Below, one piece after another: positions 1 to 64,000 of a DNA stretch of 64,000 nt. The position numbers and the translations under genes are program-made. The stretch lies in the NCBI GenBank assembly GCA_963795085.1, contig CAWCFX010000001.1, positions 608,001 through 672,000 on the forward strand, given 5' to 3'. The stretch is from an uncultured Gemmatimonadales bacterium. Lineage in GTDB: Bacteria > Gemmatimonadota > Gemmatimonadetes > Gemmatimonadales > GWC2-71-9. The notes under the pieces were generated by a model, which saw only the letters and a list, made by a program, of their open reading frames with translations, made no database searches and had not been told where the DNA came from. Within the stretch, counting starts at the first letter, position 1; each line of letters opens with the position of its first letter.

Positions 1-465
1 CCCCACGTCCACCCCGAGCTCTTCCGGGTGCTGGACTTCCAGACCTACCACACGGAGGTCTTCGAGCACTACTCGCTGCAGTCGAGCGAGCTTCGGGCGG
101 GGGACAGCGTTTACAGCGCCGACGGCGGCAACGCCTGGTATTACTGCATCTTTCCCAACTACATGCTCAACATCGTCCCCGGCCGGCTGCAGACCAACCT
201 GGTGCTGCCGCTGGCGCCGGACCGCTGCCGGGTGGTCTTCGAATACTTCTATGCCGACCCCGACCCGGCCAGGGTAGAGGCCGACGTGGCCTACAGCGAC
301 GTGGTCCAGCGGGAGGACATGGAGATCTGCGAGCGGGTCCAGCGGGGGCTCTCATCCCGGGCCTACGACCGGGGCCGGTTCTCCGCGCAGTACGAGGAGG
401 GGGTGTACCACTTCCAGGTGCAGCTCAAGCGGGCGTACGCGGCGTGGCTGGAGGGGCGAGGATAA
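1..465 (+). CDS. Rieske aromatic-ring-hydroxylating oxygenase (choline monooxygenase-like) alpha subunit, C-terminal part; truncated by window start
   Basis: IFPNYMLN, EDMEICERVQRGL and EEGVYHFQ motifs typical of the ring-hydroxylating catalytic domain. Confidence 0.8.
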   Translation, partial: PHVHPELFRVLDFQTYHTEVFEHYSLQSSELRAGDSVYSADGGNAWYYCIFPNYMLNIVPGRLQTNLVLPLAPDRCRVVFEYFYADPDPARVEADVAYSDVVQREDMEICERVQRGLSSRAYDRGRFSAQYEEGVYHFQVQLKRAYAAWLEGRG

Positions 466-538
466 GGGCGCGCCGCAGCATGGCGAACCCGGCGCGGGTG
501 GGAGGGAACCCTGACGGCCCTTCTGTGGTATAAGGGTC

Positions 539-1534
539 ATGCCATTCTCAGCTATCCGCTGGGGCCTCTGCTGCCAGTTCCTCGACGCCCCCATCCGGTT
601 CCGCACTGCCACCCACCGGTACGTGTCCGGCCTGTCCAGGGGCAAAGCCCGGACCTACCTGCGCCAGATCGCCCGGGACAACGCGGTGGCCCTGGCCGAG
701 GCGGTCGAGCACTGCCATGCCCACGGCATCGGCGCCTTCCGGATCAACAGCCAGGTCCTGCCCCTGGCCACCCACCCCGTCTCGGGATACCGGCTGGAGC
801 AGATTGACCCGAAGGGCGAGATCCACGCCCTCTTCCAGGCGGCCGGGGAGCGGGCCCGCGCGCTGGACATCCGGCTCAGTTTTCACCCCGACCAGTTCGT
901 CGTGCTCAACTCGGTGAACCCCGGCGTGGTGACGGCGTCCCAGCGGGAGATCGAGCACCAGGCGGGGGTCGCCCGGCTGGTGGGGGCGGATACCATCGTG
1001 GTGCACGGCGGCGGCGCCGTCGGGGGAGTGGAGGCGGCCGTGGCCCGGCTGGGCCGGGGCATCGAGGGCCTGAGCGGGGAGGCCCGCGCGCTGCTCGCCC
1101 TGGAAAACGACGACCGGAGCTTCGGCCCGGCGGACCTCGCCCCGCTCTGCCTCAGCATGGGGATCCGCTTCGTGTACGACGTGCACCACCACCGGTGCCT
1201 GCCCGACGCCATGACCGTGTCCGACGCCACCAGCCTGCTGCGGGCCAGCTGGGGCGCCCGCGAACCGTATGCCCACATCTCCTCGCCCCGGGACGGATGG
1301 GCGGGCAGCAACCCGCGGGCCCACGCCCTCCGGGTGGACCCCGCCGACGTTCCCGCCGAATGGGCCGGGCTCCGGATGACGGTGGATGTCGAGGCCAAGG
1401 AAAAGGACCGGGCGGTGCTGGCCCTGATCCGGCATGCCGCTACCGCGTCGAAGCCTCGATCGCCTCGATCCCCGCGAGCACCGCGCCCGGAAGCGCGGTC
1501 TTCCGCCCCGCCGCGTAGTCGAACGACACGATGA
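539..1534 (+). CDS. uvsE: UV DNA damage repair endonuclease UvsE
   Basis: GIGAFRINS, RLSFHPDQFVVLNS, LENDD, YDVHHH, H-I-S-S-P-R and DVEAKEKD motifs. Confidence 0.9.
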   Translation: MPFSAIRWGLCCQFLDAPIRFRTATHRYVSGLSRGKARTYLRQIARDNAVALAEAVEHCHAHGIGAFRINSQVLPLATHPVSGYRLEQIDPKGEIHALFQAAGERARALDIRLSFHPDQFVVLNSVNPGVVTASQREIEHQAGVARLVGADTIVVHGGGAVGGVEAAVARLGRGIEGLSGEARALLALENDDRSFGPADLAPLCLSMGIRFVYDVHHHRCLPDAMTVSDATSLLRASWGAREPYAHISSPRDGWAGSNPRAHALRVDPADVPAEWAGLRMTVDVEAKEKDRAVLALIRHAATASKPRSPRSPRAPRPEARSSAPPRSRTTR

Positions 1535-1880
1535 TCCCGCTGCCCTCGGCGACCACCACCTCGCGGGTCAGCGAGACGATGGTGTAGGCCATGGTGAACC
1601 GGTCCAGGGCGACGTCGCGTGCCGAGGCGCCGATCTGCACCGTGTCGGGGAAGTAGAGCGGCTGGCGGAAGCGGGCCGAGGTGGAGTGCAGGATGGCCCC
1701 GATCCGCTGCTTCTCGTGGGTCTCCACGAAGCCGCAGCGGACCAGGTACTCCATCCGGGCCGACTCGAAGTAGCGGAAGAAGACGGCGTTGTTGACGTGG
1801 CCGTAGGCGTCCATCTCGCCCCACTGCACCGGCAGCTCGAGGACGATGGGAAAGGCGGCGAGCAGCGGGTGGAAAGGCAT
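1440..1880 (-). CDS. Acyl-CoA thioesterase (YbgC/4HBT hot-dog family)
   Basis: WGEMDAYGHVNNAVFFRYFESAR signature. Confidence 0.9.
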   Translation of the reverse strand: MPFHPLLAAFPIVLELPVQWGEMDAYGHVNNAVFFRYFESARMEYLVRCGFVETHEKQRIGAILHSTSARFRQPLYFPDTVQIGASARDVALDRFTMAYTIVSLTREVVVAEGSGIIVSFDYAAGRKTALPGAVLAGIEAIEASTR

Positions 1881-1917
1881 GGGGTCGGTTCGGTGGCAGA
1901 ATGGTCGTCGGGCGAAG

Positions 1918-2100
1918 GCACGAAACAGCCGTACTACAAAGCACTAACAGCCGAACTACAAAGCACGAAAGTACTGATAATGCAGAAAAAGAGTTTCCCT
2001 GCTTTGCTTCTATCTTGTTCTTTGTAGTACCGCGGTTGTTGTTCTTTGTCTTCGTTTTCATTTTCTTTCGTGCTTTGTAGTCCCGCTGTTGCTGTTCTTC
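1918..2100. repeat. Intergenic AACAGC(C/A)...AAAGCACGAAA / TTTCGTGCTTT...GCTGTTGCTGTT inverted-repeat element
   Basis: Short direct repeats followed by their reverse complements; same motif family recurs at 3600-4285, 27445-27680 and 32600-32810. Confidence 0.6.
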
Positions 2101-2660
2101 ATGCTTTCCCCCGCCGCCTGGAGGGCGCGCTGCACCGTATTCCAGTTCCGCGTCGTCACCGTTTTCCCGTAGGCCTGTTCCAGCGCGGCCATCACGTCCA
2201 GGCTGCTTCCCTTGTCCGAGAGGGTCAGCACCGTCACCACCTCGGCGGGGGAGGCGCGGAGGATCCGGAAGTCCACGCTGGTGGGCACCTCCGGCGGCAT
2301 CCCCTTCCACCGGTCCCGGAGAAAGGTGACGTAGAGCCGGGTGGACGTGGTCACCCGGATCTCCTTGAACGGATCCAGCGCCGCGAGCGCCTCCAGCTCG
2401 GCCAGCCTCCGCAGCACCACGAGAATGGTGATCCCGAAGGCGGTCTCCAGTCCCGCTTCGATCTGTTTCTGCAGGGCGGCCCGGCTCCGCGTCGGGGCCT
2501 GGAACAGCACGTTGCCGCTGGCGAGGAGGGTGCGGACCCGGGTGAACCCCATCTCCTCGAAGGCGTGGCAGAGAATATTCATCCGGATCTGCCGGCCGCC
2601 GACGTTGATGCCGCGGAGGAAGGCGACCCATTGAGTGGGGGGGCGGATGGCTGGCATCAA
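2058..2660 (-). CDS. DUF1697 family protein
   Basis: VAFLRGINVGG, TLLASGNV and TTRNWNT motifs. Confidence 0.9.
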   Translation of the reverse strand: MMPAIRPPTQWVAFLRGINVGGRQIRMNILCHAFEEMGFTRVRTLLASGNVLFQAPTRSRAALQKQIEAGLETAFGITILVVLRRLAELEALAALDPFKEIRVTTSTRLYVTFLRDRWKGMPPEVPTSVDFRILRASPAEVVTVLTLSDKGSSLDVMAALEQAYGKTVTTRNWNTVQRALQAAGESMKNSNSGTTKHERK

Positions 2661-2685
2661 TGAATATAGAGAATGTCCGATTGAA

Positions 2686-3564
2686 CTACCCGGGGGCGCG
2701 GGTCTCCCTGCGGCTGTCGTAAACCGACTTGACCGCCGTGGCGCCGAGGATCACCGCGCCGCCGGCGAGGGACCAGGGGCCGGGGGTCTCGCCCAGCACC
2801 AGCCAGCTCCAGACCGGGTTGAAGGCCGGCTCCACCAGCAGCAGGATGGACGCCTCGAAGGCGGAGACGTGGCGGATGGCGGCGGTCACGAACAGGTAGG
2901 CGATCCCGATCTGGAAGACGCCGAGGTAGAGCATCACGGCCCAGTCGGCGGGGGAGCCGCCGGTGAGGGGCAGGGCCATGGGCAGGCAGGCCAGGAAGGC
3001 GACGATGTTGCCGACCACCACCACCGCCTGCGCGCCGCCCGGCCCCGATTCCGGCCGGGTGCTGAGCCAGCGGAACCCCATCATGGTGACGGCGTAGGTC
3101 AGCCCGCTCGCGGCGGCCAGCAGGTTGCCGAGGAAGGGGTTGGGGGCGGTCACCACCGGCGCCTCGGTCCCCACGAAGAAGAGCGAGAACCCGGCCGCCA
3201 CCACCAGCATGAACACCAGGTTCTCCCGGGTCACCCGCTCGCGGAGCAGCAGCGGGCTCAGCAGCAGCACGTAGAGCGGGGCGGTGGACTGGAGAAAGAT
3301 GGTGCTGGCGCTGGTGGTGAGCTTGTTGGCCAGCACGAAGAGCACCAGCGTCGTGGCGTAGGCCGTCCCCACCGCCAGCGTGCGCCAGGTCCAGCCCCGC
3401 CGCGCGTCGGGCAGGAGAAACCAGACCGCCACCGCGGCGATCCCGGAGCGGAGGCAGGACACCTGCCAGCTGGAGAAGGAGGCCCACTTGATCGCCGCCC
3501 CGCCGGTGGAAAAGAGCAGGCCGGCGGCGACCATCTTGAGGCGGGCGGCGGTCTTGGGGTCCAT
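2686..3564 (-). CDS. EamA/DMT family transporter
   Basis: About 10 hydrophobic segments; LQSTAPLYV and LLVEPAFNPVW motifs; ATG at 3564. Confidence 0.85.
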   Translation of the reverse strand: MDPKTAARLKMVAAGLLFSTGGAAIKWASFSSWQVSCLRSGIAAVAVWFLLPDARRGWTWRTLAVGTAYATTLVLFVLANKLTTSASTIFLQSTAPLYVLLLSPLLLRERVTRENLVFMLVVAAGFSLFFVGTEAPVVTAPNPFLGNLLAAASGLTYAVTMMGFRWLSTRPESGPGGAQAVVVVGNIVAFLACLPMALPLTGGSPADWAVMLYLGVFQIGIAYLFVTAAIRHVSAFEASILLLVEPAFNPVWSWLVLGETPGPWSLAGGAVILGATAVKSVYDSRRETRAPG

Positions 3565-3599
3565 GGAGGGGGGAAATAGTATCCGGGAAAGGGCATCTC

Positions 3600-4285
3600 C
3601 ACAACCGCGGAACCACAAAGACAAAACACCTTCAACAGCAACAGCCGACACCAAAGCACCTTCAACAGCAACAGCCGATCACCAAAGCACCTTCAAACAG
3701 CAACAGCCGAACACCAAAGCACCTTCAAACAGCAACAGCCGATCACCAAAGCACCTTCAAACAGCAACAGCCGAACACCAAAGCACGAATGACCATAAAA
3801 AAAGAAGAAGAGATGTATTGCAGTCCGGTCGTTCTCGTCCCGAAGGTTTTTTCTTTTTCTTGTTCTTTCGTGCTTTCGTGAGTGGCTGTTGCGGTTGCCG
3901 GGTGTAAGGCTAGCCCCACAACCGCCGATCACGAAAAGCACCTTCAACAGCAACAGCCGAACACCAAAGCACGAAAAACCACAAAAAAAGAAGAAGAGAT
4001 GTGTTGCAGTCCGGCTGTTCTCGTCCCGAAGGTTTTCTTTTGTTCTTGTTCTTTCGTGCTTTCGTGAGTGGCTGTTGCTGTTCCTCCAAGTGTATCGGCA
4101 TTTTGGTGTTCTTGTCCTTTAGTGCTTTCGTGAGTGGCTGTTGCTGTTCCTCCAAGTGTATCGGCATTTTTGGTGTTCTTGTTCTTTAGTGCTTTCGTGA
4201 GTGGCTGTTGCTGTTCCTCCAAGTGTATCGGCATTTGTGGTATTCTTGTTCTTTCATGTTTTTGTGGTTGGCTGTTGCTGTTCGG
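3600..4285. repeat. Complex intergenic repeat: ~32-bp CAAAGCACCTTCAAACAGCAACAGCCGA tandem units, a ~190-bp duplication and three ~63-bp TTCGTGAGTGGCTGTTGCTGTTCCTCCAAGTGTATCGGCATTT units
   Basis: Directly visible tandem copies; left and right halves are partly reverse-complementary. Confidence 0.8.
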
Positions 4286-4374
4286 CCGGGTGTGGCCGGG
4301 AGCCGGTACAGTTTCTCCCTGTTGTTTTCTCCTTTGTGGTCCCGAAGGAGGCCGGCCCTGCCCCGGAACCCGCC

Positions 4375-4402
4375 TTGATACTTTGGCTCCACTCGCTACA
4401 AT
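4375..4402 (+). promoter_or_regulatory. Putative sigma70 promoter, probably leaderless
   Basis: TTGATA-N16-TACAAT, 5 nt before the ATG at 4408. Confidence 0.5.
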
Positions 4403-4407
4403 GCGGC

Positions 4408-6828
4408 ATGGTGTTTCTCCTCCCCAGCGCTGAGCCACCCGTACAACCGTCTCCGCCCGCCTGGCAGCTTCCCTACCTGCCCGGCGTCGGGCTGCTCGCC
4501 GTCCTGTACCTGGTCACCGCTCAGCTGGGCATCCTCGTCGCCGTCGCGCACGGGGCGATTTCCTCCGCCTGGCCGCCCGCCGGGGTGGCGCTGGCGGCGC
4601 TCCTGCTGGGCGGCTCCCGGTACTGGCCCGGCATCGCGCTGGGCTCGTTTCTTTTCTCCTGGTCGGGCGGCATCCCCCCGCTCATGGCGGCCGTCATCGC
4701 CGCCGGCAATACCCTCGAACCGTTGGCGGGGGCCTACCTGCTCGGGAGGGTGGCCGGGTTCCGCGTCACCATGGACCGGCTGTCCGACGTCCTGGCGCTG
4801 GTGTTCTTCGGCGCCTGCGTCGCGCCGGTGTTCAGCGCCACCCTGGGGATGGCCGCCCTCCTGCCGCTGGACGGGGATGCGCACCGCCAGCTCACCCTCT
4901 GGGCGGTCTGGTGGTCGGGCGACGCGGTCGGCGTGCTCCTCCTCGCCCCGCTCATCCTCGCCTGGGCGACCGGGACCCGCCCCCGCCTGGCCCGGCGCGA
5001 GATCCTGGAGATGCTCCTGCTCGCCGCCTTCCTGGCCGGCATGGCGGCGGTGCTGTTCCACACCACCTTCAGCTACGTGTACGCCATCTTCCCGGTCGCC
5101 CTCTGGGCCGCTCTCCGCTTCGGGCTCCGGGGCGCCTCGGCGGCCGGCCTGCTGGTGAGCGTCATCGCCATCATCCACACCACCCGCGGACTGGGGCCCT
5201 TCACCGACTCCACCCCCACCAACAACATGTTCCAGCTCTGGACCTTCATGGTCCTGCTGGTGGTGACCTCGCTCATCGTCGCGGCGGTGGTCAGCGAGCG
5301 GCGGCGCATCGAGCGGGCCATGGAGCATGCCGGCCGCCTGGCGCGGGAGGTCCTCGAGTTCGCCCCCGTGGGCATCTACCGCACGGCGCTGGACAGCAAG
5401 ATCCTCTTTACCAACTCCGCCCTGGCCCGGATCCTGGGATGGAACGTCGCCGACCTGCTGGGCCGCCAGCTCGGCGAGGTCGCCTACGCGAGCCCGGAGG
5501 ACCGGGAGGCGCTGGTCAAGCGCTTTCACGAGGTAGGGGAGGGCCGGGGCCTCGATGTCCGCTGGAAGCGCAAGGACGGCACCCCGATCTACGTGGAAAT
5601 GCACGCCCGGGTCATCCACGATGCCGCCGGCACGGTCATGGGGTACGAGGGGTTCATCTTCGAGACCACCGAGCGCCGCGCCCTGGAGGAGCAGCTGCGC
5701 CAGTCCCAGAAGATCGAGGCCATCGGCCGGCTCGCGGGCGGCGTGGCCCACGACTTCAACAACCTGCTCACCGCCATCTTCGGGTCCAGCGACCTGCTCC
5801 TCGAAGTCACCCCGGAGGACGATGGCCGCCGGGAAGACATCCTGGAGATCCGGAAGGCCGCCGACCGGGCCGCCACCCTCACCCGCCAGCTCCTCGCCTT
5901 CAGCCGCCAGCAGGTGCTGGCCACCCAGGTCATCGACCTGAACGCCGTGGTGCGCGGCATGGAGGGCATGCTCCGCCGGCTGGTGCGGGAGAACATCGAG
6001 TGGCGCACCGTGCTGCCGGCCGGGCTGCCGGCGGTCCGCGCCGATCCCGGCCAGCTCGAGCAGGTCATCATCAACCTGGTGGTGAACGCCGGCGACGCCA
6101 TGCCCCGGGGCGGCAAGCTGGTCGTCGAGACCGCCACCGTGACGCTGGACGAGGCCTACGCCTACGCCCACAGGCCGATCACCCCGGGGCGCTACGTCAT
6201 GCTCGCGGTGAGCGACAACGGGCAGGGCATGGCGCCGGAGGTCCAGGCCCGGATCTTCGAGCCCTTCTTCACCACCAAGCCCAAGGGCGTCGGCACCGGC
6301 CTGGGGCTGGCCATGGTGTACGGCATCGTCAAGCAGAGCCAGGGCTTCATCTGGGTGTACAGCGAGCCGGGCCGGGGCACCACCTTCAAGATCTACCTGC
6401 CCCAGGCCGGCGAGGCGGCCGAGCCGGCCACGCCCCGGTCCCTGCTGCCGGTCGCCCTCCGGGGCACCGAGACCCTGCTGGTGGTCGAGGACGAGCTGTC
6501 GGTCCGCGCGCTGGCCAAGCGGGTGCTGGAGGCCAACGGCTACACCGTCCTGGTGGCCGGCAACGGGGCCCAGGCCCTCGCCGTCGCCCACGAGGTCCGG
6601 GGCCGGATCGACCTGGTGGTCTCCGACGTGATCATGCCCGGCATGGGCGGCCGGGAGCTGGCCGAGCAGCTGATGGCGCTCCGGCCCGGCATCAAGGTGC
6701 TCTTCGTCTCCGGCTACACCGACGACACCATCATGGACCAGGGCGTCCTGATGGCGGGGACCGCGTACCTGCAGAAACCCTTCTCTCCCCACGGCCTGGC
6801 GGCGAAGGTGAGGGAAGTGCTGGGGTGA
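4408..6828 (+). CDS. MASE1-PAS hybrid sensor histidine kinase/response regulator
   Basis: MASE1 (WPPAGVALA, WWSGDAVG), PAS, H-box AHDFNNLL, N/G boxes (FEPFFTTK, GTGLGL) and C-terminal receiver (VEDE, SDVIMP, KPF). Confidence 0.92.
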   Translation: MVFLLPSAEPPVQPSPPAWQLPYLPGVGLLAVLYLVTAQLGILVAVAHGAISSAWPPAGVALAALLLGGSRYWPGIALGSFLFSWSGGIPPLMAAVIAAGNTLEPLAGAYLLGRVAGFRVTMDRLSDVLALVFFGACVAPVFSATLGMAALLPLDGDAHRQLTLWAVWWSGDAVGVLLLAPLILAWATGTRPRLARREILEMLLLAAFLAGMAAVLFHTTFSYVYAIFPVALWAALRFGLRGASAAGLLVSVIAIIHTTRGLGPFTDSTPTNNMFQLWTFMVLLVVTSLIVAAVVSERRRIERAMEHAGRLAREVLEFAPVGIYRTALDSKILFTNSALARILGWNVADLLGRQLGEVAYASPEDREALVKRFHEVGEGRGLDVRWKRKDGTPIYVEMHARVIHDAAGTVMGYEGFIFETTERRALEEQLRQSQKIEAIGRLAGGVAHDFNNLLTAIFGSSDLLLEVTPEDDGRREDILEIRKAADRAATLTRQLLAFSRQQVLATQVIDLNAVVRGMEGMLRRLVRENIEWRTVLPAGLPAVRADPGQLEQVIINLVVNAGDAMPRGGKLVVETATVTLDEAYAYAHRPITPGRYVMLAVSDNGQGMAPEVQARIFEPFFTTKPKGVGTGLGLAMVYGIVKQSQGFIWVYSEPGRGTTFKIYLPQAGEAAEPATPRSLLPVALRGTETLLVVEDELSVRALAKRVLEANGYTVLVAGNGAQALAVAHEVRGRIDLVVSDVIMPGMGGRELAEQLMALRPGIKVLFVSGYTDDTIMDQGVLMAGTAYLQKPFSPHGLAAKVREVLG

Positions 6829-6837
6829 GGGCGGAGG

Positions 6838-7003
6838 GCAGAGTACTGAGTGCTGAGTGCTGAGTGCTGAGTGCAGCGTGCGGCGTGCAGCGTGCAGCGT
6901 GCAGCGTGCGGCGTGCAGCGTGAGGCGTGCAGCGTGAGGCGTGCAGCGTGCAGCGTGAGGCGTGCAGCGTGAAGAGTACTCTGAACTCAGCCCTCAGCAC
7001 TCA
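6838..7003. repeat. Heptamer tandem repeats (TGAGTGC)n and (GTGCAGC)n
   Basis: Visible 7-nt periodic runs flanked by AGAGTACT. Confidence 0.85.
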
Positions 7004-7040
7004 TTTGCTCCCCTGCTGGCTGGCCGATTATCATCCCCCC

Positions 7041-7673
7041 GTGCCTCCCCACCTGATCGAGACCGTCCGCGTCATCGGCGGCGCGACCCCGCTGTGGCCC
7101 CTGCACCTGGCCCGGCTGGGGCGGAGCTGTGCGGCGATCGGGCGGTCGTTTCCCACCCTGGTGCCGCCGTCGGGGGGGCCGGACCGGGTCTGCCGCTACG
7201 AGATCACCGGGGACGGGGTCAAGGTGAGCGAGCGGGACGCCGGTCCCGTCCGGGCGGTGAGGCTGCTGACAGCGAAGTGCCGCCACGCGCCTTATCCTCA
7301 CAAGACCACCGAGCGGGCCTGCTTCACCCAGGCCGGCCTGGAGGCCACCGACGCCCGGATGGACGATGCCATCCTGGTCACCCCGGAGGGCTGGGTGGCG
7401 GAGGGAACCATCTGGAGCCTCTGCTGGTGGGAGATGGGGGTGCTCTGCGCCCCGCCGCTCGGCCTCGGCATCCTGCCCGGCATCGGGCGGGCGCGGGTGG
7501 GCGAGATCCGGCACTACATCTCGGAGCGGCGGGTGACCCGCCGGGCGCTGACGGGGGTCTCGGTCTTCCTGGTCAACGCGGCGCGGGGGGTCGTGGAAGT
7601 CGAGACCTGGGATGGAGATAGAGTGCCCAGGTCGGTCGAGACGGCCCGCCTCGCGGCGCAGTTTTGGGCTTGA
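7041..7673 (+). CDS. Aminotransferase class IV (4-amino-4-deoxychorismate lyase-like)
   Basis: ETVR, HLARL, HKTT, EGT, GILPGIGR and VNAARG motifs; GTG start after a TATCAT -10. Confidence 0.8.
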   Translation: MPPHLIETVRVIGGATPLWPLHLARLGRSCAAIGRSFPTLVPPSGGPDRVCRYEITGDGVKVSERDAGPVRAVRLLTAKCRHAPYPHKTTERACFTQAGLEATDARMDDAILVTPEGWVAEGTIWSLCWWEMGVLCAPPLGLGILPGIGRARVGEIRHYISERRVTRRALTGVSVFLVNAARGVVEVETWDGDRVPRSVETARLAAQFWA

Positions 7674-7698
7674 TAAAGCCCCGCGCCGTTCTTAGTTT
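7670..7698 (+). promoter_or_regulatory. Putative sigma70 promoter of the tRNA cluster
   Basis: TTGATA-N17-TAGTTT followed by a GC-rich discriminator, upstream of tRNA-His. Confidence 0.55.
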
Positions 7699-7733
7699 CC
7701 CCCGGCTCGGGATGGGACCCGGGCAGGGCTCGT

Positions 7734-7808
7734 GGTGGTTGTAGCTCAATCGGTTAGAGCGCCGGACTGTGGTTCCGGAGGTTGCGGGTTCGATCCCCGT
7801 CAGCCACC
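7734..7808 (+). tRNA. tRNA-His(GTG)
   Basis: Cloverleaf with G-1, acceptor GTGGTTG/CAGCCAC, anticodon loop CTGTGGT and T-loop TTCGATC; CCA not encoded. Confidence 0.95.
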
Positions 7809-7899
7809 CTGCAGGAGGGAGCCAGAGGGCAGGAGGACAAGAGGGCGTGACCGGGTGCGGTCACCCCTTGCCCCCTGTCCCACTGCCCCCCGGCCACCG

Positions 7900-7972
7900 A
7901 GGTCCGTAGCTCAATTGGTAGAGCACCGGTCTCCAAAACCGGGGGTTGCAGGTTCGATTCCTGCCGGGCCTG
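7900..7972 (+). tRNA. tRNA-Trp(CCA)
   Basis: AGGTCCG/CGGGCCT acceptor, anticodon loop CTCCAAA, TTCGATT. Confidence 0.95.
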
Positions 7973-7975
7973 TTC

Positions 7976-8122
7976 ACAGTGGGCAAGTGGGCAAGTGGGC
8001 AAGTGGGCACAGTGGGACAGTGGGACAGAGGGCAAGTGGGCAAGTGGGACACTGACCACTGACTCCCGGACCCACTGACCCCCTGACTCCCGGACCCACT
8101 GACCCACTGACCCACTGACCCC
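7976..8122. repeat. Octamer runs (GTGGGCAA/GTGGGACA)n followed by (CCCACTGA)n
   Basis: Visible 8-nt periodic runs in opposite orientation between two tRNAs. Confidence 0.8.
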
Positions 8123-8129
8123 CTTTGCT

Positions 8130-8202
8130 GGCGCTATCGTCTAGGGGACTAGGACGGGGCCCTCTCAAGGCCCAAACACGGGTTCGAATCCCGTTAGCGC
8201 TA
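8130..8202 (+). tRNA. tRNA-Glu(CTC)
   Basis: GGCGCTA/TAGCGCT acceptor, anticodon loop CTCTCAA, TTCGAAT. Confidence 0.95.
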
Positions 8203-8207
8203 TAGGA

Positions 8208-8322
8208 GAAGAGTACTGAGTGACGAGTACTGAGGTACTGAGTGCTGAGAGAGTTCGGCTGGCCGGATCATGAACTGAGATGGGAACCACTCAGTACTCA
8301 TTTCTCAGTACTCAGTACTGCT
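8208..8322. repeat. AGTACTGAG / CTCAGTACT inverted short repeats
   Basis: Visible; same family at 6841 and 55452-55525. Confidence 0.7.
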
Positions 8323-8329
8323 GGTTTTG

Positions 8330-8401
8330 GGCCCCATCGTCTATCGGTTAGGACACCACTCTTTCAAGGTGGGAAGACGGGTTCGATTCCCGTTGGGGCT
8401 A
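8330..8401 (+). tRNA. tRNA-Glu(TTC)
   Basis: GGCCCCA/TGGGGCT acceptor, anticodon loop CTTTCAA, TTCGATT. Confidence 0.95.
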
Positions 8402-8409
8402 TGCAAACT

Positions 8410-8562
8410 GAACGTGCCGCGTGCAGCGTAGCGCGTACAGCGTAACAGCATGTCGGGCCGGATCTTCACTGAAGGGCAGTTACGCTGCACGTTTAACGCT
8501 GCACGTGCGCTGCACGCTGCACGCTGCACGCTGCACGTCGTACGCTGCACGCTGCACGTGTA
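8410..8562. repeat. (GTGCAGC)/(GCTGCAC)n heptamer inverted repeats
   Basis: Visible 7-nt runs, reverse complement of the 6871-6970 family. Confidence 0.75.
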
Positions 8563-8570
8563 GTTCAAGA

Positions 8571-8643
8571 GCGCCGCTAGCTCAATTGGCAGAGCAAGTG
8601 ACTCTTAATCACTAGGTTGTAGGTTCGATTCCTACGCGGCGCA
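8571..8643 (+). tRNA. tRNA-Lys(CTT)
   Basis: GCGCCGC/GCGGCGC acceptor, anticodon loop CTCTTAA, TTCGATT. Confidence 0.95.
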
Positions 8644-8653
8644 TGAATGACTT

Positions 8654-8677
8654 ACGGCTCTTTCGGGAGCCGTTTTT
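8654..8677 (+). terminator. Rho-independent terminator after tRNA-Lys
   Basis: ACGGCTCT-TTCG-GGAGCCGT hairpin followed by a T-run. Confidence 0.75.
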
Positions 8678-8740
8678 CATTGGAATGTGCGCCAAATGTG
8701 CATCCTGGGACCAGGTGTTGGTCATAAGATTGCTTACGCT

Positions 8741-9516
8741 TCAAGCAAGACGCCCGAGTCGCTTTCTTCGAAAGGCCCCTAGCGCTACCAATCCCGTGCA
8801 GATCAGTGTCGTCGTCGCCGGCTCCGGTGTTACCACGACGTCGGTATGGCTCGTGACCGGGCGGACATCGCTACTCGTGTTCGGACTTCCGCAGCGCGCA
8901 AAATGCTCCTCCTCCAAGCTGATGCCATTCGAAATCCACACCGAAGCCCAGTTCCGACATCGTTATCCGGCTGGTCGGTCTATGGAAGGAAAAAACAAAT
9001 CTTCCATCGAAGCCCTGACTCGCGCAGGTCTGGATGGCATTCGGGGTCGGGCCACCGAGGTCGTAGTCATAGGGAAACGGCCCTGGGTCGCAGCCAAAGA
9101 ATCCGACTGGTTCGACGGGGGCATAGAAGAGAGTCTCAGCCCACGCGCCGTCATACCAGTTGGAATGCCAGCCACTGGGAGCTTGCCCCGATGACGTTTC
9201 ACGTTCCCCTTCATGCCGGCCGAGAGGAGCACGACCCCGGAATCTGCAGCGACCAAACCAGTTAAAGTCGGGGTCTTGATGGAAGAGGAACATCCCCCCG
9301 ATCGAGCTGCCCCCGGTGTTGTCCAAGGGGTTCACGCCCTGAGTGTTGGCGATGGTCATGACGATACGGGTGCCGGTCGAAATCCGGACGACCCGAAGCG
9401 AGACGCTGGCGCATGCGTGGAACGCACCCGGAGTGCAGACGTCCCACTGTCTTGAGGAAGCGGCGGCAGATGAGAGTGAGACCGAGGAGTGGGAGAACGA
9501 AAAGGGCGCGTCGCAT
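8741..9516 (-). pseudogene. PEP-CTERM exosortase-substrate protein, frameshifted
   Basis: Signal peptide MRRALFVLPLLGL (9516), a middle part in another frame (WDVCTPGAFHACAS...TIANTQG) and a C-terminal VTPEPATTTLICTGLVALGAFRRKR in a further ORF segment. Confidence 0.7.
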
Positions 9517-9879
9517 ATGGAGAGTCCGTCAAAGGATCCACATCCTTACATTGTGGAGTGGGACTCCGCTAGAGTGTGCGTGGGTACACCCCGGGGTGTG
9601 CGTCGGCGACACACTGAGGTCTATCCTGCGCCTCCCCTGGCCTCATCTGATTTAACGGTGTGGAATCCTCGCAACACCCCTACCCCCCACATAACCGGAG
9701 ATTGGGCTCCGTGAGAGTCCTGGCAACGGGAAGGCAGCGCCGTTAGAGGCGTTCTGGCGCTGACCTCGAAGAAGCGACCAGGCTAACTCGTCGGGCTCAA
9801 GAGGGCGGATCTCCGGCAATAAGCTGCGATTGCTCCGGCAGTCGTCCCGGTTCCTGGCGGCAAGTGGCTGCTTGTCGCA

Positions 9880-10300
9880 GCTAAAAGACGAAGCGCCGTC
9901 GCGTCGTGACGCTCCCCGGAGATGACGGTCAAGGCGCTCAAGCGCCAGCGGGCCGACCAGGCGCAGGCCCGGCTCCTCCTCGGAGCGGAGTACAACGCCG
10001 AGTTGGACCTAATCTTTGCGACCCATACCGGGGAACCGCTCGACTGGCAGAACATCGCCCATCAGTACTTCCGGCCGATCCTCCGCAAGGCCAAGCTGCC
10101 GATCATCCGCCCCTATGACCTGCGGCACACTGCCGCCACGATCCTCCTCGCAGCCGGGGAACACCCTAAAGATCGTTGCCGAGCGTCTGGGCCATTCGAC
10201 CACCACCCTAACGATGGACACTTACAGCCACGTCCTCCCAGACATGCAGGATGGGGCGGCGACGAGGCTGGGCTCGTTGCTTGCAGTGAGCAACATTTAG
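9880..10300 (+). pseudogene. Phage-type tyrosine integrase, C-terminal catalytic remnant, frameshifted
   Basis: LIFATHTGEP, IRPYDLRHTAAT...GEHPK, then a shift to IVAERLGHS...TMDTYSHVLP; N-terminal domains absent. Confidence 0.85.
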
Positions 10301-10396
10301 AGTATCCCCGGTGATCAGCACAGCTGAGGGGAGGGCCGCAAGCGGGCTTTACTGCGGCCCTTTTACGCTCCCATGCGTTGATCCGGCGAGGCGAGA

Positions 10397-11475
10397 ATGA
10401 TTCGAGCAGGTTGGATACTTCATTACCGCATTCACGGCACCAGCATTGATACGGACCGGCTGCCCTTGATCCGTCAGGGTAACGGTCCAAGTGTTGAGGT
10501 TGAGATCTCACGGAGACCCTCAATTGATGGTTGGGGACCCTTCACCCCTCTGAAGACCGTAATCAGCAATCAAAAGTTCGATATGACGGTCGGCCCGAAA
10601 CCTGTTCCGAGACACCCAGACCAAGATGGCTATCACGCTCCGTATACTTGGCTCATGCTCATAATCTCCGACAATTATCAGCTTACAGGTGATCTGGAGC
10701 ATCGTTTTCGGAATAACCCCGATGCTAACAAAGACGCTGTCTTTGCTGAACTCCGTGACCAACATGCCACCCTTAAGGACGATGCCCACCTCGTTGATGG
10801 GCGCGATTGCAGCTGAGTACCCCCCACACGGTCATTCAACCTTGGTCCTCCGTTCTGGCTTGCTGGCACAAGCCAAACACATGGTCAGGGGCAGCTGACT
10901 CCGCGCCTATTGAGGTCCTCCCTGCATTGCAGCAATTGAATGCCTCAGTTGTGAATCTTGCGGTTCACAGCGCAGTTGAGCTATCAAAGCGAGCAGAGAA
11001 GGAAGTGGCCCCTATCACCCTATCGGCGCGGTGGCTTAGTAGCGCAAGGGCCGCGCCACCGGCAATGTCGGCTGAGCGTTTTCCTCGGAATGTTTCGTGT
11101 GCTGGAAACGCTCTGGATCTTCCCGGCCACACCCAAGCAGGCGCTAGACACTGATTTTGCAGGGCTAGCCGAGTGGGCGGGTGAAGATCTGGATAAGTTG
11201 AAGTTTGTTAACAACCTTCGATCCTGGTACCGCCGACCAACACTTATGGAATGCTTCAGGGCTCTCGCCATGGAGTACTCACCGGAGACGGCGGAGTCAG
11301 ACATCGCTCGTTTCCAAGTACTAGAAGAAGCTTCCGTGATGATCTGGTGCATGGGAACATTCTGAGGATACCGGACGAGGTCAACACGAAAGGAACGGCA
11401 CACGATTGGGTGGCTCGTCTCGCGCACAGCTACTTTAATACGGTTATTGAAAAGGAGTCCAAGAAAACCAACTGA
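10397..11475 (+). pseudogene. Frameshifted probable HEPN-domain (ApeA/MauJ-like) protein
   Basis: Overlapping ORF pieces join into one protein (ARWLSSAR...FLGMFRVLETL...) ending in RDDLVHG, an R-x4-H motif. Confidence 0.45.
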
Positions 11476-11626
11476 TGGTCAGACTGCGACTTTGGCCCCG
11501 GGTTTCGGTCCCGGTCTTTGTAAAACGCCTGCTATCTCGGCGAATAACGGAAGCTGGCGGGCAGCGTGGAACGCTAAGCAGGGCAATACTCCTCGCTTCT
11601 AAGCGAAACCCCGTTAAGGCCACTGA

Positions 11627-11671
11627 GACTCTAAATCACTAGGTTGTAGGTTCGATTCATACGCGGCGCAT
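11627..11671 (+). repeat. attR: duplicated tRNA-Lys 3' half
   Basis: GACTCTAAATCACTAGGTTGTAGGTTCGATTCATACGCGGCGCAT versus 8600-8644. Confidence 0.9.
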
Positions 11672-11949
11672 CACGAAAGTAAGAGGAGGCAGCGACCGCA
11701 GGAGCGGCCCCGCTGCCTCTTTCTGTTGGAGCCAGCCGGCAACCCGCAGCCAGCCTGGGCCCCGTCGTTGCGAGTGAGTCCGAGCCGAACGGATCTCGGG
11801 ACATTTGGCTTTCGACGGGTGGTACTGCCGGGCTCGATGACGGAATCAAGGCGTGGAGTCAGAAGGCCACAGATCCCGAGTTGCCCCCCCCTCTTGCGGC
11901 ATGCCCAGCCAGAATGCATGCTTGCCTTATCCCTGTCCCGACAGCCACA

Positions 11950-12765
11950 ATGGCGATCAAGATGTCCAAGCGGTTTGTTGACCGCGCCAAGGCACAGCTA
12001 CGCCGTTATCAGAAGATCATTGAGAGCGCACGAGCCCGGGATGTCGGAGAATCCGATACCTGTGTGATCGTGAGCGACTTTCTCTCCGATGTCCTGGGTT
12101 ACGACAAGTATGAGGATATCACAACCGAGTCTGCCATTCGGGCCACCTTCTGTGACCTAGCGATCAAGTGTGATGGGCGCCTCTGTTACCGCATCGAGGG
12201 TGGAAGTCGGTAGGAACCGATCTCAAGGAGAATCACTTGCGCCAGGCCGTTGACTACGGCGCCAAGGAAGGCTGCGAGTGGGTGTTGCTGACCAATGGCC
12301 AGGAATGGCAGGCCCATCGAATCAAGTATGACCAGCCGATAACACACGACGAGGTGTTCCGGCTTGATCTCCTGGATCCCGGGGCCGAGCTTGGCGGATC
12401 TTGCACGGCACCTGTATCTCATCGCGAAGGAAACCAGCGGTGGGAAGGATATCGATCGATTCTGGCGCCAGAAGGAGGCTACCAGCCGGTTCGTGATTGC
12501 CCAGCTCCTGCTCCAGGATAGCTTGCTGGCCGCTCTACGGCGGGAAGTGCGACGACTCTCGCCCGATGTACGGATTACTCGAGATGACCTCGGCGCGGTT
12601 CTCCGCAACGAGGTCCTCAAGCGGGAGACTTTGGAGGGCGACCGCGCAAAAGCGGCGGAGGCATTGGTCAAGCGGCTTGCACAGAAAGCGACTTCGAAAG
12701 CAGGCTGCGGCAGAAAAACCAGTTGCCGCTGTAGCCCCATGAGAGTTGAAATCCACTTCGCTTGA
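11950..12765 (+). pseudogene. Type I restriction enzyme HsdR N-terminal-domain protein (stand-alone PD-(D/E)xK nuclease), frameshifted
   Basis: ESDT..IVSDFLSDVLGYDKY...DLAIK / LRQAVDYGAKEGCEWVLLTNGQEW / LRREVRRLSPDVRI found in successive ORF segments. Confidence 0.75.
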
Positions 12766-12837
12766 GGCGAGGCTGCCAGGTTGCCGGTGGCGCCGGCGGG
12801 GCCGGACCACGGTAATGCGGGGGGAACCCGGTTTACC

Positions 12838-13139
12838 TCAACTACGAGCCCAGTCCGGATGCCGCCGGCGCCTGGTCCCACGACGGCCAGAGCATCGCCT
12901 TCATCAGCGGCCGCGACCTGCAGGCCGATCGGATCTACGTCATGACGGCCGATGGTACCAGCCTCCTCCTCGACGTTCCCGAGGCCCCGCCAGGAGGCTT
13001 CCCCGACTGGAGCCCCACCGACAGCCACATCGCCTTTACCGGCAACGCCGAGATCATGACCATGCGGCCGGATGGAAGCCAACTGGTCAACCTGACCAAC
13101 AACCCCGCCCAGGACCGCTACGCCAGCTGGAGCCCGTGA
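12838..13139 (+). pseudogene. TolB/PD40 beta-propeller gene 3' fragment
   Basis: PAWSHDG, PDWSPTD..IAFT and LTNNPAQDRYASWSP repeats; no intact 5' end. Confidence 0.65.
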
Positions 13140-13241
13140 AGGGTCATCCCTTTCCCTGGCGCGCTCGCTGCCAGGACCTACCAGAACTCACGCACCTGGG
13201 GGAACTCTAAGCGCTGTGTGTATAAACACTTGTGAACACCC

Positions 13242-13291
13242 TTGCCAATTCCATTTCTGGCTGCATACTAGCAACTAACTGGTTGTCAGGC
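13242..13291 (+). promoter_or_regulatory. Putative Pc-like promoter plus attI-like site (copy 1)
   Basis: TTGCCA-N16-CATACT then CAACTAACTGGTT-GTCAGGC; the flank GTCAGGCGCCACTAT is complementary to the next cassette end ATAGTGGCGCCGAAC (13736-13750). Confidence 0.6.
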
Positions 13292-13320
13292 GCCACTATC
13301 TGACCCTCACGCGAGGTGGT

Positions 13321-13728
13321 ATGGTAGAATGTCGTTTATCTCAGCCATGGGCACTCGCATTCTTGAGTTGTGGCGTTCTGTTCCTTGCCTGTAGTGACCC
13401 CTCGGCACCTGACTGCGATACTCCTCCTACTATTACTGTAGGGCCCGGTGGCGCACCCTCATTCAGCTGGTCTCCGGCCTGCCCCGTTGCCGACCTCCTT
13501 GTGGAGCCTCCTGATCCGACCGGTACGTGGTACTATCGCATTACCAATGCGAACGGAAAGAATGTTCTTGAACCCCCAATACGATATGGGGAGACCCGAT
13601 TTGGGACGGTTGTTTCGGGTCCCCCACCCGGGGGTCTAATTGCGACCGTAATTTATCGAGTTACGATTTCACGTAGCGATAGCGCCGGTCACTTTGTTAG
13701 CCTCAGCTCCCTTGTCTTCCAGCGCTAG
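13321..13728 (+). CDS. Cassette 1: hypothetical lipoprotein
   Basis: Hydrophobic N-terminus with LAC lipobox; bounded by attI-like and attC sites. Confidence 0.65.
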   Translation: MVECRLSQPWALAFLSCGVLFLACSDPSAPDCDTPPTITVGPGGAPSFSWSPACPVADLLVEPPDPTGTWYYRITNANGKNVLEPPIRYGETRFGTVVSGPPPGGLIATVIYRVTISRSDSAGHFVSLSSLVFQR

Positions 13729-13743
13729 GGCGTTAATAGTGGC

Positions 13744-13841
13744 GCCGAACCCGCGCTTGGAGCGGTCACCCGCGCCCAGCTACCTGCTGGACGCCACTAT
13801 ATACTGAGCGCGGATTGCCGCTCGAGCGCAAACCGATAAGC
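13744..13841 (+). repeat. attC site 1 (cores mutated to GCCGAAC / GATAAGC)
   Basis: GCGCTTGGAGCGG ... CCGCTCGAGCGC inverted L boxes; central part identical to attC 16660-16757. Confidence 0.8.
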
Positions 13842-13859
13842 GGCTGCCCAGGATCTCGA

Positions 13860-14621
13860 GTGGACATTGAATTCGGTCTCTTCTTCCTGGCTTTCATTGT
13901 CGGGCCCGCTGTGGTCGGCATGGTCTGGCAGTGGCGTGCTCGCGAGCGTAGTATTCGGCACGCGCTCGAGAAACGGAACAACCCCAGGCGTGTTGAGGCT
14001 CTGCTCCCCCTCCTGGACAGGTGTGTCGACATCCTGATCGCGGAGTATGGAGCAGACACCTTCGCTCACCCACAGCTCACGGTCGTTCCCGGAGTCATTG
14101 CGAACCGCCGCGATTTCATCCAGCATCTCATAACGCTCGCAGCAGAACGGTGGCAGATCACCCCGCCCCCAGTGAACCTTTCTGTCGTTCCTCCCAAAGA
14201 CAGGGAACATGCCGCGGGGACCTTTGTGCAGACCACCGCTGACTGGTCATTTAACGTGGATTCTGATGGCACGATAGGGCCCTCGGATGAACCCGCGTGG
14301 AGGATCTGTATTGATCCGGCTCACTTTCACGATGATCTCGCAGTGGCAGCGATCGTGGCCCACGAGTTCGCCCACGGCGTCCTGACCCGGGATGCGGTGG
14401 CTCTCGCCAGCGATGGCGAGAATGAGGTCCTGACAGATGTCGCCGCCGCGCTATCTGGCTTTGGTCAACTCATGCTCCAGATGCAAAACCGGGTGGAGCG
14501 GCAGTACGTGGCCAACGGCGGCCTGTCATACACGGTCGGCGGGCCAGGTTACCTGTGGCCCCAGGAGCTGGCTCATGTTCTCTGGCGCCACGGCAGGCTG
14601 AGCACCAATGGAGCCGCCTAA
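13860..14621 (+). CDS. Cassette 2: membrane-anchored HEXXH putative metallopeptidase
   Basis: N-terminal TM segment; IVAHEFAH..ENEVLTD motif; stop codon lies inside GCCTAAC (R'') at 14616. Confidence 0.65.
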   Translation: MDIEFGLFFLAFIVGPAVVGMVWQWRARERSIRHALEKRNNPRRVEALLPLLDRCVDILIAEYGADTFAHPQLTVVPGVIANRRDFIQHLITLAAERWQITPPPVNLSVVPPKDREHAAGTFVQTTADWSFNVDSDGTIGPSDEPAWRICIDPAHFHDDLAVAAIVAHEFAHGVLTRDAVALASDGENEVLTDVAAALSGFGQLMLQMQNRVERQYVANGGLSYTVGGPGYLWPQELAHVLWRHGRLSTNGAA

Positions 14622-14644
14622 CACGCCCGCCATCGGAGTCGCGT

Positions 14645-15076
14645 ATGAACGAGCGTCTGTTTTGCGAATTCCTAAGCGGTATTACCGAGGCTTCAGCCAT
14701 CGCTGCTGACTTGAACGGCACGAAGGTCACGCCGGATCACTGGTCTCACCGGACGAGCGCCAACTATCGCGGGTTGCCTATCTCACGCGAGTTTACGGTT
14801 CGGCCGGAACACGTCATTCGGCTTGTGGACGCACTGTCAGCCGGGTCGCTTACATCGGACCAGGTTACGACCGCCCTCTTCTGTGTGGAAGCGGCCCCCG
14901 ATCGGTTTGTGTGGGATACGGATACGACTGAGGGGGACCGCGTTGCCAGCGCAGTCTTCTGGCTGGGGACGCCGGAGATCAATTATCCACTCACGCCGGC
15001 GAACCTGGCGAAGATTCGACATTACCTTGAGACCGGTGAGAACACATTGACGACTGCCGATACCAAGGCCCGCTAA
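14645..15076 (+). CDS. Cassette 3: hypothetical protein
   Basis: ORF between a truncated attC (14616) and a half attC (15084). Confidence 0.6.
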   Translation: MNERLFCEFLSGITEASAIAADLNGTKVTPDHWSHRTSANYRGLPISREFTVRPEHVIRLVDALSAGSLTSDQVTTALFCVEAAPDRFVWDTDTTEGDRVASAVFWLGTPEINYPLTPANLAKIRHYLETGENTLTTADTKAR

Positions 15077-15083
15077 AGTCGAG

Positions 15084-15127
15084 GCCTAGCATGCGCTTGC
15101 AGCGATCAGCCGCGCCCGGCTACCCGC
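15084..15127 (+). repeat. Half attC (left arm only)
   Basis: GCCTAGCATGCGCTTGCAGCGATCAGCCGCGCCCGGCTACCCGC matches the left arm of the family, then the TolB-end copy follows. Confidence 0.65.
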
Positions 15128-15182
15128 GGTACCGATCCTGCTGGCCAGCCGCCACGTCCGGAATTGGATGCCAACCAAGACC

Positions 15183-15412
15183 ACGCGCCCGGATGGAAGC
15201 CAGCTCGTCAACCTGACCAACAACCCCGCCCAGGACCGCGACGCCAGCTGGAGCCCGTGAAGCGTCATCCTTCTCCCTTGGCGCGCTCGCTGCCAGAAGC
15301 TACCGTAACTCACGCACCTGGGGGACCCAGGCGCTCGGCTTATATATACTTACGAACACCCCTTGCCAATTCCGCTTCTAGCCACATACTAGCAACTAAA
15401 TAGTTGTTAGGC
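15183..15412 (+). repeat. Second copy of the TolB 3' end + promoter + attI-like platform
   Basis: ~230-bp diverged duplicate of ~13062-13291; TTGCCA-N16-CATACT; CAACTAAATAGTT-GTTAGGC. Confidence 0.85.
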
Positions 15413-15457
15413 GGCCCGAATCCGACACCTGGGTGGAACACTGAGAGGAGAGTCCCG

Positions 15458-15991
15458 ATGGTCTCGATGGTCATGTTGACGTTCCGCCTTGGTGTAGCAT
15501 CGTTGCTCCTTATCGCTACGGCTTGCAGTAATGAGGGGTCTGGCGACCTGCCTGCGGCGGCAGATTTGCTGTTCTCCCTACGTGCCGCGGACTCGTCAGT
15601 TGCGGCCGCAATCGCGGCGCGCGACCCTGAGCGCACTGCGGCATTTTATGCCGATAGCGCCGTCATAATGCCCGTTGCGGAACCGATCGTGGAGGGGCGC
15701 GCGGCTATCCTCGAAGAGTGGCGGCACGTTTTCGGTATTCCCGGCTTCGCCAACAACTCGCGGCTCATTGCGGCCGTGGTGTCCTCCGGTGGCGATTTGG
15801 GATACACTCGCGGAACCTACGAGTCGCTCATGCTGAGCCCCCGCGGGCAGAAGCTTGTCGAACGGGGGAAGTGGGTCACAATCTGGAAGCGCGGCGCGGA
15901 TGGCAGCTGGCGAATCGTCCTCGACATCTTTAATACGGACACGCCGCCACCAGAACATCAGCCCAGCACCGCGGAGCGTTCCGACCACTAA
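15458..15991 (+). CDS. Cassette 4: DUF4440/SnoaL-like (NTF2 fold) lipoprotein
   Basis: SD GAGGAG; GDLGYTRGTY and GKWVTIWKRGADGSWRIVLD motifs. Confidence 0.85.
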   Translation: MVSMVMLTFRLGVASLLLIATACSNEGSGDLPAAADLLFSLRAADSSVAAAIAARDPERTAAFYADSAVIMPVAEPIVEGRAAILEEWRHVFGIPGFANNSRLIAAVVSSGGDLGYTRGTYESLMLSPRGQKLVERGKWVTIWKRGADGSWRIVLDIFNTDTPPPEHQPSTAERSDH

Positions 15992-16027
15992 TGTCGTGAT
16001 GCGCGAGCGGCCGACTGACACGCGGCC

Positions 16028-16126
16028 GCCTATCACGCGCTTGGAGTGGCCATTCGCGCCAGGTCACCCGAAGGACGCCAGGACATTATGAGCGCGGATT
16101 GACAGCTCAAGCGCAAACCGTTAGGT
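16028..16126 (+). repeat. attC site
   Basis: GCCTATC-ACGCGCTTGGAG...GCTCAAGCGCAAACC-GTTAGGT. Confidence 0.85.
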
Positions 16127-16154
16127 GGCCCAAAAGCACATGTGACCGGTGACA

Positions 16155-16271
16155 ATGAACAGACTTCGCGCTTTAGTAGAAAAGGTTGCTCATTGGGACT
16201 TCATCATTCAGACCATCTTTGTCATCGGCCTCATCGTCGTTGGCTTAGTGCTGTACTTGAAGCAACGGTAG
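16155..16271 (+). CDS. Cassette 5: 38-aa single-TM small protein
   Basis: MNRLRALVEKVAHWDFIIQTIFVIGLIVVGLVLYLKQR; only + strand ORF seen between two attC sites. Confidence 0.55.
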   Translation: MNRLRALVEKVAHWDFIIQTIFVIGLIVVGLVLYLKQR

Positions 16272-16294
16272 TTTCAATGGATGTTGAGCGGGCC

Positions 16295-16390
16295 ACCTAA
16301 CACGCGCTTGGAGTGGCCATTCGCGCCAGGCCACTCGCTGGACGCCAGGATGTGATCAGCGCGAATGCCATTCAAGCGCCAACCGTAGGC
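16295..16390 (+). repeat. attC site
   Basis: ACCTAAC-ACGCGCTTGGAGTGG...CCATTCAAGCGCCAACC-GTAGGC. Confidence 0.85.
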
Positions 16391-16400
16391 GGCATTTCTG

Positions 16401-16649
16401 GTGACTTGGCCTGAACGAACTCTCTCGACTCGATTGCTGGCCGGCCTGGTAGGGGCGGTCTTGGGGGCGTTCATAGGATTCGGCGTAGGCGCAGGGTGGT
16501 TCCGGTCGATGAACAACGGACATCCGCCGATCGCCCAGTTCGTTGCGGGAGCGGCGATCTTAGCTTTTCTCATTTCATTCTGGGTCGGCGACCCTGCAGT
16601 CCGCTTTCTAATGCGGATGATTGGTGGAGGACGGCCGAAGCGTTTGTGA
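16401..16649 (+). CDS. Cassette 6: small two-TM membrane protein
   Basis: Two hydrophobic segments; cassette-bounded. Confidence 0.6.
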   Translation: MTWPERTLSTRLLAGLVGAVLGAFIGFGVGAGWFRSMNNGHPPIAQFVAGAAILAFLISFWVGDPAVRFLMRMIGGGRPKRL

Positions 16650-16659
16650 CGCCAATGCC

Positions 16660-16757
16660 GCCTAACACGCGCTTGGATCGGTCACCCGCGCCCAGCTACC
16701 TGCTGGACGCCACTATATACTGAGCGCGGAATGCCACTCAAGCGCCAACCGTTAGGC
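16660..16757 (+). repeat. attC site (canonical cores)
   Basis: GCCTAAC ... GTTAGGC with inverted L boxes. Confidence 0.9.
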
Positions 16758-16799
16758 CGCACAACCCATTCGCCGGCAGCACTTCGGGAAAGGTCGTTG

Positions 16800-17138
16800 G
16801 TGAGATTCTCGTGGTCATGCATCCTGCTTATGCCGTCTGCCTTGGCTTGCGCCAGGCAAACGGTGATGGACAAGAACTCGCCACAACCGATCGTGAAAGT
16901 GGTGGCGGAATACCCCGCCGAACTCCGACCACTCAACCGAGTAGGCCACGTCATAGCGATTTTTATGATTGACACACTGGGTGTGCCACAGGAGCATACG
17001 ATCAAGATTGTGCAGGCCTCACATCCGGCATTTGTCGCTCCAGTGCGACAGGCTATACCGCGCTGGCGCTTTCGCCCGAGTGAAGTAACAGGGGATAGAA
17101 CACCGTGGGTGCAACTCAGGTTTGACTTTTCACCGTAG
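16800..17138 (+). CDS. Cassette 7: TonB C-terminal-domain protein
   Basis: YPAELR..GHV...F.IDTLG..ASHPAF....RWRFRP...VQLRFDF. Confidence 0.7.
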   Translation: MRFSWSCILLMPSALACARQTVMDKNSPQPIVKVVAEYPAELRPLNRVGHVIAIFMIDTLGVPQEHTIKIVQASHPAFVAPVRQAIPRWRFRPSEVTGDRTPWVQLRFDFSP

Positions 17139-17156
17139 TGCCAGACAGAGGGTGCT

Positions 17157-17254
17157 GCCTCACCCGCGCTTGGAGCGGTCAGCCGCGCCCGGCTACCTGC
17201 TGGACGCCACTATATGCTGAGGCGCGTATTGCCGCTCGAACGCCACCGTCAGGC
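17157..17254 (+). repeat. attC site
   Basis: GCCTCAC-CCGCGCTTGGAGCGG...CCGCTCGAACGC..GTCAGGC. Confidence 0.8.
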
Positions 17255-17309
17255 AGCCCTGAGAGAGGACCTCCCGAATTCACGCTCCCTGAGGCCGGCC
17301 CGGCAACGT

Positions 17310-17927
17310 ATGTTCCTTGGACTGATTGGCACGGCCGTCCTGGCGGTGGATCTTCTTCTCGTACACAACGAACAGATTGTCACGTGGGTACGGTTCACTC
17401 CGCCCGCAGTTGGGTTAGTGGCGATTGTGTTGTCTGCTGTTGATCGCGAGACATTGCTGGGGTTTAGCCGGATCCGAGAGCGACCGTGGGCCGTGCTCAT
17501 GGCCATCGCGATTCTTGGCACCTATCTATGGGTGAGCGCATATTCGTCACCCGTTGGGTCCGGGGCTGTCGACTGCCGGTTGCAGGAGCGACTCTGTACG
17601 GCCCCTTACTGGCTCGCGCCGGGGATTCAACAGCTGACCGTTCTGGCGCCTCTGGTCGAAGAGAGTGTATATCGCGCGGTGGGGTTCGGAGCCTTGGCGC
17701 TAGCTCTTGGGCCCATTCCGGCCCTCATCATCTCAACGGCTGCGTTTGGGTTCCTGCATCACCTCTACGGAAGCTTGCGGTGGTTCCACCTCGCCGCTGG
17801 ACTGGCGTACACGGGCCTGTACTGGTATGGCAGGTCCCTGGCTTTGAACATTGCGACTCACGCAGCGATGAACTGGGCGGTTATGCTGAGAAACCTCGCC
17901 CGCTGGTACGCTTACTATACGCCGTGA
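17310..17927 (+). CDS. Cassette 8: CPBP/Abi (CAAX-type) intramembrane metalloprotease
   Basis: APLVEESVYR, FGFLH and THAAMN motifs. Confidence 0.85.
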   Translation: MFLGLIGTAVLAVDLLLVHNEQIVTWVRFTPPAVGLVAIVLSAVDRETLLGFSRIRERPWAVLMAIAILGTYLWVSAYSSPVGSGAVDCRLQERLCTAPYWLAPGIQQLTVLAPLVEESVYRAVGFGALALALGPIPALIISTAAFGFLHHLYGSLRWFHLAAGLAYTGLYWYGRSLALNIATHAAMNWAVMLRNLARWYAYYTP

Positions 17928-17941
17928 TAACCCATGGAATC

Positions 17942-18040
17942 GCCCGACAGGTGCGTGCAGTCGCCGATGCGCGCTGGGCCCACTCGATGGACATCAGCAC
18001 ATGATCACCGCGAATCCCGCTCAAGCGCCAACCGGTAGGC
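17942..18040 (+). repeat. Degenerate attC site
   Basis: Right arm CCGCTCAAGCGCCAACC-GGTAGGC conserved; left arm diverged. Confidence 0.6.
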
Positions 18041-18065
18041 GCTACAACCATCACAACCGGAAGCG

Positions 18066-18425
18066 ATGAGCGACCAACTCGGCGGCCTGCTCAGAAGCCC
18101 GATCGCCCAGGCAGTGATCCCCGTCGGGATGCTGCTGCTCTACGTGCGGTTCGTCTGGGAATATCGCCGCGCCCTTCGGCGTCGCCTGGAGGATCCGGAA
18201 TGGAAGGTCAATACAACGCGATTCCTCGTGTGGAAGTCGAGAATGTGGTCATTCCTCGGTGTGGGAGCGTGGATTCTGCTCGTGGTGGCGGTGGACTTGT
18301 TTGGAGGGACGACGCCAGGCACCACCACGGCGTTCACGTGGGGGTTCGGCATTCTCTTTGTGTGGGTCGGGGCGACTGCGTTCATCGAGGGATTCATGGA
18401 AGGTCCCGGCGGGAATAGCCAGTGA
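18066..18425 (+). CDS. Cassette 9: three-TM membrane protein
   Basis: Hydrophobic segments; cassette-bounded. Confidence 0.65.
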   Translation: MSDQLGGLLRSPIAQAVIPVGMLLLYVRFVWEYRRALRRRLEDPEWKVNTTRFLVWKSRMWSFLGVGAWILLVVAVDLFGGTTPGTTTAFTWGFGILFVWVGATAFIEGFMEGPGGNSQ

Positions 18426-18451
18426 CGCCGCCGGTTCGTGGCCCGGTCGCA

Positions 18452-18501
18452 CGGTCAACCGCGCCGGGTTACCCGCTGGACGCAGGTACTCAGGCAGCCA
18501 C
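18452..18501 (+). repeat. attC remnant (internally deleted)
   Basis: CGGTCAACCGCGCC..TACCCGCTGGACGC central motif; TCAGGCAGCCAC pairs with GTGGCTGCCTAAC at 18768. Confidence 0.55.
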
Positions 18502-18527
18502 AGTAGGGTTCTCGTGGGAGGTCAGCG

Positions 18528-18749
18528 ATGGACCAAGGCAGCGCCGATCGGGCAAAACCCGGAATCTTTCTCTACGCTTGCTCGGGATGTGCCTGCATAC
18601 TTGGCGTGTCGCTCGTCACCCTGGGCTTACTCAGCCGTGGCGGACACCCGATGCTCCCGATCCTCGCTGGAGTGTTGGCTCTCGTGCTCGGCAGCCTCCT
18701 CTTGGCTTGGGCCCGCGGCCGCTCGCGCAGGCGGACGAGGGCAGCTTAG
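18528..18749 (+). CDS. Cassette 10: small two-TM membrane protein
   Basis: SD GGAGG; two hydrophobic segments. Confidence 0.6.
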   Translation: MDQGSADRAKPGIFLYACSGCACILGVSLVTLGLLSRGGHPMLPILAGVLALVLGSLLLAWARGRSRRRTRAA

Positions 18750-18773
18750 CTTCACGGAATCAATGTCGTGGCT

Positions 18774-18868
18774 GCCTAACACGCTTGGAGCAGTCAACCG
18801 CGGCTGACTACCCGCTGGACCCCACCACCTGACTCGCGCGGATGCCGCTCAAGCGCAAACCGTTAGGA
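18774..18868 (+). repeat. attC site
   Basis: GCCTAAC-ACGCTTGGAGC...GCTCAAGCGCAAACC-GTTAGGA. Confidence 0.85.
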
Positions 18869-18917
18869 ATCACGGCCACACATCCCCTATATGTCAGGCT
18901 CCTCCAGGAGGGCTCTT

Positions 18918-19094
18918 ATGCAACTGCAACTCACGGCAGTCTTTCAGAAGGTTCCCGAGGGCTATATTGGCTTTATTGAGGAACTTCCCGGCGCCAATAC
19001 TCAAGGGGCAACCCTGGACGAGGCGCGCGCAAATCTGACCGAGGCTGTCCACCTCGTGTTTGAGGCCAATCGCGCGTTGACGGAGGAACCGTGA
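18918..19094 (+). CDS. hicB: Cassette 11: HicB-family antitoxin (possibly C-terminally shortened)
   Basis: EGYIGFIEELPGANTQGATLDEARANL signature; SD GGAGG. Confidence 0.85.
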   Translation: MQLQLTAVFQKVPEGYIGFIEELPGANTQGATLDEARANLTEAVHLVFEANRALTEEP

Positions 19095-19095
19095 A

Positions 19096-19170
19096 GTGCC
19101 GCGACACCGCGAACTCAACAACCACTTGGCTCGGACGACCTGTCGGGATCTAGAGATCGAGGAGCCCTGA
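19096..19170 (+). pseudogene. hicA: HicA toxin C-terminal remnant
   Basis: VPRHRELNNHLARTTCRDLEIEEP resembles a HicA C-terminus; N-terminal half missing. Confidence 0.65.
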
Positions 19171-19172
19171 GG

Positions 19173-19290
19173 CCCTGACACGCGCTTGGAGCGGTCAACC
19201 GCGCCCATGTCCATGCGTTGGATGGAATCCACCTCGTCAACCTGACCAGCCCCCCAGGATTGCGACGCCAGCTGGAGCCCGTGAAGGTTC
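19173..19290 (+). repeat. Half attC joined to a third TolB 3'-end copy
   Basis: CCCTGAC-ACGCGCTTGGAGCGGTCAACCGCGCCC then GGATGGAA..CTCGTCAACCTGACCA..GCCAGCTGGAGCCCGTGAAG. Confidence 0.75.
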
Positions 19291-19300
19291 CCCCTTCATC

Positions 19301-19650
19301 TTACCCCCGCACCGCTTCAGCATACTCGACACACCCGGCAAAATCGTCCGCGCGCCCTTCATAATCGAAGTTCACCTCACCGTCATACTCGACACGCCCG
19401 GCATAATCGTCCGCGCGCCCTTCATAATAGAAGTTGACCTCACCGTCATAGCCGGCACACCCGGCATAATCGTCCGCGCGCCCTTCATGATTGATGTTCA
19501 CCTCACCTTCTTACTCCGCACTCCCGAAATAATCGTCCGCGCGCTCGACGTAATCCACAGCAAACTGTAAATAATCCACAGCACACCCGGCAAAATGTTC
19601 CGCGCGGCCTGCGTAATCCACAGTGCTGTGACCGTCATACTCCACGCGGC
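19301..19650. repeat. 63-bp tandem repeat (~5 copies, 21-bp sub-period)
   Basis: Units start at 19332, 19395, 19458, 19521 and 19584; minus frame reads (EGRADDYAGRVEYDGEVNFDY)n. Confidence 0.8.
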
Positions 19651-20062
19651 CTGCGAAATCCCGTGTCCCGTCCACTTTCGGCGCCAGCCGAGGCACGAAA
19701 ACACCCGAACCTGTCCTCCCGGGGAGACGCCTGCGGCATATTCGAAAACGTGGGCCTCCAACCGATGAACACGTTTTCAATGCTCCCGCCACCACCTTCC
19801 CGAAGAGCCCGCCACCACGTGGCCCCAGCCTGGCCGATCCCCTTGATCGTCAAGGAGATCGCTGCACTCAGCCTCCCCGCATCGCAACTCGTCGCCTCAC
19901 CTGCCGCACCTCTCGCGCGCCACCCTCCATTGCCCGATGGCCCGGCTGATGCCTTCGGACAGGGCGTCGGCCCGGAGTCGGGACGCCGGGACCGAGCAGT
20001 CCTCTTTCATTGGTTCCGGTCCGCCCCCGACGCGGGCCGGCTGCTCCAGAAAGGAGCGTTGT

Positions 20063-20734
20063 ATGAGATCCCCCATTCGTAGGAAACTGGAGATGGCCGC
20101 CCGGGTCCGGGAGTTCTGCCAGGCCCACATCTCCACCGAACCCGGGTTTGCTCCGGTCCTGGCACGACTGGAAGCCACCCTGGTTCGCGGTACCGCGATC
20201 GACGCCCGGCAGCAGCAAGGCTTCATGGCGTCCCGCGTCGCCCGGGGCCGCCGGCGGGAGCTCCGCCGGCTGATCCACTTCCAGCTGGTCCGCTACGTAG
20301 TCGCCCTCGGCGCCTACGCCACCCGGGCCCAGGCCGGCGAGTCGAAGCGGTTCAAGATTCCCAACTCGAGCCTCCCCAACGCCGCCTTCGTGACCGCCGT
20401 GCGCGGGCTCATCGGCGACGCCACCCAGCACCAGGAAGAACTGGTGGCCCTGGGGATGGCCCCGGCCCTGCTGGACGAGCTGACCCTCCAGGTCGGCGAG
20501 TTCGAAACCGCCGCCGAGGCGGGGCGGACCGCGCGCCGCGACCACATCGGCGCGCGGGAAGAGCTGGAAGAGGTCAACGCCAGCATCAGCGGCGAGGTCC
20601 GCGCCATTGACGGCATCGTCGGCTATAGCTTCGGGAACAACCGCGACATCATGGCGGAATGGCGCGCCGCCAAGCGGATCCCCGGTCCGCGGAAAGGAAA
20701 CAATGGGAATGTCGGAGAGACGAAAGCCGCTTAA
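20063..20734 (+). CDS. Hypothetical, probably all-helical protein
   Basis: SD AAGGAG before ATG 20063; host-like codon usage. Confidence 0.7.
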   Translation: MRSPIRRKLEMAARVREFCQAHISTEPGFAPVLARLEATLVRGTAIDARQQQGFMASRVARGRRRELRRLIHFQLVRYVVALGAYATRAQAGESKRFKIPNSSLPNAAFVTAVRGLIGDATQHQEELVALGMAPALLDELTLQVGEFETAAEAGRTARRDHIGAREELEEVNASISGEVRAIDGIVGYSFGNNRDIMAEWRAAKRIPGPRKGNNGNVGETKAA

Positions 20735-20736
20735 AG

Positions 20737-20880
20737 AGATTGAGGGAATGTTGGAATTGAGGGAAATGTGGAATTGGAATGCAGTTCCAATTCCCACATT
20801 CCTTCAATTCCACCATTCCCTCAATTCCACCATTCCCTCAATTCCAACATTCCCTCAATTCCACAATTCCCTCAATCTAT
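20737..20880. repeat. (ATTGAGGGA)n/(TTCCCTCAAT)n inverted short-period repeat
   Basis: Visible; recurs at 21393-21555, 21960-22126 and 55256-55367. Confidence 0.85.
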
Positions 20881-21315
20881 CTATCTGATCTGTTCCATCA
20901 ACGTCGCCAGGTCAAAGTACTGCCGCTGCAGCTTCACCTTTCCATCCACCACCTGCATCACGTTACAGGCCCGGAGCGAGATCTTCCGGCCGGTCGCCGG
21001 CAGCGGTCCCTTCGGCGTCTGGAGCGTCCCCGTATGGGTGCCGGTCCAGGTCAGCTCGAGGACCACCATGTCCCCGCTCACGTGGCTGGCATGGAAGGTG
21101 GGCCGAGAGTCGGGAAGCGCCGCCGCCCAGCCGCGGTACATCTCCAGCACCTGCTCCGGCCCTTCGGCCTTCCGGCCGGACGCCACCTCGTCATACACCA
21201 CGTCGGACGTCATCGCCGCCCGGGCGGCCTCCCAGTCCTTCGCGGCATAGGCCAGGAACGGCGCCTTGGCGGCTTCCACCAGGCCGGGGCGGGTGGCGGT
21301 TGACTGCGCAGACAT
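20881..21315 (-). CDS. SnoaL-like ester cyclase
   Basis: WTGTHTG.L...GPLPATGRKI and YFDLATLMEQ motifs. Confidence 0.85.
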   Translation of the reverse strand: MSAQSTATRPGLVEAAKAPFLAYAAKDWEAARAAMTSDVVYDEVASGRKAEGPEQVLEMYRGWAAALPDSRPTFHASHVSGDMVVLELTWTGTHTGTLQTPKGPLPATGRKISLRACNVMQVVDGKVKLQRQYFDLATLMEQIR

Positions 21316-21392
21316 AAAGCTTCCTCCTGTCAGGGGGTAGATGGGTTGGAAATTCAACCTTCTCTACGCCGGAAGACACGGGGCGGATCTAT

Positions 21393-21555
21393 TAATTGAG
21401 GGAATGGGGGAATTGAGGGAATCCGGGAATTGAGGGAATCCGGGAATTGAGGGAATCTAGGAATTGAGGGAATGTTGGAATTGAAGGAAATGTTGAAATT
21501 GAGTGCAGTTCCAATTCCACATTTCCCTCAATTCCAACATTCCGTCAATTTCCCT
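21393..21555. repeat. (GGAATTGAGGGAAT)n inverted repeat
   Basis: Visible tandem units followed by the reverse complement. Confidence 0.8.
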
Positions 21556-21949
21556 CCTCGTTCATCACCATCCACGAGGTCCCGAACCGGTCCCGCAGCA
21601 TGCCGAAGCGGGAGGCGTAGAAGGTCTTGTCCAGCTTCACGAAGATCTCGCCGCCGTCGGCCAGCAGGGCATAGATCCGTTCGGCCTCCGCGTCGCTGTC
21701 CACCCGGAGCGACAGGTAGGCGCTCCGCATCGGCTCGGCGGCCGGGATGTCAGCCCCCATGAGGACCGTGTCGCCGATCTCGATCCGGGCGTGGAGAATC
21801 TTCTGTTCCCAGCCGGCCGGGATGCCCTCCCGCTTCGGCTGGTCGCCGTGCCGCTGCACCATGGTGATCCGGCCGCCCAGGTGCTCTTCGTAGAAGCGGA
21901 ACGCCTCCTCGCAGGTCCCGCGGTAGTTGATATAGATGTCGAGCTTCAT
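21545..21949 (-). CDS. VOC family protein (PhnB/YjdN-like)
   Basis: GTCEEAFRFY, ILHARI and FGMLRDRFGTSWM motifs. Confidence 0.9.
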   Translation of the reverse strand: MKLDIYINYRGTCEEAFRFYEEHLGGRITMVQRHGDQPKREGIPAGWEQKILHARIEIGDTVLMGADIPAAEPMRSAYLSLRVDSDAEAERIYALLADGGEIFVKLDKTFYASRFGMLRDRFGTSWMVMNEEGN

Positions 21950-21959
21950 TTTTAGATCC

Positions 21960-22126
21960 AGGGAATTGAGTGATGCAGGGAGTCGTGGAACTGAATGGGA
22001 AATGTAAGGAATGGGGGAATTGAGGGAAATGTGGAATTGAGGGAATGTTGGAATTGAAGGAATGTTGGAATTGAATGCAGTTCCAATTCCACATTTCCCT
22101 CAATTCCAACATTCCGTCAATTCCCC
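21960..22126. repeat. GGAATTGAGGGAA-family inverted repeat
   Basis: Shares near-identical segments with 21460-21555 and 20737-20810. Confidence 0.8.
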
Positions 22127-22135
22127 CACCCTCCC

Positions 22136-23647
22136 TCACCGCCGAGCCAGCACCTCCCGCACCGCGTCGCTCATCTCCATCTCCGGCGAGAGCGGCGGGA
22201 CCTTCGCCCCGGCCGCGAGCAAAGCCTGCAGGCTTCCCACGTAGTCCCCCGTCTGGCAGTGCCAGCTGTTCCGCGAACCGTGAGCCAGCCAACCCAGCGC
22301 CGTCAAGTCGTGGTCATCGCCCCGAAGCTCGAGGACAGGATGGTATCGCAGGATCTCCTCGATCATCTCCCGGTTGCCGTGCCACGCCGCCCAGTGCAGC
22401 GCGGTGCCGCCGTCCTGCCCGCGCGCATCGAGCGGCCACCCTCCCGCCAGGAGCAGCCGGACCGCGGCGAGGTTGCCGTCTCGCACGGCGTCGGGCAGCC
22501 TCCGCCGGTCGGACGGAGGAAGCGACCTGACCAGGTCCGGCCGGTCCGCCCGGAGCCGCGCGAAGCGCGCCTCGTCTCCCAGCTCGCCGGCCAGCGCCAG
22601 CGCGAGGTCGTCCGGCGTCCGTTCCATCAGGTACTCATAGACCGCCTCGTGGCCGAACTTCCGGGCGACCGCGTGGGGCGACTTGTCTCCGCCCAGGGTC
22701 CAGATGTAGATGGTTCCTCCCGCATGCCGGTGCCGCATCGGGAAGTGTCGAGCCGACACCGTGATCCGGATCGCGCCGGGGTCCTGGCCCAGGTGGCGCT
22801 CGACCAGGGCCAGGTCGCCCAGTGCCGCGGCCATCAGGATGTCGGTGCGGGCGCCCTGGGCAACCAGGTATCGCACGATGTCCTGCCGGTCGGCCACCAG
22901 GTGCTGGGCCGGGGTGGACTCGTGGTCCACGTCCAGCGCGTTCACGTCCGCGCCCTGTTCCACCAGGTACCGGGCGATCGCGAGGTCGGCCGCCTCGTGC
23001 AGGGGAGTATGGCCGTCGCCGCCCCGCGCGTGCACGGCACCGGGGTCCCGCGCCACCATGTCGCGGAGCGCGTCCAGCATGCCCAGCCGGGCCGCGGCCA
23101 CCGGTTCCAGCGTTGCCCCCCGGCCGATCAGCCACGCCGCCAGTTCCGGCGGGGCGGTGTCCAGCACGCCGAAGCCGCCGGCCCACCAGTGGCTCTTCTG
23201 GTTGATGTCGGCGCCGGCGGCGAGGAGCTGGTCAATCATCTCCCGGTTGCCATGATGCACGGCGGCCAGCAGCAGGGTGCCGCCGAACGGGAGTCCGGGG
23301 AGCGGCTCGTTGAGCCGGCGCCGGAGCGCGGGGACCCGCTGCAGCACAAGGCCGAGCGCGGGCAGGTCGTTGGCCTTCGCCGCGTTCACCAGGGTAAGGA
23401 CGGGATCTTCGGCGCGAACGAGCTTCTCGAGGTGGGCCTTGAGTTTGGGCCAGCTGGGAAACCCGTACTCCCGCGCGATGACCAGTTGGGCATCCGCGAG
23501 CTGGGCCGGCGGAACGAGGGGTTTGCCGAGGGCGGCCTGGAATCGTTCCAGCGCGGCGGGGCGCCGCTCTTCGAGATCGGCGTGGAGCGCCTTGGCCTGG
23601 GACTTCAGGTGTTCGAGACTGGGCCTGCCGGGCAGGATCCGGGACAT
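22136..23647 (-). CDS. Ankyrin-repeat protein with N-terminal PSLEHLKxQAK/AREYGFPSW domain
   Basis: Several GxTPLH/TALH ankyrin motifs; SD AAGGAGG. Confidence 0.9.
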   Translation of the reverse strand: MSRILPGRPSLEHLKSQAKALHADLEERRPAALERFQAALGKPLVPPAQLADAQLVIAREYGFPSWPKLKAHLEKLVRAEDPVLTLVNAAKANDLPALGLVLQRVPALRRRLNEPLPGLPFGGTLLLAAVHHGNREMIDQLLAAGADINQKSHWWAGGFGVLDTAPPELAAWLIGRGATLEPVAAARLGMLDALRDMVARDPGAVHARGGDGHTPLHEAADLAIARYLVEQGADVNALDVDHESTPAQHLVADRQDIVRYLVAQGARTDILMAAALGDLALVERHLGQDPGAIRITVSARHFPMRHRHAGGTIYIWTLGGDKSPHAVARKFGHEAVYEYLMERTPDDLALALAGELGDEARFARLRADRPDLVRSLPPSDRRRLPDAVRDGNLAAVRLLLAGGWPLDARGQDGGTALHWAAWHGNREMIEEILRYHPVLELRGDDHDLTALGWLAHGSRNSWHCQTGDYVGSLQALLAAGAKVPPLSPEMEMSDAVREVLARR

Positions 23648-23820
23648 ACGACCTCCTTCTTGAGCGCCCGGTCCGCAAATCGTGGGCAGAAGTGAGGTGT
23701 CGGCCTGGATATCAGGGGAGGGCGCTCGCGCGCCCCGCCAGGTGGGATAGTCCCTTTCCGCGGACGGGAGGCATCCTGGGGTGCGGGGATATAATAGCGG
23801 ACGCGCGGGAACCGGGTCAA
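23648..23820 (-). promoter_or_regulatory. Sigma70-like promoter and ~135-nt structured 5' leader of the ankyrin gene
   Basis: TTGACC-N18-TATTAT; leader has GAGCGCCC/GGGCGCTC and GTCCGC/GCGGAC complementary pairs next to the SD. Confidence 0.45.
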
Positions 23821-23898
23821 CCGCGCCAGATACCCCGCGGTGTCCGGGATAGAGTCACCGCCCTCCCGCCGGCCGGAGGTCCGGATGCCCGGGGGTGC

Positions 23899-24120
23899 TT
23901 ACGCAGCCGCCCGGCTCCCCCGCGCCCACCCCTCGACCGCGGCCGCTACCTTCTCCACCCGGGACTCGAACCCCTCCATCGGCTCGAACACCAGCGGAAG
24001 CTCGACCGAGCCGTCGAGTCTCAGGATGTGGAGGCAATCGAACCCCGGAACCACCTCCGCCCGGTACCCACCAACCAGCGCGCCTTCCCCCACATATGCT
24101 GCAAAGTCCGCGTGTGACAT
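23899..24120 (-). CDS. Hypothetical protein
   Basis: Short ORF with plausible composition only. Confidence 0.3.
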   Translation of the reverse strand: MSHADFAAYVGEGALVGGYRAEVVPGFDCLHILRLDGSVELPLVFEPMEGFESRVEKVAAAVEGWARGSRAAA

Positions 24121-24280
24121 ACATCCCCCCGGCTTGGCGTGAGACTCGTTAGAATGTGCCACGAATTTGGGGGGACCCGGCCCGGCGCACCGTGACGCAA
24201 CCCGGTACGCCGGTGTGAGCCAGGTTCCCATCGCGCTTCTCTGGTCACTGGTCACTTGTCACCTCTTACCCCGTACTCCC

Positions 24281-25051
24281 ATGGATTGGCTGACCAGCCC
24301 CGAGGCCTGGATCGGACTCGCCACGCTGACGGTGCTCGAGATCGTCCTCGGCATCGACAATATCATCTTCATCACGATCCTCTCCGGCAAGCTTCCCCCC
24401 GCCCAGCAGGACAGGGCCCGACTCATCGGGCTCGCCCTCGCCATGGGGATGCGCATCCTCCTGCTGCTCACCCTGAGCTGGATCATCCGGCTCTCGGCAC
24501 CGCTCTTCAGCGTGGTCGGCCAGGAGATCTCGGGACGCGACCTGGTCCTCATCCTGGGCGGACTCTTCCTCCTCGCCAAGAGCACCCACGAGATCCATGG
24601 GAGCCTCGAGGGGCCGGACACCGAGAGCAAGACGTTCCGCGTCAGCTCGTTCGGCAGCGTGCTGCTGCAGATCGTCCTGCTCGACATCGTCTTTTCGCTG
24701 GATTCCGTCATTACCGCGGTGGGGATGGTCAAGGAGCTGGGAGTCATGATCACGGCCGTCGTCGTGGCCGTGCTCTTCATGATGCTCTTTGCCCGGCCGG
24801 TCGGCGCCTTCGTGCTGCGGCATCCGACGGTCAAGATCCTGGCGCTGAGCTTTCTGCTCATGATCGGCATCGCGCTCATCGCCGACGGCCTGGACCAGCA
24901 CATCCCGAAGGGCTACATCTACTTCGCGATGGCCTTCTCGGTGGGGGTCGAGATGCTGAACCTGCGGGTCCGGCGAGTCCAGGAGCCACCGGTCAAGCTG
25001 CACACGCCCTACGCGGATGGTCCCGCGATGAAGGGGGAAGGTGGATCCTAA
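24281..25051 (+). CDS. TerC family membrane protein
   Basis: LEIVLGIDNIIFI, DIVFSLDSVITAVG and IPKGYIYFAM motifs. Confidence 0.93.
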   Translation: MDWLTSPEAWIGLATLTVLEIVLGIDNIIFITILSGKLPPAQQDRARLIGLALAMGMRILLLLTLSWIIRLSAPLFSVVGQEISGRDLVLILGGLFLLAKSTHEIHGSLEGPDTESKTFRVSSFGSVLLQIVLLDIVFSLDSVITAVGMVKELGVMITAVVVAVLFMMLFARPVGAFVLRHPTVKILALSFLLMIGIALIADGLDQHIPKGYIYFAMAFSVGVEMLNLRVRRVQEPPVKLHTPYADGPAMKGEGGS

Positions 25052-25512
25052 AGGACTTCCTCGCTACGCTCGGTCGCAGGGGGTTAGGGATCCTCGGCCA
25101 CTGACCCCGCCATGCGCCCCCCCTTCCCCCGACGGGGGAAGGGGGACCCTAAAGGACTTCCTCGCTACGCTCGGTCGCGGGGGGTTAGGGATCTGAACGG
25201 CGAATGGGGACATGGTTTTTTGGGGGATTCGAACTACTCGCCGAGCGACATCACCCGCAAAATCTCGCCATGCGCCCCCCCTTCCCCCGACGGGGGAAGG
25301 GGGACCCTAAAGGACTTCCTCGCTACGCTCGGTCGCGGGGGGTTAGGGATCTGAACGGCGAATGGGGACATGGTTTTTTGGGGGATTCGAACTACTCGCC
25401 GAGCGACATCACCCGCAAAATCTCGCCATGCGCCCCCCCTTCCCCTGACGGGGGAAGGGGGACCTAAGGGACTTCCTCGCGCGCTCGCTGCAGGTCGACG
25501 GAAGGGGTTAGG
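25047..25512. repeat. ~158-bp tandem repeat with CCCTTCCCC-GACG-GGGGAAGGG palindrome
   Basis: CCTAAAGGACTTCCTCGC-type starts at 25047, 25148, 25306 and 25463. Confidence 0.85.
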
Positions 25513-25515
25513 GCT

Positions 25516-25890
25516 CTAGCTCCCCGGCTTGTACAGCGCCGTGGCCGCCGCTGCCGCGGCCAGCAGGGGAAGCGCGCCCAGTACGAGGCCGGCGTACTGC
25601 CGGCGGTACACCAGCACGATGGCCCCGCCCAGCAACAGCCAGATCGCCAGCTTGATGTACACCCAGCCGGGCAGCCCGCCGTGGACCACGCCCAGCCGGG
25701 CCAGCATCCCGAACCCGCCGAGGAGAACGAGGAAGGCCCCTATCCCGTGCGCCATTCCCAGGAGCCGGCGGTAGGGGTTGTCGGCGCGGGTCCCGCCCCG
25801 GAGGACATGCATTCCGGCCGCAGCCAATGCGACCACCAGGGTGATGATGCCGAAGAAGTGGATCAGCTTGTACACCGGATAGGAGATCAT
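25516..25890 (-). CDS. Four-TM hypothetical membrane protein (SirB2-like)
   Basis: YKLIH, HGIG, GGFGMLARLG and WVYIKLAIW segments. Confidence 0.65.
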   Translation of the reverse strand: MISYPVYKLIHFFGIITLVVALAAAGMHVLRGGTRADNPYRRLLGMAHGIGAFLVLLGGFGMLARLGVVHGGLPGWVYIKLAIWLLLGGAIVLVYRRQYAGLVLGALPLLAAAAAATALYKPGS

Positions 25891-25965
25891 TGCTCTGAGG
25901 GATTGAGGGATGTCCTGCCAACTCCTGGTCGTCCCGTCGCCGACCGCCAGCCGGCGCCGCTGTGA

Positions 25966-27381
25966 CTACGGGAAAATCCCCAGCTGGTCGTAGCTGTTGG
26001 CCACCTTCTCGATCGCCACGATCATCGCCGCGGTGCGGAGGTTGGCCTTCCCCTTCTCCTTGAGCCAGCGCTCCCGGATCGGGTGGTAGGCCCCGATCAT
26101 CGTCTCCTCGAGCCCGGAGTTGACCAGGTCCTCTTCGCTGGCGCCGTGGGTGACGCTCTCCCGCTCTTCCGCGGTCAGCTGGCGGCCGGTCAGTTTCTCC
26201 ACCGCGGCCAGGAACCGGGTCGAGGCGCCCTGCTGGAAGCGTTTTTCCATGCGGCCCAGCCGCACGTGGCCCAGGTTCTTCACCCACTCGAAGTAGCTGA
26301 CCGTGACGCCGCCGGCGTTGATGTAGGCGTCCGGCACCACCATGACGCCGGCCTGGTCGAGGATCGCGTCGGCTTCGATGGTGGTGGGGCCGTTGGCCGC
26401 CTCGACCACGATCTTCGCCTTGACCCGGGGCGCGTTCTCGCCGGTGATCTGCCGCTCCAGCGCGGCCGGGATCAGGATGTCGCAATCCAGCTCCAGGGCC
26501 GCTTCCCGGGTGGCCAGTTTGGTCGAGCCGGGGAAGCCCATGACGCTCTTGTTCTCCGCCCGGAAGGCCATCAGCTTCTCGACATCCATGCCCTTCGGGT
26601 TGGCGATCGCCCCCTCCGACTCCGCCACCCCCACCAGGATCGCGCCGCCCTCCTCGAAGAACTTCGCCGCATGGTAGCCCACGTTGCCCAGCCCCTGCAC
26701 CACGATGCGCTTGCCCTCGAGGCCGGTGGAGAGCCCCAGCTTCTTCATGTCTTCGGCGATGCTGCAGGCCTCCCGGATGCCGTAGAACACCCCGCGGCCG
26801 GTGGCCTCGGTCCGCCCCCGGATGCCGCCGGCGCTGATCGGCTTGCCGGTGACGCAGCCGATGGCGTCCAGCTCGCCCGGCCTGAGCTGGGCGTAGGTGT
26901 CGGCGATCCAGGCCATCTCCCGCCCGCCGGAGCCCACGTCCGGCGCGGGCACGTCGAGCCCCGGCCCCATGAAGTTCTTCCGCACCAGCTCGAAGATGTA
27001 GCGCCGGGTGATCCGCTCCAGCTCGCCGACCGAGTAGTTCTTGGGCCGGAACTTGATGCCGCCCTTGGCGCCGCCGAAGGGCACGTCCACCAGCGCGCAC
27101 TTGTAGGTCATCAGCGCCGCCAGCGCCTGCACTTCCTCGCCGTCCACCGACTCGGCGAAGCGGATGCCGCCCTTGCAGGGCTGCTTGTGGTGGCTGTGCT
27201 GGGCCCGCCAGGCGTGCATCACCTCGATCCGCCCGTCATCCCGCTTGAGCGGAAAGGTGGTGTAGAGGAGGTTTTTACAGGACTTGATGTTGGCGAGGAG
27301 GGCAGGGTCGAGCGAGGTGAGCCGGGCGGCCCGGTCGAAGGCTTCGTCCACCTGGGCAAGGAAACTGGCGCCTAAGGACAT
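25966..27381 (-). CDS. gdhA: Glutamate dehydrogenase (Glu/Leu/Phe/Val family)
   Basis: KGGIRF, PFGGAKGG, DVPAPD, GRTEATGRG, QGLGNVG, EAANGP and NAGGVTVSYFEW. Confidence 0.93.
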   Translation of the reverse strand: MSLGASFLAQVDEAFDRAARLTSLDPALLANIKSCKNLLYTTFPLKRDDGRIEVMHAWRAQHSHHKQPCKGGIRFAESVDGEEVQALAALMTYKCALVDVPFGGAKGGIKFRPKNYSVGELERITRRYIFELVRKNFMGPGLDVPAPDVGSGGREMAWIADTYAQLRPGELDAIGCVTGKPISAGGIRGRTEATGRGVFYGIREACSIAEDMKKLGLSTGLEGKRIVVQGLGNVGYHAAKFFEEGGAILVGVAESEGAIANPKGMDVEKLMAFRAENKSVMGFPGSTKLATREAALELDCDILIPAALERQITGENAPRVKAKIVVEAANGPTTIEADAILDQAGVMVVPDAYINAGGVTVSYFEWVKNLGHVRLGRMEKRFQQGASTRFLAAVEKLTGRQLTAEERESVTHGASEEDLVNSGLEETMIGAYHPIRERWLKEKGKANLRTAAMIVAIEKVANSYDQLGIFP

Positions 27382-27444
27382 GGAGGCTCCTGGAATTGGC
27401 GGGGATGCTGGAAGGTAATGGCCCCGGAGGGATCGTGTCCACGC

Positions 27445-28330
27445 GACGAAACCGCAACCGCCCCACCGCGGAAAACAGCAACAGCTCCTCGCAGAGAGCG
27501 CGGGCCGCCGGAGGGCGCGGAAACAGCAACAGCCCCCCGCGGAGAGCGCGGAAGACCGCCGGAGGGCGCGGAAAACAGCCTTGCTGGTGCTTGGCAGTCA
27601 GATTGGAAGTAAACAAGTGACTCAATCTGGGCGGTTGCACGGCTGTTCCCCTGTTCTTCTTCCGCGTTTTCTCTGTTTCACTTCCGCGTCCTCCGCGAGG
27701 GGCAGTTAAAGAACTCAACTGCCACGCCGGCCCCCAGCCACTCACCCAAGAAGCAACTCCCCTCTCCACTTCGCCTCACCCCCGACCCCTCTCCACTTCG
27801 TGGAGAGGGGAGAACAGCCCCTGGGGGAGAGCGGGTCTTGTCGCAGAACTGTGTCTTTGCTTTTCGAGTCCTCCACGAGGAGCAGTTGCGGAACTCAACT
27901 GCCACGCCATCCCCCAGCCACTCACACAAGAAGCAACTCCCCTCTCCACTTCGCCTCACCCCCGACCCCTCTCCACTTCGTGGAGAGGGGAGAACAGCCC
28001 CTGGGGGAGAGCGGGTCTTGTCGCAGAACTGTGTCTTTGCTTTTCGAGTCCTCATGAGGAGCAGTTGCGAAACTCACCTGCCGGCACCCGCACCGAAGAC
28101 AACTCCCCTCTCCATGCAATGGAGAGGGGTCGGGGGTGAGGCGAAATGGAGAGGGGGTGGGGGTGAGGCGCGAGGAGCAGTTGCGAAACTCACCTGCCGG
28201 CACCCGCACCGGAGACAACTCCCCTCTCCATGCAATGGAGAGGGGTCGGGGGTGAGGCGAAATGGAGAGGGGTAGGGGGTGAGGCGTAATGGAGCGGGTA
28301 GGGAGTGAGCTGAGGGGTTGGGGGTGAGGC
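27445..28330. repeat. Intergenic repeat block: AACAGCAACAGC units, 180-bp tandem duplication, CCCCTCTCC/GGAGAGGGG REP-like palindromes
   Basis: 27711-27890 duplicated at 27891-28053; multiple CCCCTCTCCA-N4/5-TGGAGAGGGG hairpins. Confidence 0.85.
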
Positions 28331-28376
28331 AGGGACCGACTATCGTCCGAACAGCCACGGCTACCGGAGGATCGCG

Positions 28377-29396
28377 ATGCAGCTGGGAATGATCGGGTTG
28401 GGGCGCATGGGCGCCAACATGGTGCGCCGGCTGATGCGGGGCGGGCACCAGTGCGTGGCCCACGACCGGAGCGTCGAGGCGGTACAGGCCCTGGCCGGGG
28501 AAGGTGCCGCGCCGGCAAAGACCCTGGCGGCCCTGGTGGCGCAGCTCGCGCGGCCGCGCGCGGTCTGGCTGATGGTGCCGGCCGCCGCGGTGGACGCCAC
28601 CCTCGACGACCTGCTCCCCCTCCTTGAAGCCGGGGACATCGTGATCGACGGCGGCAACTCCTGGTACCGCGACGACATCACCCGCGCGGAACGGCTGTCC
28701 CCACTGGGCCTGCACTACGTGGACTGCGGCACCAGCGGCGGCGTGTTCGGCCTCGACCGCGGCTACTGCCTGATGATCGGCGGCGAGGCCGACATCGTCG
28801 GCCGACTGGAACCCATCTTCGCCACCCTGGCCCCCGGGGCCGGCGCCATTCCCCGGACGCCGGGTCGCGAGACGCCGGGCGGGACGGCGGAATCCGGTTA
28901 TCTCCACTGCGGGCCCGCCGGCGCCGGCCACTTCGTGAAGATGGTCCACAACGGCATCGAGTACGGCCTGATGGCGGCCTACGCCGAGGGGATCAACATT
29001 CTCCGGCACGCCAACGTGGGGAAGAGCACCAGCGAGCCGGACGCGGAACTCACCCCGCTCCGCGACCCGAAGGCCTTCCAGTATGATTTCAACCTCGCCG
29101 ACATCGCCGAGGTCTGGCGCCGGGGCAGCGTGATCACCTCCTGGCTGCTGGACCTCACGGCGGCCGCCCTGGCCCGGGACCCGTCGCTCGACAAGTTCAG
29201 CGGCCACGTGTCCGACTCGGGCGAAGGCCGCTGGACCCTGGAGGCCGCCATCGCGGAAGCGGTGCCGGCCAACGTGCTGGCCGCCGCCCTGTTCGGGCGG
29301 TTCAGCTCCCGCGGCCATGCCGATTTCCAGGACCGGCTGCTCTCCGCGATGCGGTACGAGTTCGGCGGCCACGTGGAGAAGGGGCCCGCCGCGTGA
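28377..29396 (+). CDS. gnd: 6-phosphogluconate dehydrogenase (decarboxylating, short form)
   Basis: [26 protein letters not shown] and MRYEFGGH. Confidence 0.95.
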
Positions 29397-30775
29397 ACTC
29401 CGGCCGATCCGACGCGCTGGTGTTCTTCGGCGCCACCGGCGATCTCGTGTTCAAGAAGATCTTCCCCGCCCTCTACACGATGGCCCGCCGGGGCCAGTTG
29501 GAGATGCCGGTGCTGGGCGTGGCCCGCTCCGAGTGGAGCCTGGAAGAGTTCCGGGCCCATGCCCGCCGCAGCGTGGCGGCGGCGGGACCGGTGGACGAGG
29601 CCGTCTTCGCCCGGCTGGCCGATGCGCTCCGCTACGTGCGAGGCGACTACAATGACCCCGCCACCTACGTCGCGCTGCGCGCGGCGCTGGGCGCCGCCGA
29701 ACGGCCCCTCTATTACCTGGCCATCCCCCCCGCCATGTTCGAGCGGGTGGCCCAGGGACTCGGCGTCTCCGGCTGTGCCCGCAACGCCCGCATCGTGGTG
29801 GAGAAACCCTTCGGCCGCGACCTGCCCAGTGCCCATACCCTCAACGCCACCCTGCACCGGGTCTTCGAGGAAGAGAGCATCTTCCGGATCGACCACTACC
29901 TGGGCAAGGAATCGGTGCAGAACCTCCTCATGTTCCGCTTCGCCAACACCCTGTTCGAGCCGGTGTGGAACAGCAACTACGTCGCCAGCGTGCAGGTGAC
30001 CATGGCGGAGCAGTTCGGCGTCGAGGGTCGCGGCAGCTTCTACGAGGAGGCCGGCGCGATTCGCGACGTGATCCAGAATCACCTGCTGCAGGTGGTGGGG
30101 TTCCTGGCCATGGAGCCGCCTGACCTCGACTACGCCGAAGGCATCCGGGACGAACAGGTGAAGGTGTTCCGCAAGATCCGGCCGCTGGCGCCCGACTGCA
30201 TGGTCCGGGGCCAGTTCCGGGGCTATCGCGAGGAGAAGGGCGTGGCGCCGGACTCGACGGTGGAGACCTTCGCGGCGGTGCGGCTCTACATTGATTCGTG
30301 GCGCTGGGAGGGGGTGCCCTTTCTCATCCGGGCCGGCAAGGAGCTCGCGGTGACCGCCACCGAGGTGATCGTATCCTTCAAGCGGCCGCCGGTGCTCCGG
30401 CTTCCCCAGGAGGAGACCAACTACGTGCGCTTCCGCCTCGGCCCCGAGGTAGAGATCGCCATCGGCGCCCGGATCAAGGTCCCCGGCGAGAAACTGGTCT
30501 CAGAGCCGACCGAACTCCAGGTGACCCATCGCTCCACCGCCGACGAGATGAGCCCCTACGAGCGCCTGCTGGGCGACGCGATCGATGGAGACGGGATGCT
30601 CTTCGCCCGGGAGGACGGAGTGGAAGCGGCCTGGGCCGTGGTCCAGGGCGTACTCGGCGATCCAGCGCCGCCCTGCGACTATGACCCGGGCAGCTGGGGG
30701 CCCGCGGAAGCGGCGCGGCTCGCCGCCGATATCGGCGGATGGCATGACCCCGCCCCGTCCGCTTCGGAGTCCTGA
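29393..30775 (+). CDS. zwf: Glucose-6-phosphate 1-dehydrogenase
   Basis: [20 protein letters not shown] and DVIQNHL. Confidence 0.95.
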
Positions 30776-30784
30776 GGCGAGCCC

Positions 30785-31499
30785 ATGGAGGCCGACGTCC
30801 GGACCTTTCCCACCGCTCACCTCGCCGCGCGCACGGCGGCCGAACGGTTCGTCGCCGCCGCGGAAGAGGCCATCGCCCGGCGCGGCCGCTTCCTGGTGGC
30901 GCTCTCCGGCGGCTCGACCCCGAAGCCGATGTATGCCGACCTCGCGGCGGATCCGCTGGCCTCCCGGGTGGAGTGGCCGTGCGTGCACGTCATGTGGGGA
31001 GATGAACGGTGCGTCCCGCCGGACGATCCGGCGAGCAACTACCGACTGGCGCGGGAGGTACTGCTGGACCGGGTGTGGATTCCGCCGGAGAACGTCCACC
31101 GCATCCGGGGGGAGCAGGATCCGGCGCGGGCGGCGGCGGCCTACGAGCGGGAACTCCGCCAATTGCTGGCCGGCGATCCGCTTGACCTGGTATTGCTGGG
31201 ACTCGGCCAGGATGGACACACCGCATCGCTGTTTCCGGGCTCGCCGGCCATCGGTGAGGAGAACCACTGGGTCATGGCGGTGCCGGCCTCCGGTACCGCA
31301 CATTGGGCGGGTGACGCTGACCCCGGCCGTCATCAACCGGGCGAGAGAGGTGAACTTCCTGGTGACCGGGAACGAGAAGGCGGAGGTCCTTCGGCAGGTG
31401 CTGAAGGGCGGCGCGCCGGAGGACCTGCCCGCGCGGGCGATCCGGCCAACGAATGGGCGGGTGACGTGGTTCGTCGATGCGGCGGCGGCTGAGGGGTGA
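30785..31499 (+). CDS. pgl: 6-phosphogluconolactonase, with a frameshift near 31290-31305
   Basis: LSGGSTP, GDERCVP and GQDGHTASLFP in one frame; RVTLTPAVIN...KAE...WFVDAAAA in another. Confidence 0.88.
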
Positions 31500-32085
31500 G
31501 GAGCCTTGCCTCACCCCCGGCCCCTCTTCGCTTGCGCCTCACCCCCGGCCCCTCTGCACTTCGCCTCACCCCCGGCCCCTCTCCACTTCGCCTCACCCCC
31601 GGCCCCTCTCCACTTCGTGGAGAGGGGAGACCAGCCCGCCGTGTCACTTCCGGTCCGCGAGGAGCAGTTGCGGAATTCAACCACCACGCCGGCCCCCGCC
31701 GCTCACCCCGGAAGCAACTCCCCTCTCCATGTAATGGAGAGGGGTGGGGGTGAGGTCACAAAGTGGAGAGGGGCGGTTCACTGCCTCAACCACCACGCCG
31801 GCCCCCGCCGCTCACCCCGGAAGCAACTCCCCTCTCCATGTAATGGAGAGGGGTGGGGGTGAGGTCACAAAGTGGAGAGGGGCGGTTCACTGCCTCAGCC
31901 ACCACGCCGGCCCCCGCCGCTCACCCCGGAAGCAACTCCCCTCTCCATGTAATGGAGAGGGGTGGGGGTGAGGTCACAAAGTGGAGAGGGGCGGTTCACT
32001 GCCTCAACCACCACGCCGGCCCCCGCCGCTCACCCCGGAAGCAACTCCCCTCTCCATGTAATGGAGAGGGGTTGGGGGTGAGGCG
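31488..32085. repeat. REP-like CCTCACCCCCGGCCCCTCTCC units and a 109-bp tandem repeat (~3.7 copies)
   Basis: Units at 31679, 31788, 31897 and 32006, each with a CCCCTCTCCAT-GTA-ATGGAGAGGGG hairpin. Confidence 0.88.
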
Positions 32086-32114
32086 GGCTGGGGATGAGAT
32101 CCGCGCGGCGAATC

Positions 32115-32459
32115 TCAGCCGGCGCCGCTTCCGCTCCGTTCCAGTTGGGACGTAAACCGCTCGGCCGCTCCCCGCAGCAGGGTCATCTCGTTGGCCTTGA
32201 GCACCAGTTGCGGATCCTTCAGGTCCTCGGCCACCGTGTCCAGGATCTCCACCGCGCGGCGCATGCGGAAGCGCTTGAGGGCGGCGGCGCCGTCGGTCAT
32301 GTTCTGGGCCGACTTGATGGCCCACAGCCGGAGCCGGACATCGTCAATCGCGCTTTTCAGGTCGTCGAGCCCCGGCGGGGTGAGTGTTCCGGATCCGATC
32401 TGGGATTCAATCGTCTGCAGGCTCAAGCGCATCGAATGGACCGGATTCTCGGGCGACAT
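32115..32459 (-). CDS. Hypothetical protein
   Basis: SD GGAG; host-like codon usage; DDLKSAIDDVRLRLW helix. Confidence 0.65.
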   Translation of the reverse strand: MSPENPVHSMRLSLQTIESQIGSGTLTPPGLDDLKSAIDDVRLRLWAIKSAQNMTDGAAALKRFRMRRAVEILDTVAEDLKDPQLVLKANEMTLLRGAAERFTSQLERSGSGAG

Positions 32460-32599
32460 GAGGGCATCTCCATGGTGAGTGAAAAGGGGCAGCTGCGTCC
32501 TGCGATATGAAAGTCACGGCGAGGAACCGATGAAACAATATACGCTCCTCCCCCCGGACTGGATTGCTTCAGTGCCCCAACAGCTCACCGCAGAGGACG

Positions 32600-32810
32600 T
32601 TGTCACGAAAGCACGAACGACAAAATACGAACAAGAAGCACGAACAACAAAATACGAAACACAAACACGAACAAGACAGGGCATTGTGGGAAAGATGGGG
32701 ACATCGTCGAGAATGGTAAACATCATCTTTGGGTCGTTTTGACCATTTCTCTCTTTGTTGTCCCCGCTGTTGTTGTTTCGGCTTCGTTTCCGAATTCGTG
32801 TTTTCGAGAT
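32600..32810. repeat. CACGAAAGCACGAA / TTCGTG-type inverted repeat
   Basis: A-rich then T-rich mirror arrangement like 1918-2100. Confidence 0.5.
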
Positions 32811-32832
32811 CCATCAGGGCTCGAATCCAGTC

Positions 32833-33588
32833 TTACTGCCAGTTCTGATAGAACACCAGCACCCCCACCACCACCAGGAACACGGCGAAGGCCCGGCGCA
32901 GTTGCGCCGCGGGCACGAACTTCACCAGCCAGGTCCCCAGCAGGATGCCGCCGATCGCGACGCCGGTGAACCCGGCCAGGAAGCCCCAGTCGATATCCAC
33001 CTGGTCCATGTATCCCGCGAAACCCGCGGTGGTGTTGAGCGCGATGACCAGGAGGGAGGTGCCGACGGCGTGCTTCATCGGCAGGCGGGCCAGCAGCACC
33101 AGCGCCGGCAGGATGAGAAACCCGCCCCCGATCCCGACGATGCCGGTCAGCATGCCCACGCCGAGTCCGGCGCCCGCCAGCAGGAGCGGGTGGGCGCGGG
33201 GCGGGGCGTCGGGTTTCCCCGGCTGGTCCACCTCGGCCCGGCGGCGCAGCATGGCCACGGCGGCCACCAGCATGACCAGGCCGAGGAGGAGCAGCTGGAA
33301 CCGGCCGCTCAGGAGGGTGGCCAGCCGGGCCCCGGCAAAGGCGCCGGCCATGGTGAGCAGGCCGAAGAGTATGCCGGGCTTCACCTGGACGTTGCCCGCC
33401 CGCCAGTGTCCCACCGCGCCCACCAGGCTGGTGACGCCGACTACCGGCAGACTCATGGCGATGGCCTGCTTGGCGCCGAAGCCCAGCACGTACACGAATA
33501 TGGGAACGGTGAGAATGGACCCGCCGCCGCCCAGCATGCCGAGGGAGAGTCCCACCAGGGCCGCGAGGGCGAAGCCGAGGATGACCAC
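32833..33588 (-). CDS. TauE/SafE (DUF81) sulfite exporter family
   Basis: GMLGGGGSILTVP, GIGGGFLILPAL and AVGTSL. Confidence 0.92.
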   Translation of the reverse strand: MVILGFALAALVGLSLGMLGGGGSILTVPIFVYVLGFGAKQAIAMSLPVVGVTSLVGAVGHWRAGNVQVKPGILFGLLTMAGAFAGARLATLLSGRFQLLLLGLVMLVAAVAMLRRRAEVDQPGKPDAPPRAHPLLLAGAGLGVGMLTGIVGIGGGFLILPALVLLARLPMKHAVGTSLLVIALNTTAGFAGYMDQVDIDWGFLAGFTGVAIGGILLGTWLVKFVPAAQLRRAFAVFLVVVGVLVFYQNWQ

Positions 33589-33589
33589 C

Positions 33590-34186
33590 TCAGCCCGGGT
33601 GAGCCGCGAGGGCGCGCACGATCTTGCCGATGTCGCACCCGGCGGTGCGGTTGTAGGGGAGCCTGGCGAGCAGCATGCCCATCATGCAGGTATCGCTGAC
33701 GCCGGCGAAGACCAGGCCGCTTCCCACCAGCGCGGGGAGCAGGGCGAAAAGCGGATGGACGGCCAGGGCGAGCACACCGCCGGCCCCCGCGAGGAAGCCC
33801 GCCACGATCCGGACCTGCCGTTCGAGCGATATCCGTTTGCGCCCGCGGGCCACCGGCCGGCCGGCCGCGAGCCAGGCGTTCACCCCGCCCTCGAGGACGT
33901 GGAGGTTGGTCATGCCGGTCGCCCGGAGCGCGGATTCGGCCTTCGCCGCCCGCTGCCCGGACTGGCAGACCAGCACCACGGGGACGCTCACGGTGCGACG
34001 GATCTCGTCGGCGTGCTCGTGCAGGGTATCCAGCGGGACGTTGTAGGCGCCCGTGATGTGCGCGTTTTCAAACTCGCCCGGCGTGCGCACATCGAGGAGG
34101 CGCACCGAGGGCTGGGAGGCCAGCAGGCCGGCCAGGGTATCGGCCGGCACGGCGGCCGGGTACAGAGGAGCGGTGGTCATTGTCAT
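33590..34186 (-). CDS. Rhodanese + DUF2892 membrane sulfurtransferase (YgaP-like)
   Basis: DVRTPGEF..HI.GA, VCQSGQRA, SLERQVR and DTCMMGMLLARLPYN. Confidence 0.9.
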   Translation of the reverse strand: MTMTTAPLYPAAVPADTLAGLLASQPSVRLLDVRTPGEFENAHITGAYNVPLDTLHEHADEIRRTVSVPVVLVCQSGQRAAKAESALRATGMTNLHVLEGGVNAWLAAGRPVARGRKRISLERQVRIVAGFLAGAGGVLALAVHPLFALLPALVGSGLVFAGVSDTCMMGMLLARLPYNRTAGCDIGKIVRALAAHPG

Positions 34187-34212
34187 AGGCCCTTGAATAT
34201 TGGTTGCGATGG

Positions 34213-34542
34213 TCAGCCCGCCTTCTCCAGCTTCCCGGGCGCCCCGGTCCGGTCCAGCTGTCCGCACATGATGTCGCAGAGCCGGAACACTTCCGGGCCG
34301 GCCAGGGAGTAATGGGAGAAGAGCCCGTCCTTGCGGCGGCGCAGGAAACCGTGGAAATGGAGTACCTGGAGGTGCTTGGAGACGTTGGCCTGGCGGAGGC
34401 CGGTGGCGTCCACCAGCTCCGAGACGGTCAGTTCCCGGGAGCGGAGCAGGTGGAGAATCTGGAGCCGGGTCGGGTCGGCCAGCGCCTTGAACCGCGAGGC
34501 GACTTCGGCCATGACCGCGGGGGTTGGATCCTGCCTGGGCAT
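34213..34542 (-). CDS. ArsR/SmtB family transcriptional regulator
   Basis: FKALADPTRLQIL and QANVSKHL; C-terminal CDIMC. Confidence 0.9.
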   Translation of the reverse strand: MPRQDPTPAVMAEVASRFKALADPTRLQILHLLRSRELTVSELVDATGLRQANVSKHLQVLHFHGFLRRRKDGLFSHYSLAGPEVFRLCDIMCGQLDRTGAPGKLEKAG

Positions 34543-34676
34543 GTCGGTCCTTGGGAAGAAACTATACTACCACACAGGAATATAGTTCGGGGCAACGTCC
34601 CGGGCAACCCGGGCTGGCCTGCAACCCTTTTTCGCCCGGCAGCGTCTTCGGGGATACCCATCCCCTCGAGGCCTTC

Positions 34677-35930
34677 ATGCGGCTGATTGCTTCTCTCGCC
34701 CTGTTCTCCTTCTTCTTCTCGGTCGCCTGCGGCCCGCGCGAGTCGCGTCCCAGTCCCGATGCGCTCACCGTGGAGCGGGACACGATCGCCGACACCGTGG
34801 TGGTCCGCACCGTGAGTGGCAGCAGCTGGGGCGCGCCGGCCCGGCTGGAGCCACGGATGTCCATCGGCGTGGCCGAGGGCGAAGATGCGCTGATGCTGGG
34901 AGACATCCGGAGCCTGGCGGTGGCGCCCGACGGCTCGGTGTACATGATGGATGGCCGCACCGCGCTCAAGCAGTTCGGGCCCGATGGCAATTTCATCAGG
35001 ATCTTCGGCCGGGTGGGGAGCGGACCCGGCGAATACCGGCGCCCCGACGGCGGGCTCGCGGTGCTCGCCGATGGCCGGGTGGTGCTCCGCGACCCGGGCA
35101 ACGCCCGGCTCACGGTGTATTCGCCGGCGGGCGAGTACCTGGCGACCTGGCGGATCAGCGGCTCGCTGAACACCGGCCGCAAGCTCTACACCGACCGGAC
35201 CGGCAGCGTGCTCACCCTGGTCATGCTCGACCGGCCGGACGAGGCGAGCGGGGACTGGACCGCCGGGCTGTCCCGGTACGATGCCTCGGGCACGCCGCGC
35301 GACAGCATCCGCGCGCCTGAGTGGCCCTACCGACGGTCCAGCATCATCGGCCAGGCCGAGGGCAACACCTCGGTCAGCGATGTCCCCTTTGCCCCCGAGC
35401 TGGTCTGGACCTGGAGTCCGCTCGGCTACATGGTCGGCGGCGTGGGGAGCGAGTATCGCATCTACCTGCTGCGGCCGGGGGCTCCGCTGATCATCGAGCG
35501 GACGGTGACGCCGGTCCCGGTGCAGTCCGCCGAGGCGGCGGATCACAAGCGGGCCGCCACGAACTCGTTCCGCCGGCAGTTTCCCGGCTGGGTCTGGAAC
35601 GGAGACGATATCCCTGCCACCAAGCCGGCATTCCGGTTCCTGGCGGTGGGCGACGATGGCCGGATCTGGGTCGGCCTGTCACAGCCGGGGGAGAAGGACC
35701 CGGCCGTCACCGACTCGACCCAGGCGGGCTGGACCGAGCCGGTGGTGTTCGACGTGTTCGAGCCCGATGGACGCTACCTGGGGATGGTGGCGGCGCCGGA
35801 TGGGTTCCTCACCTACCCGGCGCCGGTGTTCCGCGGCGATACCGTCTGGGCCGCGGTCGAGGATGCCGACGGCGTGCGTTACGTCCGCCGGTTCGAGGTT
35901 CAGACCGTTGCGGACGCGGGCAAGCCGTAG
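34677..35930 (+). CDS. 6-bladed beta-propeller (NHL-like) lipoprotein
   Basis: VAC lipobox; GRVGSGPGEY and DVFEPDGRYLG. Confidence 0.8.
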   Translation: MRLIASLALFSFFFSVACGPRESRPSPDALTVERDTIADTVVVRTVSGSSWGAPARLEPRMSIGVAEGEDALMLGDIRSLAVAPDGSVYMMDGRTALKQFGPDGNFIRIFGRVGSGPGEYRRPDGGLAVLADGRVVLRDPGNARLTVYSPAGEYLATWRISGSLNTGRKLYTDRTGSVLTLVMLDRPDEASGDWTAGLSRYDASGTPRDSIRAPEWPYRRSSIIGQAEGNTSVSDVPFAPELVWTWSPLGYMVGGVGSEYRIYLLRPGAPLIIERTVTPVPVQSAEAADHKRAATNSFRRQFPGWVWNGDDIPATKPAFRFLAVGDDGRIWVGLSQPGEKDPAVTDSTQAGWTEPVVFDVFEPDGRYLGMVAAPDGFLTYPAPVFRGDTVWAAVEDADGVRYVRRFEVQTVADAGKP

Positions 35931-36319
35931 ATCGCCCCCATCACGGCGCCGTACACCAGGTGGCCGATGAGGCTGCCCATCGCCATGACGGCGGCGCCGG
36001 CGAACATCGGCATGCCCATCATCGGCATCACGACGACCATCGCCATCAGCCAGGGCGCGATGCTGTAGATCGCCCCGCGCACCGCCGGCGGGCCGGGCAG
36101 CATTGGAGCCACGATGGCATAGATGACGGCGAGAATGGCGCCGATCATGAAGTGGCCCACCCAGCCCAGCATCATGTTGCCGCCCATCGCGCCGGCCAGC
36201 ATCTCCGCCGGGTTCATCCGCGGCATGCCCATCATCGGCGCCACGTACAGCCCCACCAGTGTCATCGCCGCCGTTCCCACCAGCCCGGCCACGATGGCCT
36301 TGCCCCAGTTCCGTGTCAT
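35900..36319 (-). CDS. Met-rich four-TM membrane protein
   Basis: 22 Met in 139 aa; GWVGHF and LIGHLVYG motifs; SD GAGG. Confidence 0.75.
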   Translation of the reverse strand: MTRNWGKAIVAGLVGTAAMTLVGLYVAPMMGMPRMNPAEMLAGAMGGNMMLGWVGHFMIGAILAVIYAIVAPMLPGPPAVRGAIYSIAPWLMAMVVVMPMMGMPMFAGAAVMAMGSLIGHLVYGAVMGAIYGLPASATV

Positions 36320-36328
36320 GCTGCCTCC

Positions 36329-37111
36329 TCAGAGAATGGAAAGTGCCACTGTCATGCCCATCTGCTGCATGCAGATGTGGGCAAGCTCCACCAGGCGCGC
36401 GTCCGGCAGGTTGCCGACCAGGGCGTGGAGCAGCCCCGGGTCCTCCCAGGTGACGACCGGGTACCCGGCCCAGCGGGCGGGGACCGGCGGTGTGAGCCGG
36501 CCCGGCGCGCTTCGCGCCCGGGGCAGGGGACTCACATAGTACGACACCGGCCGTCCATCAACGCGGTACAGGATCACCGCGGCCTCGCGCCCGTCCAGCA
36601 TGGCCACCCGGGCGCCCAGCAACTCGCCGCCCGGGAAGGCCGGAATGTGAACGGCGAACGCGAGCTGCTCCTCCAGCCAGCGGGCCGCCGTCGCGGTGTC
36701 GCCGGAGTTGATGCCGCCCGCCGTGGCCGCCCGCTGGTGATCGGTGACGACCAGCTCCGCCACGGCCTGCGGAGAAGTCGCCGCCGGACGGATGAACCAC
36801 CAGGCGCCCGCCGCCGCCAGCACCAGGAGTCCGGCGGCCAGCGCGCCGCGGGAGCGCCGGGTGCGGCGATGGGTACCCAGCCGGGCCTGGGCCACGGCCT
36901 GGAAGAGCCGGTCCCGCGCCGCGAGTGGTGCGGCTGGAGGCGGTGCATCGGTTCCCACCCGGGCCTGGATGTCGTGCATGTCCCGGAAGAACCGCCGGCA
37001 TTCCGCACACTCTTCCCGGTGCGCTTCGGCCGCCAGCCGGGCGTCGGTGACGACGTGGGGGCCGGCATCGCCCCAGAGGATCCTTCGCGCCTTGCCGCAG
37101 GACATGATCAT
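36329..37111 (-). CDS. Anti-sigma factor (zf-HC2-like N-terminus, TM, periplasmic domain)
   Basis: C..HREECAEC zinc motif and TM segment; overlaps the ECF sigma stop. Confidence 0.75.
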   Translation of the reverse strand: MIMSCGKARRILWGDAGPHVVTDARLAAEAHREECAECRRFFRDMHDIQARVGTDAPPPAAPLAARDRLFQAVAQARLGTHRRTRRSRGALAAGLLVLAAAGAWWFIRPAATSPQAVAELVVTDHQRAATAGGINSGDTATAARWLEEQLAFAVHIPAFPGGELLGARVAMLDGREAAVILYRVDGRPVSYYVSPLPRARSAPGRLTPPVPARWAGYPVVTWEDPGLLHALVGNLPDARLVELAHICMQQMGMTVALSIL

Positions 37112-37701
37112 CGTTGCTTCTCCTGCCTTTTCCAGTCCGGGTTGGGGGTGAGCAGGTGCCGGAGCGCGCGCCGCGCCCGGAAGAGCCGCGAGGCGATGGT
37201 ACCCTCGGCGACGCCGAGCATCTCCGCCGCCTCCCGCTGCCGGAATCCTTCGAGGTCCACCAGGATCACCGTGGCGCGCAGCTCCGGCTCCAGCCGGTCC
37301 AGCGCGCCGGGAACGTCGTCGGGCGCCGCACCGTCAGCGGCCACGCTCTTCTCATCGAACCATGCGGCGAGTGCCGCTTCGAACTCCGGCTCTCCCAGGT
37401 CGGTGACAAGCGTCTCACTCTTGCGCCGGGCGGTGCGCATCCGGTTGAGGTGGGTACGGGTGAGGATCGTGAACAGCCAGGCGCGGCCGGCGGCCGGGTC
37501 GCGCAACTGGTGATAGCGCTCGAATCCCTGCAGTACCGCCTCCTGGAGCAGGTCCTCGGCGTCGGCCTCGTGGCCGCCGCTGAGACGGACCGCGGTCCGG
37601 AACAGCGGATCCATCTGCTCGCTCAGCAACTCTTCGAACGCCCGGCCGGGCGCGGGGGGTTTCGGCAGGACCATCTCCTGGCGACCGTGGGACTGCAGCA
37701 A
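37108..37701 (-). CDS. ECF sigma-70 factor (start uncertain, 37674 alternative)
   Basis: DAEDLLQE, RAWLFTIL and GTIASRLFRAR. Confidence 0.9.
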   Translation of the reverse strand: MLQSHGRQEMVLPKPPAPGRAFEELLSEQMDPLFRTAVRLSGGHEADAEDLLQEAVLQGFERYHQLRDPAAGRAWLFTILTRTHLNRMRTARRKSETLVTDLGEPEFEAALAAWFDEKSVAADGAAPDDVPGALDRLEPELRATVILVDLEGFRQREAAEMLGVAEGTIASRLFRARRALRHLLTPNPDWKRQEKQR

Positions 37702-37821
37702 CCGAATGCGGCCTTGTTAACAGTAAGACACCTCCCGGGGAGGAATCCTTCCCGCCGGGGGTTACATTGGGAGTCCGGCCCCCCAGCGGCAGATGCTCAT
37801 CCTGTTCACCACGCAGGGCTT

Positions 37822-38379
37822 ATGGCATTCATACCCTATTTTTCCGACACGGACGTTCCGGCCGAAGACCAGGTGCCGGACCGGGACAACATCCTCCGGG
37901 TGCACACCGTCCACCCGCGGGTCATGCGGCAGCACTACGATCTCTACGTGGAGATCATGCACCGCCCCGGCCCCCTGACCCGGGTGCAGCGCGAGATGGT
38001 CGCGGTGGTCGTCTCGGCGACCAACGGCTGTCACTATTGAATCGTGCATCACGGAGCGGGGCTCCGTCGGCTGCTGGAGGCAGCCGGGTCGCCGGACGGG
38101 GAGATCGGGGGCCTGCTGGCGGGACTCGCGGAGGATTACCGGGCGCTGGAGCTGGCGCGGGCCGACCGGGCCATCCTGGACTACGCGGTCAAGCTGACCG
38201 TGACGCCGGCCCTCATGACCCGGGAGGATGCCGACCGGTTGCGGCAGGCCGGGCTCGATGACCTGGCGATCCACGATCTCTGCGCGGTGACCGCCTACTT
38301 CGCGTTCGTGAACCGGATCGCGGATGGGTTGGGGGTGGAACTGGAGACCCGGTTTGGAGAATCGGGGCCTCTTTCGTGA
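37822..38379 (+). CDS. AhpD/CMD-like peroxidase-related selenoprotein (CxxU; TGA at 38038-38040 probably read as Sec)
   Basis: REMVAVVVSATNGCHY-TGA-IVHHGAGL continues in frame to YFAFVNRIADGLGV; hairpin downstream of the TGA. Confidence 0.75.
38051..38067 (+). promoter_or_regulatory. Putative bacterial SECIS hairpin
   Basis: ACGGAGC-GGG-GCTCCGT, 7-bp stem with G loop, starting 11 nt after the TGA. Confidence 0.55.
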
Positions 38380-38555
38380 TGGGGCTCCCCCCTTTGACGT
38401 GATCTCGGAACCAACCTCAGGGTCAGGCGGGACAACGTGACCTGCGACACTGGAGATCAGGGCCCGGACGACAAGATTGGGCACTGCCTCGGCCCCCGCG
38501 CCGGAGGTTAGGCACCTGAAACCCTGCGGGATCATGCTCAACTGGAGGGAGCCCC

Positions 38556-38753
38556 GTGCGCACCACGACGCTCTTGGCCGTCACGATCGCGGCGGCCGCG
38601 CTGATGGGATGTAAAAAGACCGGCGAGAACGAGTACGAGGTCGATAAGCCGGTCGTGACGACCGAGAAGGATACCGTGCACACCCCGGACATCGATGTCG
38701 GCACCACCGAGGACACCGTCGTGGTCAAGCGTCCGACCGTGGACGTGAACTAG
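38556..38753 (+). CDS. Small lipoprotein
   Basis: SD GGAGG; LMGC lipobox. Confidence 0.7.
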   Translation: MRTTTLLAVTIAAAALMGCKKTGENEYEVDKPVVTTEKDTVHTPDIDVGTTEDTVVVKRPTVDVN

Positions 38754-38777
38754 GCCCGACCCAAGCGGTACGACCAC

Positions 38778-38805
38778 AAATGGGCGGCCCTGGAGCCGCC
38801 CGTTT
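38778..38805. terminator. Bidirectional terminator between convergent genes
   Basis: AAATGGGCGGC-CCTGGA-GCCGCCCGTTT. Confidence 0.6.
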
Positions 38806-38807
38806 GC

Positions 38808-40484
38808 TTACCTGCCCATCCCCGCCGCCATCCCGCCGCCGGCCGCCGCCTGGTCCCCACCCGACATCAGCAGGGCAATGGCCCGCTCATCGGTGCCGTA
38901 CAGGTCGGAGCGAAACCGCACCGCGCCATCCCGCACGAACGCGGTGAAATAGACGATATAGACGGGGATCTTCTGGCGGAGCCCGACCTGCCGGGTGGAG
39001 TCCCGCTGCATCGCCTGCCGGATCTTCTTGAGATCCCACTCCGTGTTCCGGGACAGCGCAAACTCGGCCAGCTGGTCCGGCCGTTCCACCCGGATGCAGC
39101 CATGGCTGGCCGCGCGGCCGGCACGGCGGAACAGCGAACGGGCCGGGGTATCGTGCAGGTACACGTCGTACTGGTTGGGGAACATGAACTTGACCAGGCC
39201 CAGCGAGTTGGCCGGGCCCGGCTTCTGCCGGACGTAGAAATTGAGCCGTGCGGTGTCCAGTCTGGCCCACTCGATGGAGCCCGGATCGACGACCTCCCGG
39301 CCCCGGAGAATCTCGTAGTTGTTCTTGGCCATGTACTCGGGATCCCGGCGGGCGGCGGGAATGATCTCTTCCTTGAGGATGCGCGCCGGCACGTTCCAAT
39401 AGGGCCGGAAGACCAGGTAACTCATCGAGTCGGCGAATACCGGCGTGGGATTGTCGAAGTCCTTGCCCACGACGACCCGCATCTGGATCACCTCCTTGCC
39501 GTCCTCATAGGCGTGGAGGTTGTAGTCCGGGATATTCACCAGGATGTGACGTGCCCCCAGGTTGTCCGGGAGCCAGCGGTAGCGCTCCATGTTGAGGATG
39601 ATCTGGCCGATGCGCATGGCGACCGGGACGTTCATCGCCAGGACGGTGGACCGGCCGATCACGCTGTCGGTCTCCAGCCCGTGGTGGTCCTGGAACCGCG
39701 CGACCGCGCCCGCCAGTACCGAGTCATACCGCATGGGGTCGGCCGTCGAGGCCTCGGCCAGCTCCCCGGTGACCAGCAGGCGGCGGCGAACGAGCGGGAC
39801 GATCGAATCCACGGCGCCGGGTTCCAGCTTGAGCCGAGGCGGCACCGGGATCGAGTCCCATCCGCCGCCGGCCTCCAGCGCGCGGTACGTCACCAGGGCC
39901 TGTACCAGCTTCTGGTAGGCCGGGTCCCGGGGATAGAGCGGCGCGACCATGGCGTCGAAGGTGTCCTGCCGCAGCGCGCGGTAGAGCAGTGAATCCACGC
40001 CGGTGCGCCGGTCCTTGATGAACCACCCGCGGTCCACGTCGGAAGGCTGGGTCCGGCCGGAGAAGATCTGGGTCCCGTAGCGGAGGAACCCGCTGGTCAG
40101 GAAGAACTCCAGCCGCGCGATGGCGGCGGGCACCGAGTCGCGGGGGAGCTTGGGGTCGTAGGCCCGGGCCAGCAGGGAGCGAAGCACTGGCAGGTCGAAA
40201 TCGGAGGAGCGGAGGCCCTGCGCCTCCGCGTTGGAGAGCGCGGCGACCAGTTCCGCTCCCCGCGGGGTGGGACCCTCGAGCGAGGTCCAGACGGGACGGT
40301 ACTCCCGTTCCCGGTAGGCGGCTTGAACCATCGGCCACCGGGGCTCCGCCGGGGCCGGCAGCGAATCCACGGTACGCCCCACCGCGGACACCACGTCGGC
40401 GTCCGTGACCTTCTTCCGGCAGCCGGCCACCACGATCGTAACCGTGGCGAGGGCGAGGAGCGTTCGAACCTGCAATCGGGACAC
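38808..40484 (-). CDS. L,D-transpeptidase (YcbB/LdtD family) lipoprotein
   Basis: PG-binding domain, NMERYRW, VNIP, PYWNVP, NSLGLVKFMFPN, YLHDTP and SHGCIRV. Confidence 0.92.
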   Translation of the reverse strand: MSRLQVRTLLALATVTIVVAGCRKKVTDADVVSAVGRTVDSLPAPAEPRWPMVQAAYREREYRPVWTSLEGPTPRGAELVAALSNAEAQGLRSSDFDLPVLRSLLARAYDPKLPRDSVPAAIARLEFFLTSGFLRYGTQIFSGRTQPSDVDRGWFIKDRRTGVDSLLYRALRQDTFDAMVAPLYPRDPAYQKLVQALVTYRALEAGGGWDSIPVPPRLKLEPGAVDSIVPLVRRRLLVTGELAEASTADPMRYDSVLAGAVARFQDHHGLETDSVIGRSTVLAMNVPVAMRIGQIILNMERYRWLPDNLGARHILVNIPDYNLHAYEDGKEVIQMRVVVGKDFDNPTPVFADSMSYLVFRPYWNVPARILKEEIIPAARRDPEYMAKNNYEILRGREVVDPGSIEWARLDTARLNFYVRQKPGPANSLGLVKFMFPNQYDVYLHDTPARSLFRRAGRAASHGCIRVERPDQLAEFALSRNTEWDLKKIRQAMQRDSTRQVGLRQKIPVYIVYFTAFVRDGAVRFRSDLYGTDERAIALLMSGGDQAAAGGGMAAGMGR

Positions 40485-40714
40485 GTCAACGTCCTTGGGT
40501 AGGGGCCTCCTCCGTGCCCGCGGCCGGGGGCACGGGGCAGCGGCTCAGGCGCAATACTAATGCCAAGAGCATGAAATTCGTATTGCCCTCTGGAGCAGCA
40601 GGTTGCCGGTCGTCGTCCGGCGGAGCGTGCTCGTCGTCACACCCGGGAGGCCCCCCGATGCGACATACTGTAGGAAGCAGGCGACCTGTGACCTTACCGA
40701 GAGGTGATTGGCCC

Positions 40715-41155
40715 ATGGCTTCACGACTGGAAAAAAATACGCGCCGGGTGGCGAGCGGCGTGAAAAAGGCGACCCGGACGGCCGCGGCGGCGACCCGGGG
40801 CGCGGCCCGGGTGATGGACCAGGCCGAAAAGGCCACCCGAGACCTGGATTCCCGGAAGAACGCGAAGAAAGTCAGCCGGGCGGCGAAGCGGGTGGCCCAG
40901 ACGGCCGCCGTCAGCGCGGCTTCGGTCGGGATCCGCCGGGCGGCGGACGCCATCCGGAAGAAAGTGGGTCAGAAGAAGAAGGCCCGGGCCCGGAAGAAGG
41001 CTCTCAAGGTCGCCGGGATGGTGGCCGCGGTCGCCGGCGTGGCGGTGGTGGCCGGCAAGGTGGTGAAGTCGCGGCGCGCGAAGCCGCCGGCGGTGCCGCC
41101 CGTGGCCCCGCCGCAGGCGGAGGACGACGAGATGGAGTCCGGTCCGGATTACTGA
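40715..41155 (+). CDS. Lys/Arg/Ala-rich basic hypothetical protein
   Basis: SD GAGG; highly basic with one hydrophobic stretch. Confidence 0.55.
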   Translation: MASRLEKNTRRVASGVKKATRTAAAATRGAARVMDQAEKATRDLDSRKNAKKVSRAAKRVAQTAAVSAASVGIRRAADAIRKKVGQKKKARARKKALKVAGMVAAVAGVAVVAGKVVKSRRAKPPAVPPVAPPQAEDDEMESGPDY

Positions 41156-41202
41156 CCGGCGACGCGCGCGGGTTGCCCTCTCGACCTCCCGAGAGGGCCG
41201 CC

Positions 41203-41673
41203 CTAGGCCTGGCCCGCGGCTTTCTCCAGGGTCGAGGTGCAGTTGGGGCACCGGGTTGCCTTGATGGAAATCGTCGAGGCGCAGAAGGGGCATTCCCGGG
41301 TGACCGGCTTGGCATCGGGTGTCTTCTCCTCGTGCTGGAGCTTCTTGACCCCCCGCACCAGCATGAAGACGGCCAGCGCGACGATGAGGAACGCCACCGC
41401 CTTGGTGATGAACACGCCGTAGTTGATGGTGACGGCGCCCGCCGCCTGGGCATCCGCCAGGGTGGCGTAGGGTGGCGCCGCCTTGGTTCCCTCCTTGAGC
41501 ACCACGAACAGGTCCGAGAAGTCCACGTTCCCCAGCAGGAGCCCGATGGGGGGCATGACAATGTCGTTCACCAGCGAGGTCACGATGGTGCCGAACGCGG
41601 CGCCGATGATCACGCCGACCGCCAGGTCCACCACGTTGCCGCGGAGGATGAACTCCTTGAAGTCCTTGCCCAT
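41203..41673 (-). CDS. mscL: Large-conductance mechanosensitive channel
   Basis: FKEFILRGNVVDLAVGVIIGAAF; C-terminal CPFC..CPNC zinc ribbon. Confidence 0.95.
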   Translation of the reverse strand: MGKDFKEFILRGNVVDLAVGVIIGAAFGTIVTSLVNDIVMPPIGLLLGNVDFSDLFVVLKEGTKAAPPYATLADAQAAGAVTINYGVFITKAVAFLIVALAVFMLVRGVKKLQHEEKTPDAKPVTRECPFCASTISIKATRCPNCTSTLEKAAGQA

Positions 41674-41809
41674 GAGGAAAGCTCCTGTTGTAGATTAGAA
41701 GGACAATGATGCCACTCTCCCGCGTCGCGCCGGGCCAGGCCGCCCGGCGTTTCCAAGGTATAGCCATGCCGCGCCGAATGCGCATCGGTCCCGCCGGACC
41801 GGAAGCCCG

Positions 41810-42178
41810 GTGATCTCGCGCGGCGGCGTCCCCGAGCTTCCCTGTTACCCCTGCCCGCACAACTCGGCCTGTTGCGGCTGGGGCGCCACCCTGACGGACG
41901 ACGAAGCCCGGGGCATTCGCGGCGCGTACGGCGAAGACAAGGCGTACCGGACGCGGTGGGGTGAGTGGCGGACCCGGGTCCGGGGCGGACGCTGCGTGCT
42001 CTGGAAGGACAACGCCTGCTCCATCTACCGGACGCCGTGGTATCCGGCGGTGTGCGCCGGGTTCCCCTGGACCGACGCCGAGACCGGCGGGCCCTACGAG
42101 TTCGACCAGACCATCTGTCCCGAGTTCATTACCCGCCCCGAGCTGGTGCAGCTGGGCCGCGGCAAGGCCCGGCCCTGA
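41810..42178 (+). CDS. YkgJ-like cysteine-cluster protein
   Basis: C..C....CC, C...CSIY and P.VC..FP pattern. Confidence 0.65.
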   Translation: MISRGGVPELPCYPCPHNSACCGWGATLTDDEARGIRGAYGEDKAYRTRWGEWRTRVRGGRCVLWKDNACSIYRTPWYPAVCAGFPWTDAETGGPYEFDQTICPEFITRPELVQLGRGKARP

Positions 42179-42209
42179 CGGGCCATCATCTATCTCCAGA
42201 GGGAGTGTC

Positions 42210-43481
42210 ATGCGCAAGTTTTTCGGCGGGTTTCTAGTGCTGGCCCTGGCGGGCGCCATCCCGGTCCTGCCGGCGCTGGCCCAGGAGGACGCGGCGCTTG
42301 CGCGGGCCCGCCAGTTGCTCCGGGCTCACCCCGTTATCGACGGGCACAACGACCTGCCCTGGGAGGTGCGAACCAGTGAGCGCGCCCCCGGTGACGTCGC
42401 GGCGTACGACCTCACTCGCCGCACCCCCGGCCACACCGACCTGGCGCGCCTGAAGGAAGGCGGCGTGGGGGGCCAGTTCTGGTCGATCTATGTCCCGGGC
42501 GAGATCCGGGATTCCGGGTATGCCCGGGTCCAGCTGGAGCAATTCGACATCGCCCGCCGCATCATCGCGCGCTATCCGGGGCAGTTGCAGCTTGCGCTGA
42601 CCGCGGCCGATGCCGAACAGGCCATGCAGCAGGGGAAGGTGGCATCGTTCCTCGGCATGGAAGGCGGCCATGCCATCGAGAACTCGCTGGGGGCCCTGCG
42701 GGCCTACTACGCGCTCGGTGCCCGCTACATGACCCTGACCCACAACGTCACCCTCGACTGGGCCGACGCCGCTCTCGACACGGCCCGGCACGGCGGGCTT
42801 AGCCCGTTCGGCGAGGAAGTAGTGCGGGAGATGAACCGGCTGGGCATGCTGGTGGACCTCTCCCACGTTTCGCCGGGGACAATGAGCGACGCGCTCAATG
42901 TGACACGGGCGCCGGTGATCTTCTCGCATTCGTCGGCGCGGGCCCTGGCCAACGTCCCCCGGAACGTGCCCGATTCCATCCTGGCGCGGCTTCCCGCGAA
43001 TGGCGGCGTGGTAATGATCACCTTCGTCAGCGGATTCCTGACCACCGAGATCAGCGACTCCATGGAAGCCTGGCGGCCCCGGATGCGCGCGCTGATGGAC
43101 GCGGCTCCCGATTCCGGCGCCCGGGCCCAGGCCCGCCGCGAGTTCATGGCGGCGCATCGCCTGCCCCAGGCCACTATCGCCCAGCTCGCCAATCATATCG
43201 AGCATGTGCGCAAGGTCGCCGGGGCGGACCACGTGGCACTCGGCGGCGACTACGACGGGACCAGCGAGTTGCCGGCGGGGATGGAGGACGTGTCCCGGTA
43301 TCCCTATCTCTTTGCCGAACTGATCCGCCGGGGCTGGAGTGACGGCGACCTCGCCAAGCTGGCCAATGGGAACATTCTGCGGGTACTCAAGCAGGCGGAG
43401 GCCGTGGCCGAACGGCTCCAGAAGGAGCGGGAGCCTTCCACCCGGACCATCCACCAGATGAACCGGGCCGCCACGCCCTAG
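42210..43481 (+). CDS. Membrane dipeptidase (M19 family)
   Basis: IDGHNDLPW, GMEGGH, YMTLTH, VDLSH, FSHSSA and GGDYDG. Confidence 0.93.
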   Translation: MRKFFGGFLVLALAGAIPVLPALAQEDAALARARQLLRAHPVIDGHNDLPWEVRTSERAPGDVAAYDLTRRTPGHTDLARLKEGGVGGQFWSIYVPGEIRDSGYARVQLEQFDIARRIIARYPGQLQLALTAADAEQAMQQGKVASFLGMEGGHAIENSLGALRAYYALGARYMTLTHNVTLDWADAALDTARHGGLSPFGEEVVREMNRLGMLVDLSHVSPGTMSDALNVTRAPVIFSHSSARALANVPRNVPDSILARLPANGGVVMITFVSGFLTTEISDSMEAWRPRMRALMDAAPDSGARAQARREFMAAHRLPQATIAQLANHIEHVRKVAGADHVALGGDYDGTSELPAGMEDVSRYPYLFAELIRRGWSDGDLAKLANGNILRVLKQAEAVAERLQKEREPSTRTIHQMNRAATP

Positions 43482-44476
43482 CCCGCGAGGATGGGGGCGA
43501 GGAACCCGGCGGCCCGCTCCTCGGCCCAGAAGGTGGGCGCCCAGGGGCCCGGCCCCGCGACAAAGCCCACGTGGCCGCCGGTGCTGGGGAAATCGGTGCT
43601 GAGGGCCGGGTTTGCGTCGATGGCCCGGTGGGGGATGACGCTGGCGACCGCGATCGGATCGTCCAGGCTGTGGACCAGGAGCGTCGGCACCGTGATCGAA
43701 GGCAGGAACGGTCCGGCGCTCGATTGCGTGTAGTACTCTTCGGCGCTGGTGAATCCGTGCAGCGGTGCGGTCAGCGCCGCATCGAATTCCCGGACGTTCC
43801 GGGCCTTGAGCACTCGCTCCACCTCGCAATGCTCCCCCAGCAGTCCCGCCTTGGCCCGCACCTTGGCCCGCAGCGAACGCAGGAAGAACGTCGCATAGAC
43901 CCGTCCCGTGCCGTCGCTCATCTGGTCGGCACAGGCCGCCAGGTCATAGGGCACCGAGATGGCCACCGCCGCCGCCACGTCTTCCCCAGCCCGGGCTCCC
44001 TCTTCGCCCAGGTATTTGAGCAGGACGTTCCCTCCCAGTGAGAATCCCAGGATCCCCAGCCGGGCCGCCGGAGTGGTCCGGCGGAGATGGCGCAGCACCT
44101 GGCGCAGGTCGCCGGTTTCGCCCGAGTGGTAGAACCGGGCCACCCGGTTCATTTCGCCGCCGCAGGACCGGAAGTTGAGCCCCACCGACCGGACGCCCCG
44201 CCGGGCCAGCGCGCGGGCCAGTTCTACCGAGTAGCCCGAGTGGGCGCTGCCCTCCAGCCCATGCAGCTTGAGCACCAGCGGGGCATCTTCGGGGACCGGG
44301 AACGAGGGGACCGTAGCGTACTCCAGCTCCAGGAAGTCTCCGTCCGGGGTGTCCAGCCGTTCCTTGCGAAAGGTGACGCCGGCCGTTTTCCGGAGCAGCC
44401 GGCCGCCCACGGTCTGGGCGTGGGCTCCCCGGATCCAGGCCGGCGCCGTAAAGGAGGCGTGCTCGTCCCCGCTCAC
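43478..44476 (-). CDS. Alpha/beta hydrolase (YheT family)
   Basis: HAQT, DGDFL, HGLEGS, FRSCGG, GFSLGGN, DDP and GGHVGF; GTG overlaps the SURF1 stop. Confidence 0.9.
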   Translation of the reverse strand: MSGDEHASFTAPAWIRGAHAQTVGGRLLRKTAGVTFRKERLDTPDGDFLELEYATVPSFPVPEDAPLVLKLHGLEGSAHSGYSVELARALARRGVRSVGLNFRSCGGEMNRVARFYHSGETGDLRQVLRHLRRTTPAARLGILGFSLGGNVLLKYLGEEGARAGEDVAAAVAISVPYDLAACADQMSDGTGRVYATFFLRSLRAKVRAKAGLLGEHCEVERVLKARNVREFDAALTAPLHGFTSAEEYYTQSSAGPFLPSITVPTLLVHSLDDPIAVASVIPHRAIDANPALSTDFPSTGGHVGFVAGPGPWAPTFWAEERAAGFLAPILAG

Positions 44477-45180
44477 GGCCGGCGGCGCAATACGAAGATG
44501 ACGCCGCCGGCGATCGCGATGGTGGCGAAACCGAACCACTGCAGCGCGTAGCTCAGGTGGGGACCATCGTCGAGGGCAGGGGCTTCGAGGCGGCGGGGAT
44601 AGAGCGGCAACGCGGTATCCGGTTGCTGCAGGATGTACACGTCCAGCAGCGGGTAGGGTATCCGCCGGCGGAGTTCGAGAAGGTCGAGCCGGCGCCAGGT
44701 CACCCGGCCGCGGGTGATGAGCCGCCGGCCGCTGTCCTCCGAGACCGGGATGAGGAAGGCGACACCCTGGACCCGGAGCGTCCCCGGTTCCGCCAGCGGG
44801 TCGGTCGCGGCCACGATCGCATCGGCCGCCGGCACGAAGCCACGGTTGACCAGCACCGCGCTGTCGCTTCCCTCGATGCGGAGCGGCGTCACCACCTGCA
44901 CCCCGGGGACTTCGCGGTGGACGAAACTCCGAAGCACGATCTCGTGCTCCCGGTCGTACACCCCGGTCACCGTCACCCGGCGGTCGGCCCGCGGGGCGGC
45001 CGGCCCCCCGCGGTTCAGGTCCAGCAGGGGGCCGGCCCGGAGCGTTCCAGCCACCTGGTTGGCCGCCCGCCGCTCCTGGAGGCGGGACAACTGCCAGAAG
45101 CCCAGGCGGGTGCAGACCGCGGCGACCAGGAGGCAGATGGCGAACAGGGCGTACCGGGATCGGAAGGACATGGCTGTCAT
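44473..45180 (-). CDS. SURF1 family protein
   Basis: LGFWQLSR, VVTPL, LVNRGFV and HLSYALQWF. Confidence 0.92.
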   Translation of the reverse strand: MTAMSFRSRYALFAICLLVAAVCTRLGFWQLSRLQERRAANQVAGTLRAGPLLDLNRGGPAAPRADRRVTVTGVYDREHEIVLRSFVHREVPGVQVVTPLRIEGSDSAVLVNRGFVPAADAIVAATDPLAEPGTLRVQGVAFLIPVSEDSGRRLITRGRVTWRRLDLLELRRRIPYPLLDVYILQQPDTALPLYPRRLEAPALDDGPHLSYALQWFGFATIAIAGGVIFVLRRRP

Positions 45181-45333
45181 TTCGGGTGGACAAAGCCGGG
45201 CGGGGGGAAAGTTATCGGGTTTGACCGGAAGCAGAAGCGGTGCAGCGATTTAGGCCGGCCGGACGGGGTTGGTACCGGGCTTGCCTTGGGAGACGCTGTC
45301 CTCCGACCATCTTCCCTGACCGAGGGTACCCGC

Positions 45334-45951
45334 ATGCGTCACTTGCTCCGGATCCTGGCGATCGGCGTCCTGGCCGCCGCCATCGCCACCCCCGCGTTCG
45401 CGCAGCGCCACCATGGTTCCCAGCTTCGAGAGGTTACCCGCAACTACCGCGACGGATTCTGGCTGGGCCTGAGCGTGGGCGCCGGCGAGGAATCATTCCG
45501 CTACGAGAACGCGCCCGGCGGGTACAGCAACGACATCACCGCTCCCACGTTCTCCCTTCGGCTGGGCGGCACCCCCAGCCAGCGCTGGCTGCTGGGCGCC
45601 GAACTCTTCGCCTGGATGGACGGCGACTTCAACGATACCTACGACGACTACAGCAACGTCCTCAGCAGCGCCATGATGATCGCCCAGTTCTATCCCCTGA
45701 CCCGGGGCGGCCTGTACTTCAAGGGCGGCGTCGGCGTGGCCGGCAACTACCTGCGCACCGTGTCACCCGCGGGGTATATCGTGAAGGACGAGACCTCCGG
45801 GCTGGCCACCGTGTTCGGCGCGGGGCTGGATCTCCGGGTGGGGCGGAACGTGTCGATTACGCCGAGCCTGGACGTGCACCACCAGTTCTTTCATCGGGCC
45901 GACCTCCGGGAGCGCATCGTGTCATTGTCCGCGGGGGTGACATTCCACTAG
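45334..45951 (+). CDS. Outer-membrane beta-barrel protein
   Basis: Signal peptide, alternating strands and C-terminal VTFH. Confidence 0.7.
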   Translation: MRHLLRILAIGVLAAAIATPAFAQRHHGSQLREVTRNYRDGFWLGLSVGAGEESFRYENAPGGYSNDITAPTFSLRLGGTPSQRWLLGAELFAWMDGDFNDTYDDYSNVLSSAMMIAQFYPLTRGGLYFKGGVGVAGNYLRTVSPAGYIVKDETSGLATVFGAGLDLRVGRNVSITPSLDVHHQFFHRADLRERIVSLSAGVTFH

Positions 45952-45989
45952 TGGACTGTCTCACATGTTTCGATAGTCGCTGTCGAACA

Positions 45990-46120
45990 GCTCACCACGG
46001 AGCCACGAAGCACACGGAGGTAGCACGGAGCACCCACCGTAGCGGGCTCAGAGCCGCAATCCCAATACCTTGGTGGCAGCATGAAGCTTCTTCGTGCTGC
46101 CTTCGTGACTCCGTGGTGAG
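45990..46120. repeat. CACCACGGAG..CACGAAG / CTTCGTG..CTCCGTGGTG inverted element
   Basis: Long-range inverted repeat in an intergenic region. Confidence 0.5.
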
Positions 46121-46452
46121 TCAGCTCTTGCCCACCTGGTCGGAACTTTGGATACAGTCCACTGGACGCCAAGGCCGCCGGCCAAGCCAAGGGCCGTTTC
46201 GCGATAACGTTGTCCTGGCGGCCGAGCCGGAGTCCGTGCCGGGGAGCCACGAATGGCCAGGGAAGGTCGAAGGGTGCTACTGGCCTCCCGGCGCCAAGAC
46301 GCTACATTCCTTACCCCCGCTGGAATGTGCGGCCGGCGGGGTGTGATGCAGGCCATGGCCAGTAAGTCCAAAGCTCGTATTATCAATGATTTAGAGCTTT
46401 TTTGCCGAACTTTTCGGGGCCGAGGGGCGTTCCCTCTGGCTCCAGAGACGTT

Positions 46453-49400
46453 ATGAGTCGTATGCGTTTCGCCAGCGCGGTTCCTCCGCGGTTCGCCCTC
46501 CTGCCGGTCCTCCTCGCGGCCGTCTCCCTCACCTGTAGCGGAGACGGCGTTGTTCTCCCCAGGGAGGGCGATCCATCCAAGGTCTCCGTCATGGGTGGCA
46601 ACAACCAGACGGGTACCGTGGCGGCCGCATTGCCCGAGAGCCTCACGGTACGCATCACGGACCCCAGCAACCGTCCGGTGGTGGGTGCGCGGGTCGTGTT
46701 CGTGCGCGGGACGAACGGGGCCGGGGCAGTGTTGTCGCCGGACACCGTGGTGACCACCACCGACGGCCAGGCCCGGTCGCGCTGGGTGCTGGGCACCGGG
46801 GCCGGCACCCAGACCGTGATCGCCCGGGTGGTCGGGTTTACCAACGTTTCCGCCGGTTTTTCGGCCACCGCGACCGCCGGGGTGGCCGATTCGCTATTCC
46901 TGGTACGGGGCGACGGGCAGACCGGCACGGCCGGCGCGGCGCTCGCGGAATCGCTGGTGGTGCGGGTGAATGACCGGTTCGGCAACCCGGTCGCGGGGAC
47001 CGTGGTGAGCTGGACGCTGAGCGGGGGCGGGTCGTTGAGCGCTGCCACGGTGCCGACCGCCGCCGATGGGCAGGCCGCCGTCCAGCGCACCCTGGGCCCG
47101 GCCTCGGGGCCCCAGGCCTCGGCCGCCTCGGCCACCGGGCTCAAGGGTTCGCCGGTGCTGTTCTCGCACACGGCCGGCTCCGGGGGGCCAGCCGCACTGC
47201 AGATCGTCCAGGGCAACAACAACACCGCCCCGGCCGGGTTTGCGCTGGCGGAATCGCTGGTGGTCCGGCTGGTGGACGCCAATGGCAACGGGGTGGCGGG
47301 GCGGGCCGTGGCGTGGGCGGTGACCGGCGGGGGGGGCACCCCGTCTCCGCTATCGAGTAATACCGACGTCAACGGCCTTGCGGCCACCCGGTGGACCCTG
47401 GGCACTACTGCGGGCCCGAATACCCTGATCGCCTCCGCGGCGGGGTTCGTGGCCAACTTCAGCGCCACCGGCACCAGCGACGTGCCCACCCGGATCTCCA
47501 TCTTCAGCGGCAACAACCAGTCGGGGCCGGCCAACCAGGCGCTGCCCAGCGATCCCACGGTGCTGGTGCAGGACGCCAACAACAACCCGGTCGCCAACGT
47601 GGCAGTGACCTTCGTGGTGACGGGGGGCGGCGGCACCATTGTTCCGACCACCTCGGTGGCCACCGGCACCAACGGCCGGGCGGCGCTGACGTCGTGGACG
47701 CTGGGCCCGGCGCTGGGCGTAAACACCCTGCAGGCCTCCGCCAGCGGACCGGGCGGTCCGCTCCAGGGCAGCCCCCTCACCTTCACGGCCACCGCGGTCC
47801 CCGGCGCGGCGGCGCAGCTCCAGATCGTGACGCAGCCGCCGGCCAACGCCGCCAGCGGAGCGGTGCTGAGCCCGTCCCCGGTGGTGGAGGTGCTGGACGC
47901 GAGCGGCAACCCGGTGAGCCAGGCCGGCATCAACGTCACCGTGTCCCTCGCCTCGGGGACCGGGGCGCTTGGTGGGACCCTGACCCGGGCGACCAACTCG
48001 AGCGGGCAGGTCACCTTCAGCGGGATCTCGATTAACAGCCTGGTGGGCAGCTATACCCTCGGGTTCAATGCGTCGGGGCTGACCGGTGCGACCTCGTCGT
48101 CCATTTCGCTGGGCGCCGGGGCGGCGACCCAGTTGGTCCTCACCACCCAGACGCCGGGCGGCGCCAGCAGCGGGGTGCCGCTCTCGCCGCAGCCGATCGT
48201 GCAGGTAGAAGACGCGGCGGGGAACCCGGTCTCCCTGGCGGGCGTTAACGTGACTGCCGCGCTCACCGGGGCGACAGGAACCCTGGGCGGCACCGCCACC
48301 ATCGTCACCAACCCCAGCGGCACCGCGGCCTTCACCAACCTGGCCATCACCGGCCCGTCCGGGGCGTACACCATCCGGTTCACTTCCACCAACCCGGTGC
48401 TGACCCAGGTCACCTCGGGCAACATCACGATCGGGGCCGGCGCCCCGACCATGATGGCCATCCAGGCCGGGAACAACCAGACCGTGACGTCCGGCTCGGT
48501 GCTGCCGGTGGATCCCACCGTGCTGATCACCGATGCCGGCGGCAACCCGGTCTCCGGCGTGACCGTGACGTTCGCGGTCGCCTCCGGCGGCGGCAGCGCG
48601 ACCGGCACCAGCCGGGTGACCAACGCGAGCGGTATCGCGACCGTGGGCAGCTGGACGCTGGGCTGCCTGGCGGGGAGCAACACCCTGACCGCCACGTCGC
48701 CGGGGCTGGTGGGAAGCCCGCTCACGTTCACGGCGACGGGGACCGCCGGCGCGGCCTCCCGGATCCAGATCGCGGCGGGGAACAACCAGACCGCGACGGT
48801 GGGCAACCCGGTGCCGGTCAATCCCTCGGTGCTGGTGACCGACGCCTGCGGCAATCCCATTGCGGGGATCGTGACCACCTTCGCGGTCACCGCGGGCGGC
48901 GGCAGCATCATCGGCGGCAACCAGACGACCGACGCGAATGGCCTCGCCACGGTCGGCTGGGTGCTGGGCGGCTCCGCGGGGACCAACACCCTGACCGTGA
49001 CCCGGAGCGGGCTGACCGGGAGCCCGCTGGCCTTCACCGCGACCGGGGTGACCGGGAACGCCAACAACATCGCGGTCAACGCCGGCAACAACCAGAGCGC
49101 AACCATCGCGACCACCGTCGCGGTGGACCCGTCGGTCATCGTCAAGGACGGCAGCGGCAACCCGGTTCCCGGCGTCCAGGTCACCTTCGCGGTGGCCAGC
49201 GGCGGCGGCAGCATCTCCGGCGCGGTACAGACCACGAACGCCAGCGGCATCGCGGAGGTGGGCAGCTGGACGCTGGGGACCATGGCGGGGACCAACACCC
49301 TCACGGCCACGTCGTCGGGGCTCTCCGGCAGCCCGGTCACCTTTACGGCCACCGGGACCACGGGTGCGGCGGCGACCATCGCGATCAACGCCGGCAACAA

Positions 49401-52400
49401 CCAGACGGCCACGGTGGGCGCCACCCTTCCGGTCAATCCCTCCGTGCTGGTCCGGGACATCGGGGGCAACCCGGTTTCCGGAGTCAGCGTTACCTTCGCC
49501 ATCACCTCGGGCGGGGGGAGCATTACCGGTGCCGCGGCGACCACCGACGGGAGCGGCATCGCCGCGGTGGGGAGCTGGACCCTCGGCAGCACGGCGGGCA
49601 ACAACACCCTCACCGCCTCCTCGGCCGGCCTCACCGGCAGCCCGATCACCTTCAGCGCAACCGGGGTGACCGGCGGGCCGGCGACCATCGCCATCAGTGC
49701 CGGCAACAACCAGTCGGCCCCGGCCGGCAGCATTCTGCCGGTGGATCCCTCGGTGCTGGTGACCGACGCGGGGGGCAACCCGGTGGCGGGGGTGAGCGTG
49801 ACATTCGCGGTGGCGTCCGGCGGCGGCAGCCTCACCGGCGCCACGCAGACCACCAATGCCAGCGGCATCGCCGAAGTCGGCAGCTGGACGCTGGGTAACA
49901 CCGCGGGGCCCAACACCATCACGGCCACATCCGCGGGGCTCAGCGGTTCGCCGCTGACCTTCACGGCGACCGGCACCGTGGGCGCCGCCGCGACTATCGC
50001 GATCAACGGCGGGAACAACCAGGCGGCCACCGCGGGGACCACCTTGCCGGTCAACCCGTCCGTCCTGGTGACCGACGCGGGCGGCAACCCGGTGGCCGGA
50101 GTCAGCGTGACCTTCGCGGTGGCCTCGGGCGGAGGCAGTATCGCCGGCGGCGCGCAGACCACGGATGCCGCGGGCATCGCGACCGTGGGGAGCTGGACCC
50201 TGGGCACGGCGCCGGGCACCAACACCCTCACCGCCACGTCGGCGGGGCTGTCGGGGAGCCCGCGCACCTTCACCGCCACCGGCACCACCGGTACCGCCGC
50301 CACTATTGCTGTGAACGGCGGCGACAACCAGACCCAGACAGTCAACTCGGTCCTGGCCACCGACCCGTCCGTGCTGGTGACCGATGCCGGCGGCAATCCG
50401 GTGCAGGGCGTGGCGGTCACCTTCGCGGTGGCCAGCGGCGGAGGAACGGCCAACGGGGTCAACCGCACCACTAACGTCAGCGGCATCGCCACCGTGGGGA
50501 GCTGGCAGCTGGGGACGGTCGCGGGGACCAACACCCTCACCGCGACCTCGGCTGGCCTGAGCGGAAGCCCGATCACCTTCACCGCGACCGGCACGCCGGG
50601 CGGGGCCAACGCCGCGCAGAGTTCCGCCACGGTGCCCAACGGGGCAGCCGGCCAGCCGACCGTGATCAGCATCCAGGCCCGCGATGTGTTCGGGAACAAC
50701 CGGACCACCGGCGGCGGGACGTGGACCGTCGCGGTCACCGGCGCCAATACCGCGTCCCCCGCCGTGACCGACAACGGCGACGGGACGTACACCGCGAGCT
50801 ACACTCCCACCGCCTCGGGCAGCGACCAGGTGGCGATCCGCCTGAGCGGTAGCCACATCGGGGGGAGCCCCTACACCAGCACGGTGGTGGCCGCCGGTGC
50901 TTCGACCATCGTGGTGAACGCCGGCAACAACCAGAGCGCCACCGTCAACACGGTGCTTTCCACCGATCCGTCGGTGAAGGTGACCGACACCAACAACAAC
51001 CCGGTGCCGGGCGTCGCGGTGACCTTCGCGGTCACCGGGGGCGGCGGCAGCGTGACCGGCGCCAACCAGGTGACCAACGCCAGCGGCATCGCGACCGTGG
51101 GCAGCTGGCAGCTGGGCACCACGGCGGGAACCAACACCATGACCGCCACGGCGCCCGGCCTGGCCGGCAGCCCGGTGACCTTCACCGCGACCGGGACGGC
51201 GGCGGCCGCCGACGCCGGGCAGACCACGGCCAACGTCCCGGCAGGCACCGCGGCGGCCCAGACCACCATCACGATCCAGAGCCGAGACCAGTTCGGCAAC
51301 CTGCGCACCAGCGGCGGGGCCTCGATCACCGTAGCGGTCACCGGCGCCAACACCGCCACCGGCAGCGTGACGGACAACGGCGACGGCACGTACACGGCGA
51401 CCTACACGCCGGCCGTTTCCGGCACCGACGTGGTCACGATCCGGCTGGGCGGAACCCTGATCAGCGGGAGCCCCCACAACAGCGTCGTCGGCAAGGCGGG
51501 GAGCTCCACCACCATCACCAGCCACTCGCCGGAGCCCTCGATTGTCGGGCAGGGAATCACCGTGGACGTGGCGGTAAGCGGGATCGGCGCCACCCCCACC
51601 GGCAGCGTAACGGTCAGCGACGGCACCGATAACTGCGTGGCCACCCTGAGCGGCGGGGCGGGGAACTGTGTGCTCACGCCCACCACGTCCGGGAGCAAGA
51701 CTCTGACCGCCACCTACGGTGGCAACGCCACCTTCAATGGCAGCGTCTCCCCCGGCGCCGCGCACCAGGTGAACGCGTCCGGCGGCGTGAGCCCGACCCA
51801 GTCCTCCCTGGGGGTCTCGGCCTCGTCGATCACGGCGAGCAGCGGTTCCACGCCGGTCACGGTGACCGTCACGGCGCGGGACGCCTTCAACAATCCGGTG
51901 GCCGGCGTCAGCGTGGTGCTCTCGGCCAGCGGAACCGGGAACTCGATCACCCAGCCGGGGCTCACCAATGCCAGCGGGATGGCGACCGGGACGGTCAGCT
52001 CGACGGTGGCGGAGAGCAAGACCATTTCGGCGGTGGTGGACGGGACCGGGATCAGCCAGACCCAGATGGTGACCGTGACCCCGGCGGCGCCGGCGGCGGC
52101 GACCACCACCGCGTCGGTCCCGCCGGGTAACGCCGGCTCCCCGACCACGATCACGATCCAGTCGCGGGACCAGTTCGGGAACCTGGTGACCACCGGTGGC
52201 GCCAACGTGGAGATCACGGTCTCCGGCGCCAATACGGCCGGGCCCATCACCGCCACCGACCTGGGCGACGGCACCTATACGGCCTCCTACACGCCGACGG
52301 TGTCCGGCGCCGACCAGGTCGATATCACGCTCAACGGGACTCCGATCAGCGGGAGTCCCTACGGCACCACGGTGGCCGTGGGGACCGCCACCCAGGTCCA

Positions 52401-53538
52401 GCTCTTCGCGGGCGACGGGCAGTCGGCGCCCATCGGCAGTACGCTCGCGATGGACCCGACAGTGATCGTGCGGGACGGCAGCGGCAACCCGGTTCCCGGG
52501 GTCAGCGTAACCTTCAGCGTGACGGGAGGTGGGGGAAACGTCTCCAGCGGTTCGGGCATGAGCGGCGCCAATGGCCAGGTCGGGGTAGCCTGGACGCTGG
52601 GCTCGACCACCGGTTCCAACACATTATCCGCCACCGCGGCAGGGCTCTCTGGGAGCCCTGTTTTGTTTTCCGCCACCGCCACGCCGGCTACCCCGGTGGC
52701 AAGCGTCATCGCCCACACTCCCGACCCTTCACCGGTGGGCGGCCTGGTCAGCGTGTCGTTCACGGTCACCAGCCCGGCCGGAACGCCCACGGGCAACGTG
52801 ACCGCCGGCGACGGAGTGGACAGCTGCACCGCCAGCGTGGCCGCCGGTAACTGCACCGTGGCGCTGACGACTCCCGGGCCCCGCACCCTCACGGCCAGCT
52901 ATGCCGGCGACGGCAATTTCAACGCCGTGGTGTCGGCCGGGGTCGGCCACACGGTGACAGCGGCGGTCACGGCGACGGCTATTACCGGCCATGCGCCGGA
53001 ACCGTCGGTCATCGGCCAGGGTATCACGGTGGACGTGAGTGTCAGCAGCGGGGGCGGTACCCCTCTGGGGAACGTCACGGTGAGCGACGGAGTGGACAGC
53101 TGCAACATCGGGTTGTCGGGTGGGTCGGGGAGCTGCGTGCTCACACCCACCACGGCAGGGCTCAAGACCTTGAGTGCCGACTACGGCGGCTCGGCCAGCT
53201 TCCAGGCCAGCTCCACCAGCGCCTCGCACCAGGTGGACGCCTTTGGCGCGGTGGATCCAGCCTCGTCCACGGCCACCGTGCCCGACGGGGTGAGCGGCGG
53301 CCTCACGACGATCCTGATCGTGGCCCGTGACCAGTTCGGGAATGCGGTGGGCACCGGGGGCGAGAGCGTCACGGTGGACATCACCGGTGCGAATCCCGGC
53401 AGCGCGACAGTAACCGACAATGGCGACGGCACTTACACCGCCGAGTACACCCCGGCGGCTTCCGGATCAGACACCATAACGATCCAGGTCAATAACATTT
53501 CAATCCAGGGGAGCCCGTTCACCAGCACCATCTCGTGA
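46453..53538 (+). CDS. Giant Ig-like (Big_1/filamin/Big_3-type) repeat surface lipoprotein, ~2360 aa
   Basis: LTC lipobox; many ~100-aa GNNQ..P.V.V.D..GNPV.GV.VTF repeats; DNGDGTYTA.YTP repeats. Confidence 0.88.
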   Translation: MSRMRFASAVPPRFALLPVLLAAVSLTCSGDGVVLPREGDPSKVSVMGGNNQTGTVAAALPESLTVRITDPSNRPVVGARVVFVRGTNGAGAVLSPDTVVTTTDGQARSRWVLGTGAGTQTVIARVVGFTNVSAGFSATATAGVADSLFLVRGDGQTGTAGAALAESLVVRVNDRFGNPVAGTVVSWTLSGGGSLSAATVPTAADGQAAVQRTLGPASGPQASAASATGLKGSPVLFSHTAGSGGPAALQIVQGNNNTAPAGFALAESLVVRLVDANGNGVAGRAVAWAVTGGGGTPSPLSSNTDVNGLAATRWTLGTTAGPNTLIASAAGFVANFSATGTSDVPTRISIFSGNNQSGPANQALPSDPTVLVQDANNNPVANVAVTFVVTGGGGTIVPTTSVATGTNGRAALTSWTLGPALGVNTLQASASGPGGPLQGSPLTFTATAVPGAAAQLQIVTQPPANAASGAVLSPSPVVEVLDASGNPVSQAGINVTVSLASGTGALGGTLTRATNSSGQVTFSGISINSLVGSYTLGFNASGLTGATSSSISLGAGAATQLVLTTQTPGGASSGVPLSPQPIVQVEDAAGNPVSLAGVNVTAALTGATGTLGGTATIVTNPSGTAAFTNLAITGPSGAYTIRFTSTNPVLTQVTSGNITIGAGAPTMMAIQAGNNQTVTSGSVLPVDPTVLITDAGGNPVSGVTVTFAVASGGGSATGTSRVTNASGIATVGSWTLGCLAGSNTLTATSPGLVGSPLTFTATGTAGAASRIQIAAGNNQTATVGNPVPVNPSVLVTDACGNPIAGIVTTFAVTAGGGSIIGGNQTTDANGLATVGWVLGGSAGTNTLTVTRSGLTGSPLAFTATGVTGNANNIAVNAGNNQSATIATTVAVDPSVIVKDGSGNPVPGVQVTFAVASGGGSISGAVQTTNASGIAEVGSWTLGTMAGTNTLTATSSGLSGSPVTFTATGTTGAAATIAINAGNNQTATVGATLPVNPSVLVRDIGGNPVSGVSVTFAITSGGGSITGAAATTDGSGIAAVGSWTLGSTAGNNTLTASSAGLTGSPITFSATGVTGGPATIAISAGNNQSAPAGSILPVDPSVLVTDAGGNPVAGVSVTFAVASGGGSLTGATQTTNASGIAEVGSWTLGNTAGPNTITATSAGLSGSPLTFTATGTVGAAATIAINGGNNQAATAGTTLPVNPSVLVTDAGGNPVAGVSVTFAVASGGGSIAGGAQTTDAAGIATVGSWTLGTAPGTNTLTATSAGLSGSPRTFTATGTTGTAATIAVNGGDNQTQTVNSVLATDPSVLVTDAGGNPVQGVAVTFAVASGGGTANGVNRTTNVSGIATVGSWQLGTVAGTNTLTATSAGLSGSPITFTATGTPGGANAAQSSATVPNGAAGQPTVISIQARDVFGNNRTTGGGTWTVAVTGANTASPAVTDNGDGTYTASYTPTASGSDQVAIRLSGSHIGGSPYTSTVVAAGASTIVVNAGNNQSATVNTVLSTDPSVKVTDTNNNPVPGVAVTFAVTGGGGSVTGANQVTNASGIATVGSWQLGTTAGTNTMTATAPGLAGSPVTFTATGTAAAADAGQTTANVPAGTAAAQTTITIQSRDQFGNLRTSGGASITVAVTGANTATGSVTDNGDGTYTATYTPAVSGTDVVTIRLGGTLISGSPHNSVVGKAGSSTTITSHSPEPSIVGQGITVDVAVSGIGATPTGSVTVSDGTDNCVATLSGGAGNCVLTPTTSGSKTLTATYGGNATFNGSVSPGAAHQVNASGGVSPTQSSLGVSASSITASSGSTPVTVTVTARDAFNNPVAGVSVVLSASGTGNSITQPGLTNASGMATGTVSSTVAESKTISAVVDGTGISQTQMVTVTPAAPAAATTTASVPPGNAGSPTTITIQSRDQFGNLVTTGGANVEITVSGANTAGPITATDLGDGTYTASYTPTVSGADQVDITLNGTPISGSPYGTTVAVGTATQVQLFAGDGQSAPIGSTLAMDPTVIVRDGSGNPVPGVSVTFSVTGGGGNVSSGSGMSGANGQVGVAWTLGSTTGSNTLSATAAGLSGSPVLFSATATPATPVASVIAHTPDPSPVGGLVSVSFTVTSPAGTPTGNVTAGDGVDSCTASVAAGNCTVALTTPGPRTLTASYAGDGNFNAVVSAGVGHTVTAAVTATAITGHAPEPSVIGQGITVDVSVSSGGGTPLGNVTVSDGVDSCNIGLSGGSGSCVLTPTTAGLKTLSADYGGSASFQASSTSASHQVDAFGAVDPASSTATVPDGVSGGLTTILIVARDQFGNAVGTGGESVTVDITGANPGSATVTDNGDGTYTAEYTPAASGSDTITIQVNNISIQGSPFTSTIS

Positions 53539-53637
53539 TGTGATGTCCGTCCTATGCCATCCGCTGCTACCTTCGCATGATGCTACTCCCGGGAGGGTAC
53601 CCGGGTTTCCAGCGCCAGTAAAGAAGGGCAGGGTACC

Positions 53638-55260
53638 ATGCGCCACCCATCCGCCATCGCCGCATTTCGACTCGCCGCCGCCGCCCTCGTGACCGCGGGA
53701 TGCGCGGCGGACTCCCTCACCCTGCCCCGCGACGGTGAGCCGGCCGCGGTGGTCATTGTGCACGGCAACGGCCAGCAGGGCATGGCGGGAAATCCCCTGG
53801 GCGACTCCCTGGTCATCAGCGTCACCGACGGCCAGGACCGGCCGGTCATCAACCGGTCGGTGGCGTTTGTCGTCCCTTCCGGCGGAACCGTGGTTCCCGC
53901 CACGTTACACACCAACGGCGAGGGCAAGGCGGTCTTCCGGTGGGTGCTGGGGCCGGCGGCAGGGGAGCAGACGCTTGAGGTGGGGCCGGATGCCGACGGG
54001 CCGCTCTCGCCCAAGGCCACCTTCCGGGCCACCGCGACGCCCGGCCCGGTGCACGCCATCAGCCTGATCAGCGGTGATGGGCAGACCGCGGCGGCGGGGA
54101 CGCCCCTGCCGCAGCCGCTGGTCGTGCGGGTGCTCGACTCTTTCGGCAATGGCGTGGCCGGCGAGACGGTGACCTGGCAGACCTCCTCCGGCGGTTTGCA
54201 GCCCTCTACCGCGGTCACCGGAGACGATGGTTCCACCACGGCCGTGTGGACCCTGGGGCAGGGTGTAGGCGTACAGACGGCCACGGCCCGGTTCAGCGGG
54301 GCGTCGGGCTCTCCCGTGTCCTTCAGCGCCAATGCCACCCAGGGGGCGTCGCCCAGGCTGAGTATCGTGACGCAGCCGTCGGCGACCGCGCAGGGCGGGG
54401 TGGCATTCAGCCGACAGCCGGCGGTACGCCTGGAGACGGCGCAGGGGGCTCCGATCCAGCAGGCAGGAGTATCGGTTACCGCGGCCATTGCCATCGGCGG
54501 CGGGACGCTGGGCGGTACCACTACGGTCCAGACCAACGGCTCGGGGATTGCTCAGTTCTCCGGCCTCGCGATTTCCGGGTCCCCCGGAGACCGCACCCTT
54601 ATCTTCGCGGCCGTCAATCACACCGCGGCCACCTCCGCCACCATCGCGGTCACGGGCCCCGTCGTCAGCCCGTCCCGTTCCACTGTCACGGCCGCGCCCG
54701 CGTCCATCCAGGCGGGTGGCGAGCAGTCGGTGATCACGGTGACCGCCCGGGACGCCTCCGGGAACCCGCTTTCCGGCCTGCAGGTTGTGATCACGGTCTC
54801 GGGAAGCGGCAACACGGTGACCCAGCCTGGCGGGATGACCAACACCAACGGGGTGGCCACCGGGACGCTGACTTCCTCGGTGACCGGAACCAAGACGGTC
54901 TCGGCGACCATTGCCGGGACGGCGGTTACCCAGACCGCCACGGTGACGGTGCAAGCCACGGGGCCCTCCGCCCAGCAATCCACGGCCAATGTCCCGGGTG
55001 GAAAACGGTTCCAGTGGACGACCCTGACCATCACCACCAGAGATGCCGCGGGCAACAAGCTCACCCGGGGCGGGTATGCCAACCAGATCCGGGTGTCGGT
55101 TTCCGGCGCCAACACGGCGTCAAACCTGTCGATTTTTGACCAGGGGGATGGGACCTACCAGGCCAGCTACTTCCCGGTATTCAAGGGGTCTGACGACATC
55201 ACGATCACGATCAATGGAACGGCGATCCAGGGAAGTCCGTACCGAAGCCAGGTCAAGTGA
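53638..55260 (+). CDS. Ig-like repeat lipoprotein, paralog of the upstream gene
   Basis: AGC lipobox; LPRDGEP start like upstream LPREGDP; same repeat types. Confidence 0.85.
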   Translation: MRHPSAIAAFRLAAAALVTAGCAADSLTLPRDGEPAAVVIVHGNGQQGMAGNPLGDSLVISVTDGQDRPVINRSVAFVVPSGGTVVPATLHTNGEGKAVFRWVLGPAAGEQTLEVGPDADGPLSPKATFRATATPGPVHAISLISGDGQTAAAGTPLPQPLVVRVLDSFGNGVAGETVTWQTSSGGLQPSTAVTGDDGSTTAVWTLGQGVGVQTATARFSGASGSPVSFSANATQGASPRLSIVTQPSATAQGGVAFSRQPAVRLETAQGAPIQQAGVSVTAAIAIGGGTLGGTTTVQTNGSGIAQFSGLAISGSPGDRTLIFAAVNHTAATSATIAVTGPVVSPSRSTVTAAPASIQAGGEQSVITVTARDASGNPLSGLQVVITVSGSGNTVTQPGGMTNTNGVATGTLTSSVTGTKTVSATIAGTAVTQTATVTVQATGPSAQQSTANVPGGKRFQWTTLTITTRDAAGNKLTRGGYANQIRVSVSGANTASNLSIFDQGDGTYQASYFPVFKGSDDITITINGTAIQGSPYRSQVK

Positions 55261-55367
55261 ATTGAGGGAATGAGGGAATTGAGGGAATTGAAGGAATTGA
55301 GGGAATTGAAGGAATTGTGGAATTTTTCCCTTCAATTCCCTCAATTCCCTCAATTCCCTCAATTCCC
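55256..55367. repeat. (GAATTGAGG)n/(CCTCAATTC)n inverted 9-mer repeat
   Basis: Visible; lies between a convergent CDS and tRNA. Confidence 0.85.
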
Positions 55368-55369
55368 AG

Positions 55370-55441
55370 AGCCACTGGTCGGATTTGAACCGACGACCGC
55401 TCGATTACGAATCGAGAGCTCTACCCCTGAGCTACAGTGGC
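55370..55441 (-). tRNA. tRNA-Thr(CGT)
   Basis: Reverse complement: GCCACTG/CAGTGGC acceptor, loop TTCGTAA, TTCAAAT. Confidence 0.95.
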
Positions 55442-55532
55442 AAAATGACAAATACTGAGTGCCAGACACCGAGTGCTGAGCCGGTGACCGGCTGTCAGTA
55501 CTCAGTACTCGCTACTCAGTACTGGTTTACGA

Positions 55533-55614
55533 TGCCCTGGCGCGGATTCGAACCGCGACGCCTTACGGCACTACCCCCTCAAGATAGCGTGTCTACCAGT
55601 TTCACCACCAGGGC
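55533..55614 (-). tRNA. tRNA-Leu(GAG)
   Basis: Reverse complement: GCCCTGG/CCAGGGC acceptor, loop TTGAGGG, long variable arm. Confidence 0.95.
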
Positions 55615-55707
55615 GAGGGTGGGAAAAGTACACCGGTCCCGCCCTATCCCTCAATCCCCCGGGCCGGTTTACATTTTCGCTCTTCTCGCTCGGAGACCGG
55701 TTGACCC

Positions 55708-58550
55708 GTGAGTAGACTCCCGATGGGGCCCCGAGCCCCCATGACCGCCTACCTCTGGGCTTTTTTCGCCGTCGCCGGGATGGGCGGTCTGCGTTGGCTG
55801 CTCACTCCGGTCGTACAGCTGGAATTCCCGTTCGTTACCCTGTTCTTCGCCGTCTTCCTGGGCGCCTGGCTGGGCGGGTTCTGGCCGGCCTTCATGGCCA
55901 CGGTGCTGAGCATGGTGGTGGCGGCCTATCTCTTCGTGCCGCCGGTGGGCGAACTGGGTGCCTTCCATACCCCCGACGCCTTCGGTTTCGGCATTTTCCT
56001 GGTGAGCGGCCTGGCCGTGGGCTGGATGGGGCATTCCCGGCTCCGCGGCCTGCAGGAATCTCGTCTGGCCGCCCGGCGGGCGGAGGAGGAACGGATTCGC
56101 GCGGAAGAGTCTGCCGCGATGGCGGAGGAGGAGGCCGCCCGGGCCGAGGAGGAGTTTACCCGTGCGGAAGAGGAGACGATCCGGGCCCAGGAAGCGGCGG
56201 CCCACGCCGACCGGCAGACGGAACGGATGCAGCGCATCCTCGCCAGCATCTCCGATTCCTTTTCGGTGATCGACCGCCAGTGGACCATCGCCTATGCCAA
56301 CGAGCAGGCTGCGGCGATCGTGGGGATGCGGGTCGAGGACCTGGTGGGCAAGAACCTGTGGCAGCTTTTTCCTGAATCCATCGGGAGCCCGTTCGACCAT
56401 GCCTATCGCCGGGCGCTGGAGACCAATACGGTGATTCGGATGGAGAGCTTCTATCCTCCCCTGGACAAGTGGCTGCGGATTGCCATCTACCCCGGCCCCG
56501 AGGGCCTGACGGTGCTGGGCCAGGACGTGACCGAGCAGCACCGCCTCGAGGCGGCGCTCCGGGAAAGCGCGGACGAGCTGGAAGCCTCGAACGAAGAGCT
56601 CAAGGCCGCCCTCGACGACCTGGCCGACCGGAGCGCCGCCGCCGAGGAAAGCCAGCGCCGGGTCGCCTCCATCCTCGAGAGCATCGGCGACGGGTTCTAC
56701 GCGCTGGATCGCGACTGGCGGTTCGTGTACGTGAACGACCGGGCCGTCGAGGTCATCGGCCGCCCTCGGGAATCGATCATCGGCCAGAACATCTGGCAGA
56801 TGTTTCCGGAGCTCGAGGGGTCGATGTTCCAGGTGGAGTTCGGGCGGGCCCTTCGGGAGCGGCGGATGGTGACCCTGGAAGAGCGGTCATTGGTGACCGG
56901 GGCCTGGATGTCGGTCCGTGCGTACCCCACCGAGGAAGGGTTGTCGGTGTTCTTCCAGGATGTGTCCGCCAAGCACCAGGCCGCCGAGGCGCTAAAGGCC
57001 AGTGAGGAACGCCTCCGGCTGGCCATGGACGTGGGCAGGTTCGGCATCTGGGACTGGGATATTCCCGGGAACCGGGTCACCTGGTCTCCCCGGCTCTATG
57101 AGTTCCATGGACTGGCCGAGCACGAGTTCGGCGGCCGGGTCGAGGATTTCCAGCGGCTGGTGCACCCGGACGACGCCGGCCCGGGTCGGGCAGGCCATCC
57201 AGACGCGCGCTGGCTGACGGAGTCGACTACCAGGCGGAGTTCCGGGCGGTGCGTCCCGACGGGACCATCCGCTGGTTGTTGACCAATGGCCGGGTGGTGC
57301 AGGATGGCGAGGGGAAGCCGGGGCGCATGCTGGGGGCCACCCAGGACGTGACCCAGCGGCGCGAAGGCGAAGAACGACTCCGCCAGATGCAGCGTATCGA
57401 GGCTGCGGGGAGGATCGCCGGCGGCGTCGCGCATGAAGTCAACAACCAGATGACGGTCGTCCTCGGACTGGCCGATTTCATGCTCCGCTCGCCCGACCTG
57501 ACTCCCGAACTGCGGGCCGATACTCTGCAGATCAAGCGGGCGGGCGACCGTTCCGCGCTGATCACCTCGCAGCTGCTGGCGTTCAGCCGCCGTCAGGTGC
57601 TCTGGCCAGCGCTGGTGGACCTGAACCAGGTCATCGCCGATTTCGAGCGGGTCCTGCGCAAGACGGCGGGGGAAACCACCACCCTCGTCCTCCGCCTGGC
57701 CCACCAGCTCCCCCGGGTGCTGGCCGACCGGGCCCAGATGGAGCAGGTACTGCTCAACCTGACGCTCAACGCCGTGGACGCGATGCGGCACCGCCCCGGC
57801 ACCATCACCATCGAAACCTCGGTCCAGGACTTCGACCCCCGGTACGCCTCGGCCAAGGCCGAGGTGGCCGTGGCCCTGGGCTCCTACGTGATGGTATCAC
57901 TGACGGATACCGGCGAAGGGATGACGCCCGAGGTGCTGGGCCACATGTTCGAGCCGTTTTTCACCACCAAGCCGCTCGGGCAGGGCAGCGGGCTCGGGCT
58001 CTCGTCCGTTTACGGCATCGTGAAACAGAGCAAGGGCTACATCTGGGCCTACAGCGAGCCGGGACGGGGAACCACCTTCAGGCTGTACTTGCCGGTCCCG
58101 GTGGCCGGGGCCCCGGCCGAGCCGCCGGACCGGGAGCTGGCGCCCGCCGCGGGCGGCTCCGAGACCATCCTGGTGGTGGAGGACGAGCCCGACCTGCGCC
58201 TGCTTTTCGTGCGGATCCTGCGCGAACTGGGCTACCACCCGGTGGAGGCGGCCACCGGCCAGGCGGCGGTGGCCATTCTGCGGGCCGGGGAGCCGCCGGT
58301 TCATCTCGTGCTGACCGATATCGCGATGCCGGAAATGAACGGACGGGAACTGGGAAGCCTCGTCGCGCAGGAGTTTCCCCATATTCCCGTCCTGTACATG
58401 TCGGGCTACACCGATGCGGACATCGTGGCCCGCGGACTCCTGGAGCGGGATGTGCCATTTATCCAGAAGCCCTTCATGCCCGACGTGATCGCCCAGCACC
58501 TCCGTCAGGTTCTCGACTCCTCTCCCGGCGCCGGGACTCCCCGGCCCTAG
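55708..58550 (+). CDS. DUF4118-multi-PAS hybrid histidine kinase, broken by frameshifts near 57177 and 57206
   Basis: TM domain, 3 PAS, H-box AHEVNNQM, G boxes and receiver; PAS3 reads PDDAARVGQAIQTALADGVDYQAEFR after removing two bases. Confidence 0.85.
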
Positions 58551-59026
58551 CTCCCGCTGGGTCCAGTCAGGTTGCCGCACGCGACAATCGTCCCCAGTTC
58601 GGTGGGCGACGCGTGCACGTTGATCATGTACTCGCCGGTGCGGGGCATCGCCATGCCGATCGTGGCGACGCCGCGGGCCCGGCCATCGGTGCCGACTGTG
58701 AGAGGGGCATAACTGGACGCCTCCCCGACTACGCCCTGGTCGTTCCCGCAGGTGCCCCGGTGCAGGTGCCAGGGATGCCGGCCCTCGGGCGCGGCGCCGG
58801 CGAGTGAGACTTCGACCCGGGTCTGGGTGCTGTCCGCATTGCCCATGACGGTCCCGGTTCCCGACACCAGGGTGCCCGGCGCGCCGGGGGGCGACGTCAG
58901 CGTGGCGCTCCAGCGGGCTCCGAGAAATCCGACCGGGGCGGCATCGGTGGTGGAAGAACTGCTGTATCCTCCGCCGCACCCGGCGACGAGGAGGGATACG
59001 AGGGCGAGGCTGGCGCGTGCGTACAT
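58547..59026 (-). CDS. CHRD/Cu-Zn SOD-like lipoprotein
   Basis: AGC lipobox; HPWHLHRGTC, INVH and IVACGNL. Confidence 0.65.
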   Translation of the reverse strand: MYARASLALVSLLVAGCGGGYSSSSTTDAAPVGFLGARWSATLTSPPGAPGTLVSGTGTVMGNADSTQTRVEVSLAGAAPEGRHPWHLHRGTCGNDQGVVGEASSYAPLTVGTDGRARGVATIGMAMPRTGEYMINVHASPTELGTIVACGNLTGPSGS

Positions 59027-59052
59027 GGCAGAATCTCCTGGTTCAGAAAGGT

Positions 59053-59505
59053 TCACGGAGACCGTTGCTTGGGGATCACCGAGATCCCTCCACTGGCCTC
59101 CAGGATTGCGAATTCGATCTCGTCGAGCCCGGCCAGGCCATGCACCGACCTGGCGGCGTGCATGAGGTCGGCCATGTCCACCCGTTCTTTCTTCATGACT
59201 TCCTCGAGCGGCCGTCCCTGCGAGTAGATCAGCACCGGCTGCCCTTCGGCCAGCCGGTCCAATCGCGGGAACCGCTGTTTGAGCACCGAGAACAGGATGT
59301 CGAGCCCGACCAGGGTGAGGACCAGCAGGAGGGCATTGGTGAGCGAATTGTCATCGTTGACGAGCCCCTGCTGGATGGATTCGCTGATAATCAGCAGGAG
59401 CACAAAGTCGAAGGTGGTCACGTCGGACAGGGACCGCTTGCCGGCCAGCCGAAAGATCACGAGCAGGGCGGTATAGACCACGACCGCCCGGGCGACGCTC
59501 CACAT
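59053..59505 (-). CDS. DUF421 (YetF) family membrane protein
   Basis: GKRSLSDVTTFDFVLLLIISE and AILEASGGISVI. Confidence 0.9.
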   Translation of the reverse strand: MWSVARAVVVYTALLVIFRLAGKRSLSDVTTFDFVLLLIISESIQQGLVNDDNSLTNALLLVLTLVGLDILFSVLKQRFPRLDRLAEGQPVLIYSQGRPLEEVMKKERVDMADLMHAARSVHGLAGLDEIEFAILEASGGISVIPKQRSP

Positions 59506-59513
59506 GACACGGC

Positions 59514-60017
59514 TCAGGGATAGACGATCTGGGCAAACTCCAGGGCGGGGCCGTCCCCGACCGTCAGATAGCCGGTGTGCCGGCCGGCGGCATGGGGCTC
59601 CAGTTCCAGCACGACCGGCGTGGCCGCCCCCGCCGTGGCGGCGAATTCCAGCAGCAGGCGGCCCTCGACGCTCCGGGAGCGAAGTGGCGCGGGGAGAATG
59701 TCCCGGATCTGCATGGCGGCGAGATATTCCCAGTCGAGCGCGACCTGGATTTGGCCGTTGACCGCTGCTTCCGGGCCGATGACCAGGCGAAGATCGGTGG
59801 CGACGCCGTGGCGGACCAACCGGTCAAAATCGAGGTGCGCCGCACCAGCGGTTCGCGCCGCGTGGGCTATCGGACCGCCCCCGAGGCCCCCCAGCATCCC
59901 CGCCAGGAGCACCCCGGCAATGACCAGCCATCCGGCGCGCTCGATTTTCCATTCCCGGCGCTGGGCGACCATGACCTCGGGCTGTTGCAGTTCAAGCGGC
60001 GTCAGGGGGTAGGACAT
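59514..60017 (-). CDS. Hypothetical membrane protein co-oriented with DUF421
   Basis: QRREWKIERAGW plus TM segment; ends QIVYP. Confidence 0.7.
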   Translation of the reverse strand: MSYPLTPLELQQPEVMVAQRREWKIERAGWLVIAGVLLAGMLGGLGGGPIAHAARTAGAAHLDFDRLVRHGVATDLRLVIGPEAAVNGQIQVALDWEYLAAMQIRDILPAPLRSRSVEGRLLLEFAATAGAATPVVLELEPHAAGRHTGYLTVGDGPALEFAQIVYP

Positions 60018-60101
60018 GCGGTCGCTCCGGCTCGGCGTGACAGAAAACCCGATACATGATCGGGCATCCCGGGCCCCCGGTCTGTGCGGTGGAACACATG
60101 C

Positions 60102-60998
60102 CTAGTTCGCCCTGGCGGGCCGGGCCTCGCCCCAGTCGTCTTCGAAGGTCTGCTCCAGCTGGGCGATGATGGCCCGGTCCCTGACGATGACTCCGATTTC
60201 GCGCCGGCGCTCCAACTCGGTGCGGCGAAGGCTCTGGCTGCCCACGAACGCCCGGGTGCCGTCCCGGACGATCGCCCGGACGTGCAACCGTTCCCCCGCG
60301 TAGGGCGCGACCTGGACGTTGCGAAGCTTGCGCTCGGTCCGCCCGAGAACCCGGACGTCGACCCCGGCCAGGGCGCGCTTCTCGATGGCGCGGAGCATCA
60401 TCTTGTCAGTCAGCCGGTCGTCGTAGATGAGCAGCCGGGAATCGGCGCCCTCGATCAGGCGGAGCAGCACCGAGCGGGAATTGAGGGGGCTGACCACGAA
60501 GTCCTCCCGCCCCGGCGTGTACAGCTTGCGGTCGAAATCGCAGTCGAAGAGCCGCTGGCCTTCCGCCACCAGTCCCGGGTCGCACACGGCCAGCCCCAGG
60601 CTGCGGCTTCGGTCCACGTCCTTCCGGGTGAAGTTGTACCCCAGCACGTACATGGTGGCCCGGTCCACGATCATCATCTTGCCGTGGTAACGGAGGAGGT
60701 CTTCGTCGGTCCGGGAGACCGTGGCGCCGATGCCCAGCAGCCGCAGCTCCAGCTTGCGCAGCTTCTCATCGCCCCCGGTGCTGGTATGGGCGATCAGGGT
60801 GCGGACCACCACGCCGCGGGCGACCGCTTCTCCCAGGGCCTCCTCGACCTCCGCATAGGCCAACCGGAAGATGTACAGGTCGAGGGTCTTCCGGGCCCCG
60901 GCGATGGCCTCCAGCACCGGTTCCACGCTGTCTTCCGGCTGGACCAGGAGCCGCAGGGCCTTGCGGCCCCGCTTGCCGTTCGACTTCAGGGACTTCAT
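60102..60998 (-). CDS. Phospholipase D-like domain protein
   Basis: HGKMMIVD and a degenerate HVRAIVRD..GSQS second motif. Confidence 0.8.
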   Translation of the reverse strand: MKSLKSNGKRGRKALRLLVQPEDSVEPVLEAIAGARKTLDLYIFRLAYAEVEEALGEAVARGVVVRTLIAHTSTGGDEKLRKLELRLLGIGATVSRTDEDLLRYHGKMMIVDRATMYVLGYNFTRKDVDRSRSLGLAVCDPGLVAEGQRLFDCDFDRKLYTPGREDFVVSPLNSRSVLLRLIEGADSRLLIYDDRLTDKMMLRAIEKRALAGVDVRVLGRTERKLRNVQVAPYAGERLHVRAIVRDGTRAFVGSQSLRRTELERRREIGVIVRDRAIIAQLEQTFEDDWGEARPARAN

Positions 60999-61099
60999 CG
61001 GGGTGACGGGCGGCGGGGAGTCGGTGGGCAGGCAACCATGGACCTACTCTACACCCGGCAGGGGGCCGGGGCCGTGATCCCAGTCCCCCTGCCGAAGGG

Positions 61100-63061
61100 C
61101 TACGCCGAAGTGGAGTCGGTCTGGGCGAGCAGGGCGTCCCGGAAGAACCCCGGCGGGATGGTGCCCATCCGCATGAAGCGCTCGTGGAACCGGCGCGCGC
61201 CCCCGGCCGGGTCGCGGGATTCGACGTCCCGCCGGAGTTGCTGGATCAGGTTCTTGCCCAGGTTGTAGGTGACTGCCTGGGTCGGCCACTTGCTGTAGCG
61301 GTAAATGGCCCGGAGGGCACCGTCACAGACCGCCCGGGCCTCGAGGTCCTCGAGGCCGGCCTGACAGGCGCCGGGATGGAACTGGACGTGCTCGGTGTAG
61401 TAATCCATGGCCTCGGCGAAGCCCATCCGGCCGGTGTGCAGCCCTACGTCAATCCGGACCCGGGCGGCGCGCAGCAACTGGCCCTGCACTTCATAGATCC
61501 GTTCAGCGGCCGAGTAGAACCCGTGGGGTCGCCCCGCTACGGGCTCCGCCATCAACTCCTCGCAATAGAGGCCCCAGCCTTCCGTCGTCATCGAGTCCTG
61601 CCACATGGAGCTGGAATCCTCCACCGCCCCCGGGGTCAGCCACCGGATGTTGGAGATCTCCCCGGCATGCTGGGTCATGTACTTGAAGTGCCAGTCGTGG
61701 CCGGGGAAGCCTTCGTGCACCGCGGTGTCGGCGACCGAGGCCCGGTTGTTGAGCTTGAGCGCCGCCGGGTCGTTGTCCGTCGGGGTGAGGTAGAACCGGC
61801 CGACGCCGGCCTTCTTGAACGGCGGGGCGGGGTAGTACACCGCGTCGATGGTGCTGCGGAGCACGGGAGGGGTGGGCATCACGTCAAGGCGGTAGTCGGC
61901 GGGAATGTCGAACATCCGGTGCTCCCGCCCATAGGCGACCGCCCGCTCCCCGGCGCTTCGGTACCAGCGGAACAGTTCATCGTCGTTGGCCGGCGAGTCC
62001 TGGGAAAGAAAGGCCATGACGGCGCGCACCGACCTCCGCCGATCCTGGTCGGAGCCGAACGGCAACGCCAGCTGGGCTTCCCGCGAGACTTCTTCCGCCA
62101 CCTCGAACATCCGGGCCTCGTACATCGCCACCTGTTCGGCGCCGTAGTCAAACAACTCCCCCGGCGTCCGCTGGACCTGGAGACAGTTCGCCAGCCGCCA
62201 GGCGTATTCTTCCTCGCCCGCGGCAAACCGGTCGGCCCGGTCGGCGGGGTCGTAAGTCTCGTGGAAGAAGGCGGCCAGTCCGTGATACGCCGTGGCGGCG
62301 GCCGCAGCGGCGGCGGCGAGATCGCCCAGGGTCGCGGCGGCAAAGGGCCGTGACCCGAGGTACGTGCGGGCCTGGGCAGGCAGGGTGTCGCGGAAGTATC
62401 CGGCATTCGATTCGCTGCCCGAGATGCCGTCCCGCTGGATCATGCGCCGGTCCGGCAGGTTTCCGTTGCTCTTTCCCGCCAGCAGGTTGGTCCGGGCGGT
62501 GTCCACGTACGCGGGAATGGCCCGGAGCCGGCGGATGACCAGTTGCCATTCCTCCAGGCTGCCCAGCGCACCGCCGTCGAAGGGCTGCATCTGCTGGATT
62601 TGCCAGTCGATCCCCCGGAACGGTTCGGCCACATAGGTATCCACTGCCCGTTCTTGGTGACGACGGGCATCCTGGTGCAGGAGAAATCCGACCTGCGCCG
62701 CGAGCACGCCGTGGTCGATCCGGGCCTGGGGGCTCAGCGCCGTCGTGTCGATGGTGGCCAGTTCCCGCTGCACATCCTGGTGGAACCTCGTTTCCAGCCC
62801 CAGGGTTGCCGGGGTCCAGTCGCGCAGGCGCCCGTTGACCTCCGCGAGAGACGGGTGATAGCCATCGCCGCCCAGATAGGTCGAGGTGACCGGGTTGTAC
62901 TCCAGCTCCTTGAGGAAGTACCGGTCCCGGAGCGAGGTCAGGGCGGGGTCGGCCTGGTGCACGGCCGGGGTTTCCTTGGGGGCGCAGGCCCCGAGGTGGC
63001 GGAGCACGCCGAACGCGGCGGCGGTCTGGGCGGAGCGATACAGAAAGCTGCGGCGGCGCAT
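61100..63061 (-). CDS. DUF885 family protein with Tat signal
   Basis: RRSFL Tat motif; HEGFPGH, EGWGLYCE, RAARVRIDVGLH and PTQAVTY. Confidence 0.9.
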   Translation of the reverse strand: MRRRSFLYRSAQTAAAFGVLRHLGACAPKETPAVHQADPALTSLRDRYFLKELEYNPVTSTYLGGDGYHPSLAEVNGRLRDWTPATLGLETRFHQDVQRELATIDTTALSPQARIDHGVLAAQVGFLLHQDARRHQERAVDTYVAEPFRGIDWQIQQMQPFDGGALGSLEEWQLVIRRLRAIPAYVDTARTNLLAGKSNGNLPDRRMIQRDGISGSESNAGYFRDTLPAQARTYLGSRPFAAATLGDLAAAAAAAATAYHGLAAFFHETYDPADRADRFAAGEEEYAWRLANCLQVQRTPGELFDYGAEQVAMYEARMFEVAEEVSREAQLALPFGSDQDRRRSVRAVMAFLSQDSPANDDELFRWYRSAGERAVAYGREHRMFDIPADYRLDVMPTPPVLRSTIDAVYYPAPPFKKAGVGRFYLTPTDNDPAALKLNNRASVADTAVHEGFPGHDWHFKYMTQHAGEISNIRWLTPGAVEDSSSMWQDSMTTEGWGLYCEELMAEPVAGRPHGFYSAAERIYEVQGQLLRAARVRIDVGLHTGRMGFAEAMDYYTEHVQFHPGACQAGLEDLEARAVCDGALRAIYRYSKWPTQAVTYNLGKNLIQQLRRDVESRDPAGGARRFHERFMRMGTIPPGFFRDALLAQTDSTSA

Positions 63062-63161
63062 GGGACGCTCGGCGGATGCGGGAACCTTGAAGCTAGGGGA
63101 GACCGGGGGCGCCGGCAAACCCGATTATATTGTCACGGTCCATACCACGGAATTCGGTACC

Positions 63162-63551
63162 ATGAAGCTCGGATGGATGCTCGCGCTGCTGGCCGCTGTC
63201 CCGCCGGGAACCCTCTCTGCCCAGTCGCCGGGAGATTCGCTGCCTCCGGGGGTGACGGCGGAGATGGTTGCCCGGGGCAAGAAGGTTTTCACCGGGGCCG
63301 GTGTCTGTTTCGCCTGCCACGGCACCGACGGCGAGGGGGTCAGTGCCCCGTCACTGACCGACAGTGTGTGGATTCACAGCCGCGGCGAGTATGCCCGGAT
63401 CGTAGAAAATATCCGGACCGGGTTTGACGCAAAGGCTTCCCAAACCGGTGTGGTGATGCCGCCCCGGGGCGGCTCAGCCATCAACGATGAAGACTTGCAT
63501 GCGGTGGCCGCCTATGTATGGAGCCTGAGCCGCCGCCCTCCCAGCCCCTGA
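63162..63551 (+). CDS. c-type cytochrome
   Basis: Signal peptide, CFACH and MPPRGG. Confidence 0.9.
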   Translation: MKLGWMLALLAAVPPGTLSAQSPGDSLPPGVTAEMVARGKKVFTGAGVCFACHGTDGEGVSAPSLTDSVWIHSRGEYARIVENIRTGFDAKASQTGVVMPPRGGSAINDEDLHAVAAYVWSLSRRPPSP

Positions 63552-64000
63552 TTGGCCACTCCGCTCGAACTCTCCCACGATGAAATGGTCCGGCTGGGCA
63601 CCCGGGTCACCGAGGTGGTGGCCCGCCACCTCGCGAGCCTCCGCGAACAGCGGGTCTTCACGACGCTGACCCGGGTCGAGGCGGAACGGCTGGTCGGCGA
63701 AACGGCTCCGGAGCAGGGCACCGGTTTCGAGCAACTGGTGACCCAGCTGGAGGAACGTGTCCTTGCCTACTCGGCCCGGGAGCCGCATCCCGGGTTCATG
63801 GCCTACGTTCCCAGTTGCCCCACCTTTCCCGCCATCATGGGCGACTGGCTCGCCGCCGGGTTCAACTGCTTTGCGGGAGTCTGGTCGGTGGCGGCCGGCC
63901 CCAACGCGCTGGAACTGACGGTCCTCGACTGGTTCCGCACCTGGCTGGGAATGCCGCTGGGAACCTCGGGGTTGCTCACCTCCGGCGGCTCGGCGGCCAC
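63552..64000 (+). CDS. Group II PLP-dependent (aromatic-L-amino-acid-like) decarboxylase, N-terminal part; runs off the window
   Basis: Own translation from TTG 63552: HPGFMAYVPS, ALELTVLDW and GLLTSGGSAA. Confidence 0.85.
   Translation, partial: MATPLELSHDEMVRLGTRVTEVVARHLASLREQRVFTTLTRVEAERLVGETAPEQGTGFEQLVTQLEERVLAYSAREPHPGFMAYVPSCPTFPAIMGDWLAAGFNCFAGVWSVAAGPNALELTVLDWFRTWLGMPLGTSGLLTSGGSAA

Follow-up and report, generated by a model that had tools for sequence, protein, structure and literature searches.

The window, by which we mean the whole stretch of 64,000 nucleotides analysed here, appears to contain two adjacent CALINs (attC clusters without an integrase) that have kept paralogous attI platforms, and whose tandem layout was not produced by the integron integrase (IntI); we give this reading a probability of roughly 0.6. 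Integrase-less arrays with an attI and a promoter-like element of their own are an unusual variant of a known element. They are CALINs in the sense of Cury et al. (2016), attCs being present and the nearest intI lying on another contig; as for the parts of a complete integron, attC-bounded cassettes and an attI with an attI x attC junction are present, and an intI within the element is absent. Judged by homology, each platform is a paralogue of the attI in the chromosomal integron of the genus, with a conserved promoter-like element in front, and the two satellite arrays probably depend on a single distant IntI that would serve them in trans. The features are as follows, in window positions, with a bar marking a crossover or cassette boundary.

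12825-13139, plus strand: PD40 remnant copy 1, 5'-truncated PD40 lipoprotein gene, final 107 codons; stop codon 13137-13139
13140-13235, plus strand: post-stop flank common to copies 1 and 2, from the alignment of the two copies
13242-13269, plus strand: promoter-like site of platform 1 (candidate Pc), TTGCCA-16-CATACT, a consensus match only (9/12)
13258-13291, plus strand: attI-1, GGCTGCATACTAGCAACTAACTGGTTG|TCAGGC, crossover 13285|13286; pattern match C1:621276-621290
13286-13835, plus strand: array 1, cassette 1; 135-aa ORF with no Pfam match; attC 13740-13851
13836-15135, plus strand: array 1, cassette 2; ORFs 13860-14621 (HEFAH motif) and 14645-15076; terminal attC reduced to its left half
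15176-15260, plus strand: PD40 remnant copy 2, the last ~26 codons, frame intact; stop codon 15258-15260
15261-15412, plus strand: platform 2, with post-stop flank, promoter-like site 15363-15390 and attI-2, ending CATACTAGCAACTAAATAGTTG|TTAGGC, crossover 15406|15407
15407-19206, plus strand: array 2, 8 cassettes; boundaries 16120|1, 16385|6, 16751|2, 17248|9, 18035|6, 18489|90 and 18862|3
19207-19284, plus strand: PD40 remnant copy 3, homology stopping approximately at the stop codon (19282-19284); no platform after it

The platforms and their attI sites

A TTGCCA-N16-CATACT promoter had been noticed in both blocks, and a consensus scan does find this promoter-like site in each platform (13242-13269 and 15363-15390); over 13000-15500 the scan returned 3 sites, against 0.8 +/- 0.9 in shuffled sequence. 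Since no promoter-like site was found in the main attI regions of this genome (G000) or of G171, a genome of the same genus, CATACT may be an IntI-binding repeat instead of a -10 box. The post-stop flank is identical between copies 1 and 2 at 57/64 positions in 13140-13203 and at 22/33 in 13204-13238, and aligns to nothing in the main attI regions.

To the right of this flank the platforms are recognisably attI. The degenerate pattern TAAMTRGNNGTYAGG matches the genome at exactly three places, namely the two blocks (the second at C1:623397-623411) and the attI of the resident integron, while its reversed control has 0 matches. Platforms 1 and 2 both align to the main attI of this genome and to that of G171 over ~30-60 nt left of the crossover; the GGCTGCATACT motif of attI-1 is also present in the G171 attI, and TAAATAGnnGTTAGG of attI-2 agrees with the main attI at 13/15 positions. 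The crossovers were placed by the complementarity between platform and cassette attC: GTCAGGCGCCACTAT (from 13285) pairs with ATAGTGGCGCCGAAC (from 13736) in the attC of the first cassette over 11 contiguous bases, and in platform 2 GTTAGGCGGCC (from 15406) pairs with GGCCGCCTATC (from 16024) over 9. The complementarity noticed earlier between each site and the far end of the next cassette is confirmed, and homology to the attI of G000 and G171 can be added to it. By these sequence features both satellite sites are of attI type, each with a canonical attI x attC junction and a different first cassette.

The cassette arrays

Arrays 1 and 2 hold 2 and 8 cassettes, respectively, and their contents differ from one another, as had been noticed, and from those of the main array as well, which contains no paralogue of any of the 11 cassette ORFs. 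Neither ORF of cassette 2 in array 1 matches Pfam, and array 2 includes DUF4440/SnoaL-like, TonB_C-like, Rce1-like and HicB-like products together with small membrane proteins. The attC model R1 matches the window seven times (E 8.5e-29 to 1.2e-9), once in array 1 (cassette 1; 117.4 bits, E 8.5e-29) and six times in array 2 (16024, 16291, 16656, 17153, 17938 and 18770), and two left halves are present in addition. Window and main-array attCs share a single consensus, which includes both the GGAGCGGTCAACC and the GGAGTGGCCATTC subtypes. The R' at 13835 is GATAAGC, the score of the site at 17938 is a low 48.5 bits, and an attC at ~18425-18500 has an internal deletion; because several of the window's attCs are degraded and two are halved, the arrays may be partly fossil.

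The resident integron and its distant integrase

The search for intI had been proposed with the original prediction: none of the five TIGR02249 matches in the genome falls in the window, no intI is found in or near the arrays, and the single match above the cut-off (375 bits versus 265) is on another contig, at C2:15552-16487. Downstream of this intI, R1 identifies 21 attCs on C2:357-11388 and a further 17 at the end of C1, the contig that holds the window, which together form one co-oriented array that the assembly breaks, leaving one part at the end of C1 and the other at the start of C2. The main array therefore comprises at least 38 attC sites headed by intI, and lies ~750 kb from the satellite arrays.

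It had been presumed that an intI should stand where the PD40 end is found, and this premise fails in the genus. The main attI of G000 (GGTAAATAGGAG|TTAGGCAGCAC, followed by a first cassette whose attC starts GTGCTGCCTAAC) is located behind a cupin gene, 3.7 kb from the co-oriented intI, with three ordinary genes in the interval, and 4.1 kb separate the end of the intI ORF from the first attC. In G171 the attI (GGCTGCATACTGGTAAATAGGAG|TTAGGTGGCC, then attCs) is found behind a GH38 gene and shows 76% identity to the G000 main attI region over 83 nt. Of the intI loci of the family, 15/30 have less than 500 nt of contig left downstream of intI, and a crude attC motif is found downstream and co-oriented at 6/30 loci and divergent at 0/30.

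The PD40 gene remnants

A repeated block of about 230 bp, with its TolB-gene end present a third time, was the starting point of the original prediction, and blastn against the whole genome bears this out, with no copies beyond the three when the window blocks are searched against all 3.89 Mb. The block, in which ~150 nt follow a PD40 gene 3' end, lies at 13055-13292 and 15176-15413 (85.0% identity over 240 nt, E 5e-70; query 12780-13300, second copy at C1:623176-623413), and a repeat search of the window returns the same pairs (D12, D14, D17 and D18). The third copy, matched at 19206-19290 (80-82% identity over 83-91 nt, E 1e-15 to 1e-16), is a PD40 end without a platform. It was thought to begin at ~19213; it is present, but starts at 19207, directly after a half attC, and its frame is broken by a 5-nt deletion.

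What had been taken for a TolB/PD40 gene ahead of the first copy is only the last 107 codons of one, with neither a start codon nor a signal peptide in the sequence and with a weak Pfam PD40 match (E 0.003). An intact 288-aa PD40 lipoprotein of G171 (PD40-A) matches window 12825-13136 by tblastn with 64.5% identity over 107 aa (its residues 181-287), and window 15189-15257 with 73.9% over 23 aa. Each of the three PD40 pieces is a pseudogene remnant, none of them part of an intact gene, and nothing marks them as a dedicated target of recombination. They lie in a decaying island of low GC3 next to a tRNA cluster, with GC3 of 0.6-0.7 over 8.6-19.9 kb versus ~0.9 outside. BLAST of the ~40-nt filler before copy 2 (15136-15175) gave nothing informative and assigned it to no source. 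When copies 1 and 2 are compared, the PD40 end is better kept (73/78 nt identical) than the platform (120/145; Fisher p = 0.024); junk DNA that had been duplicated in place would not be expected to show this, and it would fit a gene end that is selected or recombinationally important.

Recurrence of the block behind other PD40 genes, which might have been expected, is not seen: the native orthologue (C1:505873-506730) and both G171 PD40 genes have no platform downstream. Platform-free PD40 ends are present in G171 and elsewhere in this genome. Across 200 other genomes of the family the block query matches a bare PD40 end alone, in G171; 400 other genomes of the order give no match at E <= 1e-5, two pattern scans of contig collections give no relative of the block, and no relative with a single PD40-platform unit is found in the genomes and collections searched. 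Other tandem partial duplications are also present at PD40 loci of this genus.

Origin of the tandem arrangement

A half attC had been reported ahead of copies 2 and 3, and blastn and repeat family D6 agree, placing left-half attCs at 15084-~15135 and 19165-19206, neither of which continues into the L'/R' half. Both unit junctions are in the middle of an attC and away from the G|TT crossover point, so that the integron integrase cannot have built the tandem. The original prediction had proposed either repeated integration at the PD40 end or duplication of the platform; we discard neither, except that IntI could not have made the tandem. At two independent junctions an attC centre is joined to the last PD40 blade, a coincidence for which there is no demonstrated mechanism.

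In the reading that we prefer, the distant IntI, acting in trans, would have inserted cassettes at each satellite attI, and TTGCCA-16-CATACT would drive expression of the first cassette. The layout (PD40 end, platform, cassettes and half attC, twice, and then a PD40 end) would have arisen by general or illegitimate recombination. Either a PD40-platform-cassette unit underwent segmental duplication long ago and was later trimmed, or two diverged copies of such a unit were stacked one after the other at a resident PD40 gene end.

A rearrangement might instead have copied or moved the resident attI and part of its array to this position, followed by duplication. Splitting of integrons by rearrangement is among the CALIN origins given by Cury et al. 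(2016; PMC4889954), and the attC type is that of the main array and the attI sites are homologous. However, a ~28-nt indel and many substitutions separate platforms 1 and 2 from the main attI region, the GGCTGCATACT of platform 1 is closer to G171 than to the main site of its own genome, no cassette is common to the main and satellite arrays, and no IS flanks the latter, making such a split-off unlikely. A more speculative possibility, which we also regard as unlikely, is that the attI platforms of this genus are autonomous relocatable units, uncoupled from intI, and that a module was added repeatedly at the PD40 end. Just as tentatively, that module would comprise a copy of a gene 3' end, a promoter, an attI and cassettes, and the cupin, GH38 and PD40 neighbours would be footprints of its mobility.

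Site-specific accretion, in which non-autonomous modules insert repeatedly into the PD40 3' end and restore it so that copy 3 is the displaced original end, is improbable, even though direct repeats of the gene 3' end lie at every boundary (three copies for two units). The homology of copy 3 ends approximately at the stop codon, and a repeat-protein ORF in convergent orientation comes next, as it would at a native gene end; copy 3 is as distant from copy 1 as from copy 2 (62/72 nt identical to each), and those two are closer to one another; and the better conservation of the PD40 end and the existence of platform-free ends point the same way. Against this, a cognate recombinase was found neither in cis nor in trans: the 12.8-19.3 kb region, and hence either unit, has no recombinase ORF, and the nearby broken recombinase (9922-10314, weak PF00589 match, E 6e-5) belongs to a 3-kb islet flanked by a 45-nt repeat of the tRNA-Lys 3' end. 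The PD40 repeats differ at their left edges (about 15176 versus 19207), the units end in truncated attCs rather than in defined element ends, and the arrangement has no second occurrence in the 200 family genomes, the 400 order genomes or the two collection scans. The 22-nt run ACGCCAGCTGGAGCCCGTGAAG at the extreme gene end is identical in all three copies, but by a rough estimate is not significantly longer than expected by chance at 86% identity.

Insertion by IntI at a fortuitous GWT site downstream of the PD40 gene has a precedent in Loot et al. (bioRxiv 10.1101/2022.09.11.507474), who show IntI placing cassettes at GWT sites of the genome, but is very unlikely here, since their attG differs from attI in sequence and structure and would share only the GWT core, whereas ~30-60 nt of the satellite targets are homologous to attI. 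Wrong joining of repeats in assembly is scarcely credible: integron arrays do break assemblies, as the main array was broken between C1 and C2, but these repeats, at only 80-85% identity, are too diverged to collapse or mis-join, and among the low-depth Logan contigs of one run (X1, possibly the source sample and not independent) one covers 19154-19304 over the copy-3 junction with one mismatch and another extends at least 79 letters to each side of 15125/15126.

Implications

CALINs are common, but whether one is a dead fragment or a working outpost is seldom known, because attI sites can rarely be identified; in the survey of Cury et al. (PMC4889954), attI is described as unknown for most integrons and was left out of the search. 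Three recognisable attIs of one type and a single intI provide a testable case of one integrase serving several platforms in trans. They also show attI uncoupled from intI, 3.7 kb away in G000 and behind a different gene in the congener. Given the IntegronFinder clustering distance of 4 kb (PMC4889954), the 4.1 kb between intI and the first attC means that the main integron itself might be called as an In0 plus a separate CALIN, and if such splitting is frequent, censuses of integrons in such lineages may be miscounted. Were the relocatable-unit reading true, one integrase would serve several independent sites of capture and expression per genome.

Relationship to known systems

Integrative elements can accrete in tandem at the 3' end of a gene, as ICESt1 and CIME do at fda in Streptococcus thermophilus. 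The present locus resembles these in its three direct repeats of a gene 3' end and its two adjacent units, one or both without an integrase, and differs in three respects: the searches gave no cognate recombinase, the repeats have unequal edges, and each unit stops within a truncated attC. In integrons of the inverted-integrase, Treponema-like type, intI is co-oriented with the cassettes and heads a long array of highly homogeneous attCs. The resident integron of G000 has the same orientation, a long array and very homogeneous attCs, but its intI and attI are 3.7 kb apart and its satellite arrays have no intI at all; sedentary chromosomal integrons of this type are mentioned in PMC4889954.

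Loot et al. (bioRxiv 10.1101/2022.09.11.507474) propose that small CALINs can originate by insertion at attG, and this attG/SALIN route likewise places cassettes outside the integron by means of an integrase acting in trans. The targets in the satellite arrays differ in being attI homologues rather than GWT sites unrelated to attI. The closest match is the CALIN as described in PMC4889954, with at least two attCs, no intI nearby and an IntI encoded elsewhere in the genome, and there the use of CALIN cassettes by a distant integrase is considered possible. Compared with that description, each cluster here starts with an attI homologue and a promoter-like site, and two such platform-bearing clusters stand in tandem with remnants of the same gene end between them.

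Copies of the PD40 gene end

The window corresponds to C1:608001-672000 in the 3.89-Mb, 6-contig genome of the Gemmatimonadales bacterium (G000). A blastn search of that whole genome, using the blocks of the original prediction as queries, gave three copies and no more:

13055-13292: block copy 1
15176-15413: block copy 2, 85.0% identity over 240 nt (E 5e-70)
19206-19290: PD40-end copy 3, 80-82% identity over 83-91 nt

In a five-sequence alignment that includes a pair of intact PD40 genes from G171, a genome of the same genus, all three copies contain the last ~26 codons of the gene to its stop codon, and copies 1 and 2 alone share a further ~150 nt past it. Search and alignment thus bear out three TolB (PD40) gene ends, two of them within a longer block. 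Copies 1 and 2 are identical at 73/78 coding positions, the differences reading as 3 synonymous and 2 non-synonymous, and at 120/145 non-coding positions, with 4 gap columns, so that the coding part is the more conserved of the two (Fisher p = 0.024). Copy 3 is identical to copy 1, and likewise to copy 2, at 62/72 positions; its frame is broken by a 5-nt deletion, and because just 30/57 positions align past the stop codon, homology extends no further than the end of the gene. At 19258-19680 there are six tandem copies of a 63-nt unit; the minus strand codes here for a repetitive peptide (…YEGRADDYAG…VEYDGEVNF…) that is broken up by changes of frame, in an ORF convergent with PD40 copy 3.

Copy 1 retains only the last 107 PD40 codons. 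Upstream of it, three consecutive ORF fragments in different frames (11881-12765) look like pieces of a single disrupted gene, and none of them reaches the Pfam threshold. The interval 7735-8643 holds five clustered tRNA genes (His, Trp, Glu, Glu, Lys). The 3' 45 nt of tRNA-Lys (8571-8643) are repeated, 95.6% identical, at 11627-11671, and the 3-kb islet between the two, upstream of copy 1, carries a broken, frameshifted tyrosine recombinase (about 9343-10314). GC3 is 0.6-0.7 over 8.6-19.9 kb versus about 0.9 in the flanking genes. On the other side, three long intergenic palindromic arrays of 17-nt units (GGAATTGAGGGAAT…) are present at 20732-20886, 21391-21560 and 21996-22130; they gave sub-threshold Rfam matches to miRNA-hairpin families, and similar stretches occur on several G171 contigs and in the genome G065.

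The resident integron

The proposed whole-genome search for intI found a single true gene, on contig C2 and not in the window (TIGR02249, 375 bits versus a cut-off of 265). From intI downstream, the order is:

C2:15552-16487, minus strand: intI
next ~680 nt: non-coding DNA, rich in CCAACCC-like repeats
next, opposite strand: AraC-type ORF
next, intI strand: 461-aa ORF and 140-aa ORF
next ~320 nt: non-coding DNA
next: main attI, GGTAAATAGGAG|TTAGGCAGCAC

From their translations, the 461-aa and 140-aa ORFs would encode a PLP-dependent decarboxylase and a cupin. It follows from this gene order that intI and the cassettes are co-oriented and that attI lies 3.7 kb from intI, a gap (within C2:11850-16520) that holds three ordinary ORFs. 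The attC of the first cassette of this main array starts GTGCTGCCTAAC. The left neighbour of attI is the cupin gene here, in G171 a GH38 gene and, at both satellite clusters of the window, a PD40 remnant; within this genus attI and intI are uncoupled from each other. The earlier premise that a TolB end had taken the place of intI beside attI therefore fails, as the main attI itself does not adjoin intI.

In G171, contig C272 carries genes for an MBL-fold protein, an M28 peptidase and a 1085-aa GH38-like protein (Pfam), in that order, and ~40 nt past the last of these the sequence reads …GGGTCTAGCGG…CAGCATACTAC…GGCTGCATACTGGTAAATAGGAG|TTAGGTGGCC. The attC of the first cassette there starts GTGGCCACCTAAC, and a second attC comes after it; this is a 540-contig assembly, whose contiguity is to be taken with caution. 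The G000 orthologue of the M28 gene is at C6:319655-321106 (77% nucleotide and 79% amino-acid identity), and no GH38 or MBL match was found in G000 at E <= 1e-20. No attI adjoins the G000 M28 gene, because nothing past it in the C6 region aligns with the G171 contig.

Across the family, intI exceeded the cut-off in 99/201 genomes, a tally that counts G000 and takes in the unpublished genomes G068, G134 and G198, which enter into nothing else stated here. At the 30 best family intI loci, a crude attC motif derived from G000 was found downstream and co-oriented in 6/30, upstream in the same orientation in 1/30 and divergent in 0/30; the contig ended <500 nt downstream of intI in 15/30 and was short upstream in 1/30. 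This survey is in line with the inverted-integrase arrangement that Cury et al. (PMC4889954) mention.

attI sites of the two platforms

We use platform for the post-stop flank, promoter-like site and attI that follow PD40 copies 1 and 2. The G171 attI stretch is 76% identical to the main attI region of G000 over 83 nt, and both platforms can be aligned to these two main regions, which have an extra ~28 nt with a second CATACT-like repeat. The sequence GGCTGCATACT is identical in platform 1 and G171, while TAAATAGnnGTTAGG of platform 2 agrees with the main site at 13/15 positions. The pattern TAAMTRGNNGTYAGG has three matches in G000, one in each platform and one at the main attI, and its reversed control has none. 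Across the family this degenerate attI pattern matched 7 other genomes, only the G171 match being at an attI; outside G000 the reversed control matches at a similar or higher rate, and these matches, the G171 attI excepted, behave like noise. The start of the first cassette is complementary to the R'' end of its attC over 11 bases (platform 1) and 9 bases (platform 2). On the basis of the homology, the pattern matches and this complementarity, we place genuine attI x attC junctions, as read from the sequence, at 13285|13286 and 15406|15407, which upholds the proposal that the block site pairs as an attI with the far end of the next cassette. The block is not a degenerate attC 3' half, as it has no L'/CAAGCGC element.

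A consensus scan also recovered the promoter-like TTGCCA-N16-CATACT element described for each block in both platforms, but not in the main attI region of either G000 or G171. Since those regions are without it, CATACT may be a repeat to which the integrase binds there; platforms 1 and 2 pair it with a conserved TTGCCA.

Cassette arrays

A covariance model built from 17 main-array attCs and 6 window attCs gave 82 matches in G000, counting opposite-strand mirror matches of the same sites. These and the partial sites are as follows:

C2:357-11388, minus strand: 21 attC sites
C1:1381134-1390351, minus strand: 17 attC sites, the last cut by the contig end
C1:1371508-1380724, further in: 4 weaker attC sites
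Window 13740, 16024, 16291, 16656, 17153, 17938, 18770: 7 attC sites
C1:1096416-1098172: other matches, beside an IS3-like transposase
C6:416449, 432096, 441259: other matches
Window 15084-~15135: left-half attC, end of array 1
Window 19165-19206: left-half attC, end of array 2
Window ~18425-18500: internally deleted attC, read from the sequence

The main array runs off C2 and resumes at the end of C1, where the contig end truncates the last attC, so that C2 is probably the continuation of C1. At C1:1094900-1098172 there is a small CALIN (cluster of attC sites lacking integrase) of three degraded attCs, directly after the IS3-like two-ORF transposase.

The model matches and the half attCs confirm that the two platforms head integron cassette arrays; counted from R' cores, array 1 has 2 cassettes and array 2 has 8. 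Few cassette products could be named by Pfam (DUF4440/SnoaL_2, TonB_C, Rce1-like and a weak HicB/UPF0150 match), and 0/11 cassette ORFs had a main-array paralogue. The second cassette of array 1 (13860-15076) holds two ORFs, one of 253 aa with a HEFAH (HExxH-like) motif and one of 143 aa, neither with a Pfam match.

Relatives and assembly

Platform-free PD40 ends do exist. G171 contig C131 has an intact tandem pair of genes for 288-aa PD40 lipoproteins, and after each come unrelated DNA and a gene in convergent orientation; the G000 orthologue (C1:505873-506730, 55.6% identity over 288 aa) has a degraded, partial second copy behind it. No platform is found after any of these three genes, and the suggested recurrence of the block behind other PD40 genes was not seen at them. 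On C131 a two-gene unit of surface-repeat protein and PD40 lipoprotein is present in tandem duplicate, and at C1:503500-510500 of G000 the same unit has behind it a second copy from which a large internal part is deleted.

Nor was any relative of the block found in the genomes and contig collections searched. At the DNA level, 200 other genomes of the family gave the G171 PD40 end and short weak matches only, and 400 other genomes of the order gave none at E <= 1e-5. The pattern ACTAGCAACTAANNNGTTGTNAGG had 0 matches in the genome contig collection and 0 in the metagenome contig collection; GCCAGCTGGAGCCCGTGAAG had 7 in metagenome contigs, all within unrelated sequence and none at a PD40 end. 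The 107-aa PD40 remnant retrieved 4 loci, each merely 35-46% identical. In each of the three congeners compared, the contig ends at the tRNA cluster, with the downstream genes on other contigs.

A sequencing run labelled hot-springs metagenome (X1) has 0.08 of sampled words in common, and its low-depth contigs match several stretches of the region at 97-99% identity; it may be the source sample. One contig, matching 19154-19304 at all positions but one, runs through the copy-3 junction, and another flanks 15125/15126 by at least 79 letters on each side; none covers 13062-13754 (copy 1 and platform 1).

Origin of the tandem

IntI crosses over at R' G|TT. At both unit junctions an attC centre is joined to the last PD40 blade, at positions that differ in each partner; because they are mid-attC rather than at R' G|TT, and at differing positions, these junctions are products of illegitimate or general recombination, and their formation by IntI is ruled out. 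Insertion of an IS or intron into attC is likewise ruled out, as the right halves of the attCs are missing and neither kind of element is present; no Rfam family, and no group II intron, was matched over 12.6-19.5 kb. Microhomology between the attC centre (GATGGACGCCA) and PD40 (GATGGAAGCCA) was rejected as the cause, with the junctions lying 12 and about 55 nt upstream of this motif. BLAST gave nothing informative on the source of the junction filler at 15126-15195, 19195-19240 and 12740-12840.

Two histories fit these observations. A unit of PD40 gene, platform and cassettes may have undergone an old tandem duplication, after which cassettes turned over and the internal PD40 copies were later trimmed. 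The PD40 loci of the genus do show duplications with internal deletion, and long-lasting function of the copies would explain why the coding part is better conserved; however, this history requires that copy 3 was stripped of its platform precisely at the end of the gene. Alternatively, two diverged PD40-platform units may have been stacked in turn at a resident platform-free PD40 end, each insertion being anchored by homology in PD40 and completed at its far end by an illegitimate join. Such stacking accounts for copy 3 but requires donors, and none were found. A dedicated site-specific mechanism would be a special case of stacking, without any supporting recombinase.

Comparison with known systems

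By the definition of Cury et al. (2016), both clusters are CALINs in a genome with IntI elsewhere, and the block site is not an attG as Loot et al. use that term. What is novel with respect to CALINs is that an identifiable attI paralogue and a promoter-like element head each cluster, and that remnants of a single gene end bracket two such platform-headed clusters in tandem; novel here, too, is a primary attI that itself lies kilobases from intI.
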